64,000 bases of DNA from Heptranchias perlo. Taxonomy: Eukaryota. The DNA lies in the NCBI RefSeq assembly GCF_035084215.1, contig NW_027138569.1:310001-374000 (forward strand), read 5' to 3'. Positions 1 through 64,000 of the stretch are shown piece after piece (within the stretch, counting starts at the first letter, position 1; each line of letters starts with the position of its first letter). The notes beneath the pieces were generated by a model that saw only the letters and a program-made list of their open reading frames with translations, was not told the origin of the DNA and ran no database searches. The position numbers and the translations under genes are program-made.

Positions 1-1135
1 TGTTTGGATTTTCAAAAGGCATTCGATACTGTAGTGCATTGCAGATTCATCTGATGTCATAACATGTGGAGTCAGGGAACAGGTAGCAGAATGGATAGCA
101 AGCTGGCTACAAATTAGAAAACAGAGAGATTGGTTTAACGGTAGCTGCTCAGAATGGCAGACGTTGGGAAGTGGCTTTTCACATGGATCAGTGCTCGGGC
201 CACAGTTGCTGACAATTTCTATTAACAATTTGGACCGGGAATCAGGGGGTGTAGTTAATTCGAAGGAAGAATACGTCAGGTTGCAAGAAGACATTACTAA
301 ACTTGCAGAATGGGCGTGTAATTGGCAAATGAATTTCAATATATTTAATTGTGAAGTGGTGCATTTTGTTTGGGAGAATAAGCAGGACATATACTGCCTG
401 GATAGAAAGAGTTAAAATGGGGTAGACGAGCAACGGGATCTCGGGGTACAGGTATACAAATCAGCAAAAGAGGCGACGCATGTTTATAAGCCCATAAAAA
501 ATGCAAACCAAGCACTGGGTTCATTTCTAGAGGAATAGAATTGAAAAGGTGTGACGTTTAGTTAAACTTGTATAGAACTTTGCTTTTACCACACTTTGAG
601 TACTGTGTACAGTTATGGTCTCCATATTATAAAAATATATAGAGGCATTGAAGAAGGTGTATCAAAAGATTCAGAAGAATGATTCCAGAACTGAGAGAAC
701 ATACCTGTCAAGAAAGATTGAACAGGCTGGGGCTGTTTTTTTCTGGAAATTGAAAGGTTCAGGGTGACCTGATTGAGATCTTTTAGGTAATGAAAGTGTT
801 TGAAAGATTAATCGTAGAGAAAATGTTTCCACTTGTGGGGGAGTCCAAAATCAGACATCATAAATATAAGATTATCACTAATAAATCCAATGGGTAATTC
901 AGGAGAAACTTCATTCCCCAATGAGTGATTAGAATGTGGAACGCGCTACCACAAGGAGTATTTGAGCTAAATAGCACAGATGCATTTAAATGGAAGCGAG
1001 ATAAATACAGGAGGGAGAAAGGAATAGAAGGATATGCTGATGGGGTGAGATGAAGTAGGGAGGGAGGAGGCTCGTGTGAAGCATAAATTCAGACATAGAC
1101 ATGTTGGGCTGAATGGCCTGTTTCTCTGCTGTAGT
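1..1135 (+). mobile_element. CR1 LINE 3' fragment (degenerate RT C-terminus and 3' UTR)
   Basis: [14 protein letters not shown] and W...WQMNFN..CEVVHF remnants; 3' UTR GGGCTGAATGGCCTGTTTCT. Confidence 0.85.
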
Positions 1136-1375
1136 CACGATATTCCTCGATGATTTCAGCAACCTCAGACAGTTTAGTTGATTGGGCATGTAACACGCCA
1201 CATGAACACAAAGAAAAGAGGTAACGCTAAATTTTAAAAATCATTGCTTTGGCCAAAGGTGAAGATTGTGTACAGTTTCGGTGCCTTAATTTACCTAGGA
1301 TGTCAAGGCCACGGAGAGGGTGCAGAAGAGAATCACCGAGATTATGCCAAGGATGAGAGGCTTTAGCTATGAGAA

Positions 1376-2245
1376 GAACATAACAAAAACAACAAGTATT
1401 TAGATAGCGTCTTTAACGGAGTAAAACGTCCCAAGGCGCTTCACAGGGACGTTAACAAACAAAATTTGTCACCGAGTCGCATAAGGGATATTGGGACAAA
1501 TGAACAAAAGCCTTCTCAAAGAGAAAGATTTTAAGGAGCGTCTTAAAAAGGAGAGAGGGAGAGAGGCGGAGAGGTTTAGCGAGACAATTCCAGAAATTAA
1601 GGCCTGGGCTGCTGAATGCACGGCCACCAATTGTGGGGCGATGGAAATCGGGGATGAGCAAGAGGCCAGAATTCAAGGATCGCAAAGATTTCGGAGGGTT
1701 GTAGGGCTGGAGACGGTTACAGAGATAGAGAGAGGAGAGGCGATGGAGTGATTTGTGAACAAGGTTGAGAATTCTAGGGCTGGAGAACGTTGCAGAGATA
1801 GGGAGGGGCGAGGCTATGGAAGGATTTGACCACAAGGATGAGCATTTTAAGTTCGAGGTGTTGCTGGACTGGGAGACAATGTAGGTCAGTGAGCAAAGGG
1901 GTGACGGGTGAACGGGAGTTGGAGCGAGTTAGGTTACGATCAGCAGAGTTCTGTATGAGCTCATGTTTACGGAGAGTAGAAGGTGGCAGGCCGGCCCGGA
2001 GAGCATTGGAATTGTCGAGTACAGAGGTAACAAAAACATGGATGAAGGTTTCAGCAGCAGATGGGCCGAGGCAGGGGCGGAGACTGGGAACGTGATGGAC
2101 GTGGAAGTAGGCGGACTGGTGATGGAGTGGATACGGGGTCGGAAGCTCAGATCAGTGAGAAATGGGATGTGGAGGTTTCGAGCGGTTTGGTTCAGTCCCT
2201 GATCGTGGCCAGGGAGGGTGATAGAGTCGGTGGGAAAGGAACGGA
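1376..2245 (-). mobile_element. L2-clade LINE 3' fragment
   Basis: Reverse complement is homologous to 13.1-14.25 kb (IGGRAFS..G...WN.L...LRL, FKTLLK.FLF). Confidence 0.75.
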
Positions 2246-2321
2246 GAGAAACGTGGGCTATTTTCTTGAGAACCAGAAAGTGAAGAGGCAGTAAAATTGT
2301 AACTGTTTTTGATAAGCCACA

Positions 2322-2720
2322 TGGAGAAAAACTCTTTGCCGCGGTCGATAACTAGCGGGTATGAATTTAAATGCAAAATAAACTATTTACTTTGGTCGAT
2401 AACTGGTGGCTATATTTTTAAATGGAGAGAAACTATTTACCGTGGGCTATAACTAGTGGGTATAAGTTTAAATTGAGAGAAAATGTTTACTGTGGTCGAT
2501 ACCTAGTGGGTATAAGTTTAAATGGAGAGAAACTATTTACCGTGGGCTATAACTAGTGGGTATAATTTTAAATGGACGGAAACTATTTGCCGTGGTTTAT
2601 AACTAGAGGGTATAAGTTTAAATTGAGAGAAACTATTTACCGTGGTCGATACCTAGTGGGTATAGGTTTAAATGCAGGGAAACTATTTGACGTGGTTTAT
2701 AACTAGTGGGTATAAGTTTG
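2322..2720. repeat. 50-bp minisatellite, ~8 copies
   Basis: AAATGGAGAGAAACTATTTACCGTGGGCTATAACTAGTGGGTATAAGTTT; the ACTAGTGGG-like core recurs every 50 bp from ~2351 to 2701. Confidence 0.9.
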
Positions 2721-3761
2721 AGATCATCAGCCAAAGATGAATGGAGATATTTGGAGATTTATTTTTATTTTGGAGATGGTTGTCAGGACACGGACCATCC
2801 TACCATAAACAATGCTGTTTGCAGAATCATGGTATCATAGTAGGTACAGCACAGGGGAGGACATTCTGCCCACTGTGTCTCTGCTGGCTCTTTGAAAGAG
2901 CTATCCAATTAGTCCCATGTCTCTGCTCTTCCCCGTACCCCTGGAAATTAAGTTAAAAGGAAGTAGGCAAATATTGAGAAAGAATGTACCGGGAAAGAAC
3001 AGGGGAATCGGACTGCGCACATCCAGCCCTGATTATCGCCCCCTAAAGGTGAATAGATATCAAATCACAGGCCGGGAATCTACAATTTCCCCATGTACTC
3101 TCCCGGCGTGAGCCATGGGCGGGCCAGCGGAATTTCCACTGGGAAGCGGATAGCTCTTCCACAGAGCCCGCAGTGGCGCGATGGGCCGAATGAATCCTTC
3201 AGTGCTGTAAAATATTTAAATTCTATCGCTCCTTCACCTGACATTACCAAAACCACTGCTGTCTCTGACCTCTGATGTTACAAACTCGTTGCTGCAATCG
3301 TCTTGAAATCCAAACAACTCCTTCCTTAAGAAACGCCTATTGCAAAATATTTCCCGGCAAAGTGACGACATGAAGCTGCTCCATCCCCAGGAAAATTAAA
3401 GCATGTTACTGGTAACAATAATCGATGTACATTTAAAATCTGACTGTCACTACACACCATGGACAGTATAGATATTTTCCTTAAAATACATTGATCATTA
3501 TTCACTCCGAAATTAACAAGTGATAAGAACATTATTTGAATGTTCGTTCATGACCGGAACTCATTTATCCCAACACGCCCACTGTAATATCAGCACATTT
3601 AAACCCAGCTTCAATGCATCCATGTGTGTTTAATTTGACAGTGTCCGTGGCTGCGAGCAACGTGATACTGACCAGATAATCTGTTTTTAGGTGTTGGTTG
3701 AGGAATAAGTATTGGCCAGGACTCGATATAAACGGTTTAATTGTCATTGTAATTTTCTCAG

Positions 3762-4079
3762 TACAACTTACTCCACCGATCATCAGTCTCCTCTACTCTG
3801 CAAGTGACGAACTGACAGCAAAGGGTTTTGTGCAACTGGTTTGCCTCATCAGCGAATATCAGCCAGAAAGCATTGCAGTGAGCTGGCAGAAAAACGGAAA
3901 CGCTGTACAATCGGGCTTTACAACCACATCCCCAGTTAAAAATTCGAATGGTGATTTTAGCTCCACGAGTCTCCTTAAAGTCACCCTGCAGGAATGGAAC
4001 AGCGGGTCTCTTTACAGCTGCCAAGTGTCCCATTCTGCAACCAACAGTAACCAGCAGAAAGACATTAGAAAAACATCAG
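3762..4079 (+). CDS. IgNAR: IgNAR heavy chain constant exon C1
   Basis: Acceptor ttttctcAG (3760-61), donor G|GTGAGA (4080); 318 nt, phase 1/1. Translates (V)QLTPPIISLLYSASDELTAKGFVQLVCLISEYQPESIAVSWQKNG...DFSSTSLLKVTLQEWNSGSLYSCQVSHSATNSNQQKDIRKTS, a C1-set Ig domain (C-W-YSC) matching remembered shark IgNAR C1 (FVQLVCLIS, YSCQVSHSAT). Confidence 0.95.
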
Positions 4080-4868
4080 GTGAGAAAATGCAACCAAATT
4101 CACAAGCTTGCACAGGTGAAACATGTTGACTTTCTTTCTCAGTATTGGATTAGTTGGGATGTTATTGTGATAATTTATCTGTGCCAGCTTATGGTGCAGT
4201 GAGACAGTAAAGATAGTTGGGGATGTTTCAGCAGCAATGGCTGAGGTTCCTGAAGGTGCTCGCTGCCAGGCGGATGTTGCAAAAGGCATGACTATGAGAT
4301 CTTGACAAATACATGAATATTATTCTATGGTCAGGGTAACACATTGATCAAACACTTTTATGATATTGCAAGCAATTTACAAATAATTGTGATACATCCT
4401 ATTTAATTAATTCACCAGATCAATCCACAGGAAACAGAGCAGAAATGTATGTTTTACACACTAGGGATCAAACTTTAACAATGCGGTTCTGTTACTTTTT
4501 ACATTTGTGAGGATTTATTGTGTGTGATACTGGATATCAGTACAAAAATGTGTTTTAAAAAATGAAACGGGTGAGAGACGGACGGAGATAGAAACGAGAA
4601 AAGCAGAAAGAAAGAGGGAGAGATAGACAGAGAGGAGGTGCTGTATAAAGATTGAACCTACAGATACGGTCACAAAACCCGCAACAATAAGCTGTTCTTC
4701 CTTTTAGAAAAATTGTTTAAAAGACACGGGTAAGGGCCGGGGAATACGACTAAGTGGATAGCACATTCAGAGAGCCAGCAGACACGATGAACCGAATGGC
4801 CCTCTGAGCTGTAGAATTCAGTCAATCTTTCTCTCTTTCTTTCTCTCCCTCTCTCTCTCTCTCTCTGT

Positions 4869-5045
4869 CATGATGTGGAGATGCCGGTGATGGACACGGC
4901 TGGACAAATGTAAGGACTTGCACAACATCAGTTTATAGTCCACCAGTTTTATTTTAAATCACAAGCTTTCGGAGCTTACCTCCTTCGTCAGGTGACGAAA
5001 ATAAAACTGTTGGACTTTCACCTGGTGTTGTGCAAGTCCTTACAT
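4869..5045 (-). mobile_element. Short fold-back Penelope pseudo-LTR derivative inserted in a (CT)n tract
   Basis: Starts TGATGTGGAGATGCCGGTGATGGAC (reverse complement of the element end at ~36580-36606). Inverted arms ATGTAAGGACTTGCACAACA...TTTTATTTT and AAAATAAAA...TGTTGTGCAAGTCCTTACAT flank the hammerhead. Confidence 0.8.
4959..4995 (-). ncRNA. Minimal type I hammerhead ribozyme (antisense, IgNAR C1-C2 intron)
   Basis: Reverse complement reads TCAC-CTGACGA-aGGAGgtaagCTCC-GAAA-GC-TT-GTGA: perfect stem I TCAC/GTGA, stem II GGAG/CTCC and intact core. Confidence 0.72.
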
Positions 5046-5595
5046 CTCTCTCTGCTGTCTCTCTCTGTGCCTCTCTATCTCTGTCCCTCTCTCTCTCTCT
5101 CTGTCTGTATCTCTCTCTCGCTCTGCTGTCTCTCAATATCTGTCTCTCTCAATTTGTCTCTGTTCCTTTCTCTCTCTGTGTCCCTTTCTCTCTCTCTGTG
5201 TCCCCCTTTCTCCGTCTCTCTCTGTCTTGCTCTCTCACCCTGTTTCTCTCTAACTGTTCGCCTGTCTCTTCCTTTTTCTTTCTCTCTGTCCTTCTCTCTC
5301 TGATTCTCTCTCCCTATCTGTCTGTCACGCTCTGTCTCTCCATGTCCCTCTCTCTCTGTCTCTTGTTTCTCTCTCTCTCTCTTAGTTTCGTTGAGTTGTA
5401 CATAGTTTTGATTCGACTCAACATACGCGCAAACACCAAAATTATTTTTAAAAATTCAATAATAATCAGTAAGATACATGGTCACACCTTGCCGTGTTAT
5501 GGATTATCAATGAAATTAAAATCCTTGTTAAATTTCCGAAATCATCAACACTAAATCATCGCCCCGATTCTGAATCTCTCGTTTCTCACTGACAG

Positions 5596-5898
5596 AGCTC
5601 GCGGTATTTCTCAGAGACCCTTCCGTTGTCGAAGTTTGGCTCAATAAAACTGCCACCCTGGTGTGTGAAGTGGTCTCTACGGTTCCCACGGAGGTTACCA
5701 TCTCTTGGACAGTGGGTGGAAAGATAAAGAATGAAGGAGTTCAAATTGAACCAGCTCAAAAGGATGGAAACCAATACCTGACCATCAGCCACTTGACCAG
5801 CAGCGTGGCAGAGTGGGATAGCGGGGTTGAATACTCATGTTCGGCACAACAGGATCAATCATCTCCTCCGGTATTAAAACGAACCGGAAAGACAAGAG
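5596..5898 (+). CDS. IgNAR: IgNAR constant exon C2
   Basis: Acceptor ctgacAG (5594-95), donor G|GTGGGT (5899); 303 nt. (E)LAVFLRDPSVVEVWLNKTATLVCEVVSTVPTEVTISWTVGGKIKNEGVQIEPAQKDGNQYLTISHLTSSVAEWDSGVEYSCSAQQDQSSPPVLKRTGKTR. Confidence 0.95.
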
Positions 5899-5974
5899 GT
5901 GGGTAAAATATCTATAGACATGTTTTCGAATGGCAATGGATGGAAGACTAACACTTATTGAACTTCCGTTACAG

Positions 5975-6292
5975 TCGAGCCAGTCAAACCAAAGCTCCGC
6001 CTCCTTCCTCCACCACCAGAGGAGAGTCAAAGTAGGAGCGCCCCGACTCTCACATGTCTGATAACAGGATTCTACCCTGACAACATAATCGTTTCCTGGG
6101 AGAAGGACGGAGCTGCTTTAAGCACGAACGTTACCAGTTTCCCCAGTGCTCTTGAACAGGACCTAACCTTCAGCACAAGGAGCAACCTCATTTTGCCTTC
6201 AGAGGAATGGAAGAAAGGATCAAGATACACCTGTACCGCCTCACATCCCCCTTCACAATCCGGCGTGAAGGCGACCATCCGCAATCTGGAAG
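5975..6292 (+). CDS. IgNAR: IgNAR constant exon C3
   Basis: Not in the ORF track; translated by hand. Acceptor ttccgttacAG (5973-74) after a 76-bp intron, donor G|GTACGG (6293); 318 nt. (V)EPVKPKLRLLPPPPEESQSRSAPTLTCLITGFYPDNIIVSWEKDGAALSTNVTSFPSALEQDLTFSTRSNLILPSEEWKKGSRYTCTASHPPSQSGVKATIRNLE. Confidence 0.95.
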
Positions 6293-8897
6293 GTACGGAC
6301 AGTTTTTCAAAATACTTTCACACAATAATGATTTTTACTTAAATCTAAGGCCAAACCAGAACCACACACGCACTAGCGATCACATCCCTCTAGGTTACAG
6401 ATATAACAACATTTATGGCTATCAATTAATGCGGCTTTAATTCTCAGGCAGCAATTAGACGATAAAATGATCAGCACTCTGAATGTGTTCGCCGCCACAA
6501 GCTATGTGAGGACCCAATAGTAAGAAGGGGCAGGATAAGGATCTATTTAACCTCACTGCACGGTACCCTGGTGATTGTGGGCTTTCTTTAAACAACAATA
6601 TGCAGTATCTGAAGACACTAAATCCACTTTTCACCGGGCAGAGTGTTCCATACTATGTGGGGAGAAGACTTTGAGTGGCGTTTACTTCACTCTGCACTGC
6701 CTTGTTTCGGTTTAGCTGGAAACTGAGTGGTTGCCAGCAGCGAAATTCAAAACAAAAAAAACAGCCATTTCACAGGGCACCCAACCAATTGATGTGAGGA
6801 ACATTGTACATTTCAAGTGTTCAAATCTTCTGAACCGCCAGCGCTATACGTTAGAGGAGGAGACAAATAACGTGTTAATTGACTGAACCCAATGATGTGA
6901 CCTTTTGTTTTGATGAGTGTAAACTCCGCTCGTGTGATTAGTTTGTTTCAGTTCGAATTGTTTTTGTTCAATCAAATTGACGCATTTGCTCAATAACTGG
7001 CCCAGCACCACCGTGCTCTGGGTGGGGAAACTTTTAAACTTCTCTCGATCTTTGGTTGGATCCCCGATTACTGCTGAGTTCGTTGATCTCACCTGGTGGC
7101 GTTCGGGACCTTATAATCAGACTTAGTGTCCATAGATTTGTGAAGTGGCAATAGCGCATTGTTCTGCTCCTGGTCTATGGTAAGTGCATGTATGGTCACT
7201 CTGGGAACAACAAGATAGGAGTTGCCTGCGATGCCCTCACTGTACAATGGCCTACTGATACTGCATAGGAGGACTCAGGAAGTATAGACCATTGGATGAG
7301 GTACCGGAGGGCAACCTATAGTTCTCATACACCAGTGAGGAAAAGAGGGGATATAATAGCAAACACTGTTATTAGACTCAAACTCGGGCTCCTCCGATTG
7401 GTAAGCAGCTGTACACTATAATGGCCCTGTACACTAAGAAGTTCCTGTGTTTCACCTCCCGATCTTCACTGAGTTAACTGATCTCAACTGGTAGATTTTT
7501 GGAAGTTACGGTGGACTACGCACATCCGGGTTACTGTGCATACACCCGTTCTTGTTTCTTCCTCCAATTGGGGGAGACCTAGTTGAAGTCGGGGTGTTCA
7601 CACCTCTGCTGACGGCAGGATTGGAATGGGCTCTGTTGCTTTCACCGTAGAGTAGGCTGTTGAATCGCACTCTTTCTGCTGATTCACGAAGAATGGCCAC
7701 TTGAGAGATACTCAAGGTGACCTTCCTCTGTGAAGCCTGTACCGGATTAGCAATAAAACACCGACATTTATTTCCCACCTTTAAGCGCCTCATACCGTTT
7801 CACAGAGTTTTAAGGAAAACAATCACCAATATGGGAGATTATGAGGTGTGACCAAAATCTTGTTGGGTTTGGAAGAGGGTCTGAAAGTGGGAGCAGGAGG
7901 AGAAGAGGCGGAGAGGATTAGGGAGGAAAGTTCAGCGCGGGACCTGGGACCTAATCAAGGTATCACCACCTTCCGTATGTATGAAAATAGTCTTGTCCGT
8001 TTTGTTATTTCTAGTCCTATTCCCGGATCATTAGATTTCCACAGAATGTTCAGCGGCCTGAAGTTCACCCAACACCTACACGGTTTATTTCAGCAACTCA
8101 GGTGAATGAGAGTTAAAGTAAAAGAACATCGTTACAACTACAATCACCACACTTGTTGCTGCTATAAGAACTTCTGTACGTTTTCACTCAATCTTTGGCT
8201 CCCTCAGATATCAAGGTTAAGTCCCTGAATTATGCCTTTTGGTTGTCGCTCAATTCTGACCACTCCAAAAACAGTCTTTGACAAATGTGAAAATGTCAGT
8301 TGACTTTTCCGTGATTTATAACATGAAGCAGCAGCGGATCGACGCTACAATGTTGTGGAGAAGTACGAATAATTATCCTCCTGGAAAGCCGGCACCATTA
8401 ACCGATGGTACCAAGGCCATTTTCCAGCGGTTGCCCAATTTATTATCAGGTCGTTGATAATTCGTGCTCTGCACAGACCCAGAAAGTTGATATTTAATGA
8501 TGTGTCTTCTGAAAATCGAAGTGCATTTAGGTGTCTACTCAAATAGCCCCAGTGGCGGCATAAAACCTAACGTGGACTTCCCAGAACAATAGTTTGTACC
8601 AATTTCACTCCACTGTCACGGTGATTGTTAGACGATCATTAATAATATCCTGTAAAGCGTACATCAGACTTTTCCTCCAGATCTGCTGCTCCATAAACTG
8701 TTACATGATTCTCCCTGTTTGGGTTTGGTTCCAATTTTCCAATGTGGCATCGTACTGCCCTCAGGTGCAAGCCATGCATTAACAGACTTTTAAACTACCT
8801 GGAGGAGTCTGGGATGCTTCCTTACTTCGTTCGTTGGGAACCCAGGAATATATCCCAATTAGTACAGTTAAAATTCAAACTAACCTTAGCATGTTGT

Positions 8898-9097
8898 AAA
8901 TCAGAAATTAGAATAGAAATTGCGAGAAAAACAGAGCAGGCCCGTCAGAATCTGTAAAGATAGATAGTGTTGTAAGATCCTTACTGAGAACTCAAACCCA
9001 CTCTCTGGAACTGTCTGACCTCCTCAGCCCCACGCTGTCCTTTCTGTGTAGAGATGCCGCAGAGCGACTGATTTTTGCAGCATTTTCTGTTGTTATT
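8898..9097. mobile_element. Degenerate Penelope-derived short inverted element
   Basis: Ends resemble the common shark pattern AAAACAG...CAGCATCTGT / AGATGC...GCAGCATTTTCTGTT; the centre is decayed. Confidence 0.4.
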
Positions 9098-9739
9098 AAC
9101 GATATTATCCCGTCGGGTCTGCTCATCCAATGTGAATCAAAGGCTTCGACTTCCTTTGCAGCACACACTTTTTTCTCCCCTTAGTATATTACAGATCCCA
9201 GGTCAATCTTCCCCGAAACTGAAGTCGCCCATTGTCTTCATTTTAGAAGACTGAGGTAAAGATCTCATTGCTGCAATCACAGCATTTCCTTCAGGTGAAA
9301 TTTCTGCTGCTCGTTCCTTCCAAATACCTTTGTGTTGTAACTCAGTTTCCTGCTTGAACTTGTGGAGATGATTCATCTTGTTCCAACCAATCATCTGTTT
9401 TCTTCTTGCCCTCCTATCATGTCGTTTTACTGCTAAAGGATGGTCATTTTTGGAAATGAAGAAATCGCCAAACCCCTTCAGATAAGAGAGACCTTGGAAC
9501 ACACACTGTGAAATAAACCCCACTCATTTTATGGAAGGATGATAATCTAATGTGTTTAAATCAGAGATCACTGTAGACAAGTATATGGTCATATCTGAGA
9601 AGCTGGAAGGAGAGAGAATGGAAGTGATTACAATCAGTCTGGAAACAGGTTTTATAACACTCCCCTCTGGAGCATTGGCATCATTGAGAGAAACGGAGCA
9701 ATTTTAGTGCAAGATTACAAAACAAAGTTTTAATATTGG

Positions 9740-9807
9740 ACACCCCCACAGTGGACCAATGTGACGTGCCCATTGGCAATGGGCACTTTGTTCCACTGTG
9801 GGGGTGT
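9740..9807. repeat. 68-bp imperfect palindrome / hairpin
   Basis: CACCCCCACAGTGGA..GTGCCCATTG-G-CAATGGGCAC..TCCACTGTGGGGGTG. Confidence 0.8.
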
Positions 9808-10708
9808 TGGATAGTTCAGAGTTGACATCCCAGTTGAATATAATGAAGGCGGAGTTTATAATTTTCAGAGTAATACATTAAGCTTTCAGCGAGAACGCGG
9901 TGGGAGGATTCTTTGAGATTGTATCTCATGCATAAAGTAACGATCTCGACGGTCAGAGTGACTCTTTCACTTTAAAACTGGAGGAGTGTTTTCCCACTTT
10001 CTGGTAGTATTTCCGTTCCTGCTCTCAAGGTGTAGATATCGAGCAAGTGTGGACAAGGTATATCATCGACAGGTCATGGACTTCCTCACTTTACACTCTT
10101 CAAACAATGCGTCTTAAAGCTCAACCTTCCAAAAGCGCTCTTTCCTCGGCCTGAGTGGCAGTTTGTATTTCTCGACACTGTCTACCTTCTCTAAGTGAAA
10201 GAGCAAAATCGGTGCCAAATGGTGCAGAACATCTGCAGGTTGGTGCTGAGGGCACGTTTGCTTTCGCCGTTGATTTGATTGGTCGGACCGAGGCAATCTC
10301 ATTTCAGACCCAAGCTTTAGGACTGGAAAATATAGGACCTTTACATGAGGTTTATTGGAACTCACCACATACAGGCCACAGGGCAGCGTTTGACATCCAG
10401 CATCAGTCAGTTTGATTGGTGAAGGTTTGTATCACCAGAGCGGGCAAAATGAGGTCCCCATTTAAAACCAGTCAGTTCTCGAATAGTGGAATGGTCGGAT
10501 ATATTGTGGAGGACATCATCCAAAGAAGCCAGAGGGAAGAAAGCAACGAGCCCAGATGGGCTCTGTCCTAATAGCTCAGCAGAAATAAGCTGAGAAAACT
10601 CATAACAGCCGACAGTAAGTATGATTTAATTTTTTGAGTATGTTGCCGTCGTTATTACCCGTGGTTTCAACATGACACAATGAAATGACCATTCCCTCTT
10701 CTTTCCAG

Positions 10709-11029
10709 GTGTATGTCATGAGACAGACATTTCTGTCACCATACTGAACCCTTCTTTTGAAGAGATTTGGACCAAACGAACAGCGACCATTGTTTGTGAA
10801 GTCGTTTATAGCGATTTAGAAAACGTCAGCGTGTCCTGGCAAGTGGATGGGAGTCGGAGAACGGAAGGAGTGGAGACTCAGGCTCCTGAGTGGAATGGAA
10901 GTAAATCCACAATCGTTAGTAAACTAAAAGTCACCACGACAGAATGGGGCAGTGGGGTTGAATATTTGTGTTTCGTGGAAGACATTGAATTGCCAACACC
11001 AGTGAAAATCTCCACCAGAAAAGTAAAGG
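10709..11029 (+). CDS. IgNAR: IgNAR constant exon C4
   Basis: Acceptor ctcttctttccAG (10707-08), donor G|GTAAGC (11030); 321 nt. (G)VCHETDISVTILNPSFEEIWTKRTATIVCEVVYSDLENVSVSWQVDG...EWGSGVEYLCFVEDIELPTPVKISTRKVK; the extra N-terminal Cys is typical of IgNAR C4. Confidence 0.95.
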
Positions 11030-11107
11030 GTAAGCACAGATAATATTCGTTCAGAGACTGACGCTACTCCATCAATGGTCGTCAAAGATCATTCATTTTC
11101 TACATTA

Positions 11108-11810
11108 AGGATAGTGATAGACTTCAAGATGATATCGACAGGCTGGTGGAATGGACGGACACATGGCAGATGAAATACAACGCAGAAAAGTGTGAATTGA
11201 TACCTTTAGGAAGGAAGAACGAGAAGAGGCAATATAAACTAAAGGGTACATTTCTGAAAGGGGAGCAGGAACAGAAAGACCTGGGGGTATATGTGCCTAA
11301 ACCGTTGAAGGTGGCAGGGCAGGTTGAGAAAGCGATTAAGAAAGCTTAGGGGAACCTGGGATTTATAAATAGAGGCAGAGAGTGCAAAAGCAAGGTGGTT
11401 ATGATGAATCTTTATAAAACAGTGGTTCGATTACAACTGGAGTATTGTGACCAGTTCTGGGCACCGCGCTGTTGGGAGGATGTGAATGCCTTGGGGAGAG
11501 TGCAGAAGAGTTTTAATGGAATGGTTCCAGGGATGAAGGACTTCGGTACGTGGTTAGACTGGAGAAGATGGGGCTGTTTTCCTTAGAACAGAGAAGTTTA
11601 CAAGAACATTTGATCGAGGTATTCAAAATCATGAAGGGTGGAAACTGTGTCGATGGAGAGAGACTGCCCCCATTGGGTGAAGGGTCAAGAACCAGAGGAC
11701 ATAATTTTGCAGGGATACGGGAATCGGGCAGGGGAGTGGGGCGAGCTGGATTGCTCTTGCAGAGAAACGGCACGTACTCGACGGGCCGTAACAATTCTAT
11801 GATATCATGA
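11108..11810 (+). mobile_element. CR1 LINE 3' fragment in C4-C5 intron
   Basis: EWTDTWQMKYNAEKCELI, LYKTVVRLQLEYCDQFWAP, LFSLEQRSL; CR1-type 3' tail. Confidence 0.88.
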
Positions 11811-12156
11811 AATGCTCGTATAATCAGTGAAACATAGTCCGGGATCCTGCCATTCACCCCACGGGTAAAGAATAGCGAGAAAAATGTAAGCGGTTTGAAA
11901 CTGTTGCGTCACAACAGTATCAGCGTTATCCAAATATGAGATTGTCCCCAACTCTTAGCAAAATAACATCAGGCCACAATGAAAACTCCCAAAAGAAAGA
12001 ACATTAAAGAAATCCATGGCCCCGCAGAGAAATGTGTAAACTCTCTCAGATAACAATTCCAATTGTCCAAAGACGCAAATTACCAGCAGACGGGAATGGG
12101 AAGTGAAGGACGGACAAGAGACAGACTCAGTTTAACAAATATTGTTCTCTTTCCAG

Positions 12157-12477
12157 TTGACGGAATGTATCCTCCTAAAGTCTACGTCCTGCCTCCATCA
12201 GCGGTCGAGATTGACACTGAGAAGACGGCAACCCTGGTGTGTTTAGCAACCGGCTTTTACCCTGCCGAGATTTACGTCGCGTGGATGGCCAATGACACCC
12301 TTTTGGATTCAGGTTACACCACCCAACCGGACACGGAGAAGAAAAGTGGTTCCAGCTCCATTGTCAGCAGACTGAGAGTCACCGCAGCGGAGTGGAACGG
12401 CGGGACCACTTACTCCTGTTTAGTGGGACACCCGTCTCTCACAATGAATTTACACAGAAGTATAAATAAATCTTACG
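12157..12477 (+). CDS. IgNAR: IgNAR constant exon C5
   Basis: Acceptor ttctctttccAG (12155-56); (V)DGMYPPKVYVLPPSAVEIDTEKTATLVCLATGFYPAEIYVAWMANDTLLDSGY...EWNGGTTYSCLVGHPSLTMNLHRSINKSY. Internal donor TAC G|GTAAAC at 12478 would be used for splicing to TM. Confidence 0.95.
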
Positions 12478-12539
12478 GTAAACCTACTTTAGTTAATGTT
12501 TCACTAGTTCTAACCGACAGTTTTCAATCGTGTACATAA
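12478..12539 (+). CDS. IgNAR: IgNAR secretory tailpiece (read-through of C5 donor)
   Basis: (G)KPTLVNVSLVLTDSFQSCT-stop: N-glycosylation sequon NVS and penultimate Cys, the canonical Ig secretory tail. Confidence 0.95.
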
Positions 12540-12824
12540 CCCCCCGTGGTTCAATAGCTGTTTTCTATAGAAGTGTTAGACCTGTTATGTTCGGGCATCT
12601 GAGTCAGCCTCCAGATCAGCTAACAATTGTTTAGATATTTCGCAAATCTATGAGACTATATCAGTGAATGAAGGATAATTACGGTTATAATCCGATAATG
12701 GTGAATAACCTTAATACCGCTTGATACAAGTTGCAATATTTTTGAAGATTCTTTGAAGGGTTCAGTGACGTTATTGGATAAACAGGAAATGATGCTTTAG
12801 ACTGTATGTGGCTCCGCAAATCGC

Positions 12825-12880
12825 AATAAATGCAGAATGAAAACCTCCTGACTTCCCGATTCGTTGTTTGTGTGCGTGTT
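12825..12880 (+). promoter_or_regulatory. Poly(A) signal for secreted IgNAR mRNA
   Basis: AATAAA at 12825-12830, ~290 nt after the stop, followed by a GT-rich downstream element TCGTTGTTTGTGTGCGTGTT (12861-12880). Confidence 0.7.
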
Positions 12881-13089
12881 ATCTTGGTGATGATGGTTTC
12901 AACCTTGATCCAGAAATCTATGGTGTCCATTGTCTAATATTCCACCTGTGCAACACGTTTCAATTCCCCAATTTTTTACAAACACTCGTGATGCTTTTAA
13001 TCAGGTTACATTCATTCTCTGGTTTAAATTGACCCATGAGTTATCGACCTGTGAACGGAATTAATAAAGGTCGACTAACATCCGGTCAC

Positions 13090-14250
13090 CCTTTCGAATG
13101 ACAATTATTGACCAAGGCTGTTGATTGCCTGGTTCGATTCTTATCCATCCAGTCGTTGCTTGGGCATCTCCCGCAATGACTTCTTTTCCCGCTCCCACAC
13201 CGTTACCTCTGGAGTCCCCCCACCGATCTATATTTGGATCCTCCTATTTCTCATCTTCGTGCTGCCCGTTGGCTACGTCATCTGAAAACAAAATGTCAGA
13301 TTCTGCATGTATGCTGCCGACACCCAATTGTAACCCACTAGCACCACTCTCGATCCCTCCACTCTCTCTGATTTGTCACACTGCTTATCCGACATCCATT
13401 ATTAGATGAGCAGACATTTCCTCAAATTAAATATTGCGAAGACCAAAGCCATTATCTTTGGTCCCCACCACCAACTCTGTTCCCTAGTCACCGACTCCAT
13501 CTCTCCACCTGCCCACTGTCTGAGGTTGAATCCCACTGTTCGCAGCCTCGAGTTCCTTATTGACCCTGAGCTGAGTTTCCGACTCCAGATACTCTCCATC
13601 ACCATGACCGTCTACTTCCACCTCCATAACGTCGCCCGTCTCTGCGGCTGCCTCAACCCATCTGCTGCTGAAACTCTCATCCATGCATTTGTTACCTCCA
13701 GACTTGACTATTCCAATGGTATCCTGGCCAGCCTCCCAGCTTCTATCCTCCGTAAACTTTACTCTGCTGTCCGTATTCTAACTCACAACAATTTAAGTCC
13801 ATTCATCACCCCTGTGTTCGGTGAGCTAAATTGGCTCCCAGTCTGGCAATACCTCAGTTTTAAAATTCTCATCCTCGTGTCCAAATTCCTCCATAGCCCT
13901 CGTCCCCTCCCTATTTCTGTAACCTCCTCCAGCCCTACAACCCTCCGAGATCTCTGCGTTCCTCCAGTTCTGGCCTCTTGTCCATCCATGGTTTTCATCT
14001 CTCCACTATTGGCGGCCGTGCCTTCAACTGACTTGGCTCTAACCTCTGAGATTCTCTCCCTAAACCTCTGCGACTCTCCAACTCTCTCTGTTTTAACACC
14101 CTGTATAAACCTACCTCTTTCCCCAACCATTTGGTCATCTGTCCTAATATCTCCTTATATGGCTCGGTATCAAATTTTGTCTGATTGCGCTCATGTGAAG
14201 CGCGTTGAGTCGTTTTCCTGCGTTAAAGGCGCTATATAAATGAAAGTATT
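13090..14250 (+). mobile_element. L2-clade LINE 3' fragment
   Basis: FLKLNIAKTKAIIFGP, AETLIHAFVTSRLDYSN, HITPV..LNWLPV motifs in ORF 13406-14239. Confidence 0.85.
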
Positions 14251-14326
14251 ATTGTTCTTATATTGAGCTATCAATCCATGCCATTGTAAAAGGTTTCATT
14301 GAGTTTGGAACTATCCTCTTATCAGT

Positions 14327-14790
14327 TTCGTGTCATCTTGGCTCATTGACAGCTCTCTGGGTTCTGAATTCGAAGATTCTGGGTTCAAGCTCCTCTCCAG
14401 GACTTCGGCCCATAATCTAGGCTAACACTCCAGCACAATAATCATGGGGGTGCTGATTTGTCGAAGGTGTGGCGTTTCAGATGAGACGCTTCTCCTGGGC
14501 CCCGTCGGGCTTTTCACCTGGGTGTTAAAGATCCCATGGGAGATTAAAGGAGCAGCGAACTCTCCCGCAATCTGGGACCTATATTCCGTCCTGAACCTAC
14601 ACTATTTAAAAAAAAACCTAAGCGTCCCATTAACGACAGTGATGCTCTTAGACCTTTGTTATGGGTTTATTGGCTGCGGGGTTGTTTATAAAAGTAACAG
14701 CGATTACACTTTAAAATGTAATTATTTGGTTGTGAAACTTTTGGGACCTCCTGTGGGGGTGAAAGGCGATCTATGAAGTGGAACCATTGT
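14327..14790 (+). mobile_element. tRNA-derived SINE (shark DeuSINE/SacSINE-like)
   Basis: TTGGCTCA.. A-box-like and GGGTTCAAGCTCC B-box-like head, central TTTCAGATGAGACG block, L2-like tail. A partial inverted head lies at 50510-50625. Confidence 0.6.
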
Positions 14791-15370
14791 TTCTTATCAT
14801 CGTCGTCATTCTGGCTGATATCACTTCAGTTCAAACACAGGTCAGGGAGAAGCATAGATTCGGCCAATGGAAAGCTGAGCGACAGAGATGAAGAATATTC
14901 TTTGAGAATCCCAGCCGACAGCGAGTCCTTGCCGCCAACGGTGGCGCTGCATTTTCTTCCCAAGAGAAAAACAGGACGTTATTTCGAGTGTCCCGTTGAA
15001 ACTTGATAAGCGCAGACGCTCCGCCTGAACAAATTGTCCAGGTTGGAGAATTGGTGGGCAGGGCGACATCCAGGCCCATCCGTAAAGACTCACCACCTTC
15101 TGAAAGGCGGGAAAAAACTAGTCTTGAAAAAATAGAACAGCACGAAGCCATTACACCAATCACCTTAAACACAGTTCATTCTGTTAAGTTTCTGTTACAA
15201 TTGGTATCCTGTGGGAGTCACAAGGCAGGAGACGAAACAATTGTTTTGAGATCGGCCAGGTCAGGGAAGGCTGCACCTGGTGGTCAGGTATGGGAAAATA
15301 CGCTCACGTATCCAACGTTGGGCAACTATCATGACTGGCTGGCGGAGAGCCAAGCTGATGTTGCTGAATC

Positions 15371-15712
15371 TTGGTACCTCCATCTGGAGGAGCTGCCGTT
15401 CCATCACATATGGTATCTGTCCATGCTGGAGGATATCTCGGTGACTGGGTGGAGCTGCCATTCTAAGGGGTATGTTATTGATCCATTCCGGTGGATATCT
15501 CGATGAACTAGTGGAGCCTCCTTTCTATTGGATAAGGTAAGTATCCATTCCGGTGGATATCTCAGTGAGTTGGTGGAGCCGCAGTTATATGGGGTGTGGT
15601 ATCTCTCCATGCTGGAGGATATCTCTCCATGCTGGAGGATATCTCCGCGAGTGGATGGAGCCGCTGTTCTATGGGCTATGGTATCTCTCCATGCTGGAGG
15701 TTATCTCGCTGT
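15371..15712. repeat. 62-bp minisatellite with palindromic core, ~5.5 copies
   Basis: CCAT core at 15421, 15483, 15545, 15607, 15627 (after a 20-bp internal duplication) and 15689; core TATCTCTCCA-TGC-TGGAGGATA is self-complementary. Confidence 0.85.
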
Positions 15713-17163
15713 GCTGCTTATCTCACACTGCAAATAACACATCCTTCAGTTCGTGGCTCGACGTATGCCCAGCTGCACCGAGTAAGTGAGCAAATTGATG
15801 TGCTGTCCTTCTCACGGTGCCAATCTGTGAATCCCACAATATGTAATCAGATGATGCTAAAGAAGTGCATTCGAACTCGGATAGCTCACCGTAGATTCAG
15901 CTTCGGTGTAATTGGACAGGACTTGCTTTGGGGTCTGTTTTGCGGCCCAGCTTGGTGCTATTTAGATCACGCAGCATGTCAGTTCAATGTAGAATAACAC
16001 TCGTAGAGTGAAGCTTATGATTTGTAAATGACCATACGAATTTGTAACAATATGACAAAGTTTACTCTGCGCCAGGTCAGTCACTACTGCGATTATGATG
16101 CTTTGAGTTTCAGAATCCAATCGCCCACACTCAATGCAAATACAAAGCCCTACCCTCACCCCACCTCCCGAAATATCGGCCAGGATTATCATAACCTGAG
16201 AGTCTACATGATCCGAGATTTGTCAGTGGTGACACATTCCGAAGTTTAAATGAATTATTAACTTCATTTTCAATTCTGACTCTCATGGCCAAAACGTACG
16301 GGGTAAATGTACATATCGTGTTTATATCACGGAATATTAGTGGCACCATCCAGGAATATACGCTGCGGTGTGTTATAGATTCCACGAGATAATAATAATA
16401 GAAAAAACAAAAAATTACTAAAGAAATATATCACGTCAGGAATACGAAACCGAACAGAATGTCAGCGTCATCACCGTAAATCACAACTAAATCCAATGAC
16501 AATGATGCAGGTCTAACGCCACTGTATAGATGACAATGTAAAATAGTTTATATATAGTCCTATTTCAGAATGTGTCTGTATCTGCAAGCAACATTTGATA
16601 TAAAATGTCAAAAGGTTTCGACAGTCGAACATAAAGTGCGCTGATCGGTCAAAGTTGAATCTTTAGCCCGCAGTGTTTCCCTGCCCCCGCTTTACTGCGA
16701 TCTCTTATGTCATTCTCTGTGAGCCGCAAGAGATTTGGTCCGATAATCAGATCACCTTCTGTTCAGAATGGCATCGAGTTTCATTCTTTTAGATATAATT
16801 TCGTTCATTTTGTTGTTATCAGCTTTCAAATGCGAAATTAATTTTAATGGAAAGCACTTATCAGCATCGTAAAGCTTTTTATTCGCTGAAACGTAAAATG
16901 GACGGATATATTTGCCGAGTAAAATCAATCCTCCGTTTATATACAATATCTGAACTCTACTATCACTATAAGCGAACCCCCAATATTCTGAAAATCACCG
17001 TAATCGATATCGGGCTGGTTAATGTGTTAACTATATTTTTATGTTCCGTTAGTTCAAATTCGAATCCCTCACGATTGCCTGTTTCATTCTATTGCAGCGC
17101 CTTTGTATCTATTCTGTTCTTAACATGACCACCTTTCTAACAATATCAATCTATTGGTTCTAG

Positions 17164-17321
17164 AAACCCCTCAATTAAAGGACGATCCAGAAGACCCCGA
17201 GGTGGAGGAAGAAGGATTAGAAAACTTATATGAGGATGGCAGCACGGCATCAACAGTGATCGCTTTCGTGATTCTGTTTATTCTCAGTATGCTGTACAGT
17301 ACATTTGTAACCGTACTTAAG
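17164..17321 (+). CDS. IgNAR: IgNAR transmembrane exon TM1
   Basis: Acceptor ttctAG (17162-63), donor AAG|GTAATA (17322). (E)TPQLKDDPEDPEVEEEGLENLYEDGSTASTVIAFVILFILSMLYSTFVTVLK: acidic spacer plus Ig TM CART-type motif F..LF.LS..YST.VT; phase 1 start fits the C5 (or C3) donor. Confidence 0.92.
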
Positions 17322-18199
17322 GTAATATCATCTTTCAATAGCACAGTGACATTGTGTAAATTCAGTAGAAAGCTGAGTTCATACCTTAGATATAACCTGG
17401 GTACAAATGATGAACAAAATATTCTAATACAAGCACAATGAACATAACAGTATTAGATTGGACTTCATTACTCGTTCCCAAGTGATTAACTAGCACATTT
17501 ATAAATCCTCCTGAATATGATAACAACAGAGGAACGCAAGTGTACGACAATTATTGAGACATTTCAGCAGAAGAAAATACCAATAATGGGAAATATTACT
17601 TTATATCTAGATTGGGGAAGGTTAGAAGCACACTAAAAAGGAAAGAGATTTATCGAATGTTTCTGAGTGATAATCCAAAAATAGTTAGCAATATCTTGAT
17701 AAGGAAGCATCCTGGGACGACTTAGCGTTACGTGCTTGAAGTCACCATCAAATTTGCGAGGGAGAAAGGAGATCAGCAAACAGTGATTTAGCACTTAAAC
17801 CTGCCTCACTATGAAGATATAAGGAAAGTATTGACGGCGGAAGGATGGGATAAATTTCAGTCGGTAAATCGATGGACAATTAGTGCAATTGATTCAAGAA
17901 GGTGATCAGCGAGCAAAAGAAAATACAATCCCAGAAATGGAAATTGTAAATGGAGGATGTAATTATGGTGAAATTAAATAGTTAGAGCCAGAATTAAACA
18001 AAAGGGGAAAGGTTATGTCAAGGCGAAGAAAATGGAAAGTTTGACAGCCAGAACTATTATCAAAAATAAAAGGATATCATGAAATTATGAAATGCACCAT
18101 CAGATAGACAACAATTCCAAGGGATATTAAGGAGAATATCAAATATTTTTATCGTTGCATCAAAAGAAATAGAATGATAGAAGTGCAGATGGGGTTCTT

Positions 18200-18585
18200 A
18201 CATAGGAACAGAGGAACAGGAGTCGGCAATTCAGCCCCTCCAGCCAGTTCCACCATTCACTGAGATCATGGACGAACTGTATCTCAACTCTATTTACCCG
18301 CCTTGGTTCCATATCCCTTAATACCCTTACCTAACAACAATCTATCAATCTCAGTTTTGATATTTTCAATTTTGTTAGCCTCAGTACCTTTTTGGGGGAG
18401 AGTGTTCCAGATTTCCACTGCCCTTTGTGTGAAGAAGTGCTTCCTGACATCACCTATATACGGATTAGCTCAAATTTGAAGACCATGCCCCCTTGTTCTG
18501 GACTCCCCCATCAGAGGAAGTAGTTTCTCTCTATCTACGCTTTCCAATCCTTTAATCATCTTAAACACTAAAACGCTAGAGGTAC
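18200..18585 (-). mobile_element. CR1 LINE 3' end
   Basis: CATAGGAACAG..GGCAATTCAGCCCCTCCAGCC pattern, the antisense 3' UTR of shark CR1. Confidence 0.75.
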
Positions 18586-18589
18586 GAAA

Positions 18590-19965
18590 GGATTACTTCG
18601 CATCCGTCTTCATTAGAGAAGAGGATGCTGCCATTGCAGCGTTAAAGGAGGAGGTAGTAGCGATATTGGATAGGATAAAAATAGATAAAGAGGAGGTACT
18701 TAAAAGATTGGCAGTCCTCAAAGTAGAACAGTCACCCGAACAAGATGGGATCCATCCAAGATTAGTGAGGGAAGTAAGAGTGGAAATTGCGGAGGTTCTG
18801 ACCACAATCTTCCAATCCTCCCAAGATATGGAGACGGTGCCAGAGGGCTCAAGGATTACAAATGTTAACCCCTGTACAAAAAAATGGAAAAAGAAAAACC
18901 CGGCGATTACACGCTGGTCAGACAAACGTCGGTCGTGCGGATAATTTCAGAGACAATAACCATGGCATTTGGAAAAGTTTGGGCTAATAAATGAAAGTCA
19001 GCAGGCGTTTATTAAAGGCAAATCGTGTTTGACTAATTTGATTGAGTTCTTTCCTGAAGTAGCGGAGAGGGTTGATGAGGTTCGTGAGGTTGACGTTGTG
19101 TATATGGACTTTCAAATGCCATTTGATAAAGTACCGCACAATAGGACGTGTTGGCAAAATTAAATCCCGTGGGTTTGAAGGGGCAGTGGCAGCGTGGACG
19201 TAAAAATTGGCTCAAGGACAGAAAACAGAGAGTAGTGGTAAATGGTCGTTTTTCAGACAGAGTGGTGTTCCCCAGGGGTCAGTATTAGGACCACTGCTCT
19301 TTTCGATATATATTAATGACCTGGAACTGGGTATACAGGGTACAATTTCAAAGATTGCAGATGACACGAAACTCGGAAATGTAGTGCTAAAGTAAAGACA
19401 TTATGCTAAACGTTCATAAAACGCATGTTAGGCTTCAGCTGGAGTATTGTGTGGAATTCTGGACATCACACCTTAGGATCACGTCGAGGCCTTAGAGGCG
19501 GTGCAGAAGAGATTTACTAGAATGGTACCAGGGATGATGGACTTCAGTTATTTGGAGCAAATGGAAAAGATGGGTTTGTTCCCTTTAGAACAAAGAAGGT
19601 TTAGGGGAGATTTGATAGAGGTGTTCAAAATCATGATCGGTTTTGGTAGAGTAAATAAAGGTAACTGTTACCAGAATTGTTGGGAACCAGAGGACACAGA
19701 TTTACGATGATCAGCAAAGGAGCCACACGTGACATGAAGAAACACTTTTTGATGCAGCGAGTTTTAATGATCTGGAATGCACTGATGGAAGGGTGGTGGA
19801 AACAGATTCAGTGGTAACTTTCAAAGGGAATTGGATAAATACTTGAAGGAAAAAAAATGTACCGGGCTATGGGCAAAGAGCAGGTTGGTGGGTCTATTTG
19901 TATAGCGCCTGAGGAACGACGGGCCGAAAGGCCTCCTCCCGTGCTGTACTGTGATATGATACTTC
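18590..19965 (+). mobile_element. CR1 LINE ORF2/3' fragment
   Basis: [64 protein letters not shown]. Confidence 0.9.
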
Positions 19966-20039
19966 GATACCATGAATTCGATGCCCCCTTAATCTTCTAT
20001 ACAAGTCTAGTAAATGTAAGCTGTCCTAATGAATTGCCC

Positions 20040-21030
20040 CCTTTTGCCCCCGATATCATTTTGGTGAATCTGCGCTGCACCGTTTCCAGGGCCAAAATAG
20101 CCTTCCTGAGATGCGGTGCCCAGAACTGAATGCCATTGAATTAGATCATGGACGATGTGTATCTCAACTCCATTGGATAAATACTTGAATGGAAAAATTA
20201 TACAGGACTATGAGGAAAGAGCAGGGAAATGGGACCTATTGGATCGGTCTTTAAAAGAGCCGGCATAGTCACGATGGGCCTAATGCCCTACTTCCGTGCT
20301 GTACTATACTACGATGCTATCATACCATGAATTAAATGTCCCTTGAATCTTCTGTACAAGCTTTGTCCATGCACCCTGCCATCATGAATTGTCCATTTTA
20401 GCCCCGGATTCATTCTGGTGAATCTGCGCTGCACCACCTCCAAGGCCAATATATCCATCCTGAATTGCGGTGCCTTGAACTGAACGCAATACTCCAAGTG
20501 CGGTCTAACCAGAGCTTTATATTACTGTAGCATAACTTACATCCCATTGTATTCCAGCTCCTTTGAGATAAAAGTTAACATTCCAAAAGCCTTTTTAATT
20601 ATACTGTGTACCAATCCACCAGCTTGTAGTGATTTCTGTACTTGGATCTCTCAATCTCCCGGCTCCTCCTCGGCTCCTAGCTTCTTACCATTTAGAAATT
20701 ATTCTGATCTATCTTCCTTTGGTCCAAAGTGGATAACCTCTCACTTCCCCATGTTGAACTCCATCGGCCACAGTTTAGCACATGAAGGTCACTTTGCAAC
20801 GTTCTGCTCCTTAATTCATTATTTACTCTGTCACTTAACGGGGTCGTCAACAAACTTGGACATGCGCCTCTTTATTCCTTCATCTAAGTCATTTATAAAA
20901 GTAGTGAAAAGCTGAGAACCTAGAACACATCTCCGGGGGACTCGACGAGTCATATCCTGTGATGTGTCTCCTGCCTCCTAACCAGTTCCTTATCCGTGTC
21001 AATAGGTTCTCTCCAATTCCACGAGCTCTC
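20040..21030 (-). mobile_element. Nested CR1 LINE fragments
   Basis: EYCVQF.AP..R.DILALE..QRRFTR on the - strand. Confidence 0.75.
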
Positions 21031-21484
21031 ATTTCCTTTCAAAAGAGATTGAGGGGTGATAACAGTGGAGGATAAGGAAAACGAAAAAACAACAAATAAA
21101 TTAATATTTTGAAGCAATCTTCGCAATTTAAATGGACCAAACGATATCTAAAGCTACCTAGAACACTATAGGTTGGAAAGGATGGTATTCAAAGAAATTG
21201 GTTTTCAATGTCAAAAAAACATAACAAAGGACAAACTACTGGAATTGAAACTATTCAAAATTTCCAGACAAGTCGGATTTCATCTGAAAGGATTTATAAA
21301 ATAGATAAGTCAACCAGCTATACATTCATTACAACCTGCAAAGGCTCGCTGGATTCAGATGTCATGACATGGAAGAGAGAGACAGTAAACTTTACACAAT
21401 GAGTAAAAGGGGTAATGGAACGTAACGAAGGGCCTGTTAGCTTAACTGCAGCAGTGCAAAATTTCATATCATAGTATTATAATA

Positions 21485-22835
21485 GGTACAGCATAGCAGC
21501 AGGCCATTTGGCCCATCGTGACTAAAGGATCTATCCAATAAGTCTCATTCGCCTGTTCTTTCCCCATAGCCCTGCATTTTTCCCTTCAAGTATTTAACTA
21601 ATTCCCTTCATAAAGTTACCATTGAATCTGCTTCCATCACCCTTTCAGGCAGTGCATTTCAGATCATATCAACTTGCTGAGTAAAAAAAATGTTCCCTAA
21701 TTTTGCCTCTGGCATTTTTGCCAATCACCTTAAATCTGTGTCCTCTGGTTGCCGACCCTCCTCCCACTGGAAACAGTTTCTCCTTATTTACTCTATCAAA
21801 ACCGTTCATGATTTTGAACAGCTCCATCAAATCTCCACTTAACTGTCTCTGTTCTAACGAGAAATACCGCGGTTCCTCCAATTTCCCCACATAACTGAAG
21901 TCCCTCATCCCTGGAACCATTCTCGTAAATCTCTCCTGCACCCTCTCTAAGGCCTTGACATCCTTCCTAAAGTGTGGCGCCCAGAATTGAACACACCATC
22001 CAGCTGAGGCCCAACCAGTGTTTTATAAAGGTTTAGTATAACTTCCTTGTTTTTGTACTCTCTGCCTCGATTAAGAAAGCCAAGGATCCCACATGATTTT
22101 TTAATAGCCTTCTCAACTTGTACTGCCACCTTCAAAGATTTGTGTCTGTGCACATTTAGTTTATTTTGCCTCTCCTCGTTTTTCCTACCAAAATGTATCC
22201 ATTCACAATTTTCTCCGTTAAATTCCATCTGTTTTGTGTCTACCCATTTCACCAGTCTGTCCATATCCTTCTGAAGTCTGTTACTATCCTCCACATTGTT
22301 TACTACATTTTTTTCAGTTTCGTTTCTGCTGCAAATTTAGTAATTATACCCTCTATACTCAAGTCCAGGTCATTAATATATATATCAAAAAAAGCCGTGG
22401 CTCTAATACTGACCCCTGGGGAACACAAGTGTATACTTCCCTCCTGTCTGAAAAACAACCGTTCACCGCTACTCTCTACCATTTGTTACTTTGCAAATAT
22501 CATATCCACACTACCACTGTCCCTTTAATCACATGGGCTTGAATTTTAATCACACGTCTATTATATGGTACTTTATCAAATGCCCTTTGAAAGTCCACAA
22601 AGACAACGTCAAACGCACTTCCCTCATCAACATTTCACGTTTCTTCATCAATTAACTCAGTCAAGTTAGTCAAACACGATTTTCCTTTAACAGATCAGAG
22701 TTGACTTTCATTTATTAGCCTTTATTTTTCCAAGTCCAACTTAATTTTATCCCGGATTATTGCCTCTAAAAGTTTCCCCATCACCGACGTTAGGCTGACT
22801 GGCCGACAGTTGCCGGGATTATCCCTCTTACCTTT
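21485..22835 (-). mobile_element. CR1 LINE ORF2/3' fragment
   Basis: - strand RLQKDMDRLVKW...QMEFN...HFGRKN, LYKTLV, FSLEQR.L.GDL. Confidence 0.88.
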
Positions 22836-25117
22836 GATTTTTTTTTATTAAGGGATTTGAACACTTGGAAAGAATAAACTGATTAAGGAATCACTAATGT
22901 TTGATATAACCAACCTTACAGAGTTTGATTTTGTAGCCACTCCTGTAGCCGATAGAGTCAGCTTGGTAAATGTCCTAAATATGGATTTTCACTGGAAAAT
23001 AATTTATATTTCATACAGAGATTACTGAAAAGGTTAAGGCAAGTGAAACCGAAAAGAACCTCATGTGATGGATAGGAAAATGGTTTTATTTGTTGGAGTT
23101 CGTAATCTGTGATAAATAAGGACATTTCTTACTCCCACAAATCAAACCAATTTCCAGATTGGTGGAATGTGACGAGTGCCATCTCCGGGGAATCTGCTGC
23201 AATCCGACCACCAGCACTCCAGTGTGGGCAGACGGTTTTTACTGTTTATATTTAATATATTGAAACCTTTTGATTGTAAGCAGTTCCTGTGTGAACTATT
23301 TTAAAAATATAAATATCTATGCCCACATGAATAATTGCAACAGCATATGTAAACTTGATACGCTATAATGACATCCTCCAGTTATCGTTGGATCGAAAGC
23401 AGCTCAGCATTGCCTCTCCCGGATACTCAGCCTGTACTGCAGATAAACTCCAACCAACGCTAGGTCTCTGCTTCCTAAATTGTTTATTTTATTTTCGATT
23501 GAACTATTAACAGTAACATAAAATCAAAGTATTATATAAATACAAGGGCCGACTACATGACTTTAAAATGGAAAAAAATATATATTTGTGCGCTTTTCCC
23601 CATTATCCCCGTCCTCATGAATAAAGGCTTAACCCGTAGATTACATTTGGTTTTAGCTTCCTTTATGCAATGTCATCGCAGAGCGATTACTGTATACCGA
23701 GAGATAGAGGCATCGAATGTGTCTGAAATTAAAAAGCTGCTAGCCATCAAATTGTAAACAATTACGCCTTGAAAGTGATTGAAACCTTGCAGTTTCTCTC
23801 GCTCTCCATTCCTGTCTGTCTGTCTTTCTGTCTGTCTGTCGGCCTATCAAGAAATCTATCCATCTCGCTATCTATCTAAGTCTATTGCTCTCATGCACAC
23901 ACATGGAATTCCCTTGGCATTGCAGTGGGACGGTCGAGAGCAAGTTCTGCCTCAGTGATAGAGAGCTGAGGATAATTGAACAGGTGTGCAGGTTTAATTC
24001 ACTTCACATTCCAAAGTCATACATCCTACCTTATTTTTCTAATTACATTATAAATTCCGATCACCACATTTGCAAGTATTTGTCAACCGACACTTATCAC
24101 ACTTCAATTACACATCCCAACCAGTAATAGCGCTGAAGTGCTATCTCGCGTATCCCATCTCTTCTGATTGAATTACAGCGAAAGTTCTATACTCCAACCT
24201 ACTGCACTTTTCTGCTTCTGACAGTGATGTAAATTTTGCTATTTAGCTTTAAGAGAAACAACGTAAAATCAGCGTATTATCTGGAACCTGGGACACGTTG
24301 CATTACATTAAAATGGGGAATGAATACAGTTCCTAACCATGTCAGATTTATACCTCAAACACTTCACCAATGGCTCAGGAGCAGAGGGGAGTATATACAA
24401 GATTACTGCTAATACTAATCAACGAAGTACAATGAACTGTGAACGCACCAGAAAATTACAAAAGAAGATAGCTGCATTAAGCGTGTGGGCAGATGGTTGA
24501 CAGGTCCAGTTCACTGAAACAACAAATGACGTTGTCCATTTCACGTATAAGAATGGTAGATGGGAATAATATGGAAATGGCGAAGTTCTGAGGAGATGTA
24601 CACGAACACGAAATGCCGTTGTTCATATCCGTATGTCACTGAAATCTAGCGGGCGTACAAAAGTACTAATGGGATGCTGGGTTTCAGCTCAAGCAGTCGA
24701 GAATATAACAGCGAGCTAAAGAAACCGTCAATCATTTGGAATATCATGTTCAGTTCTTTAGAAATTTTCAGGAGGCTATACTCGGTTTGCTGGAGCCTAG
24801 CGACAATTCACATGGATCGTCACATTTTTCCAGAAATGATATAATTATTGCCGTCTAAATAACATTGGATAACAAATGATTCTCTTATCATTGATCGACT
24901 CACGGAGACACGCGACTCGGGGTGTTGCCGAGAGTTAGGGTTATGGACATTCATTTGTGGACAATAACACTCGAATCCCAGAAACCCCCTCGCATTCCAT
25001 GACAATTAGTCAATAATTCTGCTTTTTGTCCGACGCTTTTGACTATACAGTGTGGTCACACGTCACTTCCTCACTCTGTTATTCACTGGGTTATCATACT
25101 ATTTCTTTTCACTGCAG

Positions 25118-25126
25118 GTGAACTAA
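25118..25126 (+). CDS. IgNAR: IgNAR transmembrane exon TM2 (VN-stop; cytoplasmic tail KVN)
   Basis: Strong acceptor atttcttttcactgcAG (25116-17) followed by GTG AAC TAA. Phase 0 fits the TM1 donor and parallels the KVK tail of IgM; unique non-repeat 3' UTR-like sequence follows. Confidence 0.8.
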   Translation: MN

Positions 25127-25537
25127 CGGCCAGTTGGCCAGAAGGTACTTCCGGTTTATATTCCAGGCTTGTGTGGGAACGTCCATCGGTTGCTGACCAC
25201 AGACGGGACTGGATTGCCTCACTCCCTCACAGTTATCGACTGGTGCACTGCACCACTTGATCTCGTATTCAGAGATAGACTCACCCAAACCATAATAACT
25301 ATTTGCCTCAATTTCTTTCGTAAGCTCATTTTTTATTTCTCTTTTATTAAAGTGCCAGCGTTCAATAGAATTCCGCATAACTGTAGTAAGCCAGTGAACT
25401 GGGAAAATTGCGCAGAATCAATTACAATAAGCTGAGGAGAAATAATTGAATATCCAGGAGGGACAGGTTGGAATTTACTGCAACTGAATGAATATTGCAT
25501 GAATCAATGTAATATTGCATTCAAATGCTGCACCTTG

Positions 25538-25543
25538 AATAAA
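25538..25543 (+). promoter_or_regulatory. Candidate poly(A) signal for membrane IgNAR mRNA
   Basis: First AATAAA seen after the TM2 stop (an ATTAAA lies at ~25345). Confidence 0.45.
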
Positions 25544-27288
25544 GGCTCAATTTTTATGACATTAATGAGTGGCGCCCTCGCCTAATTTTGAATAGCAAGA
25601 ACCAGGTGACCTTCAGACATAGGTGCTCCTTTCTTACCAATATACTGCGGTTAAGGCACGAATTGATATATGACCCAATCTGAGGGCTTCACACCTTGAA
25701 GAAATCCACTGGAAATTAATGATTGCTGATTATCGACACTTATATCCAGAAAACTGTTGGAAATCAGACGCCTTGTCTCAACCCACGGGTAAGAATTCCC
25801 CTAAAAATTCGTTGCAGTGAGATCATGGGTGGCTTCAAATCAATTTCTCTGAGGCCCTATTTCTGGCAAATTCGTGAACATATTTTCAAAGGGCCCGTTA
25901 ACCATTTGCCAAGAAATACTGAGGAGAAATAACTTACATCAGAGCCTGTACAGCGTCACTTCCTGTAGCTGGACGATGGATTCCCCCTTGTATAGAATTG
26001 CAGCAACAAACCGTGGATATTGACGTTATCATCAATTAAATTCTAAAATGAGTGACACTGTGATATGAGGATCGATTTTGTTTTAAATATGATAAATGGA
26101 TATTATGATCAGGAATAGGCCATCCAGCCCCTCGCGCCTGCTCCGAAAATCATGGTTGACCTGTACCTCAACTCCATATTCCCCTCTTTGCTCCATATCC
26201 CTAATACCCTTTACCTGACATGACTGTGTTTGCAGTGATTTGCCTAAATAAAGTCTCAGAAAAAAACAGGGAATTCGGTCCAACTCCTAATCGTCTGGAA
26301 ATGAAATGTTCTCATCAACAGATTTTATGCTCAGCTTTGTTTGAAATGTGATTGCTGTTTAATTACTTTCAGGATGTTACTTTCAGATTCTGTCAAAACA
26401 AAGGTTTGGAATAAAATAAATACCATCTGCTCCATGCTGTTATTGAAGGTATTTTTTTTACTGAAAGTTGTGGGTTTAAATCTAACACTTATTTCTTGTA
26501 TACATTTATACACATTTTTATTCACCTTTCAGTTTGTTCCAATGAGTGAGTTAGTAAAATTCATCCATAAGCATCATAAAAGCGATATCTTGAACAACTG
26601 AAATAATCTCGGGATTAAATTAATTCGAGCGACGGGTGTTTCCGATTCCATTAATTTACGACAGATATTTAATGGATCGAAGCAACTGGAGGGTGTGTTA
26701 CTGAAACATGGGAAATAACCCGGACAGTCAGTCCAATCCAATTATTAAGCGGTATAATAATTGTTACAATAAGATTCATATATTCTAAGGAAAGAGTGTT
26801 CAGTCTCAGCACCAAGTTCTAGTAATTATGTTTATAAATTGATTCATTCTTTCATAGCACAGAAATCCAACAATGAATTAACTGAAGTGACGCTTTCAAT
26901 TCATGCAGCTAAATTGACCGAATCTGTTCTGTGGCAAACTGTGGGGAACTGAAGGCTGGAAATTGCTGTTAGCGATATGCCACGAGCCAGATTCCGCCTT
27001 TCTGTTGCTCTCTTCTTTTATTAATTGAAACTCTAAGCTGTGTAATTTACACCGGTTATACCTCCATTGAAACAATATTCAAAGGATGTCTCACCAAAGT
27101 AAAACTGCACGAATATCACAATCGGCTATTTCCACTTACACTTCGTTAAAATGACAAGAAAGACTAAACATCTAAAACATTACTCGGTATTCATGGACTG
27201 ATGCTTCTTACCTTCCCATTATGCTCCTTTTCCCCTCTTTGAAGGCAGGCGTGAACACATTTATTTAAACAAAATGTTCCTTTTTTCG

Positions 27289-27581
27289 GATATACTGTAC
27301 AGTAGATTCATTTAAATATATTATGCATTTTAGATATACTGTAGAGTAGATTCATTTGAATATATTAATCATTTTTAGGCTATTCTGTACAGTATATTTA
27401 TTTGAAAACGTTATGCATTTTTATGATATTCTGTACAGTAGATTTAATTAAATATATAATGCATTTTTAGGATATACTGTACCATAGATTTGTTTACAAA
27501 TATTATGCATTTTTAGGATACACTGTACAGTAGATTTATTTAAACATATTATCCATTTTTAGGATATACTGTACAGTAGAT
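27289..27581. repeat. AT-rich ~45-bp minisatellite, ~6.5 copies
   Basis: GATATACTGTACAGTAGATTCATTTAAATATATTATGCATTTT(T)AG units. Confidence 0.88.
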
Positions 27582-28354
27582 TGTGGCTAAAATTTCATTC
27601 ATTACCTCACCGAAATTGGAATTTCCTCAAAGTTTCTCCCGCTTCACCAGCGTAACTTTGGCGGAACCTCGGAAATTTCCTGCGCAGTGTCTTCACCATT
27701 TTGGATGAGATATGCGTGGGCGCTCTGTTGACGGAGGCACTGCCCTGTTAAAAATAAATAGGTTAACGCGTTACCTAAAATTGGAATTTCAAGCGCACTG
27801 AGAAATCGCCGGGAAGTTATTGTCCTGCAGAATAAATCAAGGCACAGGAAACTAAACAAACGTGTAAAATTAAGTCTGATAGCGTGAAGGGAATGTCGTT
27901 CAATTCAAGGAACAGGAAAATAGAATCCACTGAAACATGCTGCCGATTGATATTATCATCGGAACACATTGACCTGTGCCCGGTTTCACCATCCTGGGCC
28001 TTCGCTAATCTGAAATAACGCACTGGCAATTCACATTGCGCCATTTTGAATGGGTTTAAAGTACCTGTATCGAATGAAAGGATTAACACAACAATAAATT
28101 AATGCGGAAAGGGAATTCAGGCGAACGTCTTAAGCTGTTAACCGACAACACAATTTTAACACAAGCATTTTTAAAAAAGTTACGAACTTAAAGCAAACGA
28201 ACTGAATGCCCAGTGGAAATGGAGGTGTTGTTCTGTCACCTGAACTCAATTTGTGCATTCTTGGTTATTGATGTGTTCGTGTCAAGAAACTTCATTATGT
28301 GTGATGGAATTACACACCACCTAGTGACTAATTTCTGCTATTAAAGCTTTATCT

Positions 28355-29250
28355 GAACATAAGAGGAGTGGGCCATTCAGCCCCAAGAGCCTGTTTCGAT
28401 ATTCAATCAGTATATGGTTGATCTGTACCGCAACTCCATTTACCCGCTTTAGCTTCACATATCCTGACACTCTTACCTAACAAAGATCCATCAATCACAG
28501 TCTTGAAAATTTCAATTGAACCCCAGCATCCACAGACTTTTTTTTTTGGGGGGGAGAGTTTCAGATTTCCACTACCCTTCGTGTGGGAAAGAGCTTCCTG
28601 ATTTCACCCCTTAATGACCTAATTCTAATTTTATGATTGGACCGTCTTGTTCTGGAATCCACCAGAGCAAACAATTTCTCTGTATCTACCCTATCGAATC
28701 CCTTCATCATTTTAACCACCTCGATCAGATCACACCTCAAGTGTCTAAACTCATGGGAATACAATCCATGCCTTTGCAAACCGTCCTTGTAATTTAGCCA
28801 TTTAAGCTCTGGTATAATTGTGGTAAATCTGCACGGTATATATCCTTCCTGAGGTGCGGTGCCCAAAACTGAGTGCAGTACTCCAGATGGGGTCTGACCA
28901 GAGCTCTGTATAACGGAAGCATTTCTTCCTCCCCTTTCTATTTCAGCCTCATTTGGATAAAGGGCATCATTCATATAGCCTTTTATATTACTTGTTTTTA
29001 CCTGTCCTATAGCTATTATTGATTTGTCTACATGGACACCTACATCTTTTTGATGTTCTACAGTTCCAAGACACTCGGTTTTAGGAAAGTTAACGGATTT
29101 GCCTTTCTCCAATCCACAATTGATGACCTCACGCTTGCTCACATTGCACTACATGTGCCATAGTATTTTTCCCCACTCACTTAATCTGTTTTTGTCCCTT
29201 TGTAAGTCCCTGCTGCCATCTACAATACTTACTGTCCCTCCTAACTTGGG
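28355..29250 (-). mobile_element. CR1 LINE 3' fragment
   Basis: - strand ORF 28561-29142 with GLYS.EFR.LRCDLIEV.K..KGFDRVD.EKLF. Confidence 0.82.
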
Positions 29251-30094
29251 CATGAATTAGTTAATAAAATAATGATGCCGCAACATACATATTATCCCAG
29301 GCCTGGCCACGCGATGGCGCGCCAGAGCTTACCCCTGCCGCGTGTATTCCTTCCTCTTTCAATAATAAAAATAGTTCTTACCTTGGTCTTTCAATGTTTT
29401 TCTATATTTGGGTGTTTCCGGGTCTTCTTACAAGTCCTGTCTCTGTCTCTCCCGCGCTCTATCGTTCTCTCTTTCACTTTGATTGCAGTTTTCCTTTTTC
29501 GTCCTTCTTCACCTTCATTGGGATTTCGAAAATGATTGGTCAGTATGTTCAATATATGCCCATAAAATTCCCAACATTATATCACATATTCTTGATCCCT
29601 GCTCCCCCGACTATGGCCCAACTTCCCGTAAACATAAATGACTGAACCTGATAACAGAACATGGCATTGGATACTTTACATACTCCACAGAATAGCCCAT
29701 GGATTTCTCTGTGAAGGCAGCTTTAAGGACTGATATAAAGTGACATTGCTGCACTGCCAAGCAAAACAATAGTGCAATAAATGACAGGATTCTCCAGCTT
29801 CGAGCTTCCTACCTTATATTTAATCTAAGAAATCTTACTCACCAGCTCGTAGAGCTAGCTTCCTCAGCACACTCGGTATGCGAATGTAGGGGCGTGCATG
29901 TACTGTGTACGAGCTTACGTTTGTATCCGTTTCCTGATTGCTTCTCTTGTTTAAAGAGACAGGTCACCACGGAGCTATTTCTGCAGACGCGGCTCTTTCC
30001 CGCGCTACCCCTTTTGCTTTATGCAAGAACAAGGACGTCAAGAGCAACCAAAGGTCATTCGGCCCTTCACAGCTCCTGGCTGTTGAATATATGG

Positions 30095-31645
30095 CACTAA
30101 AGAGTGACAAATCCCCATCACAAGGTTTTAAAGGATGTAACTGAGAACATTGCAGAAGCCCTAACTATAATCTTCCAAAGTTCACTCGATTCTGAAACCG
30201 TCCCTTTAGATTGGAAATTGCACATGTCACTCCGCTGTTTAAGAAAGGTGAGAGAGGAAACCAGGGGATTATAGACCAGTTAGCCAAACATCTGTTTTCG
30301 GGAAATTGCTAGACCGTATAATTCAGGATAGAGTATTGAACACCTTGAAAATTTTCAGCTGATCAGAGAGAGGCAGCAAGGATTAGTAAAGGGAAGGACA
30401 TGCCTTACCAACCAGATTGAATTTTTTGAGGAGTTGACTAAAGTAGTGGAACAGGGAATGTCTACGGCTGTTATTTCTATCGACTTCCAGAAGGCATTCG
30501 ATAAAGTCACTCATAAGAGACTGTTAGCTCAAGTTGAAGCTCATGGAATTTAGGGGATATAATTGACCTGGTTAGGAAATTGGCTGAGGGACATGGGGGA
30601 AGTGTAGGGATATTGGACAGAAACTCAATTTGGCAGGATGGAACGAGCGGCGTCGTACAAGGACCTGTGTTGGGGCGTGAACCATTCACTGTATTTATTA
30701 ACATCTTAGGTGATGGAATAGGGAGCCACATATCCAAGTTTTCCGGAGATACGAAGATACGCAGTATTGTAATCAGTATAGAAGCATTACATTCCAGAGC
30801 GATATTAATAAATTAAGGGAATGGGCAAAGCTGTGGCAAATGAATTTCGATGCAGGTAAGTGTGAGGTCATCAACTTTGGAACTAAAAATGATCGATCAG
30901 AATACTTTCTAAATGGTGAAACGTTAGAAACAGTGGAGGTACAAAGAAACTTAAGTGTCCATGTACATAGATCATTAAAATGTCACGGACAGGTGCAGAA
31001 AATGATCAAAAACGCTAATGGAACGTTGGCCTTTATATCTGGAGGACTAGAATACATGGGGGTGGAAGTTATGCTACAGCTCTACAAATCACTGGTTAGA
31101 TCAAACCTGGAGTACTGTGTTCAGTTCTGGGCACCACACCTTAGGGCGGATATATTGGCCCTGGATGAAGTGCAACGTGTGATGATACCGTACTCCAAGG
31201 GTTAAATTACGAGGAGTGATTACACAAACTAGGGTTGTATTCCCTGGAATTTAGAAGACTAAGGGGTGATTTGATCGAAGTGTTCACGATATTAAGGGGA
31301 ACTGATAGAGGGAAACTGTTTCTGCTGGTTGGAGAGTCTAGCACTTGGCGGACTTAGCCTAAAAATTAGAGCCTGGACTTTCAGGAATGAAGTTAGGAAA
31401 CACTTCTACACGCAAAGGGTGCTAAAAGTTTTGAACTCTCGTCTGCAATTGTCAGAGGATGCGAGCACAATCGTTAATATTAAATCTGAGATTGATAGAT
31501 TTTTGTTAACCAAAGCTATTAAAGGATATGAGGCTAAGGCTGGCATATGGAGTTTGGTCACAGGTCAACCATGATCTCATTGAATGACAGAACAGGCCCG
31601 GGGGGGGCGAAATGGCCTATTCCTGTCCCTATGTTCCTAGGTTCC
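30095..31645 (+). mobile_element. CR1 LINE ORF2/3' fragment
   Basis: RT motifs ([38 protein letters not shown]); tail CCTATGTTCCTAGG. Confidence 0.9.
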
Positions 31646-32289
31646 TTTATTCATGTCATCCAGCATAGCCTTTGGCGACACTTTAAATGTCTTCAGTGTC
31701 TTTCACTCTACTACCTTGCAGACAGATTATTAAACATTTGAATCAATGAGTAGATTTCCGTCTGTCCCTCCTGGGCACAAATCATCCCCTGGACATTGCG
31801 CCGAATGGAAAATTAGGCTTGGAAGATCGAACATCCATGACGGATCCCGTCCGATTTACCTTTCATTTGAATTAATGGAAGGAAAATCATGCCGGTTTTG
31901 CTCCCGCCTGATTTTCCTCCTGTGCAAACTGCCGCCTCCGCAGTACAGAATAACATATACCCCAAGGTATTTTGATAGGCCTTGCAATTATAACGTGGGA
32001 TAATTGCAGAGGACATAATTTTCAAATTACTGAAATTATTGATTTTTCCCTTCTTTGAAATATTGGAGAGAGGGACATCATTCAAGTGTGATCAGCCTTC
32101 GTCCACCATGATTGTGATCAGTAATCGATTAATTCCTCTGAGACAGTATTGGAGGCAGCGATTTCAGACGAATTTTGCTAAACATCGATACGCAATTGTT
32201 CCACACCGTCATTTTAAGACCCGATTGCATGTTTTAGATTTACTTTACACGAAATATATTTATGATCTTTAATGTAGATCTTTAGTTAC

Positions 32290-32800
32290 CATGAAGTCAT
32301 TTGATGAGAGCTTGAGAACGGAGGTTGGGAAAGACAGGGAGTGAACGTCTGACGGAGTGAAGCGCAAACAGAGTGAGGACTTTCAACTGGGAATTTGGTG
32401 AGGGTGGGAATTAGGTGCAGAGGGGGAAGAAGGTGCGAAGTTATTTTAACCAAAACACTATTGACTAAAACTGACCGAAGCATAAAAGGGAGACACACAA
32501 GGAATCAAAACAAGCCAAGCAGGAGAGCAGAGGGTAAGTCTGTAAGTATTGAATTCATTGGTTTGTGTTTTTTAGTGGTTAGTGTTTTAGTGACAGATAA
32601 ACAGTAAAGTGCCTTAAATCGAAACAAACAGTTTAAGTTACTGTTAGCTAACTTGGCAGGACATCTGGGGCCCGTAACATGTACATCCTGTTCCATGTGG
32701 GAACTCCAGAAGACTTCGTGTGTCCCGGAAAACCACATGTGCAGGAAGTGCTGCCAACTGTTCGAGCTCGAGCTCAGAGTTTCTGAGCTTGAGGGGCATC
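32290..32800 (+). mobile_element. CR1 LINE 5' end with ORF1 zinc-finger N-terminus
   Basis: MAGHLGPVTCTSCSMWE...NHMCRKCCQLFELELRVSELE: CR1 ORF1 Cys/His finger plus leucine zipper. Confidence 0.75.
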
Positions 32801-32894
32801 AATACGTCCATGAAAGTAAATCTTTTGTGAAACGTAGTCACCAAAAATATGTGCAAAACTATATTGTTCTGAGAAACTCATTCTAAGCCGAAGC

Positions 32895-34400
32895 CAATCC
32901 TCTGTATACATCTACTGCTCTTGCGATGTGTCCCAACATACCCGATGTATATATCAGCTGCTCTTGCAATGTGTTTTTTTATTCGTTCATGGGATGTGGG
33001 CGTCGCTGGCAAGGCCAGCATTTATTGCACATCCCATGAAGGTTGTTTTTGTGACTGGAAGCCTGTGGCCAGTGGGGTACCACAGGGATCGGTGCTGGGT
33101 CCCTTGCTGTTTGTGGTCTACATTAATGACTTGGATATGAATGTAAAAGGTATGATCAGGAAGTTCGCTGATGATACAAAAATTGGTAGGGTGGTAAATA
33201 GCGAGGAGGATAGCCTCAGTCTGCAGGACGATATAGATGGGTTGGTCAGATGGGCGGAACAGTGGCAAATGGAATTTAACCCGGAAAAGTGCGAGGTGAT
33301 GCACTTTGGAGGGACTAACAAGGCAAGGGAATACACAATGAATGGGAGGACCCTAGGCAAGACAGAGGGTCAGAGGGATCTTGGTGTGCAAGTTCACAGA
33401 TCCCTGAAGGCGGCGCGACAGGTCGATAAGGTGGTAAAGAAGGCATATGGGATACTTGCCTTTATTAGCCGAGGCATAGAATATAAGAGCAAGGAGGTTA
33501 TGATGGAGCTGTATAAAACACTGCTTAGGCCACAGCTGGAGTACTGTGTGCAGTTCTGGTCGCCACACTACAGGAAGGATGTGATCGCTTTGGAGAGGGT
33601 GCAGAGGAGATTCACCAGGATGTTAACAGGGCTGGAGCGCTTCAGCTATGAAGAGAGACTGGGAAGATTGGGTTTGTTTTCCTTGGAGCAGAGGAGGCTG
33701 AGGGGGGACATGATTGAGGTGTACAAAATTATGAGGGGCACAGATAGGATGGATACTAAGGAGCTTTTTCCCTTCGTTGAGGGTTCTATAACAAGGGGAC
33801 ATAGATTCAAGGTAAAAGGCGGGAGGTTTAGAGGGGATTTGAGAAAGAACTTTTTCACCCAGAGGGTGGTTGGAGTCTGGAACTCACTGCCTGAAAGTGT
33901 TGTGGAGGCAGGAACCCTCACAACATTCAAGAAGCATTTGGATGAGCACTTGAAATGCCACAGCATACAAGGCTACGGACCAAATGCTGGAATATGGGAT
34001 TAGAGTAGACAGGGCTGATGGCCGGCGCGGACACGATGGGCCGAAGGGCCTCTATCCGTGCTGTATAACTCTATGACTCTATGACACGTGTCCTAACACA
34101 CCCTCTGTATACATCCACTGCTCTTACCACGTGTGCTAACACACCCTCTGTATTCATCCACTGCTCTCACCATGTGTCCTAACACACACTCTGTACACAT
34201 CCACTGCTCTTGCCATGTGTCCTTACATATCCTCTATATACATCCACTGCTCTTGCCATGTGTCCTAACATATCTTCTGTATACATCCACTGCTCTTGCC
34301 ATGTGTTCTAAGACACACTTTGTATTCATCCACTGCTCTTGCGATGAAATCAACAAAACCTTTGTTCACATCCACTGGTCTTGCGATGTGTCTGAACAAC
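32895..34400. repeat. 43-bp minisatellite split by LINE insertions
   Basis: ACACCCTCTGTATACATCCACTGCTCTTGCCATGTGTCCTA-like units at 32895-32975 and 34085-34400. Confidence 0.8.
33038..34084 (+). mobile_element. Young 5'-truncated CR1 LINE (open RT C-terminal frame)
   Basis: [44 protein letters not shown]...GYGPNAGIWD uninterrupted; 3' tail of 8-bp repeats ACTCTATG. Confidence 0.95.
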
Positions 34401-34602
34401 GTATTTGTTTTTTAAATCTTTCCTCACACATTCTCACAATGAATGGTGACGTTTCTATCCTCACTCCCGAGTCTTTGACCAAAAGTTGCCATTTTCAGTT
34501 TCTTCATTGTACACTTGTGTCCTTTGCTCTGTTAGCCCAATATGAAATAGAAATCACATTCTTTACTGTCATATTCGCATTCTCATCCCACGTAATCCCC
34601 GC

Positions 34603-36225
34603 GTGGGAGACTTCTACTGCCTCCCAAAGATACACAAAGCCAACACACCCGGACGTCCCATCGTATCAGGCAACGGAACCCTGTGTGAGAACCTCTCTGG
34701 ATACATCGAGGGCATCCTGAAACCCATCGTACAGGGAACCCCCAGCTTCTGTCGTGACACTACAGACTTCCTACAAAAACTCAGTACCCACGGACCAGTT
34801 GAACCAGGAACACTTCTCACCACGATGGACGTCTCGGCACTATACACCAGTATCCCCCACGATGACGGCATCGCTGCGACAGCATCAATACTCAACACCA
34901 ACAACAGCCAATCTCCGGAAGCCATCCTACAACTCATCCGCTTCATCCTGGATCACAATGTCTTCACCTTCGATAACCAGTTCTTTACCCAAACACACGG
35001 AACAGCCATGGGGACCAAATTCGCACCCCAATACGCCAACATTTTCATGCACAAGTTCGAGCAGGACTTCTTCACTGCACAAGACCTCCAACCAACACTA
35101 TACACCAGATACATCGACGACATTTTCTTTCTATGGACCCACGGCAAGGAATCACTAAAGAGACTACACGATAACATCAACAAGTTCCATCCCACCATCA
35201 AGCTCACCATGGACTACTCCTCAGAATCAGTTTCTTTCTTGGACACACGAATCTCCATCAAAGACGGGCACCTCAGCACCTCACTCTACCGCAAGCCCAC
35301 GGACAACCTCACGATGCTCCACTTTTCCAGCTTCCACCCTAACCACGTCAAAGAGGCCATCCCCTATGGACAGGCCCTGCGAATACACAGGGTCTGCTCA
35401 GACGAGGAGGAACGCGATGGACACCTACAGACGCTGAAAGACGCCCTAGTAAGAACGGGATATGACGCTCGACTCATCGATCGACAGTTCCGACGGGCCA
35501 CAGCAAAAAATCGCATAGACCTCCTCAGGAGACTAACACGGGACGCAACCAACAGAGTACCCTTTGTCGTCCAGTACTTCCCCGGAGCGGAGAAACTACG
35601 CCATGTTCTCCGCAGCCTTCAACATGTCATCAATGAGGACAAACACCTCGCTATGGCCATCCCCACACCTCCACTACTCGCCTTTAAACAGCCACCCAAC
35701 CTCAAACAGACCATCGTTCGCAGCAAACTACCTAGCTTTCAAGAGAACAGCGTCCACGACGCCACACAACCCTGCCACGGTAACCTCTGCAAGACATGCC
35801 AGATCATCGACACAGATACCACCATCACACGAGATGACACCACCCACCAGGTGCATGGTTCATACTCCTGTGACTCAGCCAACGTTGTCTACCTCATACG
35901 TTGCAGGAAAGGATGCCCCAGAGCATGGTACATTGGCGAGACCATGCAGACGCTGCGACAACGGATGAACGGACACCGCGCAACAATCGCCAAACAGGAG
36001 GGTTCCCTCCCAGTCGGGGAACACTTCAGCAGTCATGGACATTCATCCACCGACCTTCGGGTAAGCGTACTCCAAGGCGGCCTTCGAGACACACGACAAC
36101 GCAAAATTGTCGAGCAGAAATTGATAGCCAAGTTCCGCACCCATGAGGACGGCCTCAACCGGGATCTTGGGTTCATGTCACGACACACGTTACCCCACCA
36201 GCGAACAAATGTTATCTGTTTTTAA
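34603..36225 (+). CDS. Penelope-like reverse transcriptase + GIY-YIG endonuclease (N-terminally truncated)
   Basis: FYCLPKIHK..PGRPIVS, MDVSALYTSIP, GTAMGTKFAPQYANIFM, RYIDDIF, SFLD, YRKPT; Cys/His motif CHGNLCKTC; VVYLIRC...WYIGET...R...H, E...I...GLN. No internal stops over 540 aa. Confidence 0.95.
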   Translation: MGDFYCLPKIHKANTPGRPIVSGNGTLCENLSGYIEGILKPIVQGTPSFCRDTTDFLQKLSTHGPVEPGTLLTTMDVSALYTSIPHDDGIAATASILNTNNSQSPEAILQLIRFILDHNVFTFDNQFFTQTHGTAMGTKFAPQYANIFMHKFEQDFFTAQDLQPTLYTRYIDDIFFLWTHGKESLKRLHDNINKFHPTIKLTMDYSSESVSFLDTRISIKDGHLSTSLYRKPTDNLTMLHFSSFHPNHVKEAIPYGQALRIHRVCSDEEERDGHLQTLKDALVRTGYDARLIDRQFRRATAKNRIDLLRRLTRDATNRVPFVVQYFPGAEKLRHVLRSLQHVINEDKHLAMAIPTPPLLAFKQPPNLKQTIVRSKLPSFQENSVHDATQPCHGNLCKTCQIIDTDTTITRDDTTHQVHGSYSCDSANVVYLIRCRKGCPRAWYIGETMQTLRQRMNGHRATIAKQEGSLPVGEHFSSHGHSSTDLRVSVLQGGLRDTRQRKIVEQKLIAKFRTHEDGLNRDLGFMSRHTLPHQRTNVICF

Positions 36226-36477
36226 TATAATGGGTCATTTGCTGGCTCTCTCTGCCTTCCGGATGTTTCTGCCTCTCTCTGTGTTTTTTTTTTTTCTCTG
36301 TTTTTTTTCCCTGTTTGTTTTTTTGTTGAATGTGTATTCGGAGGTTCTGCAGGTAACACCTCTCTGTCTGAACACGGTGATTGCCTTGGCAACGGGCAGT
36401 TGCAGGGGCAGTCTGTAAACACCATGTATTATTGTTCAATATGTATAAATGCGTAGGCTTCAAGGAGATCTTGAAAC

Positions 36478-36518
36478 ATTTGCCTGAGGAAGGAGAAAAT
36501 CTCCGAAAGCTTGTGAAT
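36478..36518 (+). ncRNA. Minimal type I hammerhead ribozyme in Penelope terminal repeat
   Basis: ATTTGC-CTGAGGA-aGGAGAaaaTCTCC-GAAA-GC-TT-GTGAAT: CUGANGA and GAAA cores, stem II GGAGA/TCTCC, stem I ATTTGC/GTGAAT (with G-U pairs), helix III reduced to palindromic AGCT. Confidence 0.72.
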
Positions 36519-37069
36519 TTAAAATAAAATTGCTGGACTATAACTTGGTGTTGTAAAATTGTTTACAATTGTCAACCCCAGTCCATCACCGGCATCTCCA
36601 CATCATATATACCACGGTCTAAGAAGTAATGATGAATTTCACGAAGGCAATGGCTACTCAACAGTTTAACTGACATGTGCAGTTTTAGGCGCTCCATTAA
36701 AGAAAGAATATAAATGTCACAGACCGCGTTCCAAGTAGATTCACGAGGGGATGCCAGGAATGGAAGTTAGATCATTAAAATTGATGGGATTTTTCGAGTT
36801 GATCAGAAAAGCCGAAGAAGAGATTCATTGAGCTTTTCAGAATTCTGGAGGATTTTAATTGGATGGATAGGGAAATCTATTTCCTTTGATTGGGGAGTCA
36901 ATGATGAAGAGTGATCAATTTAAAATTGTAATTAAGAGAGTCAGGAGACCGGCTTTGAGAAATCGTTATAATTGGAGGGTTGTTTGAGACGCAACACGGT
37001 CAATGGTTGTGGCAAAGAACAGGAGAGTGTTAGGGGAAAACTAAATAATTATAAGAAGGAGAGAAAATA

Positions 37070-40000
37070 ACAGGGCTACAAAAAGAGAGAGCGAAAGTGG
37101 GATTCGTTTGGGATTGATACAGGGCTATGTGGAAAGAGAGGGGCATTGAGATTAGTTTTCGATTGATACAGGGCTTTGGGCAGATAGCGAGATAGTGGGA
37201 TTAGTTTGGGATTAATACAGGGCAATGGAGTGAGAGCAGGGCAGTGGGATTAATCTTGGATTGGTACCGTGCTACGGGGAGAGAGGGTGTCAGTGCGGGT
37301 AGTATAGGCTTGAAATAGAGTTATGGGAAGATAATGTGGCTTAATTGGATAGCTCTTTCAAAGGAAGCAGCACAAGCACGATCGGTCGAATGGCCTCATA
37401 CTGTGCTCCGTCATTTTTTGCTTCTATGGTCCTGTGATTGATACAGGGTTATGGGAAGAGTGTGGTAAGTTTCAGTTTGATACAGGGCCATGGCTTGAAA
37501 GTGGGACAGTTGGATTAGTCTTGGATTGATACACATTTACCCTCAAAGAGAAGGGCAGTGGGATTATTTGAGTTTGATACGGGGCCATATCAAAGAATAG
37601 GGCATTGGGATTAGATTGGAATTGATAAAGGACAATGGGGAGAAAGCGGAGAGTGTGATTAGTCTGGGATTGAAGCAGGACTATGAGGAGAGAGGGGTTC
37701 AGTGAGATTAGTCTGAGATTACAGCAGGACTATGAGGAGAGAGGGGGTCAGTGGGATTAGTCTAGGATTGATTCATGACTGTGAGGAGAGAGGGCGTCAG
37801 TGGGATTAGTCTAGGATTGATTCAGGACTATCAGGAGAAAGGGGGGTCATTGTGATTAATCTGGGATTGATTCAGGACAATGAGAGAGGGGGTCATTGGG
37901 ATTAGTCTCGGATTGATTCAAGACTATAAGGAGAGAGGGGGTCAGTGGGATTAGTCTGGGATTGATTCACGACAATGATGAGAGAGGGGGTAAGTGGGAT
38001 TCGTCCAGGATTGATTCAGGACTATGAGGAGAGCGGGGGTCATTGTGATTTGTCTAGGATTGATTCAGGACTATGAGGAGAGAGGGGGTCAGTTGGATTA
38101 GTTTGGGAATGACTCAGGCCCATGTGGAGAGAGAGGGTCAGTGGGATTAGTCTGGGATTGATTCAGGACTATGGGGAGAGAGTAGTTGAATGGGAATAGT
38201 CGAGGATTGTTTCAGGACGATAAGGAGAGAGGGGGTCAGTGGGATTAGTCTGGGATGTAATCAGGATATGGGGAGAGAGCGGTTCAGTGCGTTCAGCCTC
38301 GGATTGATTCAGGACCAAGGGGCGAGAGGTGGACACCAGGATTAGTCTAGGATTGAAGCAGGACTATGTGGAAAGAGGTGGTCAGTGGGATTAGTCTGGG
38401 ATTGATTCAAGACTATGCGAAGAGAGGGGGTTAGTGGGATTAGTCCGGGATTGATGCGGGACTATGGGGAGAGAGGGGCTCACTGGGATTAGTCTGGGAT
38501 TGACTCATGACTATGAGGAGAGAGAATCAGTGCGATTAGTCTGGGATTGATTCAAGACTGTGAGGAGAGAGGGGGTCAGTTGGATTATTCTGTGATTGAT
38601 GCAGGAGTATTAGGAGAGAGGGGGTCAGTGGAATTAGTCTTGGATTGAATCAGGACTATAAAGAGAGAGGGGGTTCAGTGGGATTAGTCTGGGATTGATT
38701 TAGGATATGGGGAGAGAACGGGTCAGTGAGATCAGTCAAGGATTGATTCAGGACTATGAGGAGAGAGGGGTTCAGTGGGTTTAGTCTGGGACTGATTCAG
38801 GCCTATGAGGAGAGAGGGGGTCAGTGGGATTAATCTGGAATTGTTGCAGGACAATGAGGCCAGAGGACAGAGGGGCTCAGTGGGATTAGTCTGGGATTGG
38901 TGCAGGTCTATGAGGAGAGAGGTGGTCAGTGGCATTAGTCTGGGATCGATTCAGGACTATGAGGAGAGAGGGGGTCACTGGGATTTGTCCGGGATTGAAT
39001 CAGGACTATGAGGAGAGAGGCTGACAGTGTGATAAATCTTGGATTGATTCAGGACAATGAGGAGAGAGGGGGTCAGTTGTATTTGTCTGGGATTGATTTA
39101 GGATATGAGGAGAGAGGGGGTCAGTGGGATTAGTCTCGGATTGATTAAGGACAATGGGGCGAGAGGGGGTCATTGGGTTTATTCTGGGATTGAAGAGGAG
39201 TATGTGGAAATAGGGGGTCAGTGTGATTAGTCTGGGTTTGATTCAAGAATATTAGAAGAGAGCGGGTCAGTGTGATTCTTCTGGGATTGATTCAGGTCGA
39301 TGAGGAGAGAGGGTGTCAGTGGGATTAGTCTGGGATTGATTCAGGACTGTGAGGCGAGAGGGGATCAGTGGGATTAGTCTGGGATTGATTCAGGACTATG
39401 AGGAGAGAAGTGATCAGCGCGATTATTCTGTGATTGATTCAGGACTATGAGGAGAGAGGGGATCAGTGGGATTAGTCTGGGATTGATTCAGGACTATGAG
39501 GGGAGAGGGGGTCAGTTTGATTATACTGTGTTTGCAGCAGGACAAGTGGTGAGAGGTGGTCATTGCGATTAGTTTCGGATTGATTCAGGACCATGGGGAG
39601 ATAAGTGGTCAGTGGGATTAGTCTGGGATTAATTCAGGAATATGCGGAGAGAGGGGGTCAGTGGGATTATTCTAGGATTGATTCAGGACTATGAAGATAT
39701 AGGGGGTCAATGGGATTAGTTTAGGATTCATTCAGGATTAGAGGGAGAGAGGAGATCAGTGGGATTAGTCTGGGATTGATTCAGGACTATGAGGAGAGCG
39801 GGGGTCAGTGGAATTAATCTGGGATTGATTCAGAACTATGAGGAGAGCGGGGGTCAGTGGGATTAGTCGAGGATTGAATCAGGACTATAAAGAGAGAGGG
39901 GGTTCAGTGGGATTAGTCTGGGATTGATTTTGGATATGGGGAGAGAACGGGTCAGTGAGATCAGTCAAGGATTGAATCAGGACTATGAGGAGAGAGGGGC

Positions 40001-41660
40001 TCACTGGGATAGTATGTGTTTGATTCAGGACTATAAGGAGAGAGAGGGTCAGTGGGATAAATCTTTGATTGTTTCAGGACTATGAGGAGAGAGGGGGTCA
40101 GTTGGATTAATCTGGGATTGATTCAGGAATATGGGGAGAGAAGGGACAGTGGGATCATTCTGGGATTGAAGAGGAGTATGTGGAAACAGGGGGTCAGTGT
40201 GATTAGTCTGGGTTTGATTCAAGAATATTAGAAGAGAGCGGGTCAGTGTGATTCGTCTTGGATTGATTCAGGTCTATGAGGAGAGAGGTGGTCAGTGGGA
40301 TTAGTCTGGGATTGATTCAGGACTATGAGGAGAGAGGGGATCAGTGGGATTAGTCTGGGATTGATTCAGGACTATGAGGGGAGAGGGCATCAGTGGGATT
40401 AGACTGGGGTTGATTCAGGACTATGAGGAGAGAGGTGGTCAGTTTGATTATTCTGTTTTTGAAGCAGGACTACGAGGTGAGAGGTGGTCATTGGGACTGG
40501 TTTCGGATTGATTGAGGACTATGGGGAGAGAAGTGGTCAGTGGGATTAGTCTGGGATTGATGCAGGACTATGAGGAGAGAGGGGCTCACTGGGACAGTCT
40601 GTGATTGATTCAGGGCCATGGGGACAGAAAGTTTCAGTGGGTTTAGTCTCGGATTGAATCAGGACTATGAAGAGATAGGGGGTCAATGGGATTAGTCTCG
40701 ATTTCATTCAGGATTAGGGGAGAGAGGAGATCAGTGGGATTAATCTAGGATTGATTCAGGACTATGAGGAGAGCGGGGTCAGTGGAATTAGTCTGGGATT
40801 GATTGAGAAGTATGAGGAAAGCGGGGGTCAGTGAGATGAGTCTGGGATTGATTCAGGACTATGAGGAGAGAGTGGGTCAGTGTGGTTATCTAGCATTGAT
40901 TCAGGACGATGTGAAGAGAGGTGGTTCGTGGGATTAGTCTAGGATTGATTCAGGACTATGAGGATAGAGGGGGTCAGTGGGATTAATCTGGGATTGATGC
41001 AGGACTTTTCGGAGAGAGGGTATCAGTGGGATTAGTCTGGGATTGATGCAGGACTATGAGGAGAGAGGAGCTCACTGGGACAGTCTGTGATTGATGCAGG
41101 ACTTTTGGGAGAGAGGGTGTCAGTGGGATTAGTCTGGGATTGATGCAGGACTATGAGGAGAGAGGGGCTCACTGGGACAGTCTGTGATTGATGCACGACT
41201 ATGAGGAGAGAGGGGGGCAGTGGGATTAGTCTGGGATTGATTCAGGACGATGAGGAGAGTGGCCGTCATTCGGATTAGTCTGTGATTGATTCACGACGAT
41301 GAGGAGAGAGTGGGTCAGTGGGATTAGTCTGGGATTGTTGCAGGACTATGGGCAGACAGTGGGGCATTGGGATTAGTTTGGACTTGTTGCAGGACTATGG
41401 GGAGAGAGCGGGGCAGTTGGATTAATTTGGGTTTGATTCAGGACTATGGGGAGAGGGCGACGCAGTGGGATTAGTTTGGGATGGATGCAGGACTATGGGG
41501 TGACAGTGGGCGAATGGGATGAGTTTGGGATTGATACAGGACTGTGGGGAGACAGCGGGCCAGTGAAATTAGTTTGGGATTGATGCAGGAATATGGAGAG
41601 ACAGAGGGCCAGTGAGATTAGTTTCAGATTGTTGCAGGAATATGGGGAGAGAGGGGGCCG
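37070..41660. repeat. G-rich ~49-bp satellite array (~4.5 kb) derived from a CR1 3' end
   Basis: Consensus GTGGGATTAGTCTGGGATTGATTCAGGACTATGAGGAGAGAGGGGGTCA. Edge monomers resemble the CR1 3' motif GATACAGGGCTATGGGGAGAGAGCGGGGCAGTGGGATTAG. Confidence 0.95.
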
Positions 41661-42230
41661 ACGCAGTTTCTTTGTGTATGTCGGTAATCGAAGCAAAATT
41701 TCTGTTACCGGTCAATGATACCGATTAAGTGAAAAAGAATTGAAAGGCAAGTCGCTTTTTAAAAAAATGAATGTATAAATGCTTTTTACTGTAGAGAATA
41801 ACAGAAATAACATCTCTGGGCAGCGCCGTGTGTCGGTACACGTCGACAATAATTAATGGTTTCTCAGTAAGTTTCCTGTTTTGTTGGACTCTGTGTCGCC
41901 ATGGAAATCGTTCACCAACGTTATCATCAGCATTTCGTTTTCCTGAGCTGCTTCCGCTGCTTGATCAAGAAGTCTCAGTAACAAAAAAGCGAGCGATTAA
42001 TCTTTCTCATCAAATCGCTGACATTTAACTGCCGCAATGTGTACGATAACAGTGGGTCAGAAAAAAAATAATAAAATCGCTTCTCAGAATTGTGGACGAT
42101 GTCAATTTCACTACATATTTTTACAAAAAAGATTTGTACTATATCTATCCCGCTATCCCCAATAAATTCCATTGCTGCAACCCGCACTGTCCGGATTTTC
42201 CTTTCTTGAAACATTACTCCCCTGTCGAGT

Positions 42231-42417
42231 TCACTGCTTTTACTCAGCCCGGGGTGTGCTCCACACTGGGGAGACCAAACGCACATCAGGTCACTGCTTT
42301 TACTCAGCCCGGGGTGTGCTCCACACTGGGGAGACCAAACGAACATCAGGCCACTGCTTTTACTCAGCCCGCGGTGTGCTCCACACTGAGGAGACCAAAC
42401 GCACATCAGGTCACTGC
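42231..42417. repeat. 60-bp tandem repeat, 3 near-identical copies
   Basis: TCACTGCTTTTACTCAGCCCGGGGTGTGCTCCACACTGGGGAGACCAAACGCACATCAGG at 42231, 42291 and 42351. Confidence 0.95.
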
Positions 42418-42687
42418 ATTGCCCAACACATTCGTTCTGTCCTCCATTGTGACAAGGACTGCTACGTTTTTCAACACATTCACCACCCTGTACCATATAT
42501 TAGTGAATACACAAAGACAGAACTGTCCAAAATTATAGTTTAAACATAATATTCAATGTAAACCAGACGGCAGGAGATCTTAACACGGCCTGAACCTGGA
42601 AGTGTATTTAATCGTTTGTGTTTTAACAATCTGGATAATTGCCTCCCATTCGGATCAATGAAACTTCTATTATATTGATTATTAATT

Positions 42688-42935
42688 CTTATTATTGTTA
42701 TTAATATTACTACTGTTATTGTTATTATTACTGTCCTTACTATGGGGAGACAGCGGGCAAGTGTGGCGAGTGGATGACCACACATTTGTCATTATTGTTA
42801 TTACTATTATTATCATTGCTGTTACTATTACTGTTATTACTAATATTATCATTATTTTTATTATTACTGTTAATACTATAATTAATATTAATGTTATTAT
42901 TACTGTTATTACAATTACTTTGTTTACTATTATTG
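42688..42935. repeat. Degenerate (ATT/ACT/GTT)n microsatellite
   Basis: Trinucleotide low-complexity tract; source of the spurious poly-I/N ORFs. Confidence 0.9.
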
Positions 42936-43474
42936 CTGCACAACACCAGGCCACAAGACGGCAAAGCCTGCAGCCAAACGGTGACCGTCGCTCCACGGGC
43001 GATGTGATGAGATTTGAAACTTCACAGAATCACATTTCACAATTCCGTGCGGTAACGTTGTGATCACTTATTCAGCGCACGAACATGTATGAAAGTTTCT
43101 TACCGTGTTCTATATTTTCCGGGACTGTACTCACTTATCATTCACGGCTGCCCGGCCTGTGCTGCCTTGGTTGGAGTGACAGTGGAACCGTTCCAATTGG
43201 CCTCTGAGCTTTTTGCCTGCGGAGCACAACCCGCTCTTTGCTTCCTGCTGTCTCCGCGACCCTGCGACTCCAGTTAATAAAAAGATTGAAGCGCCCCTGG
43301 CGGATGAAAAGGTTATTCACCCTTATCCCTCCAATCAGGCATGAAGAATAGGCACTTCGTTATGACCTGGAACCTGTCAGTGTTTGAGGAAACGTAACCC
43401 AGCGAGGCCTGTTACCTTCAGCCGAAGGAGGATGAAAGTGAAGGCGGCGTTTGATAGGAGCAAGCGATATTACA

Positions 43475-43915
43475 GAGTATTACATAGGATTTACAGCACA
43501 GAAACCGGCCATTTCGCCCGATAGGCCTATGTCGTTGTTTACGTTCCACACGGGCATCCTCCCAATTATTTCATCTCATCCTATCATCATATCCTTCTAT
43601 TTCTTTCTCCCTCATGTAGTTATCTAGCTTCCACTTAAATGCATCTGTACTATTCGCCTCAACCATTCCATGTGGTAGCGAGTTCCATATTCTGATCATG
43701 ATCTGGCTAAAGTAGATTCTCCTGAATTCCCTGTTGGATTTATTGGTGACTATCTTTTTTATATGGCCCATAATTTGAACAGTTTTGGACTCCACCACAA
43801 GTGGAAACCTATTTTCTACATCTGCCCGAGAGAACCACTCCCTAATTTTAAAGACCTCTGTCAGGTCACCCTTCTCTTTTCGAGAGAAAATAGCCACAGC
43901 CTGTTTAATTTTGAT
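43475..43915 (-). mobile_element. CR1 LINE 3' end
   Basis: - strand GDLTEVFKI...IWNSLPHGMVEANSTDAFKWKLD; same subfamily as 1-1135. Confidence 0.82.
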
Positions 43916-44292
43916 GTAAGATGGCTGTCCACAAACATAACTGAGAGTTTCAACAGATGCCTTCAGTGACAGTAGATTATAAAAGGAGGATTAATAAAAC
44001 AAATAATTCAATGATTTCCAGCTTATTCAATATTAACAAATTGAGGGCACAATTCAAAGGCGATTGTTATGGCCCAGAAACCCGACTTTAATGAAAGGAA
44101 AGAAGGAATTTTGTTTCTAAATAACAATTTGCTACGCCCTCTGCGCACTTCATAACCAACGTATATTTTTGCTTTAGATACAGAATGCTGTTTGATCACA
44201 CCCATCAGTGAATGGTCTGTTAATATGATCGTGGTGGCGTTAGCCGAGGGAGAATGATAGCTGGCACAGAGCTCAATCACTTTCTCTCCTTT

Positions 44293-44760
44293 CAATAGAT
44301 CAATAGGATCTCAATGGATTGATAGGATCTCAATAGAGCAATAAGATCTCAATAAAGTGATAGGATCTCAAAAGATTGATAGGATCTCAATAGTGATAGG
44401 ATCTCAATTGATTCATAGGATCTCAATAGAGTGATAGTATCACAATAGAGCGAAATGATCTCAATAGAGTGACAGAATCTCAAGTGGAGCGGTAGGACCT
44501 CAATAGGGTGATCGGGTTTCAATAGACTGAAAGGATCAAAATAGAATGATACGATCTCGACAGAGAGATAGGATCTCCATAGAGTGATAGGATCTCAATG
44601 GAGTGATACGATCTCAATAGAGAGATAGGATCTCGTTAGAGAGATAGGATCTCAATAGAGTTTTAGGACCTAAATAGAATGCTATGATCTCGACAGAGAT
44701 AGGATCTCCATAGAGTGATAGGATCTCAATGGAGAGATCGGATCTCAATCGAGAGATAGG
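44293..44760. repeat. ~19-bp minisatellite, ~24 copies
   Basis: GAGTGATAGGATCTCAATA units. Confidence 0.9.
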
Positions 44761-44820
44761 ACCTACCCGATAACACTTTTGACCAGTTTGCTGTCGTCAG
44801 TCCCTGTCTCATTTAATTAA

Positions 44821-45020
44821 GATGTGGAGATGCCGGTGATGGACTGGGGTGGACAAATGTAAGGAATCTTACAACACCAGGTTATAGTCCAACAAATTTA
44901 TTTTAAAATCACAAGCTTTCGGAGATTATCCCCTTCATCTGACGAAGGGGATAATCTCCGAAAGCTTGTGATTTTAAAATAAATTTGTTGGACTATAACC
45001 TGGTGTTGTAAGATTCCTTC
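44821..45020. mobile_element. Fold-back Penelope pseudo-LTR derivative with 76-bp perfect inverted arms and TSD
   Basis: Arms 44861-44936 and 44944-45019 are exact reverse complements with a 7-nt centre; flanked by the direct repeat (TC)ATTTAATTAA at 44809-44820 and 45019-45030. Confidence 0.88.
44935..44971 (+). ncRNA. Minimal type I hammerhead ribozyme in fold-back Penelope derivative
   Basis: TCAT-CTGACGA-aGGGGAtaaTCTCC-GAAA-GC-TT-GTGA. Confidence 0.68.
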
Positions 45021-45029
45021 ATTTAATTA

Positions 45030-48000
45030 AAGTTACCTTACCATAATTTAAAATCTTAGTAACTGTTACGTTTCTCCGTTTCAATCCTAATATTGAATTC
45101 GATCATATTATGACCACTGACAGAAAATGTTCACTTACTGTTGGATTTTCAAGTCTGTCTGGCTCTTTATTCATTATTAATCTAGTCTGACCTGGCCTAT
45201 TGTTGGTGCGATAACATTTGGCTCTAGAAAGTTATCTTGAATGCACTCAAGAAATTCACTTCCTGTCTGACTTGATCTACTCGGCTCTTCCCAATCTAAA
45301 AGAAAAACATCTCTGCTTTTGTTACAAGCCTCTCTAGTCGCTGAATTACATGGAATTAGACAGGATTTACAGGGCATGAAACAGAACATTCGGCCCAACA
45401 TGTCCAAACCTGTGTTTATGATCCACACGAGCTCTACCCTTCTTCATCTGACCCCATCAACATATCCTTATATTCCTTTCTCCATCGAGTGTTTATCCAG
45501 CTTCGCCTTAAATACGTATTTGCTACTCGACTCAATTGTTCCTTGTGGAAGCGAGTTCCACATTCTAACCACTCCCAGGGTAAAGATGTTTCCCCGGAAT
45601 TCCCTACTGGGTTTATTGGTGACTATCTTATATTGATGGCCCCGATTTCAGGTCTCCCCCGCAAGGGGAAACATCTTCTGTTCGTCGACCCTACCAAGCA
45701 CTTTCATGATCATAAAGACTACTTTCGGTCACATTCAGTCTTGTCCTTTGAAGATAAGAGAGCCTCAGCCTGTTCAGTCTTTCTGAATAGGTATAAACTC
45801 TCAGTTCCGGTATCATCCAATTAAATATTTTTTGCAACTTCACCATTGCCTCGATATCCATTTTATAATATGCATACAAGAACTGTTCACAGTACTACAA
45901 GCGTGGTCTAACAAAGGTTTTATTCAAGTTTAAAACAACTTCCTTGATTTACAATTCTATCCTTTTAGAAATGAACACAGGAACATAGGAAGAAAGGAAT
46001 AGGATTCGGCCATTCAACCACTCGGGCCTGTTCCGCCATTCAATGAGATCATGGCTGTTCTGTGACCCATCTCGATATGCCCGCCTTAATCCCATATCCG
46101 TTATAACCTTTGGTTAAAAAAAATTCTCTCACTCTCAGATTTAAAATGAACAATCGAACAAGCATTAACTGCCGTTTGTGAAAGTTCCAAAATTTAACAA
46201 CCCTTTGCGTGAGGAAGTGTTTCCGAACTTCAATCCTGAAACCCAGGCTCTAATTTTAGGAACATAGGAACACAGGAACATAAGTAGATCATTCAGCCCC
46301 ACGTGCCTGCTCCGCCATTTGATAAGATCATGGCTGATCTGTGATCGAGCTCCATATACCTGCCTTTGGCCCATATCCCTTAATACCGTTGGTTGCCAAA
46401 AAGCTATCTGTCTCACTTTTAAATTTACCAATTGATTTGGTACCAATTGCCGTTTTGCAGAAGAGAGTTCCAAAGTTCTAGGACCCTTTGTTTGTAGAAA
46501 TGTTTTGTAATCTCACTCCGAAAAGGTCTGGCTCTAATTTTTAGACTGTGCCGCCCTCCTCCGAGAATCCCCAACCAGCGGAAATAGTTTATCTACATCC
46601 TCCATATCCGTTCCCCTTAACATCCAATAAAAGTCGATCAGATCACGCCTTAACCTTCTAAACTGTAGGGAATACAACCCCAATTTGTGTAATCTCTCCT
46701 CGTAACTTAACCCTTGAATTCCGGGTATCATTCCAGTAAACCTACGCTGCAATCCCTCCAAGGCCAATCTGTCCTTCCGAAGATGCGGTGCCCAGAACTG
46801 CTCACAGTACTCCAGGTGCGGTCTAACCAGGGTTTTGTATCGCTGCAGCATAACTTCTGCCCCCTTGTACTCCAGTCCTCCAGATATAAAGGCCAGCATT
46901 CCATTAGCCTTCTTGATTACTTTCTGCACCTGTTCATGACACTTCAATGATCTATGCACCTGAACCGCTAAGTCCCCTTGGACATCCACTGTTTAAATTT
47001 TTTTTACCATTTGGAAAGTACCCTGTTCTCTCATTTTTTTGATCCAAAGTGGATGACCTCACATTTGTCGACATTGAATTTCATTTGCCACAGTTTTGCA
47101 CATTCAGCAAATCTATCAATATCGCTTTGTTATGTTATGTTTTCATTTACACTGCTTACAATGCCACCAATTTTTGTGTACTTTGGCAAACTTAGATATG
47201 AGACGTTCTAAACCTTCATCTAAGTCGTTAATAAATATTGTGAATAATTGAGGCCCCAAGACAGATCCCTGCGGGACTCCACTAGTCACATCCTGCCAAT
47301 GTGATTACTTATCCATTATCCCTACTCTCTGTCGCCTTTCGCTCAGCCAATTTCTGAACCAAGCCCGTACTTTTCCCTCGATTCCATGGGCTTCTAACTT
47401 AGCTAACAGTCTCTTATGTGGGACCTTATTAAATGCCTTCTGGAAGTCCATATAAATAACATCCATTGACATTCCCCGTTCCACTACGTTAGTCACCTCT
47501 TCAAAAAATTCAATCAGGTTTGTCAGGCACGACACACCTTTCCTAAATCCATGCTGGCTCTCCATGATTAACTGAAATTCTCGAGGTGTTCAGTCACGCT
47601 ATCATTAATTATAGACTACAGCAATTTCCCCACAACAGATGCTAGGCTAACTGGTCTATAATTCCCCGGTTTCCCTCTCTCTCCTTTCTTAAAAAGCGGA
47701 GTGACATGTACAATTTTCCAATCCAGAGGGACAGTTCCTGAATCTGGAGAACTTTGAAAGATTATAGTTAGAGCATCCGCAATGTGCTCACTTACTTCCT
47801 TTAAAACCCTGGGATGGAAACCATCTGGTCCTGGGAATTTCTCACCCTTTAGTGGTGTTATTTTCTTCATTGCTGTTGTTTTACTTATGTTAATTTTATC
47901 GAGTCCCTGTCCCCGATTCAATATTAGTTTACTTGCGATATGCGGCATCATATCCTCTTTTTCTACTGTAAATACTGACGCAAAGTCCGCCATTTCCACA

Positions 48001-48745
48001 TTGTCATTGACAATATCCTCACTTTCAGTTTTTAAGGGGTCAACACTGCTCCTGTCCACCCTCTTTTTCCTAATATAACCATAAAAGTTATTTGTATTGG
48101 TTTTGATATCCCTTGCAAGTTTCTTTTCAACTCTCTTTTTGTAGCTCTTACTATCTGTTTTGTGACCCTTTGTTGATCTTTGTATCTTTCCCATTCTCCA
48201 GGAACTGTGCCATTTTTTTGCCTATTGTATGCCCTTTCCTTACATCTTATACTGTCACGTACCTCTTTTGTTGTCCATGACTGTTTTTTTTGGCAAGTAG
48301 AGTTCTTGCCCCTCAGAGGTATACACCCGTTCTTTATCTCGTTAAATGTTTCTTTAAACATTTTTCACTGATCATCAGTCGTTTTACCCATTAACAGATT
48401 AGCCCAGTTTACTGTGGACAGTCTCTGTTTCATCACATTGAAGTCAGCCTTACCCAAGTCTAGAATCTTATCAGCCGACTCAACTTTTTCCCTTTCAAAC
48501 ATTACATTGAACTCGATCATGTTATGGTCGCTGTTGGATAGATGTTCGCGTACAGTTAAGCCGTTATTAAATCCACTTTATTATTCATTACTTAATCTAG
48601 CATGGCTTGACCCCTTGTTGCCTTTAGGACATACTGCTGTAGAAAACTATCCAGGACACAATCAAGAAATTCACTACCTTTCCGACAGTTGCTAGTCTAT
48701 TTTCCCAATCTATGTGAAGGTTAAAGTCCCCCATTAAGTCCATTA
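45030..48745 (-). mobile_element. Cluster of nested CR1 LINE fragments (largest ~46260-48745: endonuclease end to RT to 3' end)
   Basis: - strand [64 protein letters not shown]. Confidence 0.9.
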
Positions 48746-48939
48746 TGCCATTATATCTGAGGAATGAGAGAGGCTAAGACTGTATTTGAAGCGATCTATA
48801 GGCCTGCAGATAGCAGCAGTGAAGTGACACAGGGATATGGGGGTACAGATACACAAATCACTAAAAGTATCGATGCAGGTTAACAACGCCATATCAAAGC
48901 ATCAAAGCAATTAAATAGCTAGATGTGAGTAGGCAGTGC

Positions 48940-50520
48940 AGAATTTACGGATGTAAAAATGCGGATATTGGACAAGCATGTTGCAAAGACAGATTGGTTT
49001 AATTGGGGGATTTTAACTTTCATATAGATTGGGATAAGCAGACGAGCTCGTGTCAGAAAGCAGCGAATGTCTTCAGTGTGTTCAAAACAGCTTTCTTTAC
49101 TAATATTTCCTGGAACCAACAAGGGGACAGGACATATCAGCTGTAATAATTATTAAAGTGCCAGACTTAGTTAACAGCCGAAACGTACGTGAATATTTAT
49201 CTAATACCAATCATAATATGATCGAGTTCAACGTTGCGTTTGAAAGGGAGAAACCCGTAACAGCTGCTGAGATTCTAAGTCTAGGTCAGGCCGAACTCAA
49301 CGAGATGAGACAGACAATGTCCAAATTAAACTGAGCAAATCTGTTAATGGGTAAAGATAAAGATGATCAGTGGGAGGTGTAAAAAAAAAAGAATTTAACG
49401 TGATACTGAACCAATTTATACTCTTAAGGGGCGAGAGTTCAACTTGCCAAAAAAAACATGGGCGACAAAAGAGGTAAGGGACAACATGAAAATAAAAGAA
49501 AAAGCAGACAAAAAAGCAAAAAATAGCACGGATCCTGGCGAATGGGACAGATACAAAGAAGAGAAAAGGATGACAAAACAGATAGTAAGAGCCACAAGAA
49601 GGGTCCATGAAAAGAATCTTGCAAGGGATATCTAAATCAACAGCAAAAATGTTTACAATTATAATAGGAAAACGAGGGTGAACAAGAGCAATGTGGGCCC
49701 CTTAAAAACTGATACATTGTAATTGAAAATAAAGAAATGACGTGATGTTAAACCATTACTTTGCGTCACCATTTACAGTGGAGGAAGAGGAGAGCAACCC
49801 AAGGGAATTAATTTTGCATCAGGGACGGGGACGAGCAAATTAACAGCAATGAAGAAAATAATGACACGAAAGAGTGAAAAATCGCCAGGACCAAAAGATT
49901 TCCATCTGAGGGTTTAAATGAAGTAGGTGAGAACATTGCAGATGCCCTAACTATAATCTTCCGAAGTTCTTGATTGGACAATCGCACATGTTATTCCGCT
50001 ATTTATGGAAGGTGAGAGATGGAAACCGGGGAATTATACACCAGTTAGCCTAATGTTTCTTGTCGTGAAATTACAATACTCTATATTTAAGGATAGAGCA
50101 ACTGAACACGTTAAAACATTTCAGCTGATCAGAGAGACAGAGTATCGATTAGTAACGGGTAAGTCACGCCTGACAAATCTGATTTTTTTCAAGAGGTGAC
50201 TAAAGTGATGGACAGTTGACTGTCTATGGATGTTGTTTATATGAACTTCCAGAAGGCATTGGATAAAGTCCATTATAAGAGACTGTTAGCTAAAGTTGGA
50301 GCTCATGAAATTTAGCGCAATTTATTGACCTGGTTACAAAATTGGGTGAGCGGCAGCAGACAGAGAGTAAGGATAATATGCAGGTGCTCAAATTGGCACG
50401 ATATGGTTAATGGTGTCCCACAGGGATCATTTGTTAAGGATTTAAATGACGGGATACAGAGCCACATATCCAAATTTGCCGATGGCGAAAAGATAGGCAG
50501 CATTGTAGGCAGTACTGCAC
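48940..50520 (+). mobile_element. CR1 LINE ORF2 fragment, inverted relative to 46260-48745
   Basis: GDFNF..DW, KNSTDPGEWDRYK, KPGNYTPVSL, GVPQGS, SKFADG. Confidence 0.82.
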
Positions 50521-50683
50521 TGAAGTATCAGCCTCGATTATCTGCTCGAATCTCTGGATTGCGGTTTGACACAATAACCGTCTGGCTCAGAATCGAGAAT
50601 TCAACCGCTGAGCCAAGGCTGACAATTTAATGGAATAAATGTTAAAAGGAGCGAACGGGAGAACAGGACGACAATAGACAGCG

Positions 50684-51847
50684 GACTCATTATCGTTTTA
50701 TTTCTTAAATGCTCCTAACAACGCTTGCTGCGTTCCTTTAAGTTGATCACATATTTTTTCTCCAACCAAACCTTTTGAATTCTGTTCTTTTCATCACTCG
50801 CATTTTGTTCCATTTTGTTACCCAGTAACATTGATAACGTATCCCCTTTTTAACATGTTATTAGCTCAGACCTCTCTGTTTATTCACGCATCTCTTGGTT
50901 TGCAAAACTCAATTGTTTCCTATTGGAAGAATGTTTAAGTTGTACCTCACTCATGTCTTATTGAACCTTTACCAATCTGTGTTCACATTTATCTCCTGAA
51001 AATGCCACCGCAGAGTTTATAACCATTTATTTAATCTTATTTTGTTACAACCTCCCTGATTATCCCTGGAATCTCTGTCAGTGATGTGACTCATTCAGCC
51101 TTTACCCTGTTCTTTATCAATCCGGTATTTAGCCGGCCACACAGCTGGACCCGTTCAATTTGCTTTCATTCCAGCCGATTAAATGGGGCCAGTTCCACTA
51201 TCAAGCGGGAAACACACCGGCGGAGATTGGCTGGTTAAATTATCCTGTAACACCCAATGATCCCATCATTCTTTGCAAAGAAAGGGGGTTTTGAAGATAA
51301 TGATGCTTAACAGGAAATGACCCGCTTGATAGTGGAACTGGCCCCTTTTCATCGGCTGGAATGAAAGCAAATTGAACGGGTCCAGCTGTGGGTCCGGCTA
51401 AATACCAAATGGATAAAGAACAGGTTAAAGGCTGAATGGTTCACATCACTGACAGAGATTCCAGGAATAATCAGGGAGGTTGTGACAAAATAAGATTAAA
51501 TAAATGGTTATAAACTCTGCGGTGGCATTTTCAGGAGATAAATGTGAACACAGATTGGTAAAGGTTCAATAAGACATGAGTGAGGTGCAACTTAAACATT
51601 CTCCCAATATGAAACAATTGGGTTTTGCAAACCAAGAGATCCATGAATAAACAGAGAGGTCTGAGCTAATAACATGTTAAAAAGGGGATACGTTATCAAT
51701 GTTACTGGGTGACAAAAAGGAACAAAATGCGAGTTATGAAAAGAACATAATTCAAAAGGTTTGGTTGGAGACAAAAATATGTGATCAACTTAAAGGAACG
51801 CAGCAAGCGTTGTTAGGAGCATTTAAGAAATAAAACGATAATGAGTC
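50684..51847. repeat. Long inverted repeat (~526-bp arms, 111-bp spacer)
   Basis: Left arm 50684-51209 (GACTCATTATCG...ATCAAGCGGG) and right arm 51321-51847 (CCCGCTTGAT...CGATAATGAGTC) are reverse complements with scattered mismatches (~95% by eye). Confidence 0.93.
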
Positions 51848-51984
51848 TAAGGGAGGTTGTGCATACAGAGTAAAGCAACATCAGAGAGTTTATATAGGGA
51901 GGGGGAACTGGGACTCTCGCACAGGCGATATGTTGGCAGATCCTCTTTGAGCTCTCACGCAGGCGCAGAAGGTTAAGTGGTGAT

Positions 51985-52345
51985 TTGATTGTTTTGTTTT
52001 CGGATTTTGAAAGGAATTGATGCAGTAGATCGAGAGAAACATTTTTCGCTGCTGTAGGAATCTATGACAAGGGGGCATAACCTTAGAATCAGAGTCAGGT
52101 CATTCAGTAGAGAATTTAGGAAAGGGGTGGTCGAAGTGTGGAAATATCTCGCACTAAAATCAATAGTTATTCGCTTAATTAATAACTTTAAACCTGAGAT
52201 CGATAGATTTTAGCCACAAAGGATATTAAGGGTTATAGAGCCAAGGCGGGTAAATGGAGTTAGGATACAGATCAGCCCTGATCTCATTGAATGCTGGAAC
52301 AGGCTCGAGGGACTGAATGACCTCCTCCTGTTCCTATGTTCCTAT
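51985..52345 (+). mobile_element. CR1 LINE 3' end
   Basis: GATCTCATTGAATGCTGGAACAGGCTCGAGG...CCTGTTCCTATGTTCCTATGT tail. Confidence 0.8.
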
Positions 52346-52478
52346 GTATAGAACATGCGGTCTTTGTCACATATTTCCCAGTGTTGTGTTTGGGAAACGT
52401 CGGGAATCAGAGCCCGCCTGTTGGGATCCGCTAAACCAATCGAGGAGCACAGGATGGGATATGAGACGGAATACAGTT

Positions 52479-53410
52479 CTAATGCTGGGAATTCTGCCGC
52501 TCTTGTCCTCGTTTAACTAATTTAAATATTAATTTGAGAGGATATTTCACCCCATTCTTCAGCTCCTCTCTGAATTTATACTGGGTCACTGCATAAATAC
52601 ACGTGTTTGTGCAGCAGCTCAACAGCAGGAGCATGTAGCTGGTTTGATCTGCGATAAACATCGTGTCATTGAAACCTGTGGAATAATAACGGTTTGTAAT
52701 TCGCACTGATAGGAAAAATAAAATATACGTCATCCATAGCAGTATGAAATTGCCGGATATCGCAAACAGTAAGATGATGGATTTTCTTCGGTTCTCCATC
52801 TCCGGATCATTGTGATTCGCATCACTCTTGCTGGCCCGAAGCCTCCTGCGGACTCTACTGGCCGCCAAAATGTTTCCGACAGTAACAGAATTGAGCAGCA
52901 ATATCAGGAATATTGGGAGCAGTGGAGTCAAACAGCGGTGAATCCATGTAAATGCTACCCATGCAGCTGAAGGATAAAAGTCTGGTTTTACACGATAGCC
53001 CCAAGCTACGTTGTCCAATGTAATGGAGGGTTCAAATGCAAAGTACCAGGGGATGTTTTTTAAACAGAACAGCGGACACAACGTTCCTATAACCGCGGCT
53101 GCAGTTTTCTCGGTGCAATATTTCGTCCTCAGCTTCTGGCAACAAATGGTTATAAAACGATCAAAAGTGAAAGCGACTGTTAACCAGACAGAGATGTCTG
53201 AGACAGCATGGTTAAGGGTAATTTGGAAAGAGCACACTGGGGTGAGGAACAGGAAGCTAGTCGGGAAATATAACTCCTTGATCCGAAACAGTACCACGTC
53301 ATTGATAATGACCAATAGATCCGCCGCTGCCATGGCCACCAGGTAGCGAGTGACACATTTCGAGAGACCGCACTTTCCCCGAGACAGGATTACAATCGTC
53401 ATCACGTTAG
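52479..53410 (-). CDS. Class A GPCR, GPR139/GPR142-like (shark-expanded family), main coding exon (end of TM1 to TM7); possibly decaying
   Basis: - strand acceptor ccttttacAG then (A)NVMTIVILSRGKCGLSKCVTRYLVAMAAADLLVII...TPVCS...SVWLTVAFTFDRF...CLKNIPWYF...PLLPIFLILLLNSVTV...DPEMENRRKSIILLFAISGNFILLW...LLSCCTNTCIYAVTQYKFREELK. DRF and NTCIY motif variants; the first exon is not clearly intact. Confidence 0.88.
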
Positions 53411-54365
53411 CTGTAAAAGGGAAAGAAACAAAAACAGTGAATCACGCATCAGGTTACAGCAAAGGAGTGAGTTCCACAGTATTTTGTGTGAAACATACAG
53501 CTTATGAGAGTATATGAGTTTGCTGATTAAATAATGACAAATAAATATTCCGAGTAAAGAGGAAGAAATGAATCAAAGACATTCTCTGAGAATTTACTCG
53601 GAACTGCTCCCGCTCTGACGCCGTAACTTCGCCAGAGGAGCAATGTAAAGCCAGCGCAGCACCCAGGAAGTTTATGGCCATTGATTAAAATCAGCAAAAA
53701 CAAAGCGAGGTCATATGTTATTAATGATTACAATGAGCAGTAATTCGGAAGATCAAATCACATAATGGAAAGAAAACGTAAACATATATTTTGCTGATAA
53801 GTAATAAATAGTGAACTATAAATTGGGAGATAATTGATCAGTGCGGAGCAATGAAAATGAAGCCAGCCCGAAATGAGGTCAATACAAAATGGGGACCATT
53901 AAGGGTGAGCTCAACTGTCTGGGTTTGGATCCGTGAGCAGGAGGAGTGAGTGGACCAGGTGGTGATAGGAAATGGTCGGAGTTGTCAGATTTTATTCTCA
54001 AAGGTTGTGAAAAAAATTGCAGCATAATTCTGCTGTCAAACACCACCATACAAGGGGACTTGTTAAGTTTGAACTCGACCAAGATGCGGCACTTTCGTTT
54101 TTCAAACCCCCAGGTGAACCGGTCACATGGTCAACAGACTTTCCCTCACTGCAAAACCCATGTCTTCTCAAAGGCAACTTCAACAGGCCAACACCATCTG
54201 GGGAAACTCCAACAATGACCACAAGGGGCAAAAGGTGAGAAATGAGCAGCAACAGACAACTTTATCTTGCTCTATTGTCCCAAAAATCAAATGTACCTTC
54301 CAAATTACAGGATGCAACAAGGGGCACAATCCCGCCCTCAGGTGGAGGTGATGGCAGCGATCCCG

Positions 54366-54533
54366 AGATCGCAGAATAGACCAGAGCAAGTGAAAATAGA
54401 GACTGCAGTTCAACCCGCTGGTCCCCGGATCACAGTATAGACCAGTGCAAGTGAATATGGAGACTGCAGTTCACTCGGACCATCAGATCGCAGCATAGAC
54501 CAGTGCAAGAGATAATAGAGGCTGCAGTTCAAC
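54366..54533. repeat. ~60-bp tandem repeat, 3 diverged copies
   Basis: GATCGCAGCATAGACCAGTGCAAGTGAA.AT.GAGACTGCAGTTCA repeated. Confidence 0.8.
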
Positions 54534-54659
54534 CAAGGGAAACAAAGTACCTGCCGAGATTCAGCTTCAGAAAGCCTCGCTGGGAACGTCATACTGATTT
54601 GAATGCATCTGTAACATCACTCCGACAAATGAGCGTTATGAAGAATTTGTCTCCATGGC

Positions 54660-56970
54660 CTAGTTGAGGAAATTGCAGCTGCGTTAATAAATAGTCTTCT
54701 AAAATCTCATGATTCTGGAATTGTGTCGTTGGATTGGAAAATTACAATAAACTCTCCATTATTTAATAAGGGCAGGAGAGAGAAATCATGTAGCAAAATG
54801 CCTGTCGGTCTAAAGTCCGTTGTGGGAAAATTACTGGACTCTGTTATTAGGGACAGAGTGACTGAGCACTTCGGCAAATATGAGCCACTTGCTAGTGAAG
54901 AGAGACTGAGGGTAATTAGGCACCAACGCGTGGCGAGGGCTCTGATGCAGCGACTCAGGATTTCGGTTCCTCAAACAGTGGTACTCCTTTTGCAACAGGG
55001 GGAGCTTTTACAAATCGTATGGCCTCCACCTGTTCAACGGGGTTGGGGGGTGGTTGGGGCTGGAGGTAAGAGAGCTGGAATGATGGGGTAAGGTTCAAAC
55101 TAGATGCGGGAGTGTTTGCAGTAATTGAAAGAAAATATCCCTCCCGATTGGAGCAAACTTCTAGGTTTACCAGTGAAAACACAAATCAAAGTTCAATGAC
55201 CAATTCCAGTAGTCGGAGGTAAACACAGTTAAACTGTTGATAAACTAACGGGAAAGCTAAAAATATAGAAAAAGCTAAAAAAGCTGAGCTTGTGTTGATG
55301 GAAGAACTCTGATAAATAAGATGTGTGACCTGAAAGGTATTGCTGCGGTTGGTAGATTGGACATGAATAGCTTTGCAGAGACAGGATGGAAAGATTCCAA
55401 TCAATGGAATACATAACTGGTAGGTTATAAACTGTTTAGAGTAGACCGTGTCAGGAGAGAGTGAGAAGGTGTTGCAATATATATAAACTCCAGGATTGAA
55501 GCACAAGTCAGAGAGGATATATAAAAGGAAAGGGCGGACACAGACTCACTTTGGGTAGATTTAATAGATGGTCACATAGATAAACTGTTACTGGGGTCAT
55601 ACCACAGAGCACCATATCGGGGTGAAAGCCATGATCCAAAACTATGGGATGAGATAAGGATGGCAACTGGTGAGGGGCCAACTATAGTAAGTGGAGATTT
55701 CAACTTGCCTCAAATTGACTGAGACCATAATGTGTCGTGTTGATTCCCCCAACAGAAGAAATATTTTTTTTCTGTAACTACCCTGTCGAATTATTTTAAC
55801 ATGCTAAATGCCTCAAGCGGATCACACTCAATCTTCTATATTGAAGGGAACACAGGCCAAGTTTATGCAACCTGTCCTCGAAATTTAAATCTCTAAGCCC
55901 CGGAGTCATTCCAGTGAATATACGTTGTTTCCCCTCCAAGTCCATTATATCATTCCTGAGGAAGAGTGCCCAAAACTGAACACATACTTCCCCCCACCCT
56001 TTGTAATCCAGCCCGCTTGAGATGAAGACGAACAATCCATTAGCCTTCTTGATTGTTTTTTCACCTGTCCACTCGCTTTCAAAGATCTGTGTACTTGATC
56101 TCCCGAATCTAATTGCTCGTCTCCACATTTCCTCTTTGCTCACCATTCAGAATCTCCTTCGATTTATCTTTCTTAGGTCTAAAGTGGATATCCTCACTCT
56201 TGACCACATTAAACTCCATGTGCCATAATGTTGCAGCGCGTTTACGGCCGAAGAGCCTTCTCTGCTCAACCTCCAAGTTCTTTGAGCGGATTGTCGGTAG
56301 GATAGCGTCACCTGATGGAAGAGTAGCGAACGGATCACCAAGCCAATTAACTCTCAGAACGTTCGTGCGGTGGACAAGGTGAAACCCTAACTCAATCCAA
56401 CCAAGATGGCTTTATAATGTGCACAATTACAGAGTTGCAGTTGTTGAACTTTCGGTGGCATATTAAACGGAATGGATTGTCCCAGGTCTGAGTGCGAGCA
56501 CTCCATAACATTTCATGTGTACACAAATGACCACCTGGATTGCCTGAGGTGCAAAGATTGATTGATGTGGATGAAAGATTCAGTGCAGCCTAACTGAGTC
56601 CTCTCCACTTAACAACTTGAGCAGTTTTTAATGATTTAGTAAACCAGGGATAAATCCAACAACTGCAGCCCAGTCAGGCTAACGTCGGTGGGGAGAATTT
56701 AAGAAACAATAATTCGGGGAAAGAATGATTGGCACAAGGAAAATAGGGGTTAATAAATGACAGCCGGCACGGATTTGTTCAATAAAAATCGTGTTTTACT
56801 AACTTGGTTGAGTTCTTTGATTAAGTAACGGAGAGGGGTGATGAAGGTCGTGCGGTTGATGTTGTGTTTGGAATTTCAAAAGTTGTTGAATAAAGTATCA
56901 CATAATAGACTTCTTAACAAAATGGAAGACCACGGGGTTCAAAGGGTGGTAGATACGAAATTGGCTAAGT
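54660..56970. mobile_element. Mosaic of old CR1 fragments on both strands
   Basis: PLFNKG.RE, VVGKLLDS.I.D, - strand KKANG..CVQFWA, KVSHNRLL.K remnants. Confidence 0.6.
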
Positions 56971-57179
56971 GTCTCACGGTTCACTGCTGGTCCAATGTCC
57001 CGAATATTAACGTTTTAATGTGTTTTATAACTGACTGCACAATTCTAATCATTTGCGGCCATAGGCCATAACTGTTTTTTGTGCACGAATGCAGCTCGGA
57101 ATATATTACATCACCACACTGGTTTCACCAAATCCTTGAGAACCAATCGTGTTAACAGCGACCTACCTACTACAAAGTT

Positions 57180-60100
57180 AGAACATAAGAACGTAAGAAA
57201 TAGGCGCACGAGTAGGCCTTGCAGCCCCTTGAGCCTGCTCCACTATTCAATAAGATCATGGCTAATCTTCGACCTAAACTCCATTTTCCTGCCCCATCCC
57301 CATATCCTTTGATTCCCCGGGAATCCAGAAATCTATCGATCTCAGCCTTGAATATATTCCACGAGGCAGCTTCCACAGCCCTCTGGGGTAGAGAATTCCA
57401 AAGATTCACAACCCTCTGAGTGAAGAAATTCCTCCCCAACTCTGTCCTAAATTATATTTAAGACAATGCCCCATAGTTCTCGGCTCTCCAGCGAGGGGAA
57501 ACAACCTCCCAGCATCTACCCTGTCAAGCGCCCTGAGAATCTTATCTGTTTCAATTAGATCAGCATTCAACCCAATCTCTCCTAAGAGGACAGCCCTCTC
57601 ATCCCAGGAATCAATCTAGTGAACCTTTTTGGCACCGCCTCTAAGGCAAGTGTTTCCTTCCTTCGATAAGGAGACCAAAACTGTACACATTGCTCCAGTT
57701 GAGGTCTCACTAAAGCCCTGTACAATTGTAGTAAGACTTCCTTCGCCTTTTACTCCAACCACCTTGCATTAAAGGCCAACATGCAATTTTCCTTCCAAAT
57801 TGCTTGCTGTACCAACATGCTAACTTTTTTTGCGTTTCATGTACGAGGACACACAAATCTCTCTGAATACCAACATTTAATAAATTCTCATCATTTAAAA
57901 ACTATTCTATGTTAGCAAAGTAAGTAACTTCACATTTTCCGTCATTATACTCCATCTGCCACCTTTTGGCCCACTTACTAAACCTGCATATATCCCTTTG
58001 CAGACTCTTTGAGTCCTCCTCACAGCTTACTTTCCGACCTAGTTTTGCATGATCAGCAAACTTGGATACATTACGCTCGTTCCCTTCTTCTAAGTTACGA
58101 ATATAGATTGTAAACAGCTGAGGCCCAAGCACAGATCCTTGCAGCACCCCGCTAGTGACAGACTGCCAACCTGAAAATGACCCGTTTATCCCTACTCTCT
58201 GCTTTCTGTCTGTGAACCAATCCTCTCTCCATGCTAATATATTACCCCCAACCCATGAGCCCTTATCTTGTGTAACAACTTTTGAGATGGAACCTTATCG
58301 AATGCCTTTTGAAAATCCAAATATACTACTTCCATTGTTCGCCCTCTATCTGCCCTGCTAGTTACATCCTGAAAAAAACTCAAATATTTTTATTCAAATA
58401 CAATTTCACTTTCATAAAACCGTATTGACTCTGCCTAATAATATTATGACTTTCGAAGTGCCCTGTTGCCACTTCCTTAATAATGGAATCCAGCATTTTC
58501 CCGACGATTGATGTCAGGCTCACTGGTCTGAAGTTCCTTGTTTTCTCTCTCCCTCCTTTCTTGAATAGCGGGGATACATTTGCAGCCTTCCAATCCGTTG
58601 GGATCGTTCTAGAATCTGGGGACTTTTTGAAGATGGCAACCAATGCACCCACTATCTCTGAAGCTACCTCTTGTAGAACGCTGGAATGTACGCCATCAGG
58701 TCGAGGGAATTTATTGGCTTTTGATCCCATTCGTTTCTCCGGTACATTTTCTCTACTGATGTTAATTACCTTAAGTTCCTCATTCTCATTAGACACTTGG
58801 TTCCCCACTATTCTTGGTATGTTGTGTGTCTTCTATTGTGAAGGCAGATAGAAAATATTTGTTTATCGCCTCTGCCATTTCCTTATTCCCAATTATATAT
58901 TTTTTTCTGTCTCAGCCTCTAATGGGACCAATGTTTACTTTTGCAACTCTCTATCATTTTAGACACTTGTAGAAGCTTTCATATTTTTTGCTACTTTAAT
59001 TTCATATCCTATTTTCTCCGTTTATATCATTTATTTGGTTTCTGAAACTTTCCCAATCCTCAGGCTTACTCCTCTTCTTGGCACTATTACCTGTCTATTA
59101 TTTTAATTTAATACTATCCTGATCTTCTTTAGTTAGCCACAGATAAATCACTTTTCCCGTGGAGTTTTGATTTCTCAGTGGAAAGTACATTCGTTGATAA
59201 TGTTTAAATACTTCTTTCAATGTTTGCCATTGTTTATCTACCGTCATTCCCTTTAATCTAATTTCCCAGTCGACCTTTGCCAACTCGCCCCCATAGCCAT
59301 GTAATTGGCTTTATTTAAGTTTAATACTCTAGTTTCTGACTAAAGTACGTCAATCTGAACTCAATGTGAAATTCTTGCATATTTTCATCACTCATCATCT
59401 GGGGATCCTTTGCTGTGAGATTACTAATTAATCCTGTCTCATTACACAGTATAAGGTCGAAAATAGCCTGTTACCTGGTTGGTTCCAAGACGGATTGTTC
59501 TAGGAAACTCACTCGAATGCATTCCATGAACTCGTCCTCCAGACTACCTTTGCCAATTTGATTTGTCGAGTTTATATTTAGATTAAAGTCCCCCAAGATT
59601 ATTGCATTATCGTTGCGACAAGCACGTATTATATCTTTAAAAATACTTTGTCCAACGGTATAGCTACTATGAGGAGGCCTACAAACTACTCTCATCAGTG
59701 TTTTCAGCTCGTTGTTCGTTCTTATTTCTACCCGGACTGATTCTATTTCCTGTTCTTCTGAGCCACGATCCTTTCTCTCCAGTGTCCTTATGGCATCCTT
59801 TATCATCAGGGCTGCATCCCTTCATTTTCAACGCTGCCTGTCTTTTTGGAACGTCAAGTTCCCTGGGATATTTAATTGCCAATCTTAGTCACCTTGCAAC
59901 GATGCCTCTCTAATGGCAATTAGGTCAAAGCCATTTATCTCCATTTATCATTTTCTCTGCTTTGACCTTATTTGCTGATGCACTATTAGCGTTAAACTCT
60001 CTGTCCTTTCCTTCCACACTCTGTTCATCTTTACCCAAATCACTACACTGCTGTGTTGCCTTGACTTTCATTACATTTCCAAATTTCCCCTCACCTGACC

Positions 60101-61030
60101 CCTCCTTTTTAGTTTAAAGCCTTATCAAAAGCCCTAGTTATTGAACTCACCAGGACACTTGTCCCAGCCCGGTTTAAGTGGAGACCGTCCAGATGGAACA
60201 TCTCACTCTTTCCCCAGTACTGGTGCCAGTATCCCATGAATCGAAACCCCTGTGTCCCACACCAATCTTTGAGCCACGCATTTAAGTCTTTGATCTGTTT
60301 GTCCCTATGTCAATTTGCGCGTGGCTCAGGTAGTAATGCAGGGATTATTACCCTTGAGATTCTGCTTGTTAATTGAGACCCGAGCTCCTCAAACTGTTTC
60401 AGCAGAGCCTCCTTCTTAGTTCAACCTATGTCGTTGGTTCCGACATGTTCCCCGATTACTGAATCCACCCCCACATGCCCCAAGTTCTTCTCCAGCCGAG
60501 AGCAGATATCCTTAACCTTGGCACAGGGCAGGCAACACAGCGTACGGGAATCTCGGTTGCGGCTGCAGAGAACAGTGTCTATCCCCTTGAATAAAGTATC
60601 CCCGACCACTACCATATTTCCTTTTACTCTCCCGACTCCTCCTGTACTACAGTAATGTGGTCAGTTTGCACATCCTCCTTGCAGTCTTTGCTCTCATCCA
60701 TACAGGTTGCAAGAACCTCGTACTTGTTAGATGAGCTCAAGGGCTGTGGCTCGTCATTCACTAGATCCTGGGTCCCCATACCCGCCTGGCTCGCAGTCAC
60801 ACCTTCCTGTCCCTGAATACTGGATGAATCTAAACTATTACCTAATCTAAGGGGTGTGAGTGCCTCCTGGATCAAATTGTCCAGTTAACACCCATCCCTG
60901 ATACATTGCAGTGTCTGCAGCTCGGACTCCAGCTCAACATCTCCAAGCCGAAGTTCCTTGAACTGTAGACACTTACCATAGATGTGATTGCCTGGGATCT
61001 CTCTGGTCTCCACAAACTCCCACATGATGC
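57180..61030 (-). mobile_element. Near full-length decayed CR1 LINE (ORF1 zinc finger/esterase, ORF2 endonuclease-RT, 3' tail) with internal deletions
   Basis: - strand VVVGD..KGID.VLC..RDSR.LCCLP.AKVKDI...HVGTNDIG (SGNH esterase ORF1), ILGDFNL (APE endonuclease), [45 protein letters not shown]. Confidence 0.9.
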
Positions 61031-61704
61031 TGTTCATTTATTTACTAGAAATACAGTGCAATACAACACTTGTAAGTTACCCTCTATCAGTGTTAATCTG
61101 GGACTTCGATGTCTGTCGGCAGATACCTACTTCCGTTTGGCAGCATACCTTCCACTATAACTGAATGTGAATTCAAAACATTTCACTTTGCATTGAACTA
61201 CAGTTACTATCTGTTACACTTTAAGGCGAGGGAGAGAAATAACCAGAGACAGTCAGCTGGAGAACATTGGCCAGAAGCCCCTTCGCTGCCACAGATTAAC
61301 TGGAACCACTTCATAAACTAACAACATCCCACTGGGTGAATGCTGCTCATATTCTCACTTAGAACCTGATCACCTTGAAAAATTCAAAGCATAAAATAAC
61401 AGGATATTTAGTTGGAGATTAAAAGAGCAATATTATATCAATAAACACATCGAACAAGGCAGATGGAGGAAAGGGAAGTCGTGATATTCACTGAATTTCT
61501 GACACTCGACCGAAATCAGCAAAAGAATCACTTCAGGACAAATAGAGCAAGTTACCAGATACGCAAGAGCAGCAGTGATACAGTGAGACCTGGATGTATA
61601 CAAACAGGAACCGGTCACAATGATTCACTGGAAACTCTAAGGTCTGCAAGATTAACACAGGAAATAATTTGTACCTGTAGAGGTTTCAGTTACTCTGGAA
61701 ATGG

Positions 61705-63172
61705 ACATACGAACATACGAATTAAGAGCAGGAGTAGGCCATTCTGCCCTTCGAGCCTGCTCTTTCATTTGATAAGATCGTGGCTGATCTGATTATGACC
61801 TCCATCCTACTTTGCCGTCTACCTACTATAACCTTTGACTCTCTTGTTAATCAGGAATTTATCTAACTCAACCTTAAAAGTATTCAATAACTCTGCCTCC
61901 AACACTCTCCGGGGAAGGGAGTTCCACAGACTCACGACCCTCTGAGAGAAACAAATTCTCCTCATCTCCGTCTTAAATGGGAGACCCCTTATTTTTAAAC
62001 TGTGGCCCCGAGTTCTATTCTCTCCCTCAAAGGGAAACGTCCTCTCAGCATCTACCCCTTCAAGTCCCCTCTGGATGCTATATGTTTAAAAAGATCACCT
62101 CTCATTCTTCTAAACTTCAATGATTACAGACCCAACTTGTCCAATCTTCCCTCATAAGATAGCCCCCACATTCCTGGAATCAGTCGAGTGAACCTTCTCT
62201 GAAACGCCTCTTAAGCAATTATGTCCTTTCTTATGTCCTTAAGGAGACCAAAACTGCACACAGTATCCTAGTTGTGGTATCACCACTGCCATCTACAACT
62301 ATAGCAAAATATCTCTACTTTTATATTCCATTCCCCTTGCAATAAATGATAACATTCAATCTGCCTTCTTAATCACTTGCTGTACCTGCATCCTAACTTG
62401 CTGTGTACTGGGACACCCAGATCCCTCTGCATTTCAGAGTTCTGCAATCTCTCTCGATTTAAATAATATACTGCTTTGCTATTCTTGCTGCCAAAGGACA
62501 TAGGAACAGGAGTAGGTCATTCAGCCCTTTGAGTCTGTTCCGCCATTGAATTGGATCAGGGCAGACTTGTACCCGATCTCCATTTTTTTATTCGTTCACG
62601 TGATGTGGGCGTCGCTGGCAAGGCCAGCATTTATTGCCCATCCCTAATTGCCCTTGACAAGGTGGTGGTGAGCCGCCTTCTTGAACCGCTCCAGTCCGTG
62701 TGGTGCCCTGACCCAACACTAATCTATGGATCTCAGTGATCATTTCCAGATTTCCGGAATCCTTCCTGTGAAAAAGTGTTTCCTTATTTCACTCAAAAAT
62801 GGCCGAGCTCCAATGTTAAATTTAATCTCTTCTTCTGGACCCCACCGTAGTAAATTGTTTCTCTGCATCTACCTGATTGAATCCCTTTATCATTTTAAAT
62901 ACTTAGATTAGATCATCCTTCAACCATCTAAACTCACGGGAATACAATCACGCTGATGCGACCCGGCTTCATAATTGAACCCTTTAAGCCCCGGTATCAT
63001 TTTGGTGAATCTGTGCTGCATCCCCTCCAATGCCAATATATCATCCTGAGATTCTGTGCCCAAATCTAAAAACAGTACTCCAGATAGTGTCTGACCAAGG
63101 ATCTTACAACTGAAGTATAATTTCCACACTTTTCAATTAAACCTCCTTGCGATAAAAGCCAACATTCCGTTA
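61705..63172 (-). mobile_element. Two CR1 3' fragments with a nested antisense LINE tail (62583-62706)
   Basis: CATACGAACATACGAATTAAGAGCAGGAGTAGGCC and CATAGGAACAGGAGTAGGTC antisense tails; TTTTTTATTCGTTCA..GATGTGGGCGTCGCTGGCAAGGCCAGC also occurs at 32975. Confidence 0.8.
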
Positions 63173-63672
63173 ACATCGATCATCGAGATCCCTATTCTCT
63201 GTCTCCTTCCTCACAACAAATTACCGACTCAGTTCACAAGTTTAACTCCAATTCTGGGCACTCGCTTGTGCGAAAACTGATCAAGAACACGGAAATAATT
63301 GACATTCTAACACAACTTGAAAATATCTTGGGGAGGGGGGTGGTGGGTTGGGGGGTGGTTGGTTACATGACATTTCACCCTGAACTGAAGATATTCTCAG
63401 TTAAAATTACATCAGCTGACAGCACCTTCAATGAAGATAACCGTTTGAAGCTTTTACTAGACATTACAATGACATTATGATCTCAATGAACATATCACAC
63501 AAGGAAGGTGGAGGAAAACACAGATTTGATACTCAATGAAATTTTGATATTGAGAGAGAAACAGAAACACAAATGCTTCAGAAAAAAAGAGCAATTTATC
63601 GGACACATGAGAAGATCAGTGATACAGTTAAACTCTGATTCACAAAATAAGTAATTGTTTGGAATCAGTTAT

Positions 63673-63740
63673 CGGGAACACCAAACACCACCTGGAGAAC
63701 TGGAACACGGCGAACGGATATACAATCAATTGAACTTCAT
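63673..63740 (-). pseudogene. Possible degenerate first exon of the GPCR
   Basis: - strand reads ATG-AAGTT...EVQLIVYP in one frame and ...VLQVVFGVP-G in another, followed by ATAACT instead of GTAACT. Resembles the family exon 1 (..IYYP.LA..GVP|G) but is frameshifted with a broken donor. Confidence 0.35.
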
Positions 63741-64000
63741 TCGTGTGTGAGAATTGATGGTGACTCTGGGTGCGGAACACCGAGCTACAACTGACCCTGT
63801 GAGTTGATATATTCAGAGAAACCCTGATTAATACAGCCGCGATTCATCCAGTGGGAGCATTAGGCTGCATTGACACTGAGATTGGTGACAGTCAGCGGGA
63901 AGTCAGGCAACTCACTTCACTCAGTTCTTACTGAGCAACATCTTTAAATAGACTTTACAGAGTTTCACAATCGAACAGCCGAAATATTAGTGGTTGATTC

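Follow-up and report, generated by a model that had tools for sequence, protein, structure and literature searches.

The locus and its Penelope-like element

The window analyzed here, a 64,000-nucleotide stretch of contig NW_027138569.1 of Heptranchias perlo, carries a truncated Penelope-like element (PLE), two short PLE copies and a number of unrelated genes and repeats. It lies within a segment that is duplicated many times on several contigs and includes an immunoglobulin heavy-chain constant exon with a secretory-type tail (12054-12539, + strand), closest to IgM/IgA heavy chains. Clustered, duplicated immunoglobulin genes are expected of cartilaginous fish, and the duplicated heavy-chain segments appear to fit this pattern. 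At 52479-53441 (- strand), a single-exon open frame of 320 amino acids belongs to the rhodopsin-type seven-transmembrane family and has no close solved structure. The remaining features are repeats. A 5'-truncated LINE-type RT fragment at 32873-34085 (+ strand), which we take to be CR1-like, ends in a short repeated 3' tail and sits inside a 43-bp minisatellite; its open frame at 32873-34003 is unrelated to the PLE. An inverted repeat at 50754-51776 has 456-nt arms that are 95% complementary and lie 111 nt apart, and nested inverted-repeat pairs at 47185-50428 (73-80%) suggest an older large inverted duplication. A long, diverged 49-bp tandem array runs from 37025 to ~41900, and other minisatellites with units of 50, 46, 62 and 19 bp occur at 2330, 27282, 15414 and 44254, respectively.

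The main PLE insertion, which we assign to family 1, was initially described as an open RT/GIY-YIG element (Table 1). Its frame is indeed open, but it begins at residue 353 of 902 (550 amino acids kept) and the copy has no 5' pLTR. The window frame has an RT match of its own, and its retained part is 99.6% identical to residues 353-902 of the intact 902-aa ORF found at other loci. There, intact units are 3086-bp tandems in which a single pLTR doubles as the 3' UTR of the ORF before it and the 5' leader of the ORF after it. At such loci (L031, L034), three ribozymes follow one another at 3086-bp spacing and the intervals hold 902-aa ORFs; exact tandems of two or three consecutive units are common in the genome. 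In intact units, 121 nt of leader, free of ATG, separate the ribozyme core from the start codon. Given its 5' truncation and single pLTR, we regard the window copy as a non-coding remnant with no partner ribozyme in cis.

Table 1. Coordinates of PLE features in the window
Feature	Position	Strand	Remarks
PLE insertion, family 1, 5'-truncated	34576..36606	+	99.5% identity to intact tandem units elsewhere
TSD TCATAT, 6 bp	34569..34574 (left); 36603-36608 (right)	+	right copy overlaps element end by 4 nt
Open, N-terminally truncated ORF	34576..36225 (frame 34546-36225)	+	~residues 353-902 of 902
RT YIDD motif	35110-35121	+	inside truncated PLE ORF
CX2-5CxxC linker	35773-35799	+	between RT and endonuclease
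GIY-YIG endonuclease core	35884-35940	+	by motif; no Pfam match
TATA-like box	36444..36449	+	shared by most sister subfamilies despite divergence of the spacer downstream; putative promoter
Predicted transcription start (TATA + 30)	36474	+	commonest 5' end of short family-1 copies
Minimal type I hammerhead	36478..36518	+	predicted cut after 36512 (U17); fits published consensus
Stem I, ATTTGC:GTGAAT	36478-36483:36513-36518	+	main-copy hammerhead
Core CUGAGGA; extra A	36484-36490; 36491	+	main-copy hammerhead
Stem II, 5 bp, loop AAA	36492-36496/36500-36504	+	main-copy hammerhead
GAAA; GCUU	36505-36508; 36509-36512	+	main-copy hammerhead
Palindromic AGCU replacing helix III	36508-36511	+	main-copy hammerhead
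Ends of tail-less arms	~36556-36575	+	second 3' end point of PLE copies
PLE tail, ~40 nt	36567..36606	+	ends at start codon of next tandem unit's ORF
Family-2 short insertion	4867..5044	-	tailed arm 4867-4995 carries hammerhead 4959-4995
Family-2 inverted tail-less arm	4998-5044	opposite to tailed arm	no ribozyme
Family-3 palindromic insertion	44818..45019	+	two head-to-head arms
Family-3 tailed arm	44818-44939	-	core incomplete
Family-3 tail-less arm, intact hammerhead	44935-44971	+	within 44818..45019
Family-3 TSD, 11-12 bp	44809-44820 and 45019-45030

The intact 902-aa protein matches RVT_1 (E=3e-10) and contains the motifs DKG, YIDD and VVY..C..C..YIGET, a CX2-5CxxC linker at residues 753-761 and a GIY-YIG core with two internal cysteines, the endonuclease being assigned by motif only. 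A search of solved structures with the PLE ORF returned nothing significant. By the criteria in the accessible text of PMC8557442, the combination of DKG, YIDD, the CX2-5CxxC linker and a GIY-YIG domain with internal cysteines indicates Neptune or Nematis, which points to a Neptune/Nematis-type EN+ PLE, as classified by motifs. The single ORF joining an RT to a C-terminal GIY-YIG domain with internal cysteines, together with tandem-derived pLTRs, inverted 5' copies, a tail at one end and a TSD, conforms to the architecture of EN+ PLEs.

The main insertion is very young, as had been proposed. Its site is empty in 6/6 paralogous segments that we fetched, three of which have 99.1-99.9% flank identity, and element sequence recurs with 171/171 nt identity at nine further genomic places. 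Some of the paralogous contigs may represent alternative haplotypes, in which case the main insertion would be polymorphic.

A minimal hammerhead and its variation

The preliminary description placed a hammerhead ribozyme in the terminal repeat of this element, and the stems, core, GAAA and GCUU were all confirmed in the 3' pLTR. The same layout recurs at 4959-4995 (-) and 44935-44971 (+), with stems and loops as claimed. The motif has the CUGANGA and GAAA boxes, an NUH triplet, an extra base before helix II and the G10.1-C11.1 pair, while helix III is absent and positions 15.1-16.1 are palindromic, with AGCU in 20/20 recurrent variants. By all sequence features examined, it is a PLE minimal hammerhead whose catalysis is predicted.

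In the proposed check by an Infernal-type model search, an Rfam scan of the window gave no hammerhead match at E<=5; its miRNA matches at 44871-45008 reflect only the long palindrome at that site. A loose CUGANGA..GAAA pattern has 11 matches in the window compared to 8.8 expected, showing no enrichment, and a window-wide comparison places two of the loose-core matches, at 19909 and 24588, outside any PLE context. Predicted folds of the motif include both stems with ordinary folding energy (z -0.55 to -1.79 relative to shuffles), and the minimum-energy fold of two copies, as in a dimer, differs from the active double hammerhead. Instead, our view that the motif is real rests on its genome-wide recurrence and its pattern of variation. 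In the genome-wide copy count, exact 28-mers number 9,225 for family 1 and 3,102 for family 3, with 0 for reversed controls, and a 20-nt tag just downstream of the ribozyme has 105,826 exact genome matches.

From 616 distinct tag-anchored copies we parsed 508, and 20 variants seen at least 3 times account for 420 copies. Across these 20 variants GAAA, the extra A and GCUU are invariant, and the core differs only at N7, save in two junction-made forms. Helix changes are mostly one-sided wobbles (C-G to U-G, A-U to G-U and U-A to U-G), alongside a G-C to A-U replacement at the fifth pair of stem II, a pair that is unpaired in 4/20 variants. In 22 ORF-linked copies, 92% of cells are paired, a value reached in 1/500 shuffles. 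The initial proposal that stems vary while pairing and core are kept therefore stands. In the covariation analysis that it suggested, pairing exceeds the shuffles, and two-sided changes occur at 3 pairs, which 78/500 shuffles equal and which is thus not beyond chance. The expectation that the core is better conserved than its flanks holds upstream, where subfamilies differ freely over the 30-40 nt preceding stem I, the TATA-like box excepted, but not downstream, where the region below the ribozyme is conserved as strongly as the core and makes the comparison with the 3' flank uninformative. We conclude that the ribozyme core and fold are, as judged from these alignments, under selection, with the reservation that a parser allowing at most one change per conserved box, combined with targeted sampling, favors conserved copies and hence apparent conservation.

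Short copies and the ends of copies

The two other hammerheads in the window had been read as separate, short derivatives, and as non-autonomous ribozyme cassettes co-amplifying with the RT-encoding element. Neither reading is supported. Both are truncated head-to-head inverted insertions of sister PLE subfamilies, and the subfamilies of both have ORF-joined members: same-strand upstream ORF matches (71-95% amino acid identity) accompany 11/30 family-3 arms, counted on the 30 exact family-3 pattern matches listed first, and 3/30 family-2 loci. ORFs of sister subfamilies are ~90% identical. Because both short copies are common to the paralogous segments, they predate the main insertion. Head-to-head PLE pairs range from tens of bases to >3 kb, and exactly one arm bears the tail in 24/25 of them. 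This structure is the known inverted-plus-tail form of endonuclease-bearing PLEs, not the retrozyme tandem.

The junctions of short copies differ from copy to copy. That of the family-3 copy in the window recurs at >20 unrelated sites, where it sits on a 3-nt homology; it was enriched by the query, appearing in 1/30 of a pattern-drawn sample (TCAC variant), and, at the 21 loci parsed out of 22, its central loop faces one way with respect to the tail in 9 and the other way in 11. Varying junctions, with the recurring one in both orientations, are what would be expected if each short copy were built anew. It is very improbable that the short copies form a self-propagating, retrozyme- or SINE-like family selected for the whole ribozyme. 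Many short copies do retain the whole ribozyme, one family-3 junction recurs as described, and PLE-derived retrozymes have been reported from vertebrates, one cartilaginous fish included, in the accessible part of bioRxiv 10.64898/2026.07.22.740005. However, short copies have no TATA box and are not tandem, their ribozyme variants are the same as those of ORF-bearing copies, their junctions are many and different, and the one that recurs does so on a short homology and in both orientations and was enriched by the query. Retrozymes are recognized as short head-to-tail tandems with a ribozyme in each unit, while both short copies in the window are single and head-to-head. We also considered and rejected stem I of the third copy as an artefact of the inversion junction, as long family-3 copies carry TCAT natively. 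Elsewhere in the genome, one palindromic insertion (L190) is centered exactly on the ribozyme's AAGCTT palindrome, 6 nt above the predicted cut. Insertions of one subfamily also follow immediately on the pLTR of another, or lie at most a few hundred bases from it (L032:7774-8302, L033:7885-8289, L038:7926-8678 and L197), hinting that PLEs target their own ends.

The 5' ends of copies pile up ~30 nt below the TATA box, 6-19 nt before the core. Among 98 arms for which the downstream tag was the sole anchor, drawn from the first 100 listed, 35 begin 0-20 nt before the core compared to 4 in the next 20 nt upstream; 5 begin inside the core or stem II (3 of these are tandem repeats of one) and 3 begin 2 nt below the predicted cut. 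In 229 arms from three subfamilies, the 5'-end rate peaks at TATA+30 (37/183 at risk, 5.05% per nt) and is 0.04-0.19% per nt >38 nt upstream. The edge is not sharp, with a shoulder of 0.5-1.6% per nt at 4-38 nt upstream that includes a cluster at the palindromic AGATCT. Genome-wide, we counted copies in which the two letters preceding a given position are foreign, using at-risk denominators estimated from 88 and 98 arms at the start of one contig. The predicted family-1 start has 843 ends, ~11% of an estimated 7,300 copies at risk, whereas a control upstream site also beginning AAA has 15, ~0.4% of an estimated 3,500. The predicted cut, the only position of its kind counted genome-wide, has 110 ends and a control position 8 nt further upstream has 107; both counts are ~0.24% of an estimated 45,000 copies, and we rejected run-off at the ribozyme cut for this lack of enrichment. 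Because ends pile up below the TATA box and not at the cut, a pLTR promoter is the likely starting point of the templates, most of which would be uncut. The predicted start would give a 131-nt ATG-free leader; no joint matching a pLTR intron was present in four contig sets, a kind of data that cannot exclude one.

Local sequence clearly contributes to this pattern. Of 30 ends inspected at -10, about 22 are fold-backs on an AAA/TTT homology; among the 8 direct ends, several have As in common with their target, and the -10 peak is inflated accordingly. One could go further and attribute the whole pile-up to homologies, palindromes, or a stall or snap-back after the ribozyme has been copied, with no transcription start involved, a view to which the 3-nt homology of most -10 ends and the secondary clusters on palindromes lend weight, as does the self-priming at palindromic junctions proposed for rotifer PLEs in the accessible text of PMC3846280. 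We consider this distinctly unlikely. Ends are ~25-fold rarer at the upstream site that likewise begins AAA, and only ~10/98 fall in the 22 nt of a more AT-rich stretch below the cut. Additionally, direct junctions follow the TATA box and not the stem: non-inverted junctions fall at -10 in family 1 and at -15 to -19 (center -16) in family 4 (13 vs 16, p=0.007), a shift that is not significant when all arms, including inverted ones, are compared (p=0.21), as an origin in sequence bias would have it.

A proposed cycle and known systems

Taken together, these observations make it probable, in our judgment, that the locus holds the 3' pLTR of a recent 5'-truncated PLE with a weakly cleaving predicted hammerhead and that the short copies are truncated insertions of sister elements, made as run-off cDNAs of those elements' own leaders. 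The pLTR TATA box would start transcription ~10 nt before the ribozyme core. The PLE protein would then nick AT-rich DNA and prime cDNA from both ends of the break, and two priming sites on the RNA, ~40 nt apart, would yield tailed and tail-less arms. Priming in the 3' pLTR would give long copies such as the main insertion, while priming in the 5' pLTR would give cDNAs of 90-135 nt that end at the RNA start and join the target, or anneal mutually, via short homologies to form palindromes. Linear ribozyme-cut RNAs would rarely be copied. The ribozyme itself may most plausibly be a slow, protein- or dimer-assisted processing switch, and we rank such a regulatory or processing role first because a cut would uncap the leader or part the ORF from the downstream priming sites.

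The published biochemistry agrees with this scheme. For the Poseidon element PAc of Anolis, the accessible text of Frangieh et al. 2024 (PMC11167929) describes internal priming at two tail-defining sites, cutting of both strands in AT-rich DNA, and a protein-assisted hammerhead whose cleavage is not needed for insertion in vitro. One observation counts against a TATA start: the sole experimentally dissected PLE promoter, from D. virilis, is TATA-less (PMC2377424). The fullest form of our proposal is a tentative one, possible but doubtful as a whole: that ~10^5 scars record a PLE cycle with a TATA start ~10 nt before the hammerhead, own-leader priming from both DNA ends and cut linear RNA that is almost never copied, so that the ribozyme would act as a brake that decaps or disarms the RNA and not as a unit-length processor.

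The ribozyme would be central if, as in the circle model of PLE insertion of Cervera and de la Pena, tandem transcripts were cut to 3086-nt units and circularized, with copying of circles giving long or tandem insertions and capped leaders still giving the short copies. Circle formation is possible in so far as ligation would erase the cut from the cDNA record, which makes the lack of cut-site ends compatible with it; the abundance of exact tandems of two or three units and the selection on the ribozyme core also speak in its favor. Yet read-through of existing tandems accounts for long copies without circles, cleavage of the anole ribozyme is dispensable in vitro and no reads begin or end at its cut in the accessible data of PMC11167929, and in the available portion of PMC4209133 the minimal hammerheads of metazoans showed poor cleavage, dimers included. 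We therefore judge a circular intermediate unlikely and retain leader run-off as the preferred account.

What PLE hammerheads do and how inverted, tailed ends arise are posed as questions in the accessible text of PMC8557442 and PMC11167929. The family described here is extremely abundant and very recently active and has intact 902-aa ORFs, which makes the start and stop points of copying accessible to population-scale statistics and provides natural material for biochemical work outside the Poseidon clade. Our counts predict capped starts at TATA+30 in each subfamily and insertion that is unimpaired by a dead ribozyme. No description of this family in sharks appeared in the literature searched, and repeat libraries (Repbase, Dfam) may hold the family.

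The motif is a further example of the PLE minimal-hammerhead class described in 2014, when Cervera and de la Pena (PMC4209133) found minimal type I hammerheads in the pLTRs of metazoan PLEs. As far as the available portion of that paper extends, its consensus matches here in CUGANGA-H, G10.1-C11.1, a 4-6-bp helix I, GAAA-N-palindrome-NUH and an AU-rich 3' flank; its turtle entry has the same GCUU and its lamprey entry the same UCAC:GUGA helix I. It also reports thousands of mostly single, truncated copies and opposite-strand pairs 100-700 bp apart. Its searched supplements contain no match for 'shark' or 'Callorhinchus', and the TATA-linked pile-up of 5' ends is absent from its accessible text. 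Abundance is higher here, with ~10^5 arms compared to 4,000-9,000 motifs in coelacanth and Xenopus obtained by another counting method.

Animal non-LTR retrozymes (Cervera and de la Pena 2020, PMC7229834; Li et al. 2026 bioRxiv), in the portions accessible to us, resemble the short copies in being short, non-coding and pLTR-related with a type I hammerhead. Retrozymes are, however, head-to-tail tandems of short units (PMC7229834), whereas the copies here are single or head-to-head with a tail and a TSD. Closer parallels lie with the EN+ PLEs. Neptune and Nematis elements, as presented in the accessible text of PMC8557442 and PMC3846280, share the order of RT, CX2-5CxxC linker and GIY-YIG domain with two internal cysteines, and EN+ PLEs share partial tandems, an inverted 5'-truncated copy, a 30-40-bp tail at one end and TSDs (Craig et al. 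2021, Arkhipova et al. 2013). A TATA and Inr-like pair has been noted in a rotifer pLTR (PMC8557442/PMC3846280). Unlike the Neptune/Nematis elements covered there, the family has no leader intron that we could see and, in the loci viewed, inserts beyond microsatellites. PAc offers the same arrangement of two reverse-transcription starts bounding a tail, AT-rich targets and a ribozyme just upstream, but belongs to a different clade: in the available account (PMC11167929) its ORF starts inside the ribozyme and its tail lies >100 nt into the ORF, whereas in the shark family the leader contains the whole of both ribozyme and tail, with the ATG marking the end of the tail.
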